Under the pieces are notes generated by a model. It saw only the letters and a list, made by a program, of their open reading frames with translations. It was not told the origin of the DNA and made no database searches. A DNA stretch of 63,972 nucleotides, counting the filler, from Collodictyon triciliatum (Eukaryota), in assembly GCA_043381765.1 (NCBI GenBank). It is 24 parts of 23 records of this genome, joined end to end, with 100 filler letters (N's around TTAATTAATTAA, not from the genome) between each part and the next. Parts side by side here need not be neighbours in the genome. Positions count along the whole stretch, not along the records: positions 40,167 to 42,771 come from JBHJMP010008595.1; 23 more parts are not named here. One strand, written 5' to 3'. How positions within the stretch are numbered: the stretch's first letter is position 1; the number at the start of each line of letters is the position of its first letter. This document shows, in pieces, positions 1-63,972 of this stretch. Both the position numbers and the translations under genes were made by a program.

Positions 1-183
1 TTTTTTGTCGTTTTTTTTTTTTTTGCTTCAGAATGTAACGGGTTAGGAGAAGGAAAGAGCGCCAGTGTAATAATACTATTTTCCAGACAATGTGTTCTTT
101 GTCTGTTTCAGTGTATTTATTGTTTCTCAGCATAGGACACTTTTTCTTCTTCATATTGGGTTTTTTTTTATTTTTTATTTTTT

Positions 184-2504
184 TTATTGTACTTGTTCTC
201 TCCAACTCTCAGTGCGATCACCACATATATTCGCGTCGCGAGGTGTAAAATAGAACAACCTTTGAAAATTCTGGTCTGGACTTGAATACCGCCTCACGGC
301 CACAAACAAACAAACCTTGCAAATTATGTAAAGAGAAGATTCAACACCAATCGCTCTGGGCCGCCGGGATCTGCCTCGCTGTTCAATGGCTGAATGTAAT
401 ATCTGCACAGTCGGTTTTTATTGCGCTCAAAATGAATCCTATGAGCTGGACTTGAGTCGAGTTGAACTTTGGTTAAGTCCTGATGTTGGTGGTCTGACAG
501 GCTTCTTGTTTTCATCTGTCGACGTCTGTTTCGGAAAAGTGTGTTGGGTAAGTGTTTTTATTTAGGCTTTTAGCTACAATGTGGTGGCGTATGATATGCC
601 AGATATATATATGATAAAGTCATTGCTTATTATAGCTCCTCATGAAATATATATATATATATATTGTCCTTCAATCAAAGATGAAATGAACACAATGTTA
701 TGAAGAGTTTTTTTCCCTTTGTTCGATTCAAAGTAAAATTATACGACAAGTTCAATAATTTTTGTAATGATTTTCTTGTTCATATATATATATATATATG
801 GCTATACCGATTTTGTTAGTAAATTAGGTCTGGCATTTTTTGTGTTAGGAGACAAAAGGCTATTCTGGGACACTGTAGCTTTTTTTTTAAAAAAAAAAAA
901 GGGAGTGGAGATGATTTATCAGGTATTATCGATGGACATAAGGTGTTGAGATTAGATATTTCACCGAGATTTTTTTTTGATATTGTTTTATCGTTTGGGT
1001 CGAAAAGGAAAAGAATGATTTCATCAAAACCTTGTGGTTTAGGTGATTGAGTTCTTGACAGGAATGATGGGGATTGGCCCCTCGCCAAATAGGAGCTTTG
1101 CAAAGGTGTTTGTCTCATATTTACTGCATTAGACATTCTAGCGGCGGCTGAAGCATATTCAAATGATCGAATATATAACAAATTAAAATACTGTGTTGCA
1201 TATAATTTATACTGCTCTACAACAACTAACACGGGTATGGCTCTGGTATTAATATGGCATATAGTTCATAAAGAGAATGGTCACTAAGATAAAAAAAGTG
1301 AGTATGTAATTGTCATATACAAAAACCCGAGGCAGATGACGAACGAATGCTTTTGGTATGATTGGTATCTGTCTTCCGTACGGCTTCTTTCAAAAATGAA
1401 TTTCCTGCGGCAAGATTGTGCTCTTGGACTACGTTTTACAACAAGAATATTATATGTGGGTATGATATACCGACATGAACCGATAGACTATTTTTGATAC
1501 TGTGGCTGTCGTTGTCTAGAATAGAATATAACCATGATTAAACGAGGGACTCTGTGCGCGACTTGTATGAATAGATCTACCGAAATTTGATAAAAATCAG
1601 CGCCCTTTTTTATGAGTCGATACACAAGTACACTCTACATGAATGATTACAAGCCATGGATGAAGCAATATGAGAGAAAGGGATATGTACAAAATATTAC
1701 ATATGTATATTTATCGGTCAATCATATCTGGGATTTTTTTTGTAGTATTCATACTTTCCAAGATTTTGAGTATAGCCAGGCTTAAGGATGAAACTCTCTG
1801 AATGTTTTAGAATAATGTTTATTTTATGCAGCATAAGGTCCCTGTAAAATCGATAGGATTCCATTCGGTGTGTGTTTGTAAATGTTCGTTTTGTTATTTT
1901 CATTTGATATCGTCTGCATACTGTACGCGGGAAAGGCAGGGAGAATCAATGATGCATTGAAGTTGGACCAAATAACTGATATTTGTGTTATTTGGAACTA
2001 TGTACCCATCTTAAAATAGCATTTTAACCTTTGCTTGATGTCCTTGTGAGCTGGCATGGTGCAGGACTCGAGGCTGGAACGGGCTCTGCGTTGCAAGAAA
2101 AGAATTTCTCCGACTTTGGCGTACTTTGAGGGGCGTCTGTGAAAGGAAAATTCGTATGAGTATTATTGCATAAGCGAGGTTTGAAATCATAAATATACAC
2201 CCAAAAATAACCTCCCTTAGATTTAGAGTGAGTATTTTTTTTAAAAAAAAATAAGAATAAAAAAAGGAGAATTGGGAAAAGGATATCAATTCATTTTAAG
2301 CTCAAGCATATAATTATTAATCACTCTGATCATTATTTGGGCGCGTTATTTTTCCTTCTTTTAATGGGACTCGCGGAGGAAGAGAATGTATTCTCGATAT
2401 AGTTTCTACTACTTCAGGGTTTTTTTGGCAAAAGTCTTGAACAATGTGCCTATCTATGTCTTCATCGGTAAACTGAGTGGGACCTGTAGCTTCAGCGGCC
2501 AGCT
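184..2504 (-). CDS. Fragment of multi-exon gene, unknown Ser/Gln-rich product
   Basis: Open exon-like segments bounded by AG/GT, e.g. LAAEATGPTQFTDEDIDRHIVQDFCQKNPEV, TPLKVRQSRRNSFLATQSPFQPRVLHHASSQGHQAK and QEHNLAAGNSFLKEAVRKTDTNHTKSIRSSSAS. No recognisable domain; boundaries approximate. Confidence 0.35.
708..734 (-). mobile_element. Tiny 3'-terminal fragment of LINE family A
   Basis: Reverse complement ACTTTGAATCGAACAAAGGGAAAAAAA matches the family A terminus ACTTTGAATCGAATAAAGG(A)n. Confidence 0.6.
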
Positions 2505-2519
2505 AATTCACGTTGAATG

Positions 2520-2614
<95 letters not shown>

Positions 2615-2714
2615 NNNNNNNNNNNNNNNNNNNNNNNNNNNNNNNNNNNNNNNNNNNNTTAATTAATTAANNNNNNNNNNNNNNNNNNNNNNNNNNNNNN
2701 NNNNNNNNNNNNNN
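2615..2714. other. Artificial contig-joining linker (N44-TTAATTAATTAA-N44; stops in all six frames)
   Basis: The identical 100-nt spacer recurs with cores at about 2659, 5372, 8085, 10798, 13511, 16224, 18933, 21641, 23452, 29283, 31991, 34698, 37405, 40111, 42816, 45520, 48224, 50922, 53624, 56326, 59028, 61727 and 62871. Most intervening pieces decline steadily from ~2613 to ~2600 bp, as expected for size-sorted contigs. Confidence 0.98.
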
Positions 2715-2809
<95 letters not shown>

Positions 2810-2943
2810 TAATCATAATAATAATAATAATGATAATCATAATCATAATCATAATGATAATGATAATAATAAAAAATAAAAATAAAAATAAAAAAGACTA
2901 TATGTCTAAAGAAAATTTTTCTTCGTCAATGTCTGAAAAATAC

Positions 2944-3886
2944 TCTGGGGTCTTTTTTTATGTCCAGTCTGGGACGGTCTTTCTTGTCCACTCTCGGGTC
3001 CACAAACAAGTCAACTAGAGAATTGCGATACAATTCAAGCATATAGCACCTATGTATTTATACGATTGTTGGTCTGCCATTAAAAAAAAAAAAAAGGGGG
3101 TTGCAATTGTGAGAATTCCGAAAAATCTCGGATAAATGAATTTCACGTATTAAATTTCTTATAAATCTCTTCATTTGTTTCCTTTGGAGGAATAGAAACT
3201 CACGATACTTCCATACTATATAATCGACTATTTTTCGCTCGCAAGTCGAATATTTCTTGCATCGAACGAGGAGCAAGACCACGAAGTGTTGGATTTTCTG
3301 TCGGTCCATACATCGTGAACCTGTTCCAGTTGCCATTTTTGATTATTTACTATGAAAAAGTAACAACAGTACCTTTTGTGGCCAATAAAAAAAACCAAGG
3401 GAAATTTAGTGATGTTCAGAAGGACTAAAAAAGCTCACGTTTTTCCGGAACCTGTTTGTCCATATGCAAAGATACAAACATTGTAACCATCGATTGCAGA
3501 CTGAACCAATCCCTGGAGTACCATTACGCGTTAATTCAAAATATTGTCATCTTCCTTTATTTCATCATCAGATATTAAAGACCAGCACTAGTTATCATTT
3601 ATCATTTATCATCTATCATCTATCATCTATCATCTATCATCTATCATCTATCATCTATCATCTATCATCTATCATCTATCATCTATCATCTATCATCTAT
3701 CATCTATCAAATCCTACTTTGCAGGCTTCGAATATTCCGTCTTGGGAGCCTTCACCCCACGGTGAAAATATGGAATCGTACGTAAAGTTTCGTCCTTTTC
3801 CTTCCTTCATCACTGATATAGATTAATGATTGGTGGTTTTTAATCGTTTTTTTTTTTTATTGAACTTNNNNNNNNNNAAAAAAAAA

Positions 3887-3955
<69 letters not shown>

Positions 3956-5085
3956 GAAAGTTGATAAACCAATATCTATATGGTGAAGTAAATCAATCAA
4001 ATAATTATTAGAATTACCAGATACTGTGAACTCATCCACGGGGATGACTGCTTGTGCACATGCACGCTAATTAAATACATGTACACTTTAATTTGGGGGA
4101 TTGCAATATGGACCATGTTTTCAAAACACAAAAGTACATTTATCAAGAGTCACCTCTTTTTCTTTTTCGCTCATAGGTCGAATACGACAATAAACACGGA
4201 TTTTGCCCTTAACGTCTGTTCATGTATTGATGCCATTATTTAATAAAAAGTGAAAAAATTCAATAATTTATTGTTATATGATTAATGTTTCTAAATGTCT
4301 TTCTAACATGGTTTATTCATAGATAATAGTATAACACCTTCCAACTCATTGTGAATTTTCTTTCTGATTTGTTGCTCGTCTTTAAACTTGGCTTTCAGTT
4401 CTTCTGATTCCTTTTCTGCTTTTGCACATCGCTCCTTTGCTTCCTTGAGCTCTTTCAGAAGCAGGGCGTCCTCCTAAATGACCGAGGAATTATTTTACTG
4501 AGAAAAAAAACAAGAGAGAGAAGAAAACAAAGCAGATGTAATTTTATTTCATTTATTTTGCTCCATAAGAGTGTAGTATTGACGTAAAAAAAAAGCGTGT
4601 GAAACAATTTATGAATGCGAAGTTCTGCCAATTCACCTGAATCTTCTTGAGTTGGGCCTGTATTGTCCCTTCTTGTTCAAGAACTTTGGCTTCTGAGTCT
4701 TTCAGCTTCTCGCTTGTTTGTTTCAGTTTCTCCTTCAATTTTGTAGCTGCTTCCATCAGTTTTTCGGATTTGGCCTTGTATTCCCCACCTTCCTTTTGAG
4801 CAGCAGACAAGGTTGCGTTGAGCTCATTGATATTTGTGTTTGCAGTGGCTAGCTGTTGTTCTAACGAAGCCTTCGCCTCTTCCAGGTTTTTGTTCTGAGC
4901 CTCCAAGTTGGTGATTTTCTCTTTGGCTTGGTCGACCTAGTGTATTCAACAGGATCAGTGGGTCCATATAAATACGCCATGAAACCAACTAAGTAGTTTT
5001 GGTAATTTTCTGTCAGAATTTATTCTCACCATTCCTTTTAACTGCTTCCCAGCTTCTTTCAGTTTTTTGGACGTATCCTCCACAC
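2944..5085 (-). CDS. Kinesin-14 (C-terminal motor, KCBP/KIFC-like), partial, ~10 exons
   Basis: Coiled-coil exons followed by neck and motor exons: [88 protein letters not shown]...[25 protein letters not shown]...LDIKKD. GT-AG introns with consistent phase. Confidence 0.95.
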
Positions 5086-5427
5086 CTATTAGTGAATATT
5101 TGCAAACGCATACGCAAAAGAAAAAATATGTATCATATTAGAACGTACAAGAGAACCAATACGTATAAGACGAATTTTGTTTTGTTTTGTTTGTTTTGTT
5201 TTGTTTTGTTTTGTTATGTTTTGTTTTGGTTTGTTTTGGTTTGGTTTGGTTTGGTTTGGTTTGGTTTGGTTTGGTTTGGTTTGGTTTGGTTTGGTTTGGT
5301 TTGGTTTGGTTTGGTTTGGTTTGGTTTNNNNNNNNNNNNNNNNNNNNNNNNNNNNNNNNNNNNNNNNNNNNTTAATTAATTAANNNNNNNNNNNNNNNNN
5401 NNNNNNNNNNNNNNNNNNNNNNNNNNN

Positions 5428-5697
5428 GAAGAAGCTAGAAAAGCTGAAGAAGCTAGAAAAGCTGAAGAAGCTAGAAAAGCTGAAGAAGCTAGAAAAGCTG
5501 AAGAAGCTAGAAAAGCTGAAGAAGCTAGAAAAGCTGAAGAAGCTAGAAAAGCTGAAGAAGCTAGAAAAGCTGAAGAAGCTAGAAAAGCTGAAGAAGCTAG
5601 AAAAGCTGAAGAAGCTAGAAAAGCTGAAGAAGCTAGAAGAGCTGAAGAAGCTAAAAAAGCTGAAGAAGCTAAAAAGGCTGAAGAAGCTAAAAGAGCA
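5428..5697 (+). repeat. Coding 18-bp tandem repeat (GAAGAAGCTAGAAAAGCT)x~15 = EEARKA
   Basis: 11 perfect units, then EEARRA, EEAKKA, EEAKKA, EEAKRA; truncated by the contig start. Confidence 0.95.
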
Positions 5698-6854
5698 GAA
5701 TCATCGAGTATGTTAATAGACTTACCTCACATGCAGTTGCCTACTGTTTCCTCAGGGATACAACTCACAATAATCCCACCTTAGCACCACCCAGCCGCTT
5801 GGCCCTCGGCAAATACGCCGATCTCCTGACAACGGACTTTGAGAGACCAGAGAATGTCCTGGGCAGCGGCGGATTCGGGCTGGTCCTCAAGGTGCAGCTG
5901 AAGGCAGGCCTCTTTGCGGTCAAGAAGATCAGCGACGCGTCCCTCCGTGCCGCTAGCAGCGGCACAGACCCCGAGAAGGAGGGCAACATAATGCTCGAGC
6001 TGCGACACCCAAACATCTTGATGCTCCACGACTTTGGGTTCCGCGGCAGGGACCTCCTCCTCGTGATGGAGTTTGCAGACGGCGGAGAGCTCTGCTCACT
6101 GATCAAGAAGCAAGGGCCACTCAGCCTCGACCTGACCCTCAAGTACGGGCAGCACATCATCCAGGGCCTCGTCTACCTGCACACGCGCCCAAGGCCCATC
6201 CAGCACCGCGACATCAAGACCGAGAACGTCCTGCTTGTGAACGGCATCGCCAAGCTGACGGACTTCGGCCTTGCAAAGAGCGGCGTCTCAGTCAACTCGG
6301 TCAGCAAGTTCGGCGGCTCGATGAAATGGTCCCCACCCGAGGTTTTTGACACCGCTAAGGGTGTTGGGCTGCCCAGCGATGTCTACTCGTACGGCGTGGT
6401 GCTCTGGTCCATGGCGAGTGGTGAGTATCCGTACGAAGGTATGACAAACGCCGAGGTCAGCACAAAAGTCTTGAGCGGTAAACTGCTTCCTCTTCCCACA
6501 ACCTGTCCTTCTAACCTTGCAGCCCTTATCCACAAATGCTGGGAGAAGGACTACGACATTCGCGTCACTGCTCAACAGGTCGAGGCCGGGCTCAAGGGCA
6601 TCATGTCAAACCCCGTTGCTGTCCCGGTCGCGAGGCCGGGCTCCGTTAGGAAAATGGATACCGAAGAGTTGGTGGTCTACTTGAAGGACAATAAGGCCAA
6701 CCCGAAGCTGGTTCAACTTTGCCAGGAAACCCCGCTCACTGGTGCTGAGTTTGTCCTGCTGGCAGAGGAGGACTTGAAGGAGCTTGTACCAGACCTGAAA
6801 AACGTCCAGATACGGGCAGCCCTGAAGCTCATCGAGGAGGCCAGCCGCACCTAA
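5428..6854 (+). CDS. TKL/MAP3K-like Ser/Thr kinase with N-terminal (EEARKA)n repeat and C-terminal SAM-like domain; 5' partial
   Basis: GSGGFG, AVKK, HRDIKTENVLL, DFG, WSPPE and SDVYSYG motifs. The tail (MDTEELVVYLK...LTGAEFVLLAEEDLKEL) is SAM-like. A GTATGT...TTAG intron at 5708-5784 joins the repeat exon in frame. Confidence 0.92.
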
Positions 6855-7768
6855 CAACCGCCCCACTCCCTCGTTCATTTCATGGGTTTTGTAGCATTCG
6901 CTTGACCCTTTGTTGATTTCTGTCCCAATCCCCACACATCCCTATCGCACCCTCAACTGAATAAAGGAAAAACAAAATATTTCTCTGCTCCGCCCCTTTC
7001 GTCATCTCGCAAAAGAAAAAAGTAACCGTTTGCTGGTTTTGTTGCTTGGTTGCGCTGCAGGAAAAAAAAGCTGATTCTTCCGCGAGCCTGTGGTGCATGT
7101 AACTGAAACCCGTTTTCACGGAACAGGAAGTTCGTTACATTAGTGTCAAATATACAAAAGTGGATTATATACAAATAAACACAAATGATATCAAATATGC
7201 AATATATATCAACTATAATTCTATATTTCAATTATATATTATCATTTGTACTTGCATTACTGAATTTCATTTATGGTGCACAATCATTGAATGTTTCAAT
7301 CACAAATGCGACACAGAAACACCTTTACACAGACCCGAAAATGCTGCAGATCAATTGAAAAAAAGTCGGCCTTTGTTGTGCGCTAGGAAAATAGTATAGA
7401 TAGCAGGCGACTTACATCAAATCGCTATAATTGCCAAGTTGACAGATTGCTTATATTGGCCTTAATCTGGTGTATTTTGGGTTATTTTCTTTGAATGGTT
7501 CGAAAATCGTGACAGAAATCCTCAACCCGATTTTGGAATTGACCACATGAACTTTTCGTCAAATTGGTTCATATTCACTGAATTGAAAGTTTTGCGATTT
7601 ACTTCTTTTGTCATAATACACAGAATTGATAATTCAATAAAAACATCCAAAATATTCAAATCCGGAATATAATTATTCTCTCATTAAATATCATTATTTG
7701 TGCGATTAATTCAATAATAATAAGTATATTTTATGATATTAATATGATTACATATCAAATTACACAAA

Positions 7769-8006
7769 TCGTGCGATATCTCCCACAGCATATCCAACCC
7801 CCGCTATCCACGAAACCAATCAACCAGTTTGGACGCCCGCCTGACCAACTCGCTGTCACTGACTTCTTTCCAGTGCTACCCTCTCCATGGTAGTCTTCTC
7901 CTACTCGCGTTTGCTCTCTCTCTCTCATGGGCTCCCATCCCGCCCCTTTGTATGGCATAACCTCGCTACACTTTGAATCGAATAAAGGAAAAAAAAAAAA
8001 AAAAAA
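7769..8006 (+). mobile_element. 5'-truncated L1-like non-LTR retrotransposon, family A (ORF2 C-terminus, 3'UTR, polyA)
   Basis: Close match to 40237-40455 and 53680-53906; encodes VRYLPQHIQP...QLAVTDFFPVLPSPW*; ends AATAAAGG(A)18. Confidence 0.85.
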
Positions 8007-8140
8007 GGGGTTTATGTTTTTAAACTTATTCCCAAATTTTNNNNNNNNNNNNNNNNNNNNNNNNNNNNNNNNNNNNNNNNNNNNTTAATTAATTAANNNN
8101 NNNNNNNNNNNNNNNNNNNNNNNNNNNNNNNNNNNNNNNN

Positions 8141-9678
8141 TGGGGGTAGAGTTGAATGAATTCAGGCAAAAGTCTATGACTCTCGAGTCGCAGTTGCAGC
8201 AGAGCACTCTCGAATGGACTCTCAAATACGAAGTTGCCTCTAGCGAGCTCACCCAATGGAAGTCCCAGAGTAATCAACTAGCCGGTAGTTTGAGCGAGGC
8301 ACAAGTCCGGATCAGGTCTCTTGAACAGCAGAACATGCTGACCGTCAACGGATGGACTCTCAAATACGAGGCTTTGAACAGTGAGCTCTCTAACTCGAAG
8401 AAACTAATTCTTGAGCTTTCGGCCAAGCTGACAGAGTATCAAGCTACAGGAAGCTCTCCATTAAAGCCAAGCGCGCGGTCTGCACTAAGCACGGCCGAAA
8501 GCGCCAAAGATTACAAGGGTGACTCTATATCAACAGACGAGCTCACTCAATGGAAGGCCAGGAACGCTGAGCTCACCTTAAAATTGGCTGAGCTCGAGAG
8601 CACTATTCGAGATCATGAGGCCCGACTTAAGGAAGCAAACTTGGCTTTGGAGTCTAGGAATCTGACCATCTCTGCAGAAATTGATCAAGCTAAGGAATTG
8701 AACGTATCTAGAGAGGAAGTCATTCAAAAACTTGAGGGTCAAGTTTCGTCTTTGGAACGCGAAAAGAAAGAATTGGATGAAAGAACATCATCTGAGATTG
8801 AGTCTTTGCAAGAAGAGCTCCAGAAATTGCGTGAAGAGCTTGCACAGGAGCAAACGACACGTAAGTTCTACGAGGCCTTCAAAAACTTTGTGGTGCTTGA
8901 TATTGCCATTCTCAAGGAGGACCCATCGACTGACGATTCTGCAACCATAACAAAACTTGCCGAACAAATCCAAAAGTACACTGGGCTGGTCGAGGTGGAG
9001 AAGGTGGGCATTCCAAAGATGCAAGAGAGAATCACAAAATACAGCCAAGAGTTGTCGAGCTACCAAGGTTCTCTCGGTCCAAAAGAGCAAGAGAAGAAAT
9101 GGGAGTTGGAGATACTAGTCCAGCAATATGAGATGGAGCTACGGAACCGATACCGCATTCTGGCACTCGCTTCCTCTGACTTATGGTTGGCCAAGATGGA
9201 AAAGTTTGTCCTCGAATCCAGCTCTAGCTACACGGTCAGGGATCTAGAGGGACGCTTGAAAACTTTCCGCTCGCAACTTGAAGAGGTCACATCCACACTT
9301 TCGAACGTCCGCTTCAATCTCTCCCGCTTGGACAGAGACTATGCTGAAAAGCTAAGGGAGAGTGATGGAATATACAACCTCATGAAGGGGTCAACCATGT
9401 TAAAATACAAAAATGGTGGAAAAGGTTTGTGGTTGGCATCCATCCTCTTACATATCTTTACTCGATTCATGTAATGTTATTGATAAATTCTAATAGGTAA
9501 TAATAACGAATATTATCAAGTTTACAATTTTCTTGATATATGTATAAATAGGCGCCCCACACAGAAGAAAGTTTTTCCTGCATCTCTTCAACGAACCCAC
9601 GATTTTCTGGAGTCTTGAAGACATGTCCCAGAAGGAAGGAGGAATGTTCCAGTCTACAGACTATCGCCAAGGTGTGCC

Positions 9679-9775
<97 letters not shown>

Positions 9776-10511
9776 TTCACACAAAACGTTGTATGACATG
9801 CACACAGTTGTCCAAACATATAGAAGCCTATATTTTCTCACACAATATAACCCCCAACTTCCTCCTTAAGAAATCATCGTTGATGTGAAGGGAGGGTCGA
9901 GCAAACAAGTACGCGAGTCACAAAACTTAACCGCTGACGTCGAGGCGCTCTCTTTCACCATATTCACATCTACCCGAACCCTTGATTTGATTGCCCCTGA
10001 CGTGGAAAGTTACGATCTTTGGACATCTGTTCTAGGTCGCGTTCTTGAAAACTTCCGAAAAGGTAACGCGCATCACTGTAGAGCAACCTATATCCTAATG
10101 TATTTGAGAAGTATCGAGATAAATGCATATTTCTGACACCTAAGTTCGACTCTTGAAGAGGTTTATGACCTAAGAAATATTCTAGGATTTATTGGAGCCT
10201 CCCGCAATGTCCGTCTTCGCACAGAGCTAATTTTGAAAGAAGACCTTGAGGCAAACTTCAAGTACGACATATTTAAATGTCTCGATTCGATTCAGCTCTT
10301 TGATTGAACCTTAGTTGAGATGATAATCGAGAAAATAAATTACAGTTGTCATCCACTATAGCTAGTAATCCTTTGAATTAACCTACAGCCCCGAACTCGT
10401 GCGTCTTACGATTGCGAAAGAAGAAGGCCGACGCGAACAAGAAAAGAAACAGGCCTTACAGTCTATGAGCTCGACATTGAAATCACGACGCGGAAGCATC
10501 ATCCCTTCAGG
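8141..10511 (+). CDS. Long coiled-coil protein with PLC/Mcp5-type PH domain; partial
   Basis: A heptad-rich exon of >400 aa, then spliced GSTMLKYKNGGKG|APHRRKFFL...IFW and SFTIFTSTRTLDLIAPDVESYDLWTSVL, a typical PH beta-sandwich plus C-terminal helix. Confidence 0.85.
9681..9775. repeat. (ATAG)n intronic microsatellite (representative of many: TAT, TTTG, TTTTC, CA, TTTGATG, GAGAAAAAA etc.)
   Basis: Perfect tandem array inside an intron; most contig ends fall in similar simple repeats. Confidence 0.97.
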
Positions 10512-10571
10512 GTTATTCTGTAAGCCATTGCTATTTGTACTTTATTCTTGGATATGGTGTTTTGCCGATCC

Positions 10572-10626
<55 letters not shown>

Positions 10627-10853
10627 TTTTCCCTCGTCAAACAACCAATAGATTTTGATTTATTTGCTTATTTTTCTGCTTATATTTGTTTTGTTTTGTC
10701 TTCTTTTTTTTTTTTTTTTTTTTCCTATGTCTTTTTTCTTTGTTTTTTTTTTTNNNNNNNNNNNNNNNNNNNNNNNNNNNNNNNNNNNNNNNNNNNNTTA
10801 ATTAATTAANNNNNNNNNNNNNNNNNNNNNNNNNNNNNNNNNNNNNNNNNNNN

Positions 10854-11119
10854 GTGGCGTGCGTCAGTGTCTCAGTGTACTCGCCCACAAGGCGCACCAC
10901 GCAGCCGGCCGGGTAGAGTCCCTTCTCCTGCAGTCCCGCTGCTCGCTCCACCCGTCGCGTCCGTTAGTGTTCGTAGACCACATTCTCGTCGTCAAGTTGA
11001 GGCACCTCAGTCTTGTGCGCTTCGCTTGCGCTCACCGCACTTGAGCTCGGCTTGGTTGCCGTACGTGTGGTTTTTGTGCAAAACCAAAGGGAAACGTGGT
11101 TTTTGTGCAAAACCAAAGG
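10854..11119 (+). mobile_element. GC-rich dispersed repeat family B (probable 3' end of a retroelement), terminal ~25 nt duplicated
   Basis: Near-identical to the reverse complement of 61458-61682; ends GTGGTTTTTGTGCAAAACCAAAGG(GAAA) twice in tandem. Confidence 0.8.
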
Positions 11120-12059
11120 TTACAACGGGTTTGTATTTATATGTAAAAAAGTAATATATAATCTAACACACACAAATCAGTTACCCTAAGAAACTATTTC
11201 AGGGAGTTAATTACCTGTATATGTCAGACGGTTATTATATTATTCAACTCAAGTCTCATTTAAATAAATACTATGATACATAACAACAATAAGTGGTGCG
11301 GTTGAGTAAGGGATTGAAAGGTAAAACAAAAACACAGGGATTTTTCTTTATATTTGGTTATTTTGTGGTTGGTGCAATCTTACAATTACTAGCAATTATG
11401 CCAGAAAGAATATTCTGGAAGTCTGGGAAGTAAGTTTTCTATGGTTTTATGTAGTGTGCAAGGTATTTCATTTGCGATGATGTTTTGGTGGATTCCATAT
11501 TTTTTGCAATTTTTTGTTTACAATTTTTGCTTGTTCGGATTACTGTTTCTGAAGTTTTATCATTCCATTTTTTTTATATATGCTTGTACTTTATGAGATA
11601 GGCTTCATATGCTTTTGATTTCTTCGATTTATTTGTAAGATTAGCGTCCCAAGAAATGTCATATGGTAGTAGGATATCTTTCTCGGGGTTTTATGTCGGC
11701 TTGGTTCCTCTTCAGGGTCTCATAACTACCAACGTTCTTTTGCTGATTTATATAAGTTTTCTGGTATCACAATAATCATATCGCTTATGTTTATTATTTT
11801 TAATACATTAATAAATATATGACTATGTCAGGTCAAACAATCGAGGGTTACACATATTTAAAAAGAGAAAAACAATAATTTACAAAGTCAAGCCTTTATG
11901 CCATGTTCTGGACTTCGTGGTCAACGTCACAGTTAGTGTGTATCGTGGAGTATTGATTTGTTCATAGTTTTTAAGTGAACAACAGAATCGATATTCCAGA
12001 CTCATAGGGACCGCATTTTGATTATTCAACGTATGATGATTACATACACAAAGACAACA

Positions 12060-13466
12060 AAGCACTAGCCATGGCATAGCATTAAAAATATCTTGTATAG
12101 ATTACAAATTGTATGCTGTTTTATTTGTTTCGTAATGCAATAATCTTGCTCGATAACCTGAATTATCACTTTACAAATAATATTTCATAGATGTAAGATA
12201 GTCTTGCACTGTTGGTATTCTTTATCGTTCGCATGCCTACGAAAGTAATCAAATTTATTTCATAACTATAAAGAGTTGCTGACAGTAATGGCAATATCCT
12301 GTTCAAATTGATTTTTTACGAGAATTTCTTAATTTTTGATTGTATTTGATTAATTTTTGTCATTAGAAAGTACATCGATATGTTGATTGTAACATGTTTC
12401 ATATTTATGGTATTCAAGTCCGAATGGGTATTAAAAAGGTAAATCAGATTATACATCTACAAAATACTCGATACGAAGAAACCAAGCTATCCATACAGTA
12501 AGCACTCTCCAAAAAGTCATATAAGTTGGATGCCTATTAAAAATTTTCATGTGACTGTGTCTATACATATTGAAAACAATACTTAGTTATTAAGCTATTC
12601 GTCATCATAAACATCAACATCTGTATTAATCAAGATAAAACTTAATAAAATCCTTCAAAACTAGCTTGTATATACATATGTGCCTGCAGGTAAAAACGGT
12701 TTCTACGGGTTTACTTTCTCGGCATAACACTGTAGAAAAACACGAAATGACTTCGCGCATTAAAATACAACAGTAGAAAAAAGGGCGGATAATAGCGTCA
12801 AACAAATATGAGCCCTATGAAAAAAAAAAACAAGAGAATAGAAGAAATACATGTGATTAGCAAAGAAACGAAGCATATCAGACGTGTTTTTGGGAGTGCA
12901 AAGCAAAGTCAGAGTCAAATATTCTTATTTTTTGCTTTATTGTTATTTGCCCAGTCTCTGTACACACAAATATTTATGATACAAAAAAGTACAAAGTATA
13001 AAATATTTATGGTATGTGTTTCCAGAAGCTTTAGATTTATGGATATAATATAACTGTGTTCAATCCGTCTTGATGGAGCACACGACTGAATGGACGCCAC
13101 TGAATGCTACCTATCACTGGACATATACCATAAGACATAATGTTGTTTTGGATATACACCACTAGACGAGATGGCATAACATACGACCCATGCTCGTTCT
13201 CTCTTTTTTCACGTGCCGCAGTCAATAGAAAACAAAATATTATATGGTCGATATCATACAGAGTGAATCATTCGCTTTTTTATTGTCTTAATTATGGTTT
13301 GCATTTATTTTGTTTCGGCAGTGTTTTTGGCTGCGTTATGCCATCTCATTAATAGGGAGCTATGGATAGGCACACGCGCGGCAAAAGCTGGCAAAGTCTC
13401 CCAACAATGCACACTTTGCAGCAACGGTGATGAATCCATTGAGCACACATATGCGCAATGTCCTTT
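12060..13466 (+). pseudogene. Decayed L1/Tx1-clade ORF2 (RT to zf-RVT)
   Basis: Colinear degraded motifs WHSI..SCIDYKLYAVLF (WRPISLLNxDYK), VQIDFLREF (LDFEKAF) and VFLGV (YLG), then an intact zf-RVT INRELWIGTRAAKAGKVSQQCTLCSNGDESIEHTYAQCP. Many stops and frameshifts. Confidence 0.75.
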
Positions 13467-13727
13467 NNNNNNNNNNNNNNNNNNNNNNNNNNNNNNNNNN
13501 NNNNNNNNNNTTAATTAATTAANNNNNNNNNNNNNNNNNNNNNNNNNNNNNNNNNNNNNNNNNNNNTGTCTTTGTCTTTGTCTTTGTCTTTGTCTTTGTC
13601 TTTGTCTTTGTCTTTGTCTTTGTCTTTGTCTTTGTCTTTGTCTTTGTCTTTGTCTTTGTCTATGTCTTTGTCTTTGTCTTTGTCTTTGTCTTCGTCTTTG
13701 TCTATATCTCTCATGCTGACTCATCAA

Positions 13728-15432
13728 TCTGGTATACGAGCTGATCCGCCATTCCGAGAACTCAGACAACAACATCATCGATCGCTTCGCCGCTCTTTCG
13801 AAGCAACTTAATCTCATTGAAGCAGGCCTAATCGACTATGTATATTTTATAAATCCACATGTTTTTTTGTTTCATATATATTAATATGCAATCAAATAAT
13901 CCAATAAATTATCATAAAATAACCAAGAAAGAAAAATACAATGCTTTTTAATCGATGAAATGCATCCAATCATAAAGATACAAGTTACAGACAGCAGGTG
14001 GATGCTGCCATTCAGATACTTTAAGTGGCATCCTAAAACAAAGCCTCACGCCCGATCCTGACTCACAAACATAACAAAACTCAACTAGAAATCAAGAAAC
14101 TTCGTGCGCGACCAGAAGTCACTGTCCACTGCCGAGACCAACACGCAGGTTCTCAAAAGAGCACTTCAGGTCCTCCCGCTAATACGACGCCGCCTCCAAG
14201 GGAAAAACACCTCTTTCATCAGCTCTTTCCTGATCGTGTACGAAAAGACCCTCACCACCGAACTTCAACCAGTCCAAGAACACCGCCGCAAAGTGTTTTT
14301 GAAGCTGCCCACCCAAGTGAGTGTCCCGACACCATCGGCTGACGGCTCCTTGGACTTGTCGCAGTATGCATTCCACTCATGGGTCCTGTTCCACAGCGTT
14401 TATCCCCGCGATTTGGAAACTCTGTTGCTGTCAAAGTCCATCAGCCATCTGGACACTGGGCACAAGAGTCTGCGCTTTCCTTGGGGGATTGCTGTGCATC
14501 CGCTCACTGGCAACATCTACGTGGCCGAAGAGGACCGAGACCGACTTGTTGTCCTAAGTCCCGGCCTAGCTTTGCTGGACTTTGTCGGCTCTTCGCTGGA
14601 AAACTCTCAGGGGCAAGGTGAGGAGGACAGTGGTGGCAGCAGTAGCAGCAGTGACAACGACAGCGACAGCGAGCGGCTGCCAAGCAATGATGAAAGCGAT
14701 GAAAGCCATGAAAGCGAGCAAGAGAAGGCACTTGCCAAGGCCGACCGAGCACAGAAAGCTGAGGCCAAGAAAGCAAGAAAGGCCGCAAACGAGATTGGAA
14801 AGCGACCAAAGCTGCATGGCCCGCGCGGTGTGGCTGTGTCCTATGATGGGCGCGTGGCCGTGGTGGAATATGGGCGGCATGACGTGCTTCTCTTGAATGA
14901 GGATCTGCGCGTGATCCGCCGAATCGGATCCAACGGTAGCTCAGTCGGCCTGTTTTCCAGTCCTTATCACGCCTGCTTCGACTCATCCGGTTTCCTCTAC
15001 GTGGCAGACTCTGGGAATCGGCGTGTGCAAAAGTTTGACCAAGCAGGTAATTATCAATGCCACTTTGGCGGCAGCGGCGAAGGACCCAGTATGTTTGGCT
15101 CGAGTGTGAATGGCGTTGTTGTTGACGAGGGCGGGTATGTGTATGTCTTGGCTGCTGGGGCGTCGATGATTCGGGTCTTTGCTCCAGAAGGCAGTCTCCA
15201 TCTTGAGATTCCGATTGAGCGCATTGGATCCGGTGGTTGGGCTAACCTGAATCCCGGTCCACATGACACCTTGGTGGTCTCAGACACAAACAACAGTGCA
15301 ATCAAGTTTTATGATAGGCAAGGGAAAATAGTCCGCCAGATTGAGTTGGACAGTGCCATGGGCGCGGCTTTTGGCTTGGATGGACGGTTCTATGCCACGA
15401 GTGTGAATAACCACACAATCAACATATACTGA
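13728..15432 (+). CDS. NHL-repeat (beta-propeller) protein; 5' end uncertain, large terminal exon 14089-15432
   Basis: NHL motifs FPWGIAVHPLTGNIYVAE, GPRGVAVSYDGRVAVVE and FSSPYHACFDSSGFLYVADSGNRRVQKFD. An upstream exon-like segment LVYELIRHSENSDNNIIDRFAALSKQLNLIE resembles the paralogue at ~50600. Confidence 0.9.
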
Positions 15433-15859
15433 GCAGCCTCAGATGAGATTGTGGTTGCTGGAACCCTGACATAAATAATGGCGATGATGAACGCCATTTG
15501 CCAACACCTGTCTTGTTTTCTTTCTGCTTTGCCTCCTATTTTTGTACATGCGGACCGTAATCTTTTCATACTGAAAACATGGCTTTGATTTCCGTTTATG
15601 AATTCACCAGGTGATGTATTGAATCTGCTGAGCGCACTGTGTTTATAACTAGTTTCAGTCTGTATATGCTTGGTAACTACAGCGGTCGCGCTTCTTCCCT
15701 ACACACCAAACCACACGACAGAGAAGTGGAAGCCAAAAAAAAATAAATAATCAAGGACATCGCGGAGGCCACTCAGAGAAGACGGCACACGAAGATATGA
15801 TTTCTTTCTCTCTAAGTGGCCAGGCTTTTGCATTCGTGGCAGTAATGTGCTGTCCATCT

Positions 15860-15964
15860 TTATTTTCTGTTGTATAGCCCATTGGAATATTCGAGATATC
15901 CTTCCTGCACGAAGCGGTCGAGAAGGTGCTTCACATAGGGCAGGTTCACCTCCACCTCGCATTT
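15860..15964 (-). CDS. ANAPC2: Probable last exon of APC2-like protein (C-terminal winged helix)
   Basis: AG-bounded exon KCEVEVNLPYVKHLLDRFVQEGYLEYSNGLYNRK* resembles the APC2 C-terminus (L...V.EG.L.Y..G.Y). Confidence 0.5.
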   Translation of the reverse strand, partial: KCEVEVNLPYVKHLLDRFVQEGYLEYSNGLYNRK

Positions 15965-16857
15965 CTTGACGCGTTACAGATTCAGTATTAAGAAGGATTC
16001 AAACAAAGGCTGTTGTTAGGTATATTAAAAAAAAAATTAATGCTTATGAGTGTTGCTTATCATTATTATAGTTATTATCATTGTTATTGTTATTATTATT
16101 GTTATTATTATTGTTATTATTATTGTTATTATTATTGTTATTATTATTGTTATTATTATTGTTATTATTATTGTTATTANNNNNNNNNNNNNNNNNNNNN
16201 NNNNNNNNNNNNNNNNNNNNNNNTTAATTAATTAANNNNNNNNNNNNNNNNNNNNNNNNNNNNNNNNNNNNNNNNNNNNTTTTGTTTTTTGTTTTTTGTT
16301 TTTTGTTTTTTGTTTTTTGTTTTTTGTTTTTTGTTTTTTGTTTTTTGTTTTTTTGTTCTTGTTTTAATAAACTTAGTCAGACTGCCTATGAAAGAGCAAC
16401 AGACTTACCGACAAAGCCTCCAATGAGGCGGAATCCCGAGGCCGCGTAGCTCATCCTGCTTTGTGGTGCGGCGTTGTTTCGCTTCGATATTCTGTCTCGG
16501 TCGTTAGATTCATACCGTGGTATAATTTCCGCATTAGAAATGCATTTATGGAATATATACAAGATAATCAACTTTTGGTCGAAAGTGATGTAAATACGGC
16601 TCAAATATAGGATTATGGATTAAAAAATAAAATATTTTTTAGACAAAGAAAAGCATTAGAAGCACGCGAGACACACGGACAACCAGCGCGCAGGCGGGTC
16701 TATTGCAACCATTCTCTCGGCGCGACCCTTCCGCGTCATTGGAGCGTAAGATATGCAAGCACATTATATCACCATGTATTTTCCAAATAAAAGGTGTTTG
16801 TGGTATACTTCAACAAAGTTGCTGTGCATCATCTAGTTTCAGAAAATTGTGTATCAT

Positions 16858-17974
16858 TTATTGTGATTTTTTGGTTTGTTGAGGATGCTCTTCCCCATCG
16901 CAAGCTGTCCCCAAGAGAACATCCCAGATGCTCGGCCCAAGAGCAGCCCCATAATTAACTGTCTTTAGCGTGTGGTGAAGATGGTGGTGATAACCTCCGA
17001 CAAGACATCGCGGAGAGCGAAAGCCATGACCAAGATGACCGTTGATCGGAAACACGGACAGCCCGATTTTTAGAAGATAGTAGTTGACAATATGGATGGG
17101 ATGAACAAGATATACTAGCTGTGAGCTAAAGTATATCAAAGCTTCCACAGGATGAAAGGACAGACCAGAATAAGGATTTACGATGCCAGATTTATGATGG
17201 ACAATATGAATCTTTTGGAAGAGCCAGCGCGTATGCAAGAGTCTGTGGGTGAAGTAAAAGTGCGAATCAGCCCAAAGAATAGCCAACAGCAGAAGCTGCA
17301 AAAGGGATTCCACCTTGTATTCACCGGTGTCCATGTACCCGGAAACTATGCAAATGAAAAAGAAAATATATAAATGGATCATTTTTACTCGCCCTGTTTA
17401 TGATTTTATTCTATTCTTAACCTTTTTAAATATATGAAACCAACAGCTATATCATGATGCAATATTGCTCTGTATAAATATTATTCGTCAACAAAAGTAT
17501 GCTGGTATTTATAGCAAATGAAGAACAACATTTCGTGCCAAATTAATATGAAAAACATATACTGTGACTCGTTCGGGACCGCCAGAAAAGAAACCCATAA
17601 AGGTATGCAGTGTCAATCAGAGCCGACGACCCACACGTTCGACGCATCTCTTGGAGGATTTGGGAGCGTGAAGGGAAAGTGTTGGGCTGGTATTTCCAGG
17701 CTCGAGTCGCCCAAAAAGGTGCAAATGGGCCAAATAGAATGAATGTAGGGATTCCGAAGATTGCGGCGTAAAGCACCTGGTGTGCAAGGAATAAGTATAG
17801 GAATGGAAGAATATATTCGTACAAAACCCATGGAAGAAGCTGCTCTGTAACCGCTGATATGAATCTTGCGTCTGAAGAAAGGACGCTGAAGACAGACGAT
17901 GGTGGCGGTGCAAAATCAAAATGGGATTCCAAAGCATGAATCCAGTTGAAGTCGCTGAGAAGAACACTTTCCAT
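16858..17974 (-). CDS. Sterol desaturase / fatty-acid hydroxylase superfamily protein (2 exons)
   Basis: His boxes HRLLH, HIVHH and HHHLHH; PYSGLSFHPVE; NYG...WDVLLGT; one phase-1 GT-AG intron at ~17347-17562. Confidence 0.92.
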
Positions 17975-18201
17975 CTGAATCGGCGTTCCTAGTCAGTCTT
18001 TTTTTTCTTTCTCTTTTTCTCTTTTTCTCTCTTTCTCTCTTTCTCTCTTTCTCTCTTTCTCTCTTTCTCTCTTTCTCTCTTTCTCTCTTTCTCTCTTTCT
18101 CTCTTTCTCTCTTTCTCTCTCTCTCTTTCTCTCTTTCTCTCTTTCTCTCTTTCTCTCTTTCTCTCTTTCTCTCTTTCTCTCTTTCTCTCTTTCTCTCTCT
18201 T

Positions 18202-18240
<39 letters not shown>

Positions 18241-18488
18241 TTCTCTCTTTCTCTCTTTCTCTCTTTCTCTTCTTTCTTCTTTTCTTTTTTGCATCTCTAA
18301 GAAAAACTCGACGAGTTGGGTGTCTCTTAAATTTAATGAAGCAAGGGGTTTTTGCTCTTAAACATTGAGGCATATCTTTCACAAATCATGCTATTCGAAA
18401 TCTGGGACAGTTTGCTTGTAGAAGCAGAGTTAAATAAGACTCTATATGATATTTATAACAGCTAGCTGTTAAGATTAACAATCTTTAT

Positions 18489-18711
18489 CGTTTAAGGCTT
18501 CGTGCGTAGCTTCATTAGCACACAAAAGACACCAAACCCAAACTCTCTCAAATTCCTGACTGGAAAGAAGCTTGTTGAATCTGGACCATTCGATTTTTCC
18601 AGTGCGCACGCAGCATTGGTATCTCCCTTGGCCAGCGGGCTCTTTCGAATCAGTGGTGTTACGGGTGTTTTTATCAGTCAGGACTATGTAACTGTCACCA
18701 AGCTGGAAGAA
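18489..18711 (+). CDS. NFU1: NFU1 Fe-S scaffold, N-terminal domain exon (partial)
   Basis: FISTQKTPNPNSLKFL...DFSSAHAALVSPLASGLFRISGVTGVFISQDYVTVTK is the Nfu_N signature. Confidence 0.92.
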
Positions 18712-18988
18712 GTTTTTTTTTATCTTCTCCATTTTTGTTTCATTCTTTTCTTTTTATTTCATTTTCTTTTACTTCATTTTCTTTTACTTCATTTTCTTTT
18801 CTTTTCTTTTCTTTTCTTTTCTTTTCTTTTCTTTTCTTTTCTTTTCTTTTCTTTTCTTTTCTTTTCTTTTCTTTTCTTTTCTTTTCTTNNNNNNNNNNNN
18901 NNNNNNNNNNNNNNNNNNNNNNNNNNNNNNNNTTAATTAATTAANNNNNNNNNNNNNNNNNNNNNNNNNNNNNNNNNNNNNNNNNNNN

Positions 18989-19057
<69 letters not shown>

Positions 19058-19342
19058 AAAAAAAAAACAAAAAAAAAACAAAAAACATACAAATAACACA
19101 GAGATTATTTCGGGTCTGTTGAAATATGTAAGCGACGATGGAGTAGACTTTTTCGATGCTCAAACAAATCAACACAGGAGTTCCTGTCGCTATCGATTAT
19201 TAGTTAGTAAGAAGTTTATATATCACTGCAGTCTTCTCAGAGAAAAAGAAAAGCCCAAGCCTGTTTACAGGCGTAAACGAGATAGAGCTTTGGCAGCTCA
19301 CACCAGTATGAAACCATATATTCCTGGTGAAATCCAGAGATA

Positions 19343-20750
19343 AGGGGGATGTCACTCATGCAAAGCCGACTGCGAGCCCACTTGTACTTTTGTTAAGTTG
19401 ATTTATTGGAATATACCTTGCCTTCCACAAGGAGTGTTTTTGTTGAGCAATTTAGACTATATCTGCATCAGCATCTGTTACAGTCATTCCTGAAACAAAT
19501 TCTGTTTCCTGCAAATCTTGCCTTTTCAACACCTCGCAAAATGACCTAACTGGTATTCCAGCACAGACATTATTTCTAATAAAAAATCACTCTAGCTTAT
19601 CCATCAGCTCAAACAAAATCACCTTTGTTCCACAACAAATATCTGAACTCACCATGCTGTCCTTTCTTGAAGTAGATTACAATCCGATAAAAAATTTATC
19701 CTGTGAATTACTGCTTTAAAATAAGTGACTTAGAAGATGAAAACTAAAGATGATTGTGGCCTTAGAAATCTCAGCAGTATTATATCCTCAATCACAAAAA
19801 TAAGAGAATTATCGCACAGTCCTGAAAATTAACACAGAAAATCATCTAGTATACCTTACAAAAGTTTAAAAGTTGGAGGTACTTTAGATAGAAATGTTTA
19901 TCTTAAAATGCTCATAGACTTATGGATATCAAGATTTAAAGAGACATATGTCAAAAGAGGTCCAAAAGGATTGACTTTCCATCCTTGCTGGAGGGATGAT
20001 AATATACAACCTCGCACATTGGATTGGATTCTCTCTGAATGGTCTTGGTCAGAGGCATTAAAGATTTTTGAGTTATATGACAAAGTCTATCCCAATGCTC
20101 CCATAAAAATAAGTCCAGGCTGCTGAAATCACGAATTTGCCTAGGCTCCATTGGCCTATCATATAACCAAATCACTAACATCCACCTATTACGCGTTCAT
20201 ATACCAAAACAAATCTTTTCACGCGATTTTTCGATGCATTTTATTATCGACAGTTTATTTTACTTAAGATAATCGGATTTACTCATCCTTTATCAAATCC
20301 CTAAGAGCTCACAAAAATTAACTTGCGAAATGACAATATATGTCGTCGACATCATTCCCGTATTATCATCATGAATATTTACATTCTGATTATAAAATTA
20401 ACTAAAAGTATTTCCGACAAACTTGAATACTATGACTAACATCGAATCGATACTAAATTTCAGAAGTAATCGACACTATTCAGAATTCCTCACTCAAAGG
20501 TGCTCTATTTTAGCGGTCTGAAATCTCAGTCCCAGTATTTTCTCTAGCCTATTTAAAACACTTCGATGCTTCCAGCAAACAGCTTCGGTAATTGGGAATT
20601 CTATGCAATAATGCTATCATTTCCCTAACAAATCGCCAACTTCGGAACGCCTGTAAGGTTCAGCACATTTCTAGCGCGGTCTCTGAATATACGTCATTGA
20701 AATCCTTGCTTTTAGGACGAAATATGGTAACATAACACGATGTAATTTGT
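19343..20750 (+). pseudogene. Degenerate leucine-rich-repeat gene
   Basis: LRR fragments SQNDLTGIP, LSISSNKITFVPQQISELTMLSFLEVDYNPIKNL, LGSIGLSYNQITNI, LCNNAIISL and SLKSLLLGRNMVT, interrupted by stops and frameshifts. Confidence 0.7.
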
Positions 20751-21547
20751 GTGTGTCCAGTGGATGCCAGTATGCCATTAATATACTAATTTATCGTAAC
20801 ACCCCAGTTGATGAACATTCCAGAGTCCAATTATCAAAAGGTATTGTTGGACAGTCTGGATTTATCGAATGACGGAGCGAGACTCGATTAGAGATACGCA
20901 CAAACACATATCTATATAATATGTTTACCTTTCTAATCAGCTAAATAAACACAGACAGACACTCATCACCACCGAATCAGCGTGAATATCATTTGTAAAA
21001 GATATACTTGCGGTTCTGCTTCGCAAGAATGTCGTGCTCATGCGCTTCTGCATAGCTTCTTTGATATTGCCATGTATTATTATTTTTTTGAAAAGAAGGA
21101 TTATAAAGAAACAAGATAAAGAAAAGAACTATCAGCGGTGTCTAACGAAAGAAGGTGATGTTTGGTGGTTGTTGCATTAACAGTAAGGTTCGAGCAGCAG
21201 CAAATCTCCTTAAGCATATCCAAGCGACATCTCCACAGAAGCCCATGACCGGAGCCCTGTTTCTCTCCTTCGCTCAGACTATCTCTCATATTATCCAGCA
21301 TGTCGAATGCGTGATGAGTTTCTTCTGCTGTTTTCTGTTCTGGTGCGAAGACTTTGAGAATTGTCAGCGCTCTACAAAAGCACCAAGTTAACACAGAGCG
21401 CCACACACCTTTGTATCTATACATCCCCCAACAAAAGCTGAAGAGAGGATTACCCGCACACGCCTTTGCCTCTGTCTTGCACAAGAAGTTATGCTGTTTG
21501 TTGCAAGTTTTGTCTTCTCTTCTCAAGTGTACTCCTGCTGAAAGGTA

Positions 21548-21584
<37 letters not shown>

Positions 21585-21980
21585 AAAAAATTTTTTNNNN
21601 NNNNNNNNNNNNNNNNNNNNNNNNNNNNNNNNNNNNNNNNTTAATTAATTAANNNNNNNNNNNNNNNNNNNNNNNNNNNNNNNNNNNNNNNNNNNNCCCC
21701 ATACCGCAATTGTGTTGCGGTTGGAAATAATTTTTAGAATATCTTAATGCGGAGACTACCAAAGGGTGGAATCGTGATTTAAATCTGCTTGTGCTTCGGG
21801 AAAAGAAAACAAGATGCTGCGGCTCAAAACAGATTTTGTTGCTTTACTGGTATCTCATGATTTCAATTGGTCTTTTTTTTTTATGAAGAAAAAGTGACAG
21901 TTCGATGTTTCATCACTACTTCTTATCTACTGGGACATTTCAGTAGAAAAAGGCGTTCCTTTGGGGTTGATGATGGTTGC

Positions 21981-23039
21981 TCATTCTTTATCCTTTTCTT
22001 CCTTTTCTTCCTTTTCATCCTTTTCATCCTTTTCATCCTTTTCTTCCTTTTCTGTGCCATCACGTGCATCTGGGTGATCTGCCTCGCTTGATTCTTTGAT
22101 CTTTTGGCCAATTTCCTGAGGATGAGTGGCTATTGATTCAGATTCATCGTTCTTTTCATGCTCGTGGGTCTCTTTCTGAGCCTCTTGGGTGGCTTCCTCT
22201 CTTATGGTTTGTGCAAGTAACTCATCCTGCTCTTTCTGCCTCTGCTTTTCAGCCTGGGCTGCAGCAGCGGCAGCAGCAGCGGCAGCTTCAGCACGAGATT
22301 TATTCTGATAAAAATCAGCAGAGTCAAACCGTTGTTTCTATGAGATAAAATAAGAGGAAATAGACAATTTGAGTGAAATGTAACCCAAACATTATTTTTG
22401 TTTCCATTTCGAATGAAATATTGACTCTATTTAAACAGAATTTATAAAAACAAAATAGAAAATGAAACAAATCATAAAATTACTGAAAATTGAAAAAGAA
22501 TTAACATGGCTGATTAATTTTTAATGGTGCTAGTAGCCTCTTTGTAAGTCGCAACGGGTATCGCTATGGTCACTCAACCTTGTTTTTTCGGAGAAGAAAT
22601 TCACTCCTTTGAGGGAGGCGGCCATACTTCTCGACTAGTTTTTCTTCTTCGGACTTATGAATAAAATATCATTAAGAAAGCGAGCGTATTCATGGTGTAT
22701 TCCTTTCTCAACAAGATGTGGTGTCAATCGGATTTGAAGGTAATTGGTTGCATTAGTATCGTTAAAATAAGCGTTATGGGGAAATATCGATGATGATGGT
22801 GATGGTGATCGTGAACAAGAGTCATTGAAAGTGATTTTTCCGTACCAGAAATGACAATAGCATACATACCAAAGGTAATAAATATGTAAATACGGAGATA
22901 GTATTAAAGTTTCAATTAAGCCGGGTTTGAGAATAAGATATTCTAGGGGAATCTGACAATACTACAGGAGACGGGACCGTGTTTCAGTAAAGGGTTGGAG
23001 AACCTTAAGTTTCGCTTGTTTTTCTGTCGAATCAGTCAT
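21981..23039 (-). CDS. ENSA: Endosulfine/ARPP19/Igo family PP2A-B55 inhibitor (exons 23004-23039, 22579-22653, 21981-22337)
   Basis: Spliced MTDSTEKQAKLK|SEEEKLVEKYGRLPQRSEFLLRKNK|KQRFDSADFY with the diagnostic KYG.LP and FDS(A/G)D motifs. Both introns are phase 0 GT-AG. Confidence 0.9.
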
Positions 23040-23758
23040 GATAGCAGCTGCTCTTTTGATCGCCCAAAGACTAAACGCGTTGAAGGAATCAAGAGGTCAG
23101 GGCTTTCGTCAAAATACATTCAACTCTTTAAGTGTCTTTTTTCCAACATAGACCCTCATGATCGGTTCATTTCTTCTTGAGTTCTTTTTCTTGTCTTCTT
23201 CGCTGATTTTGTTTGTTATTAGTGAACCTGAAGCTGTGGTAGAGTGACTTTCTGAGGCGTACCATTTATTTTTATGTTTTATATGTTTTTTTATGTTTTT
23301 TTATGTTTTTTTATGTTTTTTTTATGTTTTTTATGTTTTTTATGTTTTTTATGTTTTTTATGTTTTTTATGTTTTTTATGTTTTTTATGTTTTTTATGTT
23401 TTTTATGNNNNNNNNNNNNNNNNNNNNNNNNNNNNNNNNNNNNNNNNNNNNTTAATTAATTAANNNNNNNNNNNNNNNNNNNNNNNNNNNNNNNNNNNNN
23501 NNNNNNNTTCTCTCTTTCTCTCTTTCTCTCTTTCTCTCTTTCTCTCTTTCTCTCTTTCTCTCTTTCTCTCTTTCTCTCTTTCTCTCTTTCTCTCTTTCTC
23601 TCTTTTTCCTTTTTTTTTCTTCTTTCTTTTCTTTTTGTATTTATTTCTTTATCTCTATTCTTCATTATGACGTAATTGCATATACCCTAGAAAAGATCGA
23701 AAAGAAACACAGGCAGAAGTAAGCACCGACGACTAAAATCCAGGCCTCTCCGTTCGCT

Positions 23759-25217
23759 ATGGGCAAACAGCTACCCTCCTCAAGGCGCAGGTCGACCTTG
23801 TCTGCCCCGCTTGTCCAAAACCTGGCCTGTGTTGTTCCGCTCCTTCTTTTGACCGTGTGGACGCAGGCTCATGAGGATCCATCCACAACCCAGCAGAAAT
23901 CGGCCAACAGAGCAGATTCACCCCATGGGCAAAACGCGATACGTCTTGGGAGTTCACAGGATATAGGAAGCCCAGCCGCCCGGAAACTCATGGCTTTGTT
24001 TGAGACAGAGAGCTGCAAGCACATTCTGTGGCAAAACCCCACTGTGCCCGATACCTTCTCAGAGCGGATCTGCTTCACGCGATACAGCAGCCTTCGACTT
24101 GAGCGCCACGGACGTGATGGCAATCGCTTCTTTGTCCCGAGCCCATGTAAGCCTCCACCTCGTAATGATTTGTGTGAAAGGCGGACGTGGTATCGCTCGC
24201 CGCCTGTAGTGGATATGCCGCACACATGTAACAGCACGGATGAAGTGCCTTACATCATCATTAACCGTGACCATCCAAACATCGTGAATCCGTTTCACCG
24301 CACATCCCTGGATTTTTTCCCACTCTATGCCCTTCTCACCATGATTCAGGAGAAAGACTTTCGAGGCGTCAAACTATTTTTAGTTGATGGACCACGGCGT
24401 GAGAAAAGTGCTGATGATGTCATATATGCCGATATCTACAAGATGTTTCAGTTTGATGAGATTGTTTTGATTCCTGATCAGTTCAGGGATAATCAAAAGT
24501 GCTTTAAATATGCCATTTGTATTGGATCCATCTTTAACTGGAGCGAGAAGGCAAACTACGTGCCTCTGAACAAGATTCTCTCAGGATATGTAGACTTTGT
24601 CATTTCTCACATAGACCCCTCTCGATTGAAAACACAGCCTCATCCTTCTATCCTGTATCTGCAACGAACAGTGAGCCGAAGAATTTTGAACGAAGAGAAA
24701 ATTCTGAGCCACATCCAAGAAAAATATCCTAATGTGACGTTGGGTATTTGGAAGAATACTCCTTATCAAAATATAATTGATCAGGTAATGTACCAGTTGT
24801 TTGGAGATTATACGCTCCGTATCTCTCTTTCATAAAATCACATATCTCCCTTTACTTTGCATACATGGATAGGCTCATGACCACTCTAATCAAACACAAA
24901 TGCTGATTTTGTAGATTGTCGAAATGAGGTCATACAGCATGGTTTTTGGGAGCCACGGCGCTAATTTTAATCACGCCATGTTCATGAGGCCAAACTCTAC
25001 TGTTTTTGAAATCCTGAATCATAAGTATCAGGTACACATGTACAAGAATATGTGCTCTGCCACAAGCAAGATTTATGACTCCTTCGTCGTGGAGGATGAT
25101 AGGAGTATACTTAAAAGAGAACCACATTTTGCCGACGTCATTGTCGAGCTTGAGAAGCTCCTTGTTCGTCTTGACAAATCTATTGATAACATGATAAGAA
25201 ATCCTCCTTTAGAATAA
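23759..25217 (+). CDS. Glycosyltransferase family 61 (DUF563; EOGT/POMGNT2-like), 2 exons
   Basis: N-terminal hydrophobic anchor; NPFH...D, RRILNE and DQ|IVEMRSYSMVFGSHGANFNHAMFMRP...VFEI motifs; intron 24785-24914. Confidence 0.88.
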
Positions 25218-27191
25218 TCTGTGATTCACTATCTCTAGCGGCTGTGGGAAATAAATACTAAAGTAATTTTGAGTGGTTTAGCTTTCTTTTCGTATGCTTG
25301 ATACTATAGACTTTTTTTTTTAATGTCAGTTTGGTCTTCAATTAACTTTTTATTGAAGATATTCGCAACATTTAGAAAAAATAATGTATTGGATAGTTTG
25401 CTATACTGTTGACTGTGGTTGCAGCCTCGGAAAAAATTCAGAAAGATAAATGCATTATTCGTCACTTTTTTGTTCGGTCTCCTCCATTCCAGGATGAAAT
25501 AAGTGGGTCTTTGTCATGTTAATCCTGAATGGAGATCGCCTTGTCGTTTTTGTTGACTTTTTTTTTTTCAGCGTAACATCATAACTGTGTGCTGAGAGAT
25601 TCGGTGTCGCAGACTCCTTTCTGAAATTCACTGGGAGTGCAGAAGCACGCAGACTTTATTTGTCGTATAGATTCTGTTTGTTCTTGATTTCTTGATTTCT
25701 TGATTTCCTTGTGTCAGAGCCAAGGCGAATGACTGTCCACCCTCGGAGTTGTGGTGATGGTTACTTGTGGTTGTTCCATTAATGTATAATTGACATTCTG
25801 CTAATGATCTGTTCTATTTGAAAAGTCTTCATTCCGCTTTATATATAATTTCATTCGCTTTTTATCTTTTCTGTTTTCTTTTTCTTTTTCATTTTTCTTT
25901 TCTTTCTTTCATTTTCATTTTCTCGTTTTTCTATTTTTTCTTTTCTTCTCTTTTTTTTCTTCTTATCTTTTCTTTTCTCCTTTTCTATTTTTCTTTTTTT
26001 CTTTTTTTCTTTTTTTCTTTTTATTTCTTTTTATTTCTTTTTATTTCTTTTTATTTCTTTTTATTTCTTTTTATTTCTTTTTATTTCTTTTTATTTCTTT
26101 TTATTTCTTTTTATTNNNNNNNNNNNNNNNNNNNNNNNNNNNNNNNNNNNNNNNNNNNNNNNNNNNNNNNNNNNNNNNNNNNNNNNNNNNNNNNNNNNNN
26201 NNNNNNNNNNNNNNNNNNNNNNNNNNNNNNNNNNNNNNNNNNNNNNNNNNNNNNNNNNNNNNNNNNNNNNNNNNNNNNNNNNNNNNNNNNNNNNNNNNNN
26301 NNNNNNNNNNNNNNNNNNNNNNNNNNNNNNNNNNNNNNNNNNNNNNNNNNNNNNNNNNNNNNNNNNNNNNNNNNNNNNNNNNNNNNNNNNNNNNNNNNNN
26401 NNNNNNNNNNNNNNNNNNNNNNNNNNNNNNNNNNNNNNNNNNNNNNNNNNNNNNNNNNNNNNNNNNNNNNNNNNNNNNNNNNNNNNNNNNNNNNNNNNNN
26501 NNNNNNNNNNNNNNNNNNNNNNNNNNNNNNNNNNNNNNNNNNNNNNNNNNNNNNNNNNNNNNNNNNNNNNNNNNNNNNNNNNNNNNNNNNNNNNNNNNNN
26601 NNNNNNNNNNNNNNNNNNNNNNNNNNNNNNNNNNNNNNNNNNNNNNNNNNNNNNNNNNNNNNNNNNNNNNNNNNNNNNNNNNNNNNNNNNNNNNNNNNNN
26701 NNNNNNNNNNNNNNNNNNNNNNNNNNNNNNNNNNNNNNNNNNNNNNNNNNNNNNNNNNNNNNNNNNNNNNNNNNNNNNNNNNNNNNNNNNNNNNNNNNNN
26801 NNNNNNNNNNNNNNNNNNNNNNNNNNNNNNNNNNNNNNNNNNNNNNNNNNNNNNNNNNNNNNNNNNNNNNNNNNNNNNNNNNNNNNNNNNNNNNNNNNNN
26901 NNNNNNCTTTTCTTTTCTTTTCTTTTCTTTTCTTTTCTTTTCTTTTCTTTTCTTTTCTTTTCTTTTCTTTTTTTTCTTTTCTTATTTCTTTTTTCTTTTT
27001 TTTCTTTTTTTTCTTTTTTTTCTTTTTTTTCTTTTCTTTTAAAATACCTTCTTTTCATTTTGAGAGGTTTGCTGTCTGGAGATAATCTGCTGGCTTCCGC
27101 TGATACTTTGGATAACTAGACACGGAGAAATTATTAGTATTATTATTTTGTTATTAACTTCACAAAGCAATAGCAAATTTGACCAAAAAAA

Positions 27192-28860
27192 ATGCCTCGG
27201 GAGGTAATCACGCTGCAAGTCGGCCAGTGCGGCAACCAAAGTAATAAACATACGCAACCCACCCAAAGTATTAAAGTTCATGACAGCACCCAAGCGATTA
27301 AATACCTTTTTTTTCTTTCATTTTTCTATGTTTTTTTCTTCTCTGTTGTTTTTTTAATCCATTTGTGTGGTGGTAGCACCTTTAAAACTAATTATTACGT
27401 CTACATATTTGGCCGTAAATACTTGATTTTTATTTTGTTTTCTTTTTTGTTCTTTTTATGGAGACATGAACACAAATAACGATTTATTATTGCGGTGTAG
27501 TTGGGATGGAGTTCTGGAAGCAGCTTTGTTTGGAGCACGGCATCAGCAACGAAGGGATTCTGGAGGAGTTTGCCACACAAGGAAGCGATCGAAAGGACGT
27601 GTTTTTCTACCAGGTATTATCGCGTTTTTTTTACGACTATGATATATATTCATCGCGCTTTTATTTATACGACACATACTGGTATAATCGATGATTCTTT
27701 TCAATTTTTACATTATCTTTCTGTTACGTGTGGGTATATTATCCGTGCATGTGCTTGAATATACATAGTTTCAGCTCAAAGGCTATCAAAATGTAGGCTG
27801 ATGACGAACATTACGTCCCTCGTGCTCTTTTGCTTGACCTTGAACCTCGTGTAAACTTAAAATATAATAGTAAAATAAACCGACGAGTCTTTTTATGCAT
27901 GCTCTCACCGCCCATAAATATGTAAATAATTAAGGGAAAGAAGAAGAAAAAGACAAAAATCAAGTTGTAATGTAACTGAAAGAAATTTTTCTTCGTCAAT
28001 GGCTGTATCAATTGTAATTTTTCAATTAATTTATTTCTTCAGGTGATTAATTACATACAAACATCTGCATATGCAAATCTTTACAACCCAGAGAATATTT
28101 TTATCTCGAAAGACGGAGGCGGGGCAGGAAATAACTGGGCATCAGGTAGCCCATAGGAGAAAAATAATTAAATTGTAAACTCAAACACTTTATTTATTTG
28201 CCGCGTAACTCTATTAATTACTAGGATACAGCCAAGCTCAGAGATATCAGGAAGAAATTCTTGACATGATAGACCGAGAGGCGGAAGGGTCTGACTCCTT
28301 AGAGGTATTTTTCTCTTATTTTGCTTCGTGCTGGTTGTCGACATGTTAAGGATACACACTTTCATACTATAATCCTTGATAGGAATAAACATGAGGATAA
28401 TTCATTCACTTATCTTCATATTTCAACATATTTCTTCAAAACACTCGAATTAATTTCAATAGGGATTTACATTATGCCATTCTATCGCTGGTGGAACAGG
28501 CTCTGGGATGGGTTCCTATCTGTTGGAAAAGTTGAACGACCGTTTTCCAAAGAAACTAATCCAGACTTATAGCGTGTTTCCTAACCAAAATGACTCCAGT
28601 GATGTCGTTGTTCAGCCGTATAATTCTTTGCTGACGCTGAAGCGCCTGACACTGAATGCTGATTGTGTGGTAAGTTCAGATTCCTATAATCGTATTTGCT
28701 CATTTTTATGGTTTGTCTCGGATACATTTGCCATTTCGAGGTCTTGTGGATGATAAGTGATGTTTGTATATAGGTCGTTCTTGATAACGCCGCACTCAAC
28801 CAAATCGCAGTTGACCGTCTGCACATTCCGAACCCAACATTTGCACAAACTAATGCATTG
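27192..28860 (+). CDS. TUBG1: Gamma-tubulin, first 7 exons (3' partial)
   Basis: [68 protein letters not shown] and [17 protein letters not shown]; all GT-AG introns in frame. Confidence 0.99.
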
Positions 28861-29338
28861 GTATTCCATTGGAGATTATCAGTGTCTCACAAATCTTGTT
28901 TTCTTATTGTTTCCTTTTTGTTTTCTTTTTGTTTTCTTTTTGTTTTCTTTTTGTTTTCTTTTTTGTTTTCTTTTTGTTTTCTTTTTGTTTTCTTATTTTC
29001 TTCTTATTATTTTCTTGCTTATGTTTTCTTGCTTATGTTTTCTTGCTTATGTTTTCTTGTTTTCTTTTTGTTTTCTTGTTTTCTTTTTGTTTTCTTTTTG
29101 TTTTCTTTTTGTTTTCTTGTTGTTTTCTTGTTGTTTTCTTGTTGTTTTCTTGTTGTTTTCTTGTTGTTTTCTTTTCTTTTTGTTTTCTTTTTGTTTTCTT
29201 TTTGTTTTCTTTTTGTTTTCTTTTTGTTTTCTTGTTTTNNNNNNNNNNNNNNNNNNNNNNNNNNNNNNNNNNNNNNNNNNNNTTAATTAATTAANNNNNN
29301 NNNNNNNNNNNNNNNNNNNNNNNNNNNNNNNNNNNNNN

Positions 29339-31785
29339 ATAATTAGAAATTATGAAAGATAGTTACATCGACGCTGCTGTCCATATGAGGCTCGACTTTT
29401 AGAGGCAAATGCACCCTTGATTTTAGAGTAGTCCTTTCAATAATTGAGTTTTTTTTCTCCTTTGAAATAGAATCATATATCATAACCTCGATATCCACAA
29501 TATTCACAGACAATTGTTGTGCTTTGTCCTAAAAAGTTATCAATAATGATAAAAATACTGCTTCGTTTTTTAACCATATATTAGCTGGAGTGAATCAAGA
29601 ATAAGTTATTATATGAATAAACATGATACCTTAATATCGTTGACAGCACTAAGACTTCCTAAGCAAACAATCAAACAAAGCCCTGAGTCGCTTGATTGAG
29701 GAATAATAATTTCGGGAGATTCAATAAGTACATCTAATTCTATGGGCTTTGGCTGCTTTAATCGTATTTGCTTTTTTACTATTTGCATTCGATACGTCGT
29801 CTGTTGAGATATGTTGGTCAGGGACGAACAAACCAGTGTTTGCAGAAACTACCAACAATTGATTAATAACTTGATATCTTGATTCAAAGTGTTCGTAAGT
29901 TTATTCATCAATACAATCAAAAAAAATTTTTAAAAAAAATTAATATCCAAATCATCAAGAAAAAAAAAAACATGAGCCAAACTTATCAAAGGGATTAAAG
30001 AATGCCTTCGTCATGTGCTGAATTTCAGTCTTGAAGTTAAGCATCTCCTTTATAAACCGGTTCAAAAGGGTGAATTGCAGGCTGGCTACACGGCCATAAA
30101 TCTTGCCGATGAATCGCTCTTGAACAGGAAAAGAAAAATTATTTAAAATTAAAAGAAGTATTCCTTTGCTTTAATTGCGATAATTTATTTATTTGTCAAC
30201 CGAGAACGTACTATTTGAGCCAGGTGCATACATTTCAATCTTGAGCTTCAAAAATTGTTTCCCGTCTTTAACTCGCACGATGTGTTCATTCAAAGAAACT
30301 AGGTTCTTTTCCTTTCTGGTTTTGTCAAGGGTGAGGTCATGCACATCAACAGTTTGGATATTTATCTGAAGATATTAGCAATCATAACAGTGAGTTAAAA
30401 TATATTCGATAGATGCAATTATTCATAAATGGCAACTTTTCTATCATTAATTAATTACATCAACAACTAGACGCATAGATGAGTAAAGCATCAAATTGGT
30501 GCTGAATCCGGCAGCTTTTCCGTAGACCAGTTTAATCCCGTCCTTCCACAGGTTTAATTGCACAGAATCAAGGGATGCTGTTAAATGCAAGGAAACCCTT
30601 TCTGATAACTTCTGTGCTCCAAGCGAAGCCGATGAAAGCGACATACCTGGATAAGAAATTAAAAAAAATAGGTGTCATCACTTGCATAGTCAACATTCTT
30701 CAAGTTTGTGAATACCAAGTATATCATAGATAAAATAATTGTAAGTCCAGGGATATTATTAGCTCTCAGTTAGCTGCATATTAACCTAAATCTTGAGAGG
30801 GGACACCATCTGCCTCCTCGCTGACAGAGGAAGATAGTCTTGATTTTTCAGATTTGGCTTCTTTGAGCAGGGCTTGAACATAAAAAATGAGCCGAGTCAT
30901 TGTTTCTTGGTCAACATTTACATCCACGCCAGTAAAATGAATTCGTAGCGTTGAATCAGTGTCTCGATATATTGGTGATTGTCGATGAACCAAACAATAA
31001 CTCACATTCAGCATGTGCCCTCTTAAGAAATCAATACATTATCATTAATAAACAAAAAATACTAAGAAACAGATAAACACAGGAGGGAGAAAAAAGAAAC
31101 GCAAAAATTAATGTGTTAAAGAGTTTTTTATATATATAATTGATTATACAATTCTTTCTCAGGATTATGCTCCAAAGCCCTGGATGGCTTCACAATATAC
31201 CACGAATCAGATTCAGTGGAACGGAATCTAATCCAATAATGTTAAGAAGGGTGGTGTATTGTTATTCCATCTCTCAATTTTTTCTGTTAAAAAATGAATG
31301 ATTGCAGATACATATTGGGAAACCTACAGATCTTTGACACTCATTGACTCCACCGAAAAATCGACACTCAAGGCTCTGTTTTGGTGAGTAACAGACAAAG
31401 ATATCTCCTCGAATATCAACAGTGCTAATCCATGTTCCACGCCTACACGGTCATCTTCAACAACAAGTGTTGCCTTGGGAATGCAGAACCGCCCACGGAA
31501 TAAATTCTTTACTATCGCACCGTGAACAGCCCCAGATTCCGGATTAGCTTTTGCAACTAAGTTTACATTTTACAGATGACCGATGGTTAATACAATAAAA
31601 TGATGAAATAATACTTACTGATGGTATAAATGACAAAAACTCTGATAAATTAAAAAAGATAAATATTTACAATCTCCGGCCAATGCCGCCCTAGCCAAAT
31701 TCGTGGTCTTTTTAATTGTCTCAGTTACCAACTGGGTTGGGTCAATTATCTTTCTGGGCTTATTTCCAGCAGTTTCAATCTTCAA
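29339..31785 (-). CDS. VPS13: VPS13-family lipid transport protein, internal exons
   Basis: Repeated VPS13 middle-region patterns: LNVSYCLVHRQSPIYRDTDSTLRIHFTGVDVNVDQETMTRLIFYV, SLHLTASLDSVQLNL and IELDVLIESPEIIIPQSSDSGLCLIVCLGSLSAVN. Confidence 0.8.
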
Positions 31786-32046
31786 CTAAAAATAAATGAA
31801 TCATCAAAGAGTGATAGCTTTGTTCTCTTAAAGGATTGTATGTATAGAAAAAAAGAGAGAGAAAAAAGAGAGAGAAAAAAGAGAGAGAAAAAAGAGAGAG
31901 AAAAAAGAGAGAGAAAAAAGAGAGAGAAAAAAGAGAGAGAAAAAAGNNNNNNNNNNNNNNNNNNNNNNNNNNNNNNNNNNNNNNNNNNNNTTAATTAATT
32001 AANNNNNNNNNNNNNNNNNNNNNNNNNNNNNNNNNNNNNNNNNNNN

Positions 32047-32113
<67 letters not shown>

Positions 32114-32742
32114 ACACACACACACACAAACACACACACCACTTGTACGGCTCATCTCGCTTTTTGTTGCCATAGCGTTTTCAGTCACTGGAATGGCGAG
32201 TTTTCTGGGGGCACAGGCACTTGCATGGTTCCTTATTTTCCAGGTGCTTGCCGCGTTTCATCCATACTTTGTGGATAAACCGAATCTCTCTCGACAGGCA
32301 CGGGCCGTCCAGAAGAGAGATTAGTTCCAAAACCCCGGCGCAACGCCTACCTCTCCTTATTTCTCTTCGACTTTTAGGAAAATAAACCAAGGCACAGAAT
32401 CTTATGCGGTAGTTCATACAAGGAAAGGACACTGCAAGGAGAAGCTTGTTCATACGTATATATCACGAGATATATTCAAGAACTTTATTTTATTTTATTA
32501 CCACTCTCACATTTCATATGATAATAGCACGACGCCTTATTTATGAAGTGAGTTTCTAGGGGCGATGATATCTGTAATTGATTTGAGCAATTTGATTATG
32601 AGGCGTTCTATATGTGTTAAAATAACTAGGTATGAAGCTAGATTTCGGACGACTTTTGGCCATGGATATAATACGTGTTGTTGATTTGTTTGCTATTTAT
32701 TTGGTATTCTTGATAAAAGTTTATCATTATCATTATTATTGT

Positions 32743-34474
32743 TTAGTCATCCTCAGTTGTAAAAACAAATGTTGGAAGAGGCGTGTTTATCGGCCGCGTC
32801 GGGGTTGTTCTCGTTTCGCCAAGTCGAACCTAAATAATAACATAAACTGGCGTTCAAGTCGAATTATGAAGTAGAAGAAAAAATCATTTAAATATGATAT
32901 CATTCCACTTCAACGATTTATCTGGAAATCGATATACAGTAGAAAGATAACGCAATTGTTTCACAAACCTCCACTCCAGCTGTTAATGCGGCAGAGGGAT
33001 TTTCTCTGAGTCTTTCAAAGATATCCTCAATTTCTTGCATGCGCGGACGTGCTGCATCGTCCTGGTTCCTATTTTCATTTGAAGAAGCAGTAACAGAAAA
33101 AGAAAATGCAAAACATAGGGTCAAGACTCTCGCATGCTCAAGGATTTCTTCAATGAGGGGTACTTTCAGGTTTTATTTTTGTTTCTGTTTTTAATTTTTT
33201 TTGGAAAAGAAAATAAAGTAAAGTAAAAAATAAAAATATGGTTGTGATACCAGCATTTGGTCGCTAGATTTGAAAGATGTTCAGAGACGCCCTCAATAAA
33301 TTGTGGCCTCAGTCCGTCGGAGGCCATGACAGCTGCTTCTGTAGGAGAAAGGTCTAGAAGCCCGTGTTTCAGTATGTTTATTGATCAAAAACACACACTT
33401 GGTGAATTTAGAAACATCAACAAAAAAAAAAAAAAAAAAAAGTCATTCTTAAGTATATATAGCCAGGGTTAGGTATATGAAAGAACCAGGAAATGGTGGT
33501 TTGCTCATTGTGATTTCGAACATAACCATGCCGAAGCTGTACACATCGCTCTGTAATAGATGATGATAAGATTTGATTATAAATAAATTTGCACTCTTTA
33601 ATGAAGGGATCCTTTCCCTTTCATATTCACCAAATTAATCAAGAAATAAATATATACAGTTGTTGGTTTTTACATATTAATCAAATGTACCGATAAAGTG
33701 TATCTCAGATTGTTGAATGCTTCTGGAGCCATCCACCGCAAAGCCCCAACTGATGGTCGGTACATGGAATGCATTCGCTTGCGAAGGATGTTGGTGCTTA
33801 ATGATGATTGACAAAGTTAAATCGTTTCCAAAAACAAGGCGTAGATACAAACACATACGCACGACGTATGTTGAGATGAGCTCGAGAAAAGCTGATTTAT
33901 TCCCTCAAGTTTACCTATTCTCAGTCTCATTCCCAACGTATATGTCACTCAAATGACAGGACATACCAAAGTCACACAGTTTTGGTGTCCAGTCTGAGTC
34001 GACCTATGAACAGGAAAGAATAGAATCACGCGTTCCACGCCGAATTTAAGCTAACATGTGTCAGAGTTGTGGAAAGATTTATTCTGCAAACTTTGTATCC
34101 AGAGAGATATTTACCAATATGTTGGCACAGCGCAGGTCTCGATGTACAATGTTCCTTTGATGAAGGTAAGTCACGGCCCTTCGTAATATAAAAGTAAACA
34201 TTAAAGAGAAAAAAAGAGAAAACAAATTCAGTTGCAAATTATCAGAAGACATATGTCTAATTGAACACCTTTTCCTTAGAGAGGCAAACATAGTTATATA
34301 TGAATGAATCGTGGCGATGGAATGTTATGAATTTCCAAGAGTAATAAGTGGTATAAAAAGTCACTTTGAAACGCCATAAATGATAGAAATCTCTAATTCT
34401 TTGGGAAGTTTCAGGTTTTGGTCATAAATCAAGGAGGACAAGTTGCCTTTTGCGATTCGCTCAGTCACAAGTAT
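32743..34474 (-). CDS. TKL-type protein kinase, C-terminal exons
   Basis: ILVTERIAKGNL, YLHQRNIVHRDLRCANIL|VDSDWTPKLCDFGMS, GALRWMAPE, SDVYSFGMVMFEI and KCW|NQDDAARP. Confidence 0.93.
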
Positions 34475-34753
34475 CTACGTAGGAATACACATATACCAAA
34501 TTTGGGCTCAGATTAACCATGCGATTGTAAAAGATAGCACATCATTAATGGGCAATTACGAGATGAGGGCTCTCAGTGCAGGCTCCGTAGAATTTCAGAA
34601 TATTTGGATGAGAAAGTGTGCTGATGGTGATAGGGGGGGGGGCGGGGGGGGGGNNNNNNNNNNNNNNNNNNNNNNNNNNNNNNNNNNNNNNNNNNNNTTA
34701 ATTAATTAANNNNNNNNNNNNNNNNNNNNNNNNNNNNNNNNNNNNNNNNNNNN

Positions 34754-34840
<87 letters not shown>

Positions 34841-34935
34841 AGAGAAAAAAAAGAGAAAAAAAAGAGAAAAAAAAGAGAAAAAAAAAGAGAGTAAAAAAAG
34901 AGAGAAATAAATACAGGAAATCTGCGGGAACAAAC

Positions 34936-37191
34936 CTGCGCCGTTATTCCCCACCACGTCGCCTGAATATCCTGACTGCGTCTCCCAGCATCAACCAACT
35001 GCACCCCCGATGCAATCGACTGCACATAATTCCCACGGAAATACTCCAACATGCATGATTGATGTAAACACTCGCGCCAATTTCTGCGGTCATGGATTTG
35101 CGAAGCGCTCTCCATCGCGTCCTTCAGCAGAGCTGCAGCGTTGTCCAGCGTGATGGTTCCGCCCACACACAAGTTGCAGTAGCTGATGGCCTTCATCACA
35201 ACCACACCTGTCTGTAGAGACCCAAACTTGAGCTTCCGCTTTGAAAGCAGTACATACTGGTCCGTCATCGAGCGGTTCCCGTGAATGCAGGCAACCAGTG
35301 CAATCATCGCATACACACGCATCCGCTCATCCGGCCCGCCCAGCGTCATTGCCTCGAAGTACATCTGCACGACGCTGTCAATCATGCGCGCCTTTTCGTT
35401 TGTGCCAAAGTAGACCTCTGAAAGCCGCTCGTAAATGGCAAAGGCAACCGGCATGCGCGTCATGGAAAAGCGGCGATTGGACTTTGCGAGGCTTGCATAA
35501 AAGGAGGGTATATTGACCGAGCCAGTGGGCCGCTCCGGGAGTGTCTTTGACTCGATGAGGCCGCAGAAGAAGCTCATGCTCGTCTTGCCGCTTGGCACTT
35601 GAAGCGTGAGAATGGTCAAGGCCTGTTCAAAGCGCACGCGTGAGAGCGTCATATCGCCCATGCGGAAGTGTGCCTCGCCTTCCAATCGTGCCAGTTCGGA
35701 CGAAAATACGCTCTCGAGCCTGAGTGCGTGCTTTTCGGATAGAATGCGCGCGTTGGAGAAAAAGTTGAGAGCTTCTTTGTTGTCGTTTGAGTCCAGGGCG
35801 ACATTGCCGGCGAGATGCATGTACTTGACGGCCTGCAAATAGAGTTCGGCCTTGAGGAAATGATGCGAAAGTGTCACGTAGAAGGCGTGGAGCTCGGCTA
35901 AGTGTGTTCGCTCGTAGTACATCGCGATGGCTCCGTGGAGTTTCTTTCTTTGCTCCACAAGGAGCAGATTGTATGCTATGTCCTGTGTAATCAGATGTCG
36001 GAAGCTGTAGGCACCATTTGTCTTCCCCGAGCCCTGTTTCGAATGCAATGTGATAGTGGAATTATTCTCATAAATCTCTCTTGATGAAAAAAGGAAAGAT
36101 CTTGAATAGAAGTCGTTTCGGTTTGTAGAGTTTCAGATCACTTTAGCAGAGTTTGTGATCCGTGTAAAAGATTTTCAATTTTTTTATATGTAAATTGGAT
36201 TTGAGATATCTAAAATCATACTATTGTGAAAAAGAGAGGGGAAAAAAAAAAAGTGAAAATGAAACAAACATCATCAACAGGTCTGATCAAGTCGGTGAGA
36301 AGAATTTTGATATCTGATTCGATGTCAACCTGTGTATTAGAGTATTGTTTCAGATTATTTTTTTCTTCTAAATTTTGATTTCAACAAGGGAGTACAGCAG
36401 TTAATCTTGATGGAAAATAGTAGATGAATTTTACTTTTTCGACTGATATCGGATGTATGTCCCTCAAAGCCCTGAATGTTCCAGTACCGTGAACAGAAAA
36501 AAATAAACAGTTTGGAATTTTTTTTTAATAATATTAAAAAATACCTATGAAACTATATTTTCTTAAAAAATAACAACACATTCATTCTCATTTAACTCTA
36601 TTATAATAAGAAATTTAATAAAAAGAACATTACTGTATTGTAAATGTAGCGCCAATGACACTTGCAATCTAAGGAATTGTTAATTTATAGAAAGATTTAT
36701 TTTATTTTTTAAAAAAAAAAGGTCGATGAAACGTTCCACCAGAATCCTAGTTTTCATTCTTTTTGCTTTTCACCTGAAAATTAACAAGGGACGTACCTTC
36801 AGAGTGAGCTGTGGGCCGGCTGGTAGGTCGTCTATTTGACTCTGGATTATGGATTGGATCGAATCCGGAAAAGGTATCGACGACAATTGATGATTCGGTG
36901 CAATTTTACAGACCCCACTTTCTACAATTAAGACCTAAAAAATTATTCAAGGCATTTTATTTAAAACCAAGTTGCGTGCTCTTTGTTCTTTTGGGCGCTA
37001 TACATCAAAGTGTTATTATGGACAAGACATCAAACGTATGAAGTACGGAGCGACTGATTTACCTTTATTGTTTTCAATCTCTTGACTATTTCTATTAAAA
37101 AGAACGGATTTCCATGTCCTTTTGACACTAAGATTTCTGCCAATGTGTCAGGCAAACGCGCAATTTCAAAAATATTGCAGATTAAAGCAGT
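34936..37191 (-). CDS. ADCY10 (soluble adenylyl cyclase)-like STAND ATPase/TPR region, partial
   Basis: GHGNPFFLIE, IDDL..PAHSSL-region QLTLK|IASVIGATF, YSFRHLITQDIAYNLLLVEQRKKLHGAIAMYYE, then TPR-like helices. The cyclase domains lie outside the contig. Confidence 0.85.
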
Positions 37192-37265
37192 CTATAATCA
37201 TTTTTTTTTTAAAAAAAAACAGAAGGAATTAAAATAGGACCATGAAATTAAGATTCTTCAATCAC

Positions 37266-37360
<95 letters not shown>

Positions 37361-37460
37361 NNNNNNNNNNNNNNNNNNNNNNNNNNNNNNNNNNNNNNNN
37401 NNNNTTAATTAATTAANNNNNNNNNNNNNNNNNNNNNNNNNNNNNNNNNNNNNNNNNNNN

Positions 37461-37550
<90 letters not shown>

Positions 37551-38178
37551 GAATAATTAATCTGCAATTAAAATGAATCAAAAAATGAGAATACAAATGC
37601 AATCAACACAACGTGCATCTCTTCACACATTCCCGTATTATCTAAAGCGTAAACTAGGCATGCACATAGGCCAATACTGCAATCATATATTTTCCACTCC
37701 ACTTTGCTTGATTCGAATGACCCATAACGCGAATGTATATTCCACAAAGTTTTCTTCTTCGTCCACGCGCGTCACCGTCTTGGCATGGCAGACAATTTTG
37801 TTTATGTATGGCGAGAGCATAATTACTATTTCCTTCAGATTTGCGAAGTGCTGGGCCAATGAAATAAATAGATATTTATTCAACGACATCATAATTATCT
37901 AGCTATAAATAAATGTAATCCCATTCATCTCATTTTTGTTTGTTTATTTTTCCTTTTTTTTTTTTAAAAAAAAAATCCTGTTTCAGACTGGATATCATGA
38001 AAAAACAACAACATGGCGGTATGATAAGAAGCGGATGTAAAAAGAATGAGACAAAGAAAAAAAAAGTGAGAGCAAAATGCGAATGCACATCCCAGATTAT
38101 ATGAAGAGCCCATGACTTCACATTCCATTATGAATTTTCTGCCTCAGCGCTATCAGTAGGTTTGGTGGATCAACATTC

Positions 38179-38900
38179 ATTACGAGTCAGCCCAATCAGC
38201 ATCCTCGACGTCCTGTGAAAAAATAATTATATGATAAAAACTGGGTAAGACAATCACACGAGTTATTGCTGTGTAACTTATTTTGTAAAATAAAATTGAG
38301 TGGTTTCATATATGGCCAATCTCTGTTGAATATCTAAAGAAAAAAAAAACAACTTCTGATGCTGAAAGGAGTTTCGATGAAGCAGATTCCTTTTTTGCCC
38401 ATGATTGCTGTGGGTAAAAAATCATGTGAAATTAAAATCTGCTGCCTTCTCGAAAACGCTGACAAAATATATGTAATTTTCCTTAAGAGACCGTGATATG
38501 GCGGATTAATAAACACTCTTTTCCTTACAGTTTGTTCGGTGGCAACAACAACAGGGGCCTTGAAGACTGGAGCCATATTCAGCTCCCCAAATAAATCATC
38601 GCTAATGGTGCGATTCCAACAAACAAAACAAGCATTTACAAGTTACAAGTTCATGGTCAGAAAGGTGATGGTATGTATAAGTTGGCATATCAAATACTAT
38701 GATATAGCGTCTCTAAAACATGTATTAATAATACGTGTTGACTGGGGCCACATCTTCTTTCTTTGTAAGTATCACAGGCTTGGCAGCAACAAGAGGGTTA
38801 GCAACCTTTGAGGGCAGGGGCTGTAATTTATTTACATTTATTTACTTCAAAAAAAAAAAACAACAAGAAAGCCCATCTTGAAACTTTAACGAAGGAAATG

Positions 38901-38979
<79 letters not shown>

Positions 38980-39830
38980 AATATAAATTATTTAAAGTAA
39001 AAATAAGTAGGTATAGAAGGTGACAATAACGAATGCGTAGCATGAGAGACCATGCGACGAATAAAGGGGTCATCCTTACCGCAGCTACCGAGGCTACAGG
39101 TTTCTGCAAGAGCGACGAAGATCCAGAAGACCCAGACTTTGGCAGGACAGGCTTCTTTGGTGGGGCTTGGATAGGGATTTCCTCGAATTCAGAGTCAGAA
39201 TCCTCATCGATATCTTCGACAACTTTTGCTGGACCAAAAAATTATATTTTTTTCTTTATTAAGACCATATGCAGCGAAACTCAAGGGGAAGCTATTTTCA
39301 ACTATTGCTATCTTTGCGAGTAAAAAAGCACATACAATAGACAGAATCAAGTCCACGAATTGAAATTCCCTAGTGTGCGATGATTTAATCTAATAGAATG
39401 AGTAGATATTTCACCTGTCTTTTTGGCGGATGAAGACGATTTCTCTTCCTCTCCCCATGCGCCCCACATCGAGCCTTCGTTATCATTTTCTTCTTCGTCG
39501 TCATCCACATCCTGTTTGTTTGACACAGGCCGATTTCCACTCATATAAGAGCTCTGGGGTGGCATTACTTAGACATAAGTCCTCTAGAAAAACACTAGGC
39601 TCGAGAAAAATAAGAAAAGTAGGAGGATCGTATGCCACTCTGTCAATAAGTAAAAATCAAAATCATACACCGTCTGTATGATTCGGGGCAGGTGTTGGTG
39701 GCTCCATATTCGGGTTTCCAACTGGCTTTCTTCGTGCACAACAAACGTTTAAGACCGGAACGTACGACTGTACAAGCTCAAAGATAGAGTCCATTCTGTT
39801 CGCTCGTTATCTGGAGGAGGAATAACTAGA
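38179..39830 (-). CDS. 3' exons of low-complexity Pro/acidic protein ending DVEDADWADS*
   Basis: GT-AG-bounded exons (MEPPTPAPNH, DDDEEENDNEGSMWGAWGEEE, ISDDLFGELNMAPVF). The family cannot be assigned with confidence; SCY1-like tails are one candidate. Confidence 0.5.
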
Positions 39831-40166
39831 AATATTAGACTCGAGGAATAAGAAAAAGAAAAGGAGAAAGAAAAGAGAAAGAAAAAGAGAAAGAAAAAGA
39901 GAAAGAAAAAGAGAAAGAAAAAGAGAAAGAAAAAGAGAAAGAAAAAGAGAAAGAAAAAGAGAAAAAAAGAGAAAAAAAGAGAGAAAAGGAGAGAAAAGGA
40001 GAGAAAAAGAAAAAGAGAGAAAAGAAAAAAAGAAAAGAAAAGAAAAAGAAAAAGAAAAGAAAAAGANNNNNNNNNNNNNNNNNNNNNNNNNNNNNNNNNN
40101 NNNNNNNNNNTTAATTAATTAANNNNNNNNNNNNNNNNNNNNNNNNNNNNNNNNNNNNNNNNNNNN

Positions 40167-40455
40167 AACAGTCTGCTGAAACACGCTCGCATTCTTCGCT
40201 ACTCTGACCGCAAGCGAAGAGAGATGTGGGAATGTGTCGTAAGATATCTCCCACAGCATATCCAACCCCTGCTACCCACGCAGCCAATCAACCAGTTGGG
40301 ACGCCCACCTGACCAGCTCGCTATCACTGACTTCTTTCCAGTGCTACCCTCTCCACAGTAGTGTCTTCTCTTAGTCGCGTTTGCTCTCTACCATGCGCAG
40401 CTATCCCGCCCCTTTGTATGGCATAACCTCGCTACACTTTGAATCGAATAAAGGG
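40167..40455 (+). mobile_element. LINE family A 3' end (longest copy; ORF2 tail 40167-40361)
   Basis: Open frame NSLLKHARILRYSDRKRREMWECVVRYLPQHIQPLLPTQPINQLGRPPDQLAITDFFPVLPSPQ*, then a 3'UTR ending GAATCGAATAAAGGG. Confidence 0.85.
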
Positions 40456-40564
40456 ATTATTTTTTTCTCTGTCCAAAACCACGGTCGGATACCCAACTTC
40501 TTTTTGTAATATATACTTACTATCTGGAGTACCAATTCTTAGTCTCGCCCACGAACAGACTGCC

Positions 40565-42450
40565 ATGGCACCGGAAAGAAAGAAAGGGACACGCTCAGTC
40601 TTGGGTACTCCGCCAAGTGGCTACTCGACGGCGAGTGCCCGCTGCGACAAGGCTGATCATTCGCACTCCGAAAGGCTTGCTCCTTTTTTCTTTTTTTTTT
40701 TCTTCTTGTTTTAATTCATCATTATTATTATTCCTTTTGACGAACCCTATTTGACTCGATCTTTTGATAAGTCAGACTCAATTCTATTTCACTGTAAAGA
40801 CCTAGGTTGATTTTACTTATTGCACTGACCTTATTGCTCTTGTTATACAACTGGGATGATACTTACCTGCTGGGTATGATATACTCGCTAAAAGCTTTTT
40901 GTACTTTATAATTACCCAGGCCCGCTTTGGATTTTTCTAAAATAGAGGAAACCTACTCTTGTATATTTTTTTGTAAGAAATGCGAGTGCTATGCAAATAT
41001 GTTTTGCCTCTTGTTCCCGTTCACAGCCGTTTCTACAACCATGCCTTGCTGAATATAGACTTTGATAGGAAAGGACGCATCTGGTAATATAAGCGTTGTT
41101 ATCCAGTTGCTAAAACGAAAGACGATGGAGTTTTCTCCTCAAACGAACCATAAGTTATTTGAATGGGAGTTCAACTATTCTTCAAACCCATGTACATATA
41201 CATATCTATCGCAACATTTATATTTTGTGGACTATATCTGTTAATTAATTAATCATTTTTACATATGGTATCTTTTGCATTTTCTATCTTCCTTATCACC
41301 TTTGTAAATATTATTTATGCAAAACCTCAAGTGAAACCCAACTACACACTTTCTGAAATCCATGACTGGTCTCCCGAGGTTGAATACTATTTCAACGAGT
41401 AAAATTTTCCGTCTCTTTTTTATTTGTGACATTTCAATCTTTAATACAGCAGAATGATGTTTATGTTAAATAGAGACCACCTCTTTGAACAGTCTTTTGA
41501 TTTAATGTAGAGGACGTCTCAGAATGGTCAGTAACGAATACTTTATCACTGAGACGGTCAAGAAAAATGTGTTTGTGAGTACTTTTGGAATTGGGTCTGC
41601 CCTTACAGGTTAGTGAAGGCAAGGATTATTCATTATGGGCACAAGATTTAGACATTTGTTTGATTTTATTGCTTAAGGCTGTCGTTTTAAGTCTTTTTCT
41701 TTTCCTACAAACAGCTCTTCCCTTCTATGCTTTCATACACTATTGCTACACTGATGTCAGTTTACATGAAAACAAAGCCCTTATGTGGGCTATCGGTAGA
41801 TTTGTCGCCAGTTTGTGTGTATGATGTAATTTAATGCCTTGTGTAATATATGTTGATTAAAAAAAAAAAAAAGAGCACCAAACATGTATTTGAAAATAGG
41901 TTTGTATCTCGACGCTCTTTGTTTACAAAACCTCCTCAGATTACGTATCCAACTTTTTTTCTGGTGTGATTGCCTTTTCGTTCGCGTTGGGGACCTGTGC
42001 ATGGAGCATATCAAGGTTTGAAGGAAACGAATGCAATTCTCAATGTGGACTTGATTATTTGAATTTGAATATTATATCTCTGCGACACATAAATTTGATT
42101 GTAATTACATTTTTACATATCTATTTCAATAAATGTCTTGAGCTAAAACAAAAAAAAACAAAAATCCGACATAGTCAAAACTTATGGCAGCACGGACCTA
42201 ATGAAATGTACTTGAGCATTGGATTTTATTTTTGGTCACAATGGTGTTTAAACAGAAATGCTCCCAAAAGATATCCTTCTTTATCGGCTCTTTTTTTTTC
42301 ATGTGCGGTATTCTGCCGTCCAACAAGTGCTGTTTATCCTGTGGCCATATTTTTTTATGCAGTATGGAAACGGTTAGATGGACTCATGGAATATATCGGA
42401 GTTGGAACTCTTTTTGGATCTATTTTTTTGGGTATAGTCGTTATCTTATC
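40565..42450 (+). CDS. Multi-TM GT-C fold glycosyltransferase (PMT/ArnT-like), multi-exon, 3' partial
   Basis: Exons LLLLYNWDDTYLLG|KDASGN, YFITETVKKNVFVSTFGIGSALT|ALPFY, FALGTCAWSIS|SQNLWQHGP and AVFCRPT. Confidence 0.75.
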
Positions 42451-43268
42451 AGTTTGAATATGTTGTAATATATACTTGCTGTATGCCATCACACCCCAGT
42501 TTACTGATATCTGAAATGCATTCCCCACTCCTCCTATGACCACGTCTAACCTGCTCGTTTTATTTTTATAATCATAATTTTTCGATTATGTACACACTCA
42601 CCTGTTTCACTCAAGGTATCCTAATACACAAGTGTAATTTTTTTAAGGATTATTTCATTCTAAAATACTGTCGCATTTTTCTTTTTCTTTTTCTTTTTCT
42701 TTTTCTTTTTCTTTTTCTTTTTCTTTTTCTTTTTCTTTTTCTTTTTCTTTTTCTTTTTCTTTTTCTTTTTCNNNNNNNNNNNNNNNNNNNNNNNNNNNNN
42801 NNNNNNNNNNNNNNNTTAATTAATTAANNNNNNNNNNNNNNNNNNNNNNNNNNNNNNNNNNNNNNNNNNNNAGAAAAGAAAAAGAAAAGAAAAAGAAAAG
42901 AAAAAGAAAAGAAAAAGAAAAGAAAAAGAAAAGAAAAAGAAAAGAAAAAGAAAAGAAAAAGAAAAGAAAAAGAAGAAAAGAAAAAGAAAGAGATAAAGAA
43001 AATCAGAAGGTAATAATGGATGAACAAAGTGACCCCCTGCGCCAATTTAATATATTTATTATATTATCTTTCTGAATCATTCTTAATCTCTTTAATTTTG
43101 ACGCAGTTTGTCTTTCGGGTCTTTTATTGAACCAGTGCCTTGATATAATTCCCTGCCTTCATAACACTCAAAGCCTTTCTGTCTCTTGTTTTGCACACCG
43201 CCAGAACATCCTGGTAGAAAAAGTGCCTTGTAAAAGTATACTCTCCTTTTCTAGAAGCCCCTTACAGA

Positions 43269-45475
<2,207 letters not shown>

Positions 45476-45576
45476 NNNNNNNNNNNNNNNNNNNNNNNNN
45501 NNNNNNNNNNNNNNNNNNNTTAATTAATTAANNNNNNNNNNNNNNNNNNNNNNNNNNNNNNNNNNNNNNNNNNNNG

Positions 45577-48179
45577 ACTTATCGCTACCCCGATGCGCTC
45601 TATACATTGGCTCAATCGTATGAAAACGGATGGGTGGTTGAAAAGGATTTGAAAGAGGCCAGTAGATGGTATGTCAGGGTAAAAAAAATTGACGATTTGA
45701 GGCGACTACTTTCTGGGGGCTCTGTAGAAGTATTTGAACTCATGAAGGAGTTATCAGAAGAGAAAGAGGACATCTTAAATTACGGCTCAAAAGTAGGGGA
45801 GAAAATCAAATACCCTGAAGCATTTTCACTTATTGCGTCTTGCTATGAAAACGGATGGGGCGTGGGAAAAAATCTTAAAGAGTCTGTTGAATGGTATCAA
45901 AAAATTGGCGACTTTGATGGGCTAAAGCGGCTGGCATCTGTGGGTAGTGTGGATGCATTCTCAGTATTGGAACAAATGTCGGTGTCCAAGATCGATATAT
46001 TTAAATATGGAGACTGGGGAGATAAAGTGGGGGAGCGCTTTCAATATCCCGAAGCAGTTTCGTCTCTTGCTGAGTGTTATTTGAACGGTTGGGGCACGGA
46101 TAGAGACTCGAAAATGGCTTCTGAATGGTATGGAAAGCTGGAAGACTTTAATCAGCTCAAGGACATGGCTAAAAATGAAATCAAAGAGGCGGTTGATGAG
46201 CTGATAAATCTTGCGAGCTTAAAAATTGACGTTATCAGCAACGGCGGATGGGGAGAGAAGGTTGGTGAAAAGTTCAAATATGCAAGCGCTGTACAGAACT
46301 TGGCAGAGTGTCTGGAGAATGGATGGGGCGTCGAGGTCGATTTAAAGAAGGCAGTTGGTTATTACACAGCCCTATTATCTTTCGATGACCTGAAAAGACT
46401 CGCCGAATTGGGAACGAAGTATGCATTCGATGCTTTACTTGAGCTGGCTATGTCATCGGAAGTTGAGCTCGACCAAAACGGATTGAAAAAGAATGAAATC
46501 TTCAAAAATCCTCAGGCTGTCTCCATAGTAGCTGAATGCTTCGAAAATGGGTGGGGTACTGAGAAGGACCTTGAGAAAGCATTAGAGTTCTACAGAAATT
46601 CTGAAAATTTCGAGAAGCTACAGAATTTTGCGAAACAAGGAATGAGCAGGGCGTTTGAAATGCTCAAAGAGGCTTCGGACGTTAAAGAAGATGAGCTTGA
46701 CTACTATAAGAACAAAGTTGGAGAGAAACCCAAGTACCGTCAAGTTCTACCCTTACTAGCGGAGTGTTACGAAAAAGGTTGGGGAACTACCTTGAATGAA
46801 CAAATAGCATGTGAATTGCATGGAAAAAATGAGAACTTCCAATTGATTCAACGTATGGCCAAGGACGGGTCAATTAATGCCTTTGAAGTTTTGAAGGAAT
46901 ACTCTTTGAAGAAAGGATTACAGCGTGATTCATACACCGGAGGAATATTGGGCGAAACATACTTTTTCTCGTACTTGGTTGATTATGTAGCGAGTTGCTA
47001 CGAGAACGGATGGGGCACAGAAAAGGATGCGGAGCAGGCGAAGTTTTGGACTGATATTGTTCCATTGAGAACATCCTACAACTATTCCAGACTGAAAAAA
47101 TTGGCGCAAGAAGGCTCATTAGTTGCTTTTTCGATGCTGCAAGAGATATCAGAGATTAAATATGATGTTATGCACTACAAAGACAAGATTGGCGAGAAGT
47201 ATAGATACCCTGAAGCTATCTCTGCTGTTGCTGAATGCTTTGAGAATGGATGGAGTGTTAGCAAAGACAAGGAAAATGCCGCTGATATGTTTGTTAAAGC
47301 TGAAAATTGGGAAGGATTGAAAAGATTAGCAAGAGATGGATTTTCGAAAGCATTTGCTCTTCTGGTGAACTTGGCCGAGATGAAGGAAGAAATCCTTAAT
47401 TATAACAGGATCAAAACTGGTGAACAACAAAAGTACCCTGAAGTTGTCAACATTGTCGCTGAGTGCTTTGAAAATGGATGGGGAGTCGAGAAAGATTCGA
47501 AAAAAGCACTCGAATGGCATGGCATAGCTGGGCACTTTGATCTGTTAAAGCAACAGGCCGAGCAAGGTTCAAGTGCTGCCTTTGGTGTCTTGGAAAAAAT
47601 GGCAAGCGTGAAAGAAGATATCGTGGCGAGCAAAGGTCCAATAATCGGAGAGAGCAATAAATATCCAAACGCCGTTGGATACGTTATCGAGTGCTATGAT
47701 AATGGCTGGGGAGTAGAGCAAGACAAGAAGAAAGCAATCGAGTGGCAAGCAAAGGCTGAAAACATTGATATTCTGAAAGATTTAGTGGCAGGAGGCTCGC
47801 AAGATGCTTTTGATGTGTTGAATGACATGGCAAACAAGAGAGAAACTTCTTTCAATAGCTATTATGGTTCCAAGACAGGGGAAAGATATACATACCCTCA
47901 AGCTGCTTCAGTTCTCACTGAGTGTTATGAGAATGGCTGGGGAGTAGAAAAGAATGAGGAAAAGGCATCTTTCTGGGGAACCCTTGTCCCTCTTTATCAA
48001 AGTGAAGACTTCAACGGATTAAAAGAGCACGCAGAAAAAGGCTCTGCTGAGGCATTCAAGTTCATTGTAGAACTGGCTGAGATGAAAGAAGATATACTCG
48101 ATGGCGAGCAGATTGCTGGGGAAAGCTACAAACACCCACAGGCGCACCAAGTTCTGTCGGAGTGCTATGAAAATGGCTG
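45577..48179 (+). CDS. Intronless protein of >=11 tandem ~75-80-aa Sel1-containing repeats; both ends truncated
   Basis: Open frame across the whole contig; unit YPEA..xAECYENGWGVEKD..KA.EW....F..LK.LA..GS..AF..L......K.D....(var)K.GE..K. Confidence 0.93.
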
Positions 48180-48479
48180 NNNNNNNNNNNNNNNNNNNNN
48201 NNNNNNNNNNNNNNNNNNNNNNNTTAATTAATTAANNNNNNNNNNNNNNNNNNNNNNNNNNNNNNNNNNNNNNNNNNNNTAACAATAATAATAACAATAA
48301 TAATAACAATAATAATAACAATAATAATAACAATAATAATAACAATAATAATAACAATAACAATAATAATAACAATAATAATAATCATGTAGAATGAAAA
48401 AAAGCAGAATAATCGCAGAATCCGGTTCTTCAGTCAAAGCAAACTCCAGGGAACAGAAATACACTGATCACCAACAAAC

Positions 48480-48773
48480 CTTCTCAAGATATAATGGGGT
48501 CATAAAAACTGCTAGAAGCATCTTCTCTTTCCTGTCAAAGTCCAGGAAAACCGTCCGATTCGGTTCTGAGACAGAACCTCCCCCACCATCCGGCAAAATA
48601 CTTGCCAACAAAGCCCAAATACCAACAGAGGGTTCCTCCAAACAGACAGTTTCTGAATCCGCGGACTGCTCTGAAGCCAAAGGCGAAATCGACAGAGGCT
48701 CTCTCGCAACAGAGTTGCCTGCCTCCTTGCCTTGCGGAAACGAGTTCATGCCTCCTTTTCGCCTGGAGCTCAT
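48480..48773 (-). CDS. Probable first exon of TAPT1/EMP65-like protein
   Basis: MSSRRK...GIWALLASIL...FDRKEKMLLAVFMTPLYLEK|gt resembles the TAPT1 R.rvy.fl..P..LEK motif. Confidence 0.45.
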
Positions 48774-49116
48774 CTGAAAGTCGTAGCGGAAAAAGCATCC
48801 CACACACACAAAAAAAAAAAGAAAGCCCAAAGCAAAGAAAAGGAGAGAGAGAAAAGAAGAAGAAAAAAAGGTTGACCTGTCAGCTGAGTTTTTTCATTAT
48901 TCTTTTGCACTTTTACAGAACAGAAGTGTGTGACTGATTTGTGAGCGGAGAGTTTTATTCTGCTTTGAATTCCGCGCTTCACAAAAAAAGAATATGGCGC
49001 AGTACTAAAAATATCATGTATTCACAGCAGGCTTTGCCGCGCTGGCCAAGTCTTGTCTCCCTTTTGCTCCTCACTCTCACTTTGCAAGAGATTGCGGTGC
49101 TATGAAAGGAAGGGAC

Positions 49117-50710
49117 TTATATCTTGATTAAATCGCTGGGATATGATGAGGCGATGTAAAGACTTCCATCCAGCCCGAAAGAGATGCCCATGGGATGTGT
49201 TATTTGCAGCGACTTTACGATTTTCCCATCGCTTGAAAACATATGAACAGCTCCGTTGTTGTATTCGCTCAAACAGAAGCCTGCGTTTGGGCCTCGGCAA
49301 AGATAATTCCAGTTTGCAAGGGCCTTTTTCGTCAGGAAGCCATCAAGGAGCACCAAAGTTTCTTTGCATATTATGTAAATGGTGTCTCCAGCTCGTGGGA
49401 ATATAAGGAGACGATTCTGCTCATCAACAACAGCAGCATCGGGCAGAACGGGTTTCAAGTTACCAGTTTGCAGGTGTATAAAATCGGGACTAAACTTCAA
49501 TACTTTGTAGACATCCTGGTCAGTTACGTATATAAATCCGGTAAGGTCGACTGCGATGCATGTAGCGTTTGAAAAATGGAATACTTCACCGCTGGCTGTC
49601 AGCAGATGGCCAACAAAGTCCAGTTCCTTGTTTAAGATGACCACACACGACTTCTTTGAACAGGCAACATAGATAAAATCGCCGTTCACAGAGAAGCATA
49701 TTCCGCACGGAGAATTCAAGAAAGGATCTATGTTTCATGTCTCCATTAGTGGTGCTCAAGTAAAAGAAAACACATGCACTAAGATGGCGATGAGAAAAAA
49801 ATGGACGATGCATGAATAATATAATCAGTTCCTTTTTTTTTCTTTTCACTTTTACAAAGATAACCTGTTTCTCTGCGCCTGGAATACGATTTCTTATATT
49901 CTAACGAGCTTGAGTACATCGATACCAAGCCAGTTTGTCGCTCCGCTACATATACATCACCACTGATTGGGTGGACTGCCAGTCCATACGGAACTGAGGG
50001 TCTTCTCGTCGCCAATAAAGTCGTAGCGGAGGGATATTCCAACGAGGATATTGCTCTATCTATTGGATGGAAATTGGAGCAAAGTGTGTCTCTGTATCTT
50101 TGGAGGCCGTAAGCCGCGCATATTTCGCGGGGGATTCGACCCAAACTCCATAGCGGCCACGCGGTAAAATGTGTAGTGTTACCCGGCAAGTTTATCTCAA
50201 AAAAAGTCATTGTTGTGTGGCAGCGACGGATGTTGCGCATGCTGCATTTTTTGGCATGAAGGAGAGAGGCGCATCGGACGAGCGGAGCTACTTCAGACTC
50301 TGACGCAATTATGGGTTTCTTTATCTTATTTTCCTGTTCACGCGTCTGTGGGTGGCGAAAGTGTAAGAATTGACAGAAGGCGAATATCGATGCATATTAA
50401 ATATGTGAGAAATCCAAGAGAAAAAAAAAGCTAAGAAAAAAAAAGCAAAGAAAAAAAAAAGGAATAGAAAGGATATATATCTTTCTTGAATCCCAAGCTC
50501 TATCTTTTAATAAAGAAAAAAAAATACTCAAAATAAACTACGGAAGAAGCAGAAATATACTTTGTGTTCTTCGAATCAAAAGAAGGGGTTTACCCAGCCA
50601 AGCATCATTTTTTCTATTGTGCCAAGGAAGTTGCGGAAGGTTTCAAAGTGTGCGATGATGTCCATATCAATCAACTCCGTTTGTTCCTCAACCTTGTGCG
50701 AGAGTCATTC
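49117..50710 (-). CDS. Divergent NHL-repeat protein, paralogue of 13728-15432
   Basis: PYGLAVHPISGDVYVAE, SPCGICFSVNGDFIYVA, CIAVDLTGFIYVTD and HPMGISFGLDGSLYIA; introns at ~49728-49864 and upstream. Confidence 0.85.
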
Positions 50711-50977
50711 GTTTTTTTTTTTTACTATTAAACTTTCAGGCTATCCTTTCGATAGATATTGTGGCTTGGAATAGTCAAAAAAGAAAAAAAAGGAAAAAAA
50801 GGAAAAAAAGGAAAAAAAGGAAAAAAGAAAAAGAAAAAAAGAAAAAAAAGAAAAAAAGAAAAAAAAAAAAAAAAAAANNNNNNNNNNNNNNNNNNNNNNN
50901 NNNNNNNNNNNNNNNNNNNNNTTAATTAATTAANNNNNNNNNNNNNNNNNNNNNNNNNNNNNNNNNNNNNNNNNNNN

Positions 50978-51077
<100 letters not shown>

Positions 51078-51358
51078 TAATTATTTTTATTTAATTATTT
51101 TTATTTAATTATTTTTATTTAATTATTTTTATTTAATTATTTCTATTTAATTATTTTTATTTAATTATTCGTATTACAGTATTTGATCAAAATATAGTAT
51201 TTAATCGATATTATAAACAATAATATCTTATATTTGAAAATTGATGTTTAATATTATTACTCTGTGTATTTAAACCATGTGAATGGCCACCATAGAACTT
51301 CGTACTTGCCTTTAAATTTGTTTATGAATATTTATTATTAATCTTATCATTCATTAAA

Positions 51359-53423
51359 TTATCTAATGTTTTTAAGGATACCATTCAAAGTAAAGTATAC
51401 CGTTAATTTCGATGGTTGTTGAAACTTTTGACATGTTGCTGTTATAGATCTGAAAAATGATTCTGGAGTAACATATTCTGAACCTTTTTGTCTCGATATG
51501 TAATTTTTACTGGTTTCAGTATTTTTGTCCTCCAAATTTATGCTCATGCTTCCTTGAAAGCACGGTTTTGAGCTTCTGGTAATTAGGAACTTAGTTATGA
51601 GACTTGAATCGGAGTAGGATTTTGAATTGTAGGGTACTGAACATGTATCTTTACTGTAATTTTTTGGGTTTGAAATTATATACTTGGATACTTCATGATC
51701 AATCATATCCGTTTCTTTTTCAACAGACGTTTTCGTAAATACTAACTTAGGTGTATGAGAGCCATATGATGATTGACTTTCAGATCTAGATGATGATGCG
51801 CTGTTTGATTCAGAATACGAGTGTGAATCGTTTGGTACAGAAAACGTGTCCTTTTTTTGTATGTTCGTTTCAGTAAATATAAACTCGGGTGTTGCATCTT
51901 CAGTTGCGTCGGAGTCTTTAATCGGCGTTTTCGTAAATACAAACTCGGGTGTTGCATCTTCAGTTGTATCGTAGTCTTCGATCGGCGTTTTCGTAAATAC
52001 AAACTCGGTTGTATGAGAGCCATATGATGATTGACTTTCAGATCTAGATGATGATGCGCTGTTTGATTCAGAATACGAGTGTGAATCGTTTGGTATAGAA
52101 AACGTGTCCTTTTTTTGTATGTTCGTTTCAGTAAATATAAACTCGGGTGTTGTATCTTCAGCTATACCATCATGATTAACTAGGATATTCGTCGAGATGG
52201 TTAAGTGACTTTTTATCGAGCTCGGTGGTGAAGCTTTGGAATCTAAATTCGACCGTGATTGCTCAAGTTCATATTCTCGGCCATGATTATTCATAAATTT
52301 TCTCTTTCCATTAGAGTTTGAAATATTTTCATATTTTTTTGACTCATGATACAGCAATTGTGTATTATTGATCCCTAGATTATGCTTGATTTCAGTATTT
52401 TTGGTTTCTGTGATGATCTTTATCAGCAATCCAGCATTTCTTGCCTTATGTCCCCTTTTTACGCCTTTATAATAAGGAATTATGTTACAATTTTTATTTT
52501 CATGGCAATTAATTTCGATTCTCTGAATATTATCTTGAATGATAATATCTGTCTTTTTATAAATATTTTATACAATTTCGTAAATGATTTACAAATATAT
52601 TTCTGGATAACATGTGTCTTCATAATTAAAAAAAATCTTTTTATGCCTATATCATTCAATTAATTTTTCCTTCATTTATGAAATATTAAAACTTCGAATC
52701 CAGTGCAATCACATCTTAGAAAAGTTTATGAGTGCCTTACATATTCACATATTTGAGTATAAATTTTGGAAAATAAATTATCAACTTATTACCTGAATTG
52801 AACTGGCTATTTAGTTCTTCATCATTTGTATCTTTGGATGATACTGAGTGTCTATATTGAACGTAAGATATTTTCTTTTGATAATTATTTGTGTGAATCT
52901 TCCAATTGGGCCTATTTAATTCATTGCGGGGCTCCTTATCATTTATGGGTCGACTTTGGCCAATATTAGTTATTTTTTTGAGGCCTTCGTATTTGATTTT
53001 TGAATTCAAATATTTGTCATTAGGAGAAGTCCTGACAGAATATCTAATGCAGGAAGATATGATCCCAGTCAACCTAGCCTGAGTATATGGAACACTCATG
53101 TCAGGTGCATATTTTTTTGGACCCTTCGACACAAGGCATACTTCCCTATTGTAGTATATGCTATTTTTTTCCATTAAAATTGAACTTGCATAGCTCCTTA
53201 ATATAAGAAATCTACTTCGCAGCATCAAAGGGATAAAATTCATTTCTCTGGAGAAGGCATAGTTTTTGGTTTCCTTTTTGCGGCAAATATAGGATGAATC
53301 AGCCAAACCAATGAATATGGAAGTAATAAGAATGAAATATAGCAATCTTTTCAGGTTCGAAAATTCTCTGCTATATTTTCCATGGGAATTCCTTAAAGTT
53401 GTTGCTGAAAGGGCTAGCTTCAT
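51359..53423 (-). CDS. AT-rich orphan ORFs (52737-53423 and 51359-52429), possibly one decaying secreted-protein gene with internal repeats
   Basis: Hydrophobic N-terminal segment LLYFILITSIFIGLADS; Ser/Thr-rich duplicated units; in-frame TAA stops between the two ORFs. Confidence 0.45.
51753..52161. repeat. Nested coding repeats: ~150-bp direct repeat at 258-bp spacing enclosing 60-bp units
   Basis: 51753-51903 is almost identical to 52011-52161; the PEF(I/V)FT(E/K)T motif recurs. Confidence 0.9.
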
Positions 53424-53679
53424 GAAGTTCAGGTACTTTTTATGGAGAGGCTCTTAAACTATGGAATTAATTTTTGTTTTTATTCTTTTTTATTCTTTTT
53501 ATTCTTTTTATTCTTTTTTATTCTTTTTTATTCTTTTTTATTCTTTTTTATTCTTTTTTATTCTTTTTTATTCTTTTTTNNNNNNNNNNNNNNNNNNNNN
53601 NNNNNNNNNNNNNNNNNNNNNNNTTAATTAATTAANNNNNNNNNNNNNNNNNNNNNNNNNNNNNNNNNNNNNNNNNNNN

Positions 53680-53906
53680 GTCGTGCGATATTTCCCACAG
53701 CATATCCAACCCCTGCTACCCACGCAGCCAATCAACCAGTTGGGTCGCCCACCTGACCAACTCGCTATCACTGACTTCTTTCCGGTGCTAGCCTCTCCAC
53801 GGTAGTGTCTTCTCCTACTCGCGTTTGCTCTCTCCCATGCGCACCAATCTTGCCCCTTTGTATTGCATAACCTCGCTGCACTTTGAATCGAATATAGATG
53901 AAAAAA
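53680..53906 (+). mobile_element. LINE family A 3' end, third copy
   Basis: VVRYFPQHIQPLLPTQPINQLGRPPDQLAITDFFPVLASPR*, with the same 3'UTR. Confidence 0.85.
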
Positions 53907-54201
53907 CCTAGGCCCGCAAAAATATGAGATAACAAACAAACAAACAAACTCTGCAAATTTCTAATTATCAATATCCTCACTGCATTTCTTTTCTTGATTT
54001 GAGTTTGTGGGTAAATCAGAAAAATTATTTCGCATGACACTCCACCCTTTTCCAATTTAGGAAGTCCAGGACATTCGTATCTGATTCTTTCGCATCGACA
54101 AACCCGCAGCGATCGCACAGAGTGGCACAGAATCGCACGAAGGGCCGCCAAAAAAAAAAGAGAAAAAAAACACGACGAAACCGTCTCAACGATGCAACAA
54201 C

Positions 54202-55610
<1,409 letters not shown>

Positions 55611-56570
55611 CATACTTACCTATTCTAACACATATATTTATCATGGAAATCCTCATTGTTTTTCTTTTTTTTTCTTTTACAGTTCTTTTTGCAGTCCTGT
55701 TTTGAATTATTCAAGCAAAATTACCAAATAATCAGCCATCTTATTATTTTCTTCAATTTGCATCAACTCAGGCATCATATGATCATCTTGGCTCATCCGA
55801 TAGTATCAGAAATCAGGTTTATATTTGATTTCAGGCCTAAGAAAATTCTTCAGCCTGATGGGCACCTCTTTGTGCCTGCTGAAGCATACCTTCTCAATAT
55901 TTTTTTTCTTTCTCAGAACTTACTCACAAAGGCGAAGAGCAACAATTTTGCTCCACTCCCATCGGAGGGGGTGTTTTATGGGATACTTATCCTGTTGTCT
56001 CTACTTACCCTAGTCGCAGGCCTCAATGTTTTGCAAAATAAATAGCGCAGACAAACAACCACACCAAAAAAAAAAAAATCAAATAGGACTGACAATTAAT
56101 TGTCGATAGATGCAACGTTGAATATTCTTTCCATGAAATGATATTTTCAGCCTATATACGCATATGCGATGACGGTATTTGTTTGTTTGTTTTTGTTTGT
56201 TTTTGTTTGTTTTTTTTGTTTTTTTTGTTTTTTTTGTTTTTTTGTTTTTTTTTTGTTTTTTTTTTTTTTTTTTTTTTTTTTNNNNNNNNNNNNNNNNNNN
56301 NNNNNNNNNNNNNNNNNNNNNNNNNTTAATTAATTAANNNNNNNNNNNNNNNNNNNNNNNNNNNNNNNNNNNNNNNNNNNNGTTCTTTTCTTTTTCTTTT
56401 TCTTTTTCTTTTTCTTTTTCGTTTTCTTTTTCTTTTTCTTTATCTGATCTTTTTCTTTTCTTTTTCGCTTTCTTTTCTTTGTCTGATCTTTTTCTTTTTC
56501 TTTTTCTTTTCCTTTTCCTTTTCCTTTTCCTTTTCCTTTCTTAATCTGAAAACGCCCTTGCTATATCCTG

Positions 56571-58983
56571 GTGTCTTTTCTTGTCCTCATGGCTCAGGTG
56601 GATGTGGCATGTGCAATCCTTGTTCGACTTCAGTCAGAGATCGACTCCGATATGGATGAAGTAAACACGCTTATGAGGCTGCTTTGCGTCCATTTCACAT
56701 ATCACCCCCGGATATCCCAAACAGTAAGAAAGAGGCCATACTTTGTTTGCTGTATGCGCCACACGAGTCTATCCTTCGCTGACCCTTTACATGAAACACC
56801 CTTGTGTGCATAGTTCTTGGAACTCCTCGAATGTTCTAGTCGGCCAGATGTGTTCATCCCCCATGTTCCATTCTTTATGCAAATATCACCAGAGAATGAG
56901 GCATTATACCTATAAATGTCCTTTTATCGGTTTTATTTCTAACCCCAATCCATGAGTACATGTCTCCCCTTCTTTACTCTCAGTCAAACTGGCTCGTAGA
57001 TAACCAAAGCCCACAGAATACTTGAGCGAATCATCGAGAGAGACCGTAGTCTCATCGTCCCTGTCGTCGGATGCCTTTCTGAACTTTCACTCCCCACCCG
57101 ACTAGAGGTTCTTATTCATCTCTTTTAAACGAGTCCAACTGGAGTGTACCAAATATTTATTTCGACCAAAATGTTTACAACTGGAAGGGCGAATAACCCT
57201 GTCAGCTGTAAAACTTGTTTCATTTAAACTCAATCATACTCAATCTTTGAACGATTTTTTTTCTAATTTTTTCCCCAAGAACCGTGTGATGAGTTTGATC
57301 CAGGTATTCGGGAGTTAATTGCTTCGACAAATTTAAATGCTCATTTGTTCTTAATCTTGATAATTATGGAATTTCATTTCAAAGATGACTATAGTTTACA
57401 CTATCTATTGGTTAAAAATTTCGTTTGTGTGCCTTTTTTTTCTCTTCTTTTTCTTGCTTCTCCTTACCCAGGAATCGATTGATGTGGTTAACGAATCAGA
57501 TTTACCGGCTCTAGTATCGTGCCTTCTGAAAACACTGAGAAGCAGTTAATATTATTTGAAATTTAATCAAACCATGATGGTGGCTGGATATTTCAAACGC
57601 CGCCTTTTGATTTATTTATTTATTTTTACGATTATTTCTTCTATAGAGTCTAATCCAAATACAATCGACTTTATTCGGAAGCATATTGAAAAAGCGAATT
57701 CGGTATGGTTATATTTTCAAATACTAAACTCTCCTTCTTCTTGAGTTTTTTTCCTTTATTCGATTCAAAATTCTCCTTCTTCTTGAGTTACAATTTCTAT
57801 CATACTAGGATTCAAATTCACTGATTTTTGAAGTCATTTGTTCATCATTTCGGTCAAACATTTCAGCAGGTAAAAACTGATATCTAGAGTTTACGAATAT
57901 CTACCCCATTGATACACATGTCTGTTTATTTATCAATTTTTTTCCATCGCCTTGAGTGCATTAGTTCAATCCTTTTACCAAAGTCTTCAAAGGTACATAG
58001 CCAAGCATATTAATTGCTAATACTAATAGTTCTTGTACAGTTGATAATTTTTATTAATTTTTTTTTTTTTTTTACATTTTACCATTTCTCACTAATATTA
58101 TACAATTTTTTCTCAGGTATTCTGTTTGGATCCCTATGGACTTTGCAGTTGTGATGGTCCTGTATTCAAGGACAAGAGGTACATGCATATAAAACAAAGA
58201 TATGAACATTTAATATGGCTGTTCATTCAAAATAGATATTCTGCTCACGACCAATCAGTATCTCACGATTTTCTATATGTTTTTTTTTTTTAAAAAAAAA
58301 ACCAATAGAAAGGAAATTAGTAACGCAGGTGTTGGTAAGAGCTCTACAGTACGATTTACTAAATCATAAAGCCATCAAGTACGTACATTTCTTTCAATAC
58401 TTGAATTCGAACTTTTGCAACAGTGATGTTGATGGTCAGGCAAATCTATGTTGAAAATGTAAAGTTTCATATCAATTACATTTGTGCTATCCCATTGTCG
58501 AATTAAAAATTTCAACAAACACAAAGGCTAGGAACACAGTTATATATTGAATCGGAGTTCCGAAATGACACTTGCGTTCAGTTTGCGAGCCAATTTCTGG
58601 ATCGAATATCTCTTTCGAAAGGGAACTCAGATCTCCCTGTCATTATGATGGATGTCATATTCGTCCATTATCCAGAGACAAGACATATGGTTGTTTTCTC
58701 TCTCAATTTCTTCTTCAATAGATGCAAACCCTAGATTTAGTATGTTCTTCAAGTTACGGTGCCAATTCAGTATTACTTTTATTATTATTAAATTATTGTT
58801 TTTTTTTAAAAAAAGATTTTATCAACATTGTTGTCTCATATAACGAACTGTCCGTCAAGTGAAGAAAGGTTAGCTTCATGCTCTTTTAAAAACACACAAA
58901 AGAATTCATCCAAGTTTGTATGCCTGATGCATATGTTCATGTTCTGAAAATCATCAAAGAAACCTGGAGCGTGCTTGGACAAC
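56571..58983 (+). CDS. FANCD2: FANCD2-like protein, internal exons
   Basis: Colinear motifs ILERIIERDRSLIVPVVGCLSELSLP, ESIDVVNESDLPALVSCLL, TIDFIRK, SLIFEVICSSFR and MDFAVVMVLYS match the FANCD2 N-terminal solenoid pattern. Confidence 0.7.
57730..57789 (-). mobile_element. 24-bp family A retro-insertion (57748-57771) flanked by 18-bp target-site duplication
   Basis: TCTCCTTCTTCTTGAGTT occurs at 57730-57747 and 57772-57789. The insert's reverse complement ATTTTGAATCGAATAAAGGAAAAA matches the family A terminus. Confidence 0.88.
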
Positions 58984-59258
58984 NNNNNNNNNNNNNNNNN
59001 NNNNNNNNNNNNNNNNNNNNNNNNNNNTTAATTAATTAANNNNNNNNNNNNNNNNNNNNNNNNNNNNNNNNNNNNNNNNNNNNCTTGTTTCTTTTCTTTT
59101 ATTTTTATTTGCCAGCTTTTGATAGACTACCCCATTATTCTCGATCAAGTCTTCTGACTTTCTGACATAGGTAAAATACTTGATTGGTATAAACCTTCGC
59201 TTTTTTTTTAATAGAAAATAAAGCTATATTTTCTTGTTGCATTATTCAGTTTGCTTGA

Positions 59259-59689
59259 CCTTATGTTGATCAGTGGCTTTTTTTTTTGTGTTTTGTTCAA
59301 AATAATGAGGGTTCACGCAAAAGGGATTCAATAGATCACTTGTGTTGTGCTGGTATTTGGTTTTTATTCTTGAATTATTATTTGGTTGTGTCGATATGTT
59401 TGTGCTGGTGAGATAGACTTCGTATATACAGTTTGTTTTCTTCAAAAATGAGTTGGAGTTAGGAAGAAAAAAAAGAGATAAGTAAATTTTGTTTTCTTAT
59501 TATAAACTTTGGTCGCACAGGAAATTCAAAGTAAAGATTATAGAAAAATGATGGACGGAGCAAATCTGGAAAAAATGGAGCTAGTGTATTAGTTATCTGA
59601 ATAAGCGGCTTTGTAATTGTCTTGAAAGTAAATATAGCTAGGAATATGAAAATGAAAGCAGATATTGCAAACCATTCCATCTCTTCCAT
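59259..59689 (-). CDS. 5' exons of a possible type II membrane protein
   Basis: MEEMEWFAISAFIFIFLAIFTF signal anchor followed by AG/GT-bounded exons; no domain recognised. Confidence 0.3.
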
Positions 59690-60954
59690 AACATTATCAA
59701 CTCTTCATCGATTTTTCATCATTTTTTTATTTGTAACAGTCTTTGAACAGAGGGAAATATTACAGCTGCACTTAATTAAATGTGCATCTATGGAAAGTAC
59801 ATTAACATTAACATCAACATTCACATACAATACAAGACGAAAGCACCAGAATAACGCATTGTATTAGTTGAAGAGAAAAGCTCATTGTGCGCATCAAATT
59901 GCCCACATATCGACCTTATCCATTCAGATATCTGATGGAAAGAATGCAGTCCGTGATCTAAAAAGCCAGTAAATCAAAGCACTTTGATACATTTCACTGC
60001 TTATTGTTGCTCTTGAAAGCACTGCAGGCACATATCGCTATTGAAATCCAAAGTCTAGTTTACTAGCTAGCAGGTTACTTCCTTTTTTCTTTCTTTTCTT
60101 CAATAGTTTATTGATCAAACACATCGCCAAAGATGAATACCGTTTTATTTGAATCTATTTTTTTTTGAAAAGGTTGATATTTGATGCGGGGTTAAGTGAC
60201 GCGCACCACCTTTCGAGTATCTTTATTTACCCATTATAGTGGCTTACAAATCCCACACAAAGCAAAGTTTTATGCTATAATATTTTTATTTTTAATAGGA
60301 ATTTGTGATGTTTTTTTTGGATATTCTGTAAAAAAAAACTATAATCTAGCAGACTACTGTTAAAAATCTCTTTTTTTGTAAGTTACTGATCTCACAGTGT
60401 CGTTAATTCAATGTGGCACATTGATTTTTCCTTTTATATTTAGTTTAAAGAAAGTTTTTTATTATGATTCTACAGCCCGCCCTAGTTGTTGCACCTTGGT
60501 TGAAAGTACGAACGCGTTTTGGATTCGGTTTCAGGTCGTTGTAGTTTAGACACAAAATTCATGACTTATCTAAATATAAATCTATTGTGGGTCGAGCTTC
60601 ATACAACCCTTAAAAGCTGTAACTACCAAAGGCCTGAGTTGGATTCAATCCGAGGCCTAACTTCCGGCAAAGTCCAAGTGACGCGACTGATTAAAATCAG
60701 ACAATGAATGCGCAACCAGTAGACGCAACATGTGAAAGTCGCTAATTTTATTTTTAAAAAGAACCTTCAATTTGTATATAGTGCTGTATTTGATTTTCTT
60801 GTATCGTTATATGATTGAATGCCTTTTTCCCGTGATAAATATATGAATATGAAATGTGCTGGCTCACTACGACCCATTTCCTGAGTAACCTCACTTCATC
60901 ATTTGTTGCAAAGCTCTGTTTAAGTGCATCGTTCAAAGAATCTATCGCGTTCGA

Positions 60955-61457
60955 TTAATTTATTTGATCCACGAAGCCGAAGTCAAAGCCAATGTAATTT
61001 GCTAATAAACCCATCTTACTGGGCCATTCTTTGCCATTTTTTATTTTGTTTATTTTTCTTTGCGTGTGGAGATGAAGCTCCTGTCTCCAAGGTGCCAGCC
61101 TTCTTTTGCACTAGCGCTACTTGTTGGCCGGGTGGCGGAGAAGTAGTCGGTAATCAGGAATTGCATCCTGCGGTTTGGCCTGTAACCTGGGTCTTGTGCT
61201 TCCATGAGAGAGACAAGGCGAAGTTTAATATATTTATCACCCTCTTTCCACATGTCTCTTCTCACGGGGTCTGGGTAGTAGAGAACGTGCAGGTGGCGAA
61301 GGAAACTGTTGAGGAAAGAGATTTGTATGATGTCATTCAGCCTATTATCAGGAATGGGTGGCTGGTTGTTGAGTCTTGCATTGCGTGAGTATATGCGCGC
61401 TATCCACATAGTCCATAGCAAATGGCCTCGCGTCACTGCCCAGAATGTTTATGCATC
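60955..61457 (-). mobile_element. 3' end of second L1-like family (family C): ORF2 C-terminus and 3'UTR
   Basis: FWAVTRGHLLWTMWIAR...RN is the post-zinc-knuckle W..W..RN motif of L1/Tx1 ORF2. NSFLRHLHVLYYPDPVRRDMW...QFLITDYF aligns with family A. Ends GGATCAAATAAA. Confidence 0.75.
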
Positions 61458-61682
61458 TTCCCCTTTGGTTTTGCACAAAAACCACACGAATAGCAACCAA
61501 GCCTCAACTTTGACGACGAGAATGTGGTCTACGAGCATACCAGACGCGACCGGTGGAGCGAGCAGCGGGACTGCAGGAGAAGGGACTCTACCCGGCCGGC
61601 TGCGTGGTGCGCCTTGTGGGCGAGTACACTGAGACACTGACACACACCACACGCCCGCGCTTGTTGGAGCAGCTGTGCGAAG
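61458..61682 (-). mobile_element. Repeat family B, second copy (48-bp internal deletion)
   Basis: Matches 10854-11094; the deletion lies between GGC microhomologies. Confidence 0.8.
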
Positions 61683-62084
61683 NNNNNNNNNNNNNNNNNN
61701 NNNNNNNNNNNNNNNNNNNNNNNNNNTTAATTAATTAANNNNNNNNNNNNNNNNNNNNNNNNNNNNNNNNNNNNNNNNNNNNTGTTTTTTGTTTTGTTTT
61801 TTGTTTTGTTTTTTGTTTTGTTTTTTGTTTTGTTTTTTGTTTTGTTTTTTGTTTTGTTTTTTGTTTTTGTTTTTTGTTTTGTTTTTTGTTTTGTTTTTTG
61901 TTTTTTGTTTTTTTGTGGTAGACGATATTTAAAAAGAGGAGAGAGATAAAGTTGGAGAGACGGGGAGATAGAAGAATAGAGAAATAGACACTAAATAAAG
62001 AAGAAAAAGAAAAGAAAGAAAAAGAAAATTTAAATTTAAATCAATATGTACGTGTAAAAAAATAGAAAAAAAGAGGAGACTAAC

Positions 62085-62644
62085 CTTTCATCAAAGTTTG
62101 CTATTAAGCGTCTGTACCGGATAAAGTCTCGGATTCTAATATAAATCGCGCGTGTGGTCATGTAGAACTCACGAAAGATATGAATAGGCATTCCGTAGAA
62201 TGTGCTGATTGCCACAAAGAATGTCGACATGAGCATCAGCTTGGCGAGGTCGCTGAAAAAGTCCAAATAAAATAAAAGTATGCGATTTATCTCAAGCTGA
62301 TTCTCCATAAAGATTTCAAGTAAAGCGAGAATATATTTGCAGTAGATGACCAGGCACTTGATGGACAAAAGGCAGAACTGAGTGTTGAAATTAATCCACA
62401 CGTAATAGAATTAGCAAGTATGATGTTACTGACCGAAAGAGTGATTATGTACAAAGACGCTTATTAACACTCTAGTGTTTCTTCGACTCACTTCAAGACT
62501 GAATAATAGAAGGATGGATGGGCCGTGCTCCATGAGTGTTTCAAGGCAAATGTACAGGCACCAGAGGCTCACCATGGAAAGAAGCCCAATCAAGGAGATG
62601 AACCGCAAGTGTTTCCAGGCATCTGGATCAGGCACTTGCTGAAT
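62085..62644 (-). CDS. SYVN1: HRD1/synoviolin ERAD E3 ligase, TM-region exons
   Basis: HLRFISLIGLL, GPSILLLFSLE, KYIL, FYLDFFSDLAKL and YGMPIHIFREFYMTTRAIYIRIRDFIRYRRLIANFDER. Confidence 0.92.
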
Positions 62645-62750
62645 CTGCTCGAAAATTAAATCAAATGCTTGTTAATTAATAGAAAAAAATTATTAAAGAA
62701 AATGAATATATTTGATTTTACAATCGAGAAAATTGATTAATTCTTTCTTC

Positions 62751-62826
<76 letters not shown>

Positions 62827-62964
62827 NNNNNNNNNNNNNNNNNNNNNNNNNNNNNNNNNNNNNNNNNNNNTTAATTAATTAANNNNNNNNNNNNNNNNNN
62901 NNNNNNNNNNNNNNNNNNNNNNNNNNGGGGGGGGGGTGGGGGGTCGGTCCGGTAGTTGGTTGCT

Positions 62965-63810
62965 GGTTTCCCTTTACTATAAACCCAGCTTTCTTTAGTT
63001 TGCTGGCTGTAATTTCTAAAGGTGCCTCTAGTTCCTCTTTGGCGGTTGCATATAGCTTGATGTCATCTACAAATAGCAGGTGGTTATTCTCTTGTTGCTC
63101 GCTGTTGATGCTTATTTGGGTTGCCTCACTGGACCCTAGTTTTCTTGTGATAGATCCTATAATCAGGATGAAAAGTGAGGGTGATAAACTGTCTTCTTGT
63201 AATACACCTTGTTTCACTTAAGCCTCTCCTAGCATTTTTTTTCTTGGTGTTTTATGTTTAGTGTTCACTTCTTTGTTGCGTTCTCCATGAATTGTATTAT
63301 CAAAGTATGTGCGGGATGCGGCAAGTGTTTTTAGTAGGTAATCGTGGCTGACTGAGTCATAGGCCCTCTGTACATCAAGTCATGCTGCGAATAGTTTATT
63401 ACCGAGTTGGTCATTGATTGCTCCGATGAAAAGGGTGTGTTCTTTGACTCCTTGGGTTTCCTTCCTTCTGTTTCTTTGGTTCTACGATATTTTGCTCCGG
63501 GTGTTCAGAGAGTTCACACGTCGAGGCGTTGTCAATAGTCTATGGAGGTTGCTCATGCACGTAATCAGTCTGAATTGCGATGGGTTGTACACTAATTTTT
63601 TTCTTTGGAATGGGGTAGGTATTCTCTGTAAAGAACCGCCTTGGTAATTCAAAAAAAAAATTGTACTTGCTCCATTCACGACTTCTATAAGGCAAGGCCG
63701 TGTAGCTGTAAGTCTTTTGATAAAGGAGGATTGAATCAGGTCGAGTCCAGTTGCTTACCAGTCAGGGAGGGCTTTTATTACTCCCATCCACATTTCCTCT
63801 GGTAGGCTCC
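62965..63810 (-). pseudogene. Non-LTR reverse transcriptase pseudogene, R4/Dong-like (RLE-type) clade
   Basis: PDW*ATGLD, NPSQFRLITCMSNLHRLLT, GVKEHTL, A*LDVQRAYDSVSH, KQGVLQEDSLSPSLF and NHLLFVDDIKLYA; stops and frameshifts. Confidence 0.88.
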
Positions 63811-63972
63811 AGGGTTCTTTTTTTCGTTTTTCGTTTTTCGTTTTTCGTTTTTCGTTTTTTTGTTTTTTGGTTATATGTTTTTTGTTTTTTTTTTATTTTT
63901 TGGGTTTTTTTGGGTTTTTTTGGGTTTTTTTTGTTTTTTTTGGGTTTTTTTGTGTTTTTTTTGGTTTTTTTT

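What the first reader, a model, noticed from the sequence alone, without database searches (positions are those of the whole stretch)
40314..40337. Two diverged L1-like families keep a C-terminal TD-type PCNA-binding PIP box in ORF2; one is a full PIP degron
Seen: family A ORF2 ends ...QLAITDFF (40314-40337; QLAVTDFF and QLAITDFF in the 7.8-kb and 53.7-kb copies). Family C has QFLITDYFSATR (61128-61163, minus). The two families share little else here (NSLLKHARILRYSDRKRREMW vs NSFLRHLHVLYYPDPVRRDMW, then an unalignable linker), yet both keep Q-x-x-hydrophobic-T-D-aromatic-aromatic. Known: this is the canonical PIP box, with the TD of high-affinity PIP boxes (p21 QTSMTDFY, Cdt1 QRRVTDFF). A basic residue at +4 defines the CRL4-Cdt2 degron; family C has R at +4 and family A has P. 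The known human L1 ORF2p PIP box is internal, between EN and RT. Inference: this retrotransposon lineage tethers ORF2p to PCNA through a C-terminal tail, with some subfamilies self-limiting by replication- or repair-coupled degradation. I am not aware of this arrangement being described.
Basis: partly seen in the sequence, partly recalled or inferred. Interest (0 to 1): 0.85.

Follow-up and report, generated by a model that had tools for sequence, protein, structure and literature searches.

The report
PCNA-docking tail on LINE retrotransposon protein
Several diverged L1-like jumping genes of an unidentified freshwater eukaryote all end their main protein in a short conserved tag that matches the strong form of the peptide used to grip the DNA sliding clamp PCNA, a position not described for this kind of element, though binding is untested.

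Summary
Q-x-x-[IV]-T-D-[FY]-F occurs 4 times in the six-frame translation (three family A copies, one family C copy). About 0.02 hits are expected, and 0 of 200 resampled windows had 2 or more.

The window is a chain of about 25 short contigs, not contiguous DNA. All copies are 3' ends, either 5'-truncated or cut by a contig edge. No RT is visible in the window.

Relatives from metagenomes define four subfamilies, about 26-44% identical in the tail. In these relatives the tail follows a zf-RVT domain (PF13966, above Pfam's cut-off) with CX2CX8HX4C spacing. One family A window copy (7769-8006) and L001 end in AATAAA plus an A-rich run.

Across subfamilies the linker has 0 of 28 invariant columns and the motif has 4 of 8. 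Differences within the motif are synonymous.

My best reading is a selected C-terminal, TD-type PIP box that tethers an L1-like ORF2p to PCNA (about 0.6). Binding was not tested: the complex job was not folded. The RT domain itself was never reached.

The "full PIP degron" claim is weak. A basic +4 residue occurs only in family C, in 3 of 4 copies.

I classify this as a new variant of a known kind. Human L1 needs PCNA, and pogo transposase has a PIP box.

The parts
40167..40361 (+). Family A copy 1: last 64 codons of the ORF plus stop TAG (40359-40361), cut at its 5' side by the contig start
40314..40337 (+). PIP-type motif QLAITDFF (the finding)
40362..40454 (+). Family A copy 1 3' UTR, with AATAAA at 40447-40452; no A-run follows in this copy
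53680..53897 (+). Family A copy 3, cut by the contig start. Motif QLAITDFF at 53758-53781, stop at 53803-53805. 92% identical to copy 1
7769..8006 (+). Family A copy 2, 5'-truncated inside a contig. Motif QLAVTDFF at 7846-7869, stop at 7891-7893, AATAAA at 7981-7986, 18-A run at 7989-8006. No clear target-site duplication
61050..61448 (-). Family C copy: 132-codon ORF tail plus stop TAA, 5'-truncated at about 61448. Motif QFLITDYF at 61140-61163; Arg at +4 at 61128-61130
13351..13466 (+). Second family C fragment: the CCHC (zf-RVT) region (NRELWIG...CTLC...H...C), cut by the contig end before the tail
   Evidence: (E 5e-21 to the profile of A1)

Best explanation
These are 3' ends of at least two (four with metagenome relatives) diverged subfamilies of an L1-like, poly(A)-type non-LTR retrotransposon. 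Its ORF2 protein ends, after the CCHC zinc-knuckle (zf-RVT) domain and a variable proline-rich linker, in a conserved canonical TD-type PIP box 5-35 residues from the C-terminus.

Proposed mechanism (inferred, not tested): the flexible tail hooks ORF2p onto PCNA loaded at the primer-template junction made by target-primed reverse transcription, or at replication forks. This holds the enzyme on target DNA. The other PCNA subunits remain free to bring RNase H2, polymerase, flap and ligase activities that finish integration.

Shown here: the motif, its conservation, and its position after zf-RVT. Inferred: PCNA binding and its role.
For: - Significance: the strict motif occurs 4 times against 0.02 expected; 0 of 200 resamples had 2 or more.
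- Relatives: phmmer over 1.84 billion representatives gave 5 relatives, plus 3 cluster members and locus L001.
- Motif counts: of 13 tails seen (4 window, L001, 8 proteins), 10 carry an intact Q-x-x-[IV]-T-[DN]-[FY]-F. P0001 has a one-residue deletion in the aromatic pair. P0005 and P0007 lose the frame or the contig before or inside it.
- Conservation: one representative per subfamily gives 0 of 28 invariant columns in the linker, 4 of 8 in the motif (Q, I, T, F) and 0 of 5 after it. Mean pairwise identities are 0.15, 0.65 and 0.18. The only invariant columns of the 10-row alignment A3 are Q50, T54 and F57.
- Protein-level selection: families A and C use different synonymous codons at Q, I, T and the last F. 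The two best-supported variants inside the motif among contigs of 4 metagenome runs are both synonymous: L001 908 G>A (Q) and 923 T>C (D).
- ORF2 context: zf-RVT PF13966 scores above Pfam's 27.5-bit cut-off in P0003 (36.4), P0007 (34.1), P0006 (31.2) and P0002 (27.8). The spacing CX2CX8HX4C is read. PMC5381506 (passage read) gives this as the form outside mammals.
- One ORF: L001 has zf-RVT and the QLAITDFF tail separated by one frameshift. All 5 contigs covering that place in 4 runs carry one extra base there, which joins the two open frames.
- LINE habits: 5' truncation, AATAAA plus an A-run, and 3' depth several times the 5' depth in runs X1 and X7.
- Known biology: the TD form is the high-affinity PIP type and is rare among PCNA partners (PMC3973308, passages read). 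PCNA is needed by human L1 (PMC10830420 and PMC7617806, passages read).
- The tail of P0003 has pLDDT below 50. This is compatible with disorder but is weak evidence.
Against: - No binding evidence of any kind exists.
- No sequence reached an RT or endonuclease domain. 'ORF2' therefore rests on zf-RVT and on the retroposon-like 3' ends.
- The human precedent cuts both ways. Its canonical-looking PIP box is a helix packed against the RT (PMC10830420), and PCNA was reported to bind elsewhere (PMC7617806). A perfect motif can therefore have another role.
- All relatives come from short metagenome contigs and may belong to one host lineage, so the phylogenetic breadth is unknown.
- Only the best-supported variants were shown (44 more were not), so the synonymous-only statement covers the listed ones only.
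- Loose PIP-like strings are common by chance.
Confidence: 0.6

Rival explanations
1. The conserved C-terminal motif is a real, selected short motif, but its partner is not PCNA. It could pack back onto ORF2p (as the human 'PIP' helix packs on the RT), bind ORF1p, or bind another reader of PIP-like motifs.
For: The human L1 PIP-box helix contacts palm and fingers (PMC10830420, passages). PCNA was placed on the wrist 'PUB' motif instead (PMC7617806, passages). The AF2 model of P0003 draws a short helix over the motif (H234-242), but at pLDDT below 50. No binding test could be run.
Against: The motif meets every position of the canonical PIP consensus plus the T of the TD pair. It sits a few residues from the C-terminus after a variable, proline-rich linker with 0 of 28 invariant columns. 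That is the usual setting of true PIP boxes (my knowledge) and unlike the buried internal human helix.
Confidence: 0.25
2. One reading: in family C the motif is a full PIP degron (TD plus a basic residue at +4). ORF2p would then be destroyed by CRL4-Cdt2 once docked on chromatin-bound PCNA, which would self-limit the element.
For: The window's family C copy reads Q-F-L-I-T-D-Y-F-S-A-T-R. This fits Q/N-x-x-psi-T-D-theta-theta-x-x-x-R/K as defined in PMC3973308 (passage read). Arg at +4 is also in P0006 and P0001, and two Arg precede the Q.
Against: At +4, P0004 (family C) has L, families A and E have P and family D has H. P0006 has TN instead of TD. One basic residue in one of four subfamilies is about what chance gives (my estimate). 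It is unknown whether the host has Cdt2.
Confidence: 0.08
3. The tails are not retrotransposon ORF2 ends. They would be part of a multi-copy host gene or a domesticated zf-RVT protein, or the motif match would be chance plus shared ancestry without selection.
For: No RT or endonuclease domain was ever reached. No clear target-site duplication flanks the 7769 copy.
Against: There are five fragments in 64 kb, all 5'-truncated or cut at contig edges. AATAAA plus an A-run is present. The 3' depth is much greater than the 5' depth. zf-RVT scores above cut-off. The linker is saturated with change while 4 of 8 motif columns are invariant and the codons differ synonymously, which neutral drift does not give.
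Confidence: 0.05

Closest known systems
Human LINE-1 ORF2p and PCNA (PIP-box helix at residues 404-419; 'PUB' motif in the wrist domain)
   Same: It is an L1-type ORF2 protein with a C-terminal CCHC domain and a poly(A)-type element. PCNA is a required host factor for L1, and a canonical PIP consensus is present in the protein (PMC10830420, PMC7617806 and PMC5381506, passages read).
   Different: The human motif is internal, between endonuclease and RT, and is a helix packed on the RT. PCNA was reported to bind the wrist instead (PMC7617806). Here the motif is TD-type and sits in a variable tail at the extreme C-terminus, after the CCHC domain. Whether these elements also have the internal motif could not be examined, because no sequence covers that region.
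pogo / Tigger / Lemi1 DNA-transposon transposases with a PIP box
   Same: A mobile-element protein carries a PIP box, and pogo transposase was found as a PCNA interactor (review PMC5371812, passages read). That the pogo motif is C-terminal is my recollection and was not checked.
   Different: Those are DDE cut-and-paste transposases with no reverse transcription. The role of the motif there is unclear according to the same review.
PIP degrons of CRL4-Cdt2 substrates (Cdt1, p21, Set8)
   Same: They share the TD pair inside the PIP box, described as rare and high-affinity (PMC3973308, passages read). The family C copy also has Arg at +4.
   Different: The basic +4 residue is absent from three of the four subfamilies and from one of the four family C copies. 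No evidence of degradation exists.
Bacterial IS and Tn7 transposition proteins with beta-clamp-binding motifs
   Same: This is the same general theme: mobile elements repeatedly evolve short clamp-docking peptides (PMC5371812, passages read; PMC4549789, search listing and abstract only).
   Different: The clamp (beta against PCNA), the domain of life and the transposition chemistry all differ.

Membership tests
Canonical PIP box (Q-x-x-psi-x-x-theta-theta) | Gln at position 1 | tested here: met
   Q is invariant in 10 of 10 rows of A3.
Canonical PIP box (Q-x-x-psi-x-x-theta-theta) | Aliphatic residue at position 4 and two aromatic residues at positions 7 and 8 | tested here: met
   Position 4 is I in 9 rows and V in 1. 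Position 7 is F or Y and position 8 is F in 10 of 10 rows of A3. P0001, which is not in A3, lacks one aromatic residue.
Canonical PIP box (Q-x-x-psi-x-x-theta-theta) | Lies in a flexible terminal or linker segment | tested here: inconclusive
   The motif is 5-35 residues from the stop. The linker has 0 of 28 invariant columns. The tail has pLDDT below 50, but the whole model is poor (mean 52.9).
Canonical PIP box (Q-x-x-psi-x-x-theta-theta) | Binds the hydrophobic pocket and Q-pocket of PCNA | not testable with these tools
   The one complex job was not folded, and the host's PCNA is not available.
PIP degron (CRL4-Cdt2) | T-D at positions 5 and 6 | tested here: met
   TD is present in 8 of 10 rows of A3. 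P0006 and P0002 have TN.
PIP degron (CRL4-Cdt2) | Basic residue at +4 after the box | tested here: not met
   At the finding's own coordinates (family A) +4 is P. Family D has H and family E has P. Family C has R in 3 of 4 copies and L in P0004.
PIP degron (CRL4-Cdt2) | PCNA- and Cdt2-dependent proteolysis | not testable with these tools
   This needs an experiment.
L1-like (poly(A)-type, APE-bearing) non-LTR retrotransposon ORF2 | C-terminal CCHC zinc knuckle (zf-RVT) | tested here: met
   PF13966 scores above cut-off in P0002, P0003, P0006 and P0007. The spacing is CX2CX8HX4C. A family C fragment lies at 13351-13466.
L1-like (poly(A)-type, APE-bearing) non-LTR retrotransposon ORF2 | Reverse transcriptase domain in the same ORF | tested here: inconclusive
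   No available sequence reaches upstream far enough. The longest, P0007, starts about 190 residues before zf-RVT and has no RVT_1 hit. Searches for longer proteins and loci found none.
L1-like (poly(A)-type, APE-bearing) non-LTR retrotransposon ORF2 | APE-type endonuclease at the N-terminus | not tested
   No sequence of that region was obtainable.
L1-like (poly(A)-type, APE-bearing) non-LTR retrotransposon ORF2 | 5'-truncated copies ending in a polyadenylation signal and an A-run, with target-site duplications | tested here: inconclusive
   Truncation, AATAAA and an 18-A run are met. The 3' depth exceeds the 5' depth. No convincing duplication was found at the one testable copy.

The most novel reading that the evidence does not exclude
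A lineage of L1-like elements has solved PCNA recruitment with a canonical, high-affinity (TD-type) PIP box on a flexible C-terminal tail, whereas human L1 uses an unusual wrist-domain surface. PCNA capture would then be a general, convergently re-invented requirement of L1-type target-primed reverse transcription. A p21-strength PIP on a multi-copy element could also compete with host PCNA clients when the element is expressed.
Probability: 0.35. Interest if true: 0.7.

Novelty: new variant of a known kind. Interest (0 to 1): 0.55.

Why it matters
How PCNA takes part in LINE integration is currently under revision. The human 'PIP box' is a buried helix, and a different PCNA surface has been proposed (PMC10830420, PMC7617806). 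A natural lineage with an unambiguous, terminal, TD-type PIP box would give independent comparative evidence that L1-type elements need the sliding clamp. It would also offer a simple system, a short peptide tail that can be deleted or swapped, to test what PCNA does in target-primed reverse transcription. It adds retrotransposons to the list of mobile elements (pogo-type transposons, bacterial IS elements) that repeatedly evolve clamp-docking peptides.

Tried and rejected
- **Whole-genome search:** no genome is held for this window.
- **Searches for longer proteins or loci that would link the tail to an RT all failed.** Word-index searches for longer proteins with the family C ORF and with P0003 found none. 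The N-terminal 160 residues of P0007 found only P0009, which reaches no further upstream. The metagenome contig scan gave one 1157-base locus. The viral and prokaryote-genome contig scans gave nothing.
- **PDB sequence searches:** the profile of A2 and the two short tails gave no meaningful hit.
- **AlphaFold2 of P0003 with a 12-row alignment:** mean pLDDT was 52.9. The Foldseek matches were ferritin-like helix bundles with E at or above 0.2, which is meaningless.
- **ESM Atlas:** the whole of P0007 points to zf-RVT clusters, which agrees with Pfam. Its first 190 residues gave only sub-0.9 leads, including a Prp8 domain, and I did not use them.
- **Complex prediction of the tail with an archaeal PCNA reference:** not folded, so it gave no information on binding.
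- **Sequencing runs:** no RNA holder was listed, so nothing can be said about expression.
- **Rfam and tRNA scans of the window:** nothing found.
- **Target-site duplication at the 7769 copy:** only two non-adjacent 6-mers were found.
- **Earlier findings of this scan:** none concern this genome or retrotransposon PIP boxes.
- **Literature:** searches (CC-licensed PMC and bioRxiv only) returned no paper describing a C-terminal PIP box in a non-LTR ORF2.

Full report
**What the window is.** The 63,972 bases are not one stretch of genome. They are about 25 contigs of roughly 2.6 kb, joined by N44-TTAATTAATTAA-N44 spacers and ordered by falling length, plus one 791-N gap. Neighbourhood across spacers therefore means nothing. 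The coding content is intron-poor and eukaryotic in style, with many microsatellites. It includes a Sel1-repeat ORF, a protein kinase, NHL-repeat proteins and a fatty-acid hydroxylase. No genome is held for the window, and I did not try to name the organism.

**The observation.**
- Family A: QLAITDFF at 40314-40337, QLAVTDFF at 7846-7869 and QLAITDFF at 53758-53781, all on the plus strand.
- Family C: QFLITDYF-SATR at 61163-61128 on the minus strand.

The strict TD-type pattern has 4 hits. Markov resamples gave a mean of 0.02, and 0 of 200 had two or more. The loose PIP consensus is at chance (15 against 12.4 +/- 3.6), so a bare Q-x-x-psi-x-x-theta-theta match would mean little.

The ORFs run on past the motif, for 7 residues in family A and 29 in family C. 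Two family A copies begin at contig starts. The third (7769-8006) is 5'-truncated inside a contig and ends in AATAAA plus 18 A. The family C copy is 5'-truncated at about 61448, next to an unrelated repeat. A profile search of the six-frame translation found one more family C fragment, the CCHC region at 13351-13466, cut by a contig end.

**Are these ORF2 tails?** The window alone cannot say. There is no RT, and Pfam finds nothing in the two tail ORFs.
- An exhaustive phmmer search of 1.84 billion representatives with the 132-residue family C ORF found 5 proteins. Their clusters added 3 more. All come from short metagenome contigs.
- These extend upstream into a domain that Pfam calls zf-RVT (PF13966). 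Scores are 36.4, 34.1, 31.2 and 27.8 bits against a 27.5-bit cut-off.
- The cysteine spacing is CX2CX8HX4C (read). A review of vertebrate L1 gives this as the non-mammalian L1 form (PMC5381506, passage read).
- A metagenome locus, L001, is a family A copy with zf-RVT, then one frameshift, then the tail with QLAITDFF, a stop, a 3' UTR, AATAAA and an A-rich run.
- Contigs from four metagenome runs were laid on L001. All 5 contigs that cover the frameshift place carry one extra base, and that base falls in the overlap of the two open frames. The usual form therefore has zf-RVT and the tail in one ORF.
- Depth over the 3' 400 bases is several times that over the 5' part in runs X1 and X7, but not in X3, and X2 is too thinly covered to say. 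The excess fits 5'-truncated copies, though the tool cautions that summed contig depth is not a copy number.
- The ESM Atlas agrees on zf-RVT.

The RT domain itself was never reached. 'L1-like ORF2' is a strong inference, not a demonstration.

**Is the motif selected?** The tails fall into four subfamilies:
- A: the window copies and L001.
- C: the window copy, P0006, P0001 and P0004.
- D: P0003, P0008 and P0005.
- E: P0002 and P0007.

They are 26-44% identical to family A over the shared part. With one representative each, the last CTD helix has 6 of 21 invariant columns. The following linker has 0 of 28, the motif 4 of 8 (Q, I, T and the last F; position 6 is D or N and position 7 is F or Y), and the residues after it 0 of 5. 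In the 10-row alignment the only invariant columns are Q, T and F of the motif.

Of 13 tails, 10 are intact, one has a one-residue deletion (P0001), and two lose frame or contig (P0005, P0007). These are ordinary defects of dead copies.

Conservation is at the protein level. Families A and C encode Q, I, T and F with different synonymous codons. The two listed contig variants inside the motif are both synonymous (only the best-supported variants were listed). This excludes a conserved RNA or DNA signal, or recent gene conversion, as the cause.

**What it most likely does.** The sequence meets every position of the canonical PIP box. [quoted passage not shown] It sits near the C-terminus behind a variable, proline-rich linker.

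PCNA is an established L1 host factor (PMC10830420 and PMC7617806, passages read). I therefore read it as a PCNA tether for ORF2p during target-primed reverse transcription, with confidence about 0.6.

The main caution is the human case itself. There the canonical-looking internal PIP box is a helix packed against the RT, and PCNA was reported to bind a wrist-domain 'PUB' surface instead (PMC7617806). A different partner or an intramolecular role stays open (about 0.25). No binding test was possible, because the one complex job was not folded.

**The degron claim.** The definition is Q/N-x-x-psi-T-D-theta-theta-x-x-x-R/K (PMC3973308). Only family C has a basic +4 residue, in 3 of 4 copies, and one of those (P0006) has TN rather than TD. 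Families A and E have P and family D has H. This is no more than chance would give across four subfamilies, so I rate it at about 0.08.

**Comparison and novelty.** Clamp-docking peptides on mobile-element proteins are known. Examples are pogo/Tigger/Lemi1 transposases, human L1 ORF2p and bacterial IS transposases (review PMC5371812, passages read).

Five full-text searches found no paper describing a C-terminal PIP box behind the CCHC domain of a non-LTR ORF2. The library excludes most subscription journals, and supplements were closed. I class this as a new variant of a known kind.

**Verdict.** The element type is well supported but the link to an RT is not directly shown. PCNA binding is plausible and untested. 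The degron idea is unsupported.

Noticed in passing
whole window; spacers e.g. 40067-40166; N gap 26116-26906: The window is a pseudomolecule of about 25 short contigs joined by N44-TTAATTAATTAA-N44 and sorted by falling length, with one 791-N gap. Adjacency between pieces is artificial.
   Followed up: yes
45577-48177 (+): An 867-codon frame is open across a whole contig and is made of Sel1 repeats (PF08238, E 6.5e-45). It has a regular period of roughly 60-70 residues ending in ...ECYENGWG....
   Followed up: partly
5691-6851 (+): An intron-free 387-codon ORF carries a protein kinase domain (PF00069, E 9e-48). It lies in the same contig as the 5'-truncated family A copy at 7769.
   Followed up: partly
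14089-15429 (+); 49120-50396 (-): NHL-repeat / six-bladed propeller-like ORFs lie on two different contigs. The first was confirmed by Pfam. The second was judged by eye only.
   Followed up: partly
61458-61650 (-) and 10854-11119 (+): A G+C-richer repeat of unknown kind is shared by two contigs (95% over 150 bases, plus short reiterated units). It directly abuts the 5' truncation point of the family C copy.
   Followed up: no
L001:196-239: A 44-base stretch upstream of the zf-RVT region (coding ...MAMAYSKFFRYK) shows a depth spike. Contigs match only this stretch and then diverge on both sides in all four runs, so it appears unusually conserved at the DNA level between subfamilies. It could be a functional RNA or DNA site or a recombination hotspot.
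   Followed up: no
39900-40066 and many other contig ends: Long purine-rich or pyrimidine-rich microsatellites (GAAA/GAGAAA-type, CTTT-type, TCTA-type) lie at many contig ends. They probably explain why the assembly breaks there.
   Followed up: no
16861-17397 (-): Fatty-acid hydroxylase domain ORF (PF04116, E 2e-19).
   Followed up: no

Follow-up and report, generated by a model that had tools for sequence, protein, structure and literature searches.

The contig G000:C8597 of Collodictyon triciliatum carries the C-terminal repeat array of a host gene, and is an allele or a recent duplicate of the copy on contig G000:C353. We judge it probable, at about 60%, that this array is of the type found in C353, belongs to an expanded NLR-like (STAND) protist family and acts there as an accessory binding array. 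In the model, its repeat unit starts with one Sel1 helix pair, to which a further helix pair and a length-variable beta-hairpin are added. NLR-like receptors have been studied extensively in animals, plants, fungi and bacteria and far less in free-living protists, for which the literature searched yielded no such study.

The window, which is the whole stretch of DNA analysed (positions 1-63972), is a string of unlinked, size-sorted contigs of about 2.6 kb each, joined by a spacer with stops in all frames. The contig studied here is bounded by two of these artificial spacers, at 45476..45575 (N44-TTAATTAATTAA-N44, the same between the size-sorted contigs throughout the window) and at 48180..48279, the latter again separating unlinked contigs in the window-wide pattern. 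As the contigs are unlinked, inferences about neighbourhood across the spacers are invalid, and the window neighbours, being separate contigs joined by spacer, were rejected as the genomic context of the array. Several features were observed on these other contigs. A spliced gene at 43621-45202, which we take to be ankyrin-like from its motifs, lies on the adjoining but unlinked contig, and a 205-aa frame at 49117-49734 (-) on another unlinked contig has repeats that look NHL/beta-propeller-like by eye. An element of about 290 bp (40167-40460), SINE- or MITE-like by size, has about 40 or more genomic copies at 93-96% identity, and the contigs at 5428-8040 and 13567-16179 represent multi-copy families with approximately 79-89% identity, probably transposable elements. 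When twins of about 94% identity were sought for other short contigs, repeat families filled both sets of scored matches (40 of 2427 and 40 of 1317 candidates).

The stop-free frame of 867 aa (45577..48177, +) fills the whole 2.6-kb contig with neither start nor stop codon, and corresponds to the repeats at the C-terminal end of a gene of the C353 type (TPR - pentapeptide - WD40 - Sel1-variant array). The array had been described as intronless in an intron-rich genome; the contig indeed contains no intron, but it lies wholly inside one large last exon, and the intron-rich neighbours are unlinked. The lack of introns in the array is thus a property of the last exon common to the family.

The Pfam Sel1 model (PF08238) matched the frame in eight stretches with E=6.5e-45 (150 bits against a cut-off of 30.7), showing that the repeat is not due to chance. 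Twelve cores of the ECYENGW type were detected at spacings of 75, 78, 78, 76, 76, 77, 80, 76, 76, 77 and 80 aa. The count of at least 11 units with a core every 75-80 aa was therefore borne out by 11 full units in one frame (45613..48159, +), the cores of which start at 45613, 45838, 46072, 46306, 46534, 46762, 46993, 47233, 47461, 47689 and 47920. The twelfth core begins a terminal half-unit (48160..48179, +) that is cut by the contig end, and the stop codon of C353 lies 18 codons further on. All of the hairpin tips listed in the earlier note (NYGS, KYGDWGD, SNGGWGE, DQNG, DYYKN, DSYTGG, HYKD, NYNRI, ASKGP, NSYYGS and DGEQ) were found and all differ from each other. The FW..VPL insertion, said to be shared by units 6-7 and 10-11, was located in units 7 (47044..47067, +) and 11 (47971..47994, +), and was absent from units 6 and 10. 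It lies at the junction of helices B and C, the second variable site of the unit, and is a recurring variant of the family: 14 of 146 units, distributed over 11 loci, have Pro at the corresponding column. In the C353 copy, the two units bearing it are only 37% identical, and the mean identity at a lag of four units (36%) is no higher than that at the other lags (35-41%, 13 units). The four-unit higher-order duplication proposed earlier was thus not seen.

The structure of units 8-10 of the 11 (47197..48018, +) was predicted by AlphaFold2, the input alignment comprising 67 overlapping stretches of three units each, taken from the same genome. The model had a mean pLDDT of 94.7 and a pTM of 0.84, the confidence falling to blocks of 80-92 near the hairpin tips. 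All three modelled units comprised four helices, about 13, 10, 9 and 11 residues long, and after them a two-strand hairpin. In unit 8, for example, the hairpin that links helix D to helix A of the following unit spans 47383..47436 (+; strands E63-67 and E73-78), and its variable part, judged from column variability, is the five-residue tip. The model and the profile tests agreed with the anatomy predicted from the sequence, that is, a Sel1 unit, a helical pair and a variable beta-hairpin. The canonical 36-aa Sel1 profile matched once per unit, covering at most model positions 1-31 of 36. The second helix pair resembled only the B-to-A turn of Sel1 in the profile comparison, with a probability of 6.9% against tandem Sel1. 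The single canonical match, the modelled hairpin and this low probability rule out a unit composed of two ordinary Sel1 repeats, and the period of 75-80 aa also departs from the 36-44 residues of two-helix Sel1 repeats. Foldseek with the array model placed Sel1 proteins on top with TM-scores of at most 0.30 (predicted model against solved structures), and a structure search against solved Sel1 proteins gave a best Z of 10.2 at an rmsd of 13, within an rmsd range of 13-17. The ESM Atlas returned only generic Sel1 clusters with low recognition scores. No solved structure could be superposed at low rmsd on the greater part of the array model, or of that of the bacterial protein P0009 described below, which does not imply a novel fold.

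The contig C8597 was 94.4% identical at the DNA level, without gaps, to C353:6709-9312. For the remainder of the C353 last exon, the genome search gave no second close copy. This last exon contains an open frame of 2116 codons that consists of a helical segment, pentapeptide repeats (E 1.7e-10), WD40 repeats (E 1.9e-60), a cap region that also gave a match, 13 units and the terminal half-unit. The WD40 repeats of C353 are degenerate, with a mean identity of 33%. Short CH- and TPR-like exons were found upstream, the contig has spliced exons and microsatellite-rich introns, and the last intron is identical in position and phase in C353 and C997. The 5' end of the C8597 gene is unassembled, and C353, the sole full-length guide to this gene type, lacks a NACHT or DUF4062 exon. 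With respect to the features that define NLR/STAND proteins, C353 has C-terminal superstructure-forming repeats in its WD40 and Sel1-variant arrays, and the NACHT or NB-ARC ATPase is absent from its chain and present in its relatives.

A query of two units gave at least 189 matches in the same genome, with 150 of 343 candidates scored, and the 150 matches listed lay on 68 contigs. The cap region, which occurs once per gene, gave 133 matches among 138 candidates scored; as these include a few double hits, they correspond to about 130 loci, which may include haplotype duplicates. NACHT was matched 40 times on 38 contigs. The shared last exon encodes a helical segment, pentapeptide repeats, WD40 repeats and the cap motif, followed by 0 to at least 17 Sel1-variant units, and was found behind three kinds of front end. 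One is an intron-free NACHT, to which the 40 matches refer. Another consists of spliced CH-TPR-DUF4062-NACHT-TPR exons, seen in C997, C296, C846 and C1195 and partly in C1111 and C1924; a single exon of this subfamily used as a query gave 130 matches. C353 and C544 represent the third kind, in which a CH exon (accompanied by TPR exons in C353) occurs without a DUF4062 or NACHT exon. The arrays form the end of an NLR-like multidomain protein, a context that a recognition role fits. The modular recognition scaffold proposed in the earlier note is to this extent retained, but its stand-alone status is not supported.

Some individual loci showed further arrangements. In G000:C544 (L037/L046), a distance of about 1.9 kb separates the CH exon from the last exon downstream, and neither a DUF4062 nor a NACHT exon was matched. 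G000:C2561 (L048:1270-9999) has a frame of 3173 codons with two tandem NACHT modules and a WD40 array plus cap between them. G000:C1013 (L034:5684-9400 and 4536-5777, -) has pentapeptide repeats and Sel1-variant units without a WD40 match, the array continuing in a second frame. The start of the last exon in G000:C997 (L042:9115-10000) is apparently duplicated in tandem, and a similar double match was seen in L036.

Variability was analysed with 146 units from fetched genomic loci, in 134 of which the hairpin linker could be parsed. The family unit has a period of 66-85 aa and two variable sites, namely the junction of helices B and C (with an insertion in 59 of the 146) and the hairpin. The linker length is bimodal, most parsed units having either 9-11 or 18-21 residues, and 137 distinct hairpins were counted among the 146 units. 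The tips consist of 20% aromatic residues and 24% Gly, compared with 12% and 8% overall, and a K-x-G-E pattern is conserved in the hairpin strands. Units within an array are 70-75% and up to 94% identical in young members, and about 41% identical in the C8597/C353-type array. Several family members have no full unit at all.

The comparison of C8597 with C353 gave a dS of 0.17 and an overall dN/dS of 0.17, indicating purifying selection on all parts of the copy. The rate of change was no higher in the tips than in the scaffold (3 of 42 residues versus 42 of 684, P=0.74; part of the unit-3 hairpin fell into the scaffold class). Among paralogues, simple counts on 26 disjoint unit pairs, picked on scaffold similarity, gave a dN/dS of 0.26 in the scaffold, with higher values in helix B (0.46), the strands (0.73) and the tips (1.38, bootstrap 0.63-2.72). 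The dN of the tips was about six times that of the scaffold in these pairs (0.36 versus 0.06). As the tip interval spans 1, positive selection was not shown, and relaxed constraint explains the tips equally well. The choice of pairs lowers the scaffold values, the tip alignment is ambiguous and dS was locally raised (0.48 versus 0.17), a sign of mosaic exchange, so that these selection figures are indications only. The term hypervariable applies to the tips between units and paralogues, but not between C8597 and its 94% twin. In the WD40 repeats of the family, the positions equivalent to codons 7, 9, 25 and 27 of HET-E showed a dN/dS of 1.77 (bootstrap 1.27-2.46; 55 pairs from 150 repeats), compared with 0.58 for the other columns not fixed by the search pattern. 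These surface positions gave the only interval above 1 in the analysis. A column set picked post hoc (6, 7, 9 and 28) gave 2.15, and the literature-defined set was preferred. The four variable positions carried 143 residue combinations in 150 repeats. The WD40 repeats of the young relative C4067 have a mean identity of 77% and a maximum of 95%.

Transcription and occurrence elsewhere were examined by placing contigs of four sequencing runs (X1, X2, X3 and X5, with run types on record only guessed) on C353:2520-10000. Among the X1 variants shown, 35 of 40 matched the C8597 base (151 further variants lay outside those shown). One X1 contig extended beyond the 3' end of C8597, across the stop codon, as far as the 3' flank, and the 5' end was crossed by an X2 contig; these contigs indicate that C8597-type sequence sits in a C353-like gene. 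The end of one X2 contig is presumably a template-switch cDNA adapter. The cover was 3'-biased, passed through the stop codon and ended before position 9520; none of the four runs covered the 5' 3 kb of this region, and no transcript across the C353 introns was found in them. The cDNA-like cover of the 3' part suggests that a C353-like gene is transcribed, with the run type guessed. A lake metagenome (X3) contained short pieces of this sequence and a lake metatranscriptome (X5) a single one, which is a weak hint at fresh water.

When 1.84 billion representatives were searched with a profile, 16,643 matched, and the best 150 of these were retrieved. Among the 156 proteins examined, four had at least two full units. 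P0001 is a complete EukProt transcript with the NACHT-pentapeptide-WD40-repeat layout, P0014 is a short fragment, and P0010 is a Sel1 protein with scattered extra helix pairs. The fourth, P0009, comes from an alphaproteobacterial MAG (Alphaproteobacteria bacterium 16-39-46) and is unannotated and undescribed in the literature searched. At L065:4998-12755, this protein of 2584 aa begins with a signal-like stretch and contains a long series of four-helix Sel1-variant units that lack the hairpin. The intron-free NACHT of the family had its nearest relatives among proteins of Mortierellaceae, Mycoavidus/Glomeribacter and Tatlockia, most of the 88 matches being 23-32% identical to it. In a FastTree analysis of 88 NACHT rows (7 own, P0001 and 80 outside), the 7 own rows and P0001 formed one clade (SH 98) apart from the fungal and Burkholderiales rows, in a tree with no resolved branching order at the base. 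None of the 80 outside rows had the full unit. The metagenomic NACHT relatives P0164 and P0178 have a Sel1 tail of the ordinary Pfam type that did not match the unit model, and a Sel1 tail as such is therefore not unique. Of the outside relatives matching the cap pattern, 12 of 23 end no more than 10 residues after the cap.

The array could instead be a structural or autoinhibitory scaffold, or bind a fixed host partner, with hairpins that are tolerated insertions and WD40 as the sole sensor. This is a serious although unlikely possibility. It would account for the restriction of intervals above 1 to the WD40 surface positions, the tip interval spanning 1 and the purifying selection throughout C8597, and also for the bacterial P0009 unit, which folds without a hairpin in its model. 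Tolerated insertions would, however, hardly be expected to have tips rich in aromatics and Gly, two discrete length classes with no smear between them, or strands that keep K-x-G-E. An improbable alternative is a largely dispensable tail that changes in size by unequal crossing-over. Core counts from 1 to 18 among 21 C-terminal frames are in line with it, as are three of the four single-core frames, which stop right after the terminal helix pair, but the scaffold dN/dS of 0.16-0.26 and the integrity of the 11 units, which share about 40% identity and contain neither a stop nor a frameshift, argue against it.

A symbiont, a contaminant or a recent horizontal acquisition as the source of the contig, the first and last of which had been raised in the earlier note, is largely refuted and very improbable. 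The lack of introns and of a physical link to the window neighbours, the four-helix unit of the alphaproteobacterial P0009 and the resemblance of the family NACHT to those of intracellular bacteria would fit a foreign source. The 94.4% twin, however, belongs to a contig whose exons are spliced and whose introns are rich in microsatellites, and about 130 loci occur in the host genome, some spliced to intron-rich exons. Outside this genome, even the best NACHT matches share no more than 23-32% identity across most of the query, and the host NACHTs group with a EukProt transcript rather than with the fungal or Burkholderiales rows. A bacterial origin of parts is possible, if old, and the four-helix units of P0009 and the host may reflect either shared ancestry or repeated origin from Sel1.

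If C8597 is an accessory binding array of the NLR-like family, the array would form a solenoid in which the hairpin tips and helix B offer proteins a further tunable binding surface in addition to that of the WD40 propeller. It may diversify by gain, loss and exchange of units, a process that would be active in young members and frozen in the C8597 type. In the NACHT-bearing members, ligand binding would operate the ATPase switch. As C353 lacks NACHT and DUF4062 and has degenerate WD40 repeats, this receptor mechanism is borrowed from its relatives, and a member without the ATPase would act like the sensor half of an NLR and is not classed as one. The older, ATPase-less C8597 type may be a fixed-specificity sensor, or an adaptor or decoy for NACHT-bearing members. 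A broader proposal, that about 130 NLR-like genes have two independently diversifying sensors, a HET-E-like WD40 and an undescribed four-helix solenoid, derived from a Sel1 repeat of the intracellular-bacterium type, that acquired an exchangeable beta-hairpin and presents its variable loops much as a designed binder scaffold would, with the ATPase-less members as paired sensors or decoys, is doubtful at present. The protist family combines a fungal-type pattern of WD40 selection with a second repeat whose scaffold is rigid and modelled with confidence and carries a loop that differs in both length and sequence. The bacterial unit without a hairpin, the short and long hairpins, and arrays of 0 to 17 or more units form a natural series that makes the role of the tips in specificity testable. 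If the tips set binding specificity, the array would be a new type of sensor that might serve as a binder scaffold; otherwise, it remains an undescribed variant of Sel1.

No description of a four-helix-plus-hairpin Sel1 unit was found in the literature searched (main texts, with few subscription papers), and the word Sel1 was absent from the main text of the NLR/STAND papers searched by term. According to the part of the source available (PMC11514114), Sel1 repeats ordinarily comprise 36-44 residues and two helices. The A-B helix pair of known Sel1 repeats (PF08238; HcpC 1OUV, LpnE 6DEH and Oxalobacter 6OK3), with CY.NG.GV.KD..KA..W, is also present in the C8597 unit, whereas the family unit has 66-85 aa, four helices and a hairpin. 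P0009 is similar to C8597 in its tandem four-helix unit (profile match 99.6%, E 1.5e-24) and in its predicted helices of 13, 10, 9 and 12 residues. It differs in a period of about 61 aa, the absence of strands or a hairpin from its model, and an N-terminal TIR (a weak match, E 6.4e-5, under the cut-off) in place of NACHT/WD40; the alignment of the two units has a gap of 13-16 residues exactly at the hairpin.

The closest named kin of the family's intron-free NACHT are the NACHT-PPR-WD40 receptors of Mortierellomycota and Mycoavidus. Mortierellomycota acquired these receptors from Mycoavidus, as stated in the available part of Ciach et al. (10.1101/2021.12.02.471044); the link also appears in that of Wojciechowski et al. 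(10.1101/2022.03.16.484565). The pentapeptide-WD40-cap order is common to both groups, and an ARM_5-like front also occurs in the family as a weak match. These receptors have NACHT, whereas the C353 gene type lacks it and shares the pentapeptide-WD40-cap module. In HET-E, WD40 codons 7, 9, 25 and 27 are variable and under selection, according to the part of Paoletti et al. (2007, PMC1805685) available. Young relatives such as C4067 resemble Podospora HET-E/HET-D (HNWD) in homogenised WD40 repeats with variable codons beside conserved Val and Asp, and the WD40 repeats of C353 (33%) are not homogenised; unlike HET-E/HET-D, the family has no HET domain and adds pentapeptide and Sel1-variant arrays. 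The TeTIR (DUF4062)-NACHT STAND family (TEP1, NWD1/2, TTC41 and NPHP3) has published ends of WD40 or TPR in the available part of its description (10.64898/2026.09.21.753143). It resembles the spliced subfamily in the DUF4062-like exon with an RWG motif, the NPHP3-type NACHT and the TPRs that follow. C353 differs from it in lacking both TeTIR and NACHT, and the spliced subfamily differs from the published members in adding pentapeptide repeats, WD40 and the Sel1-variant array.
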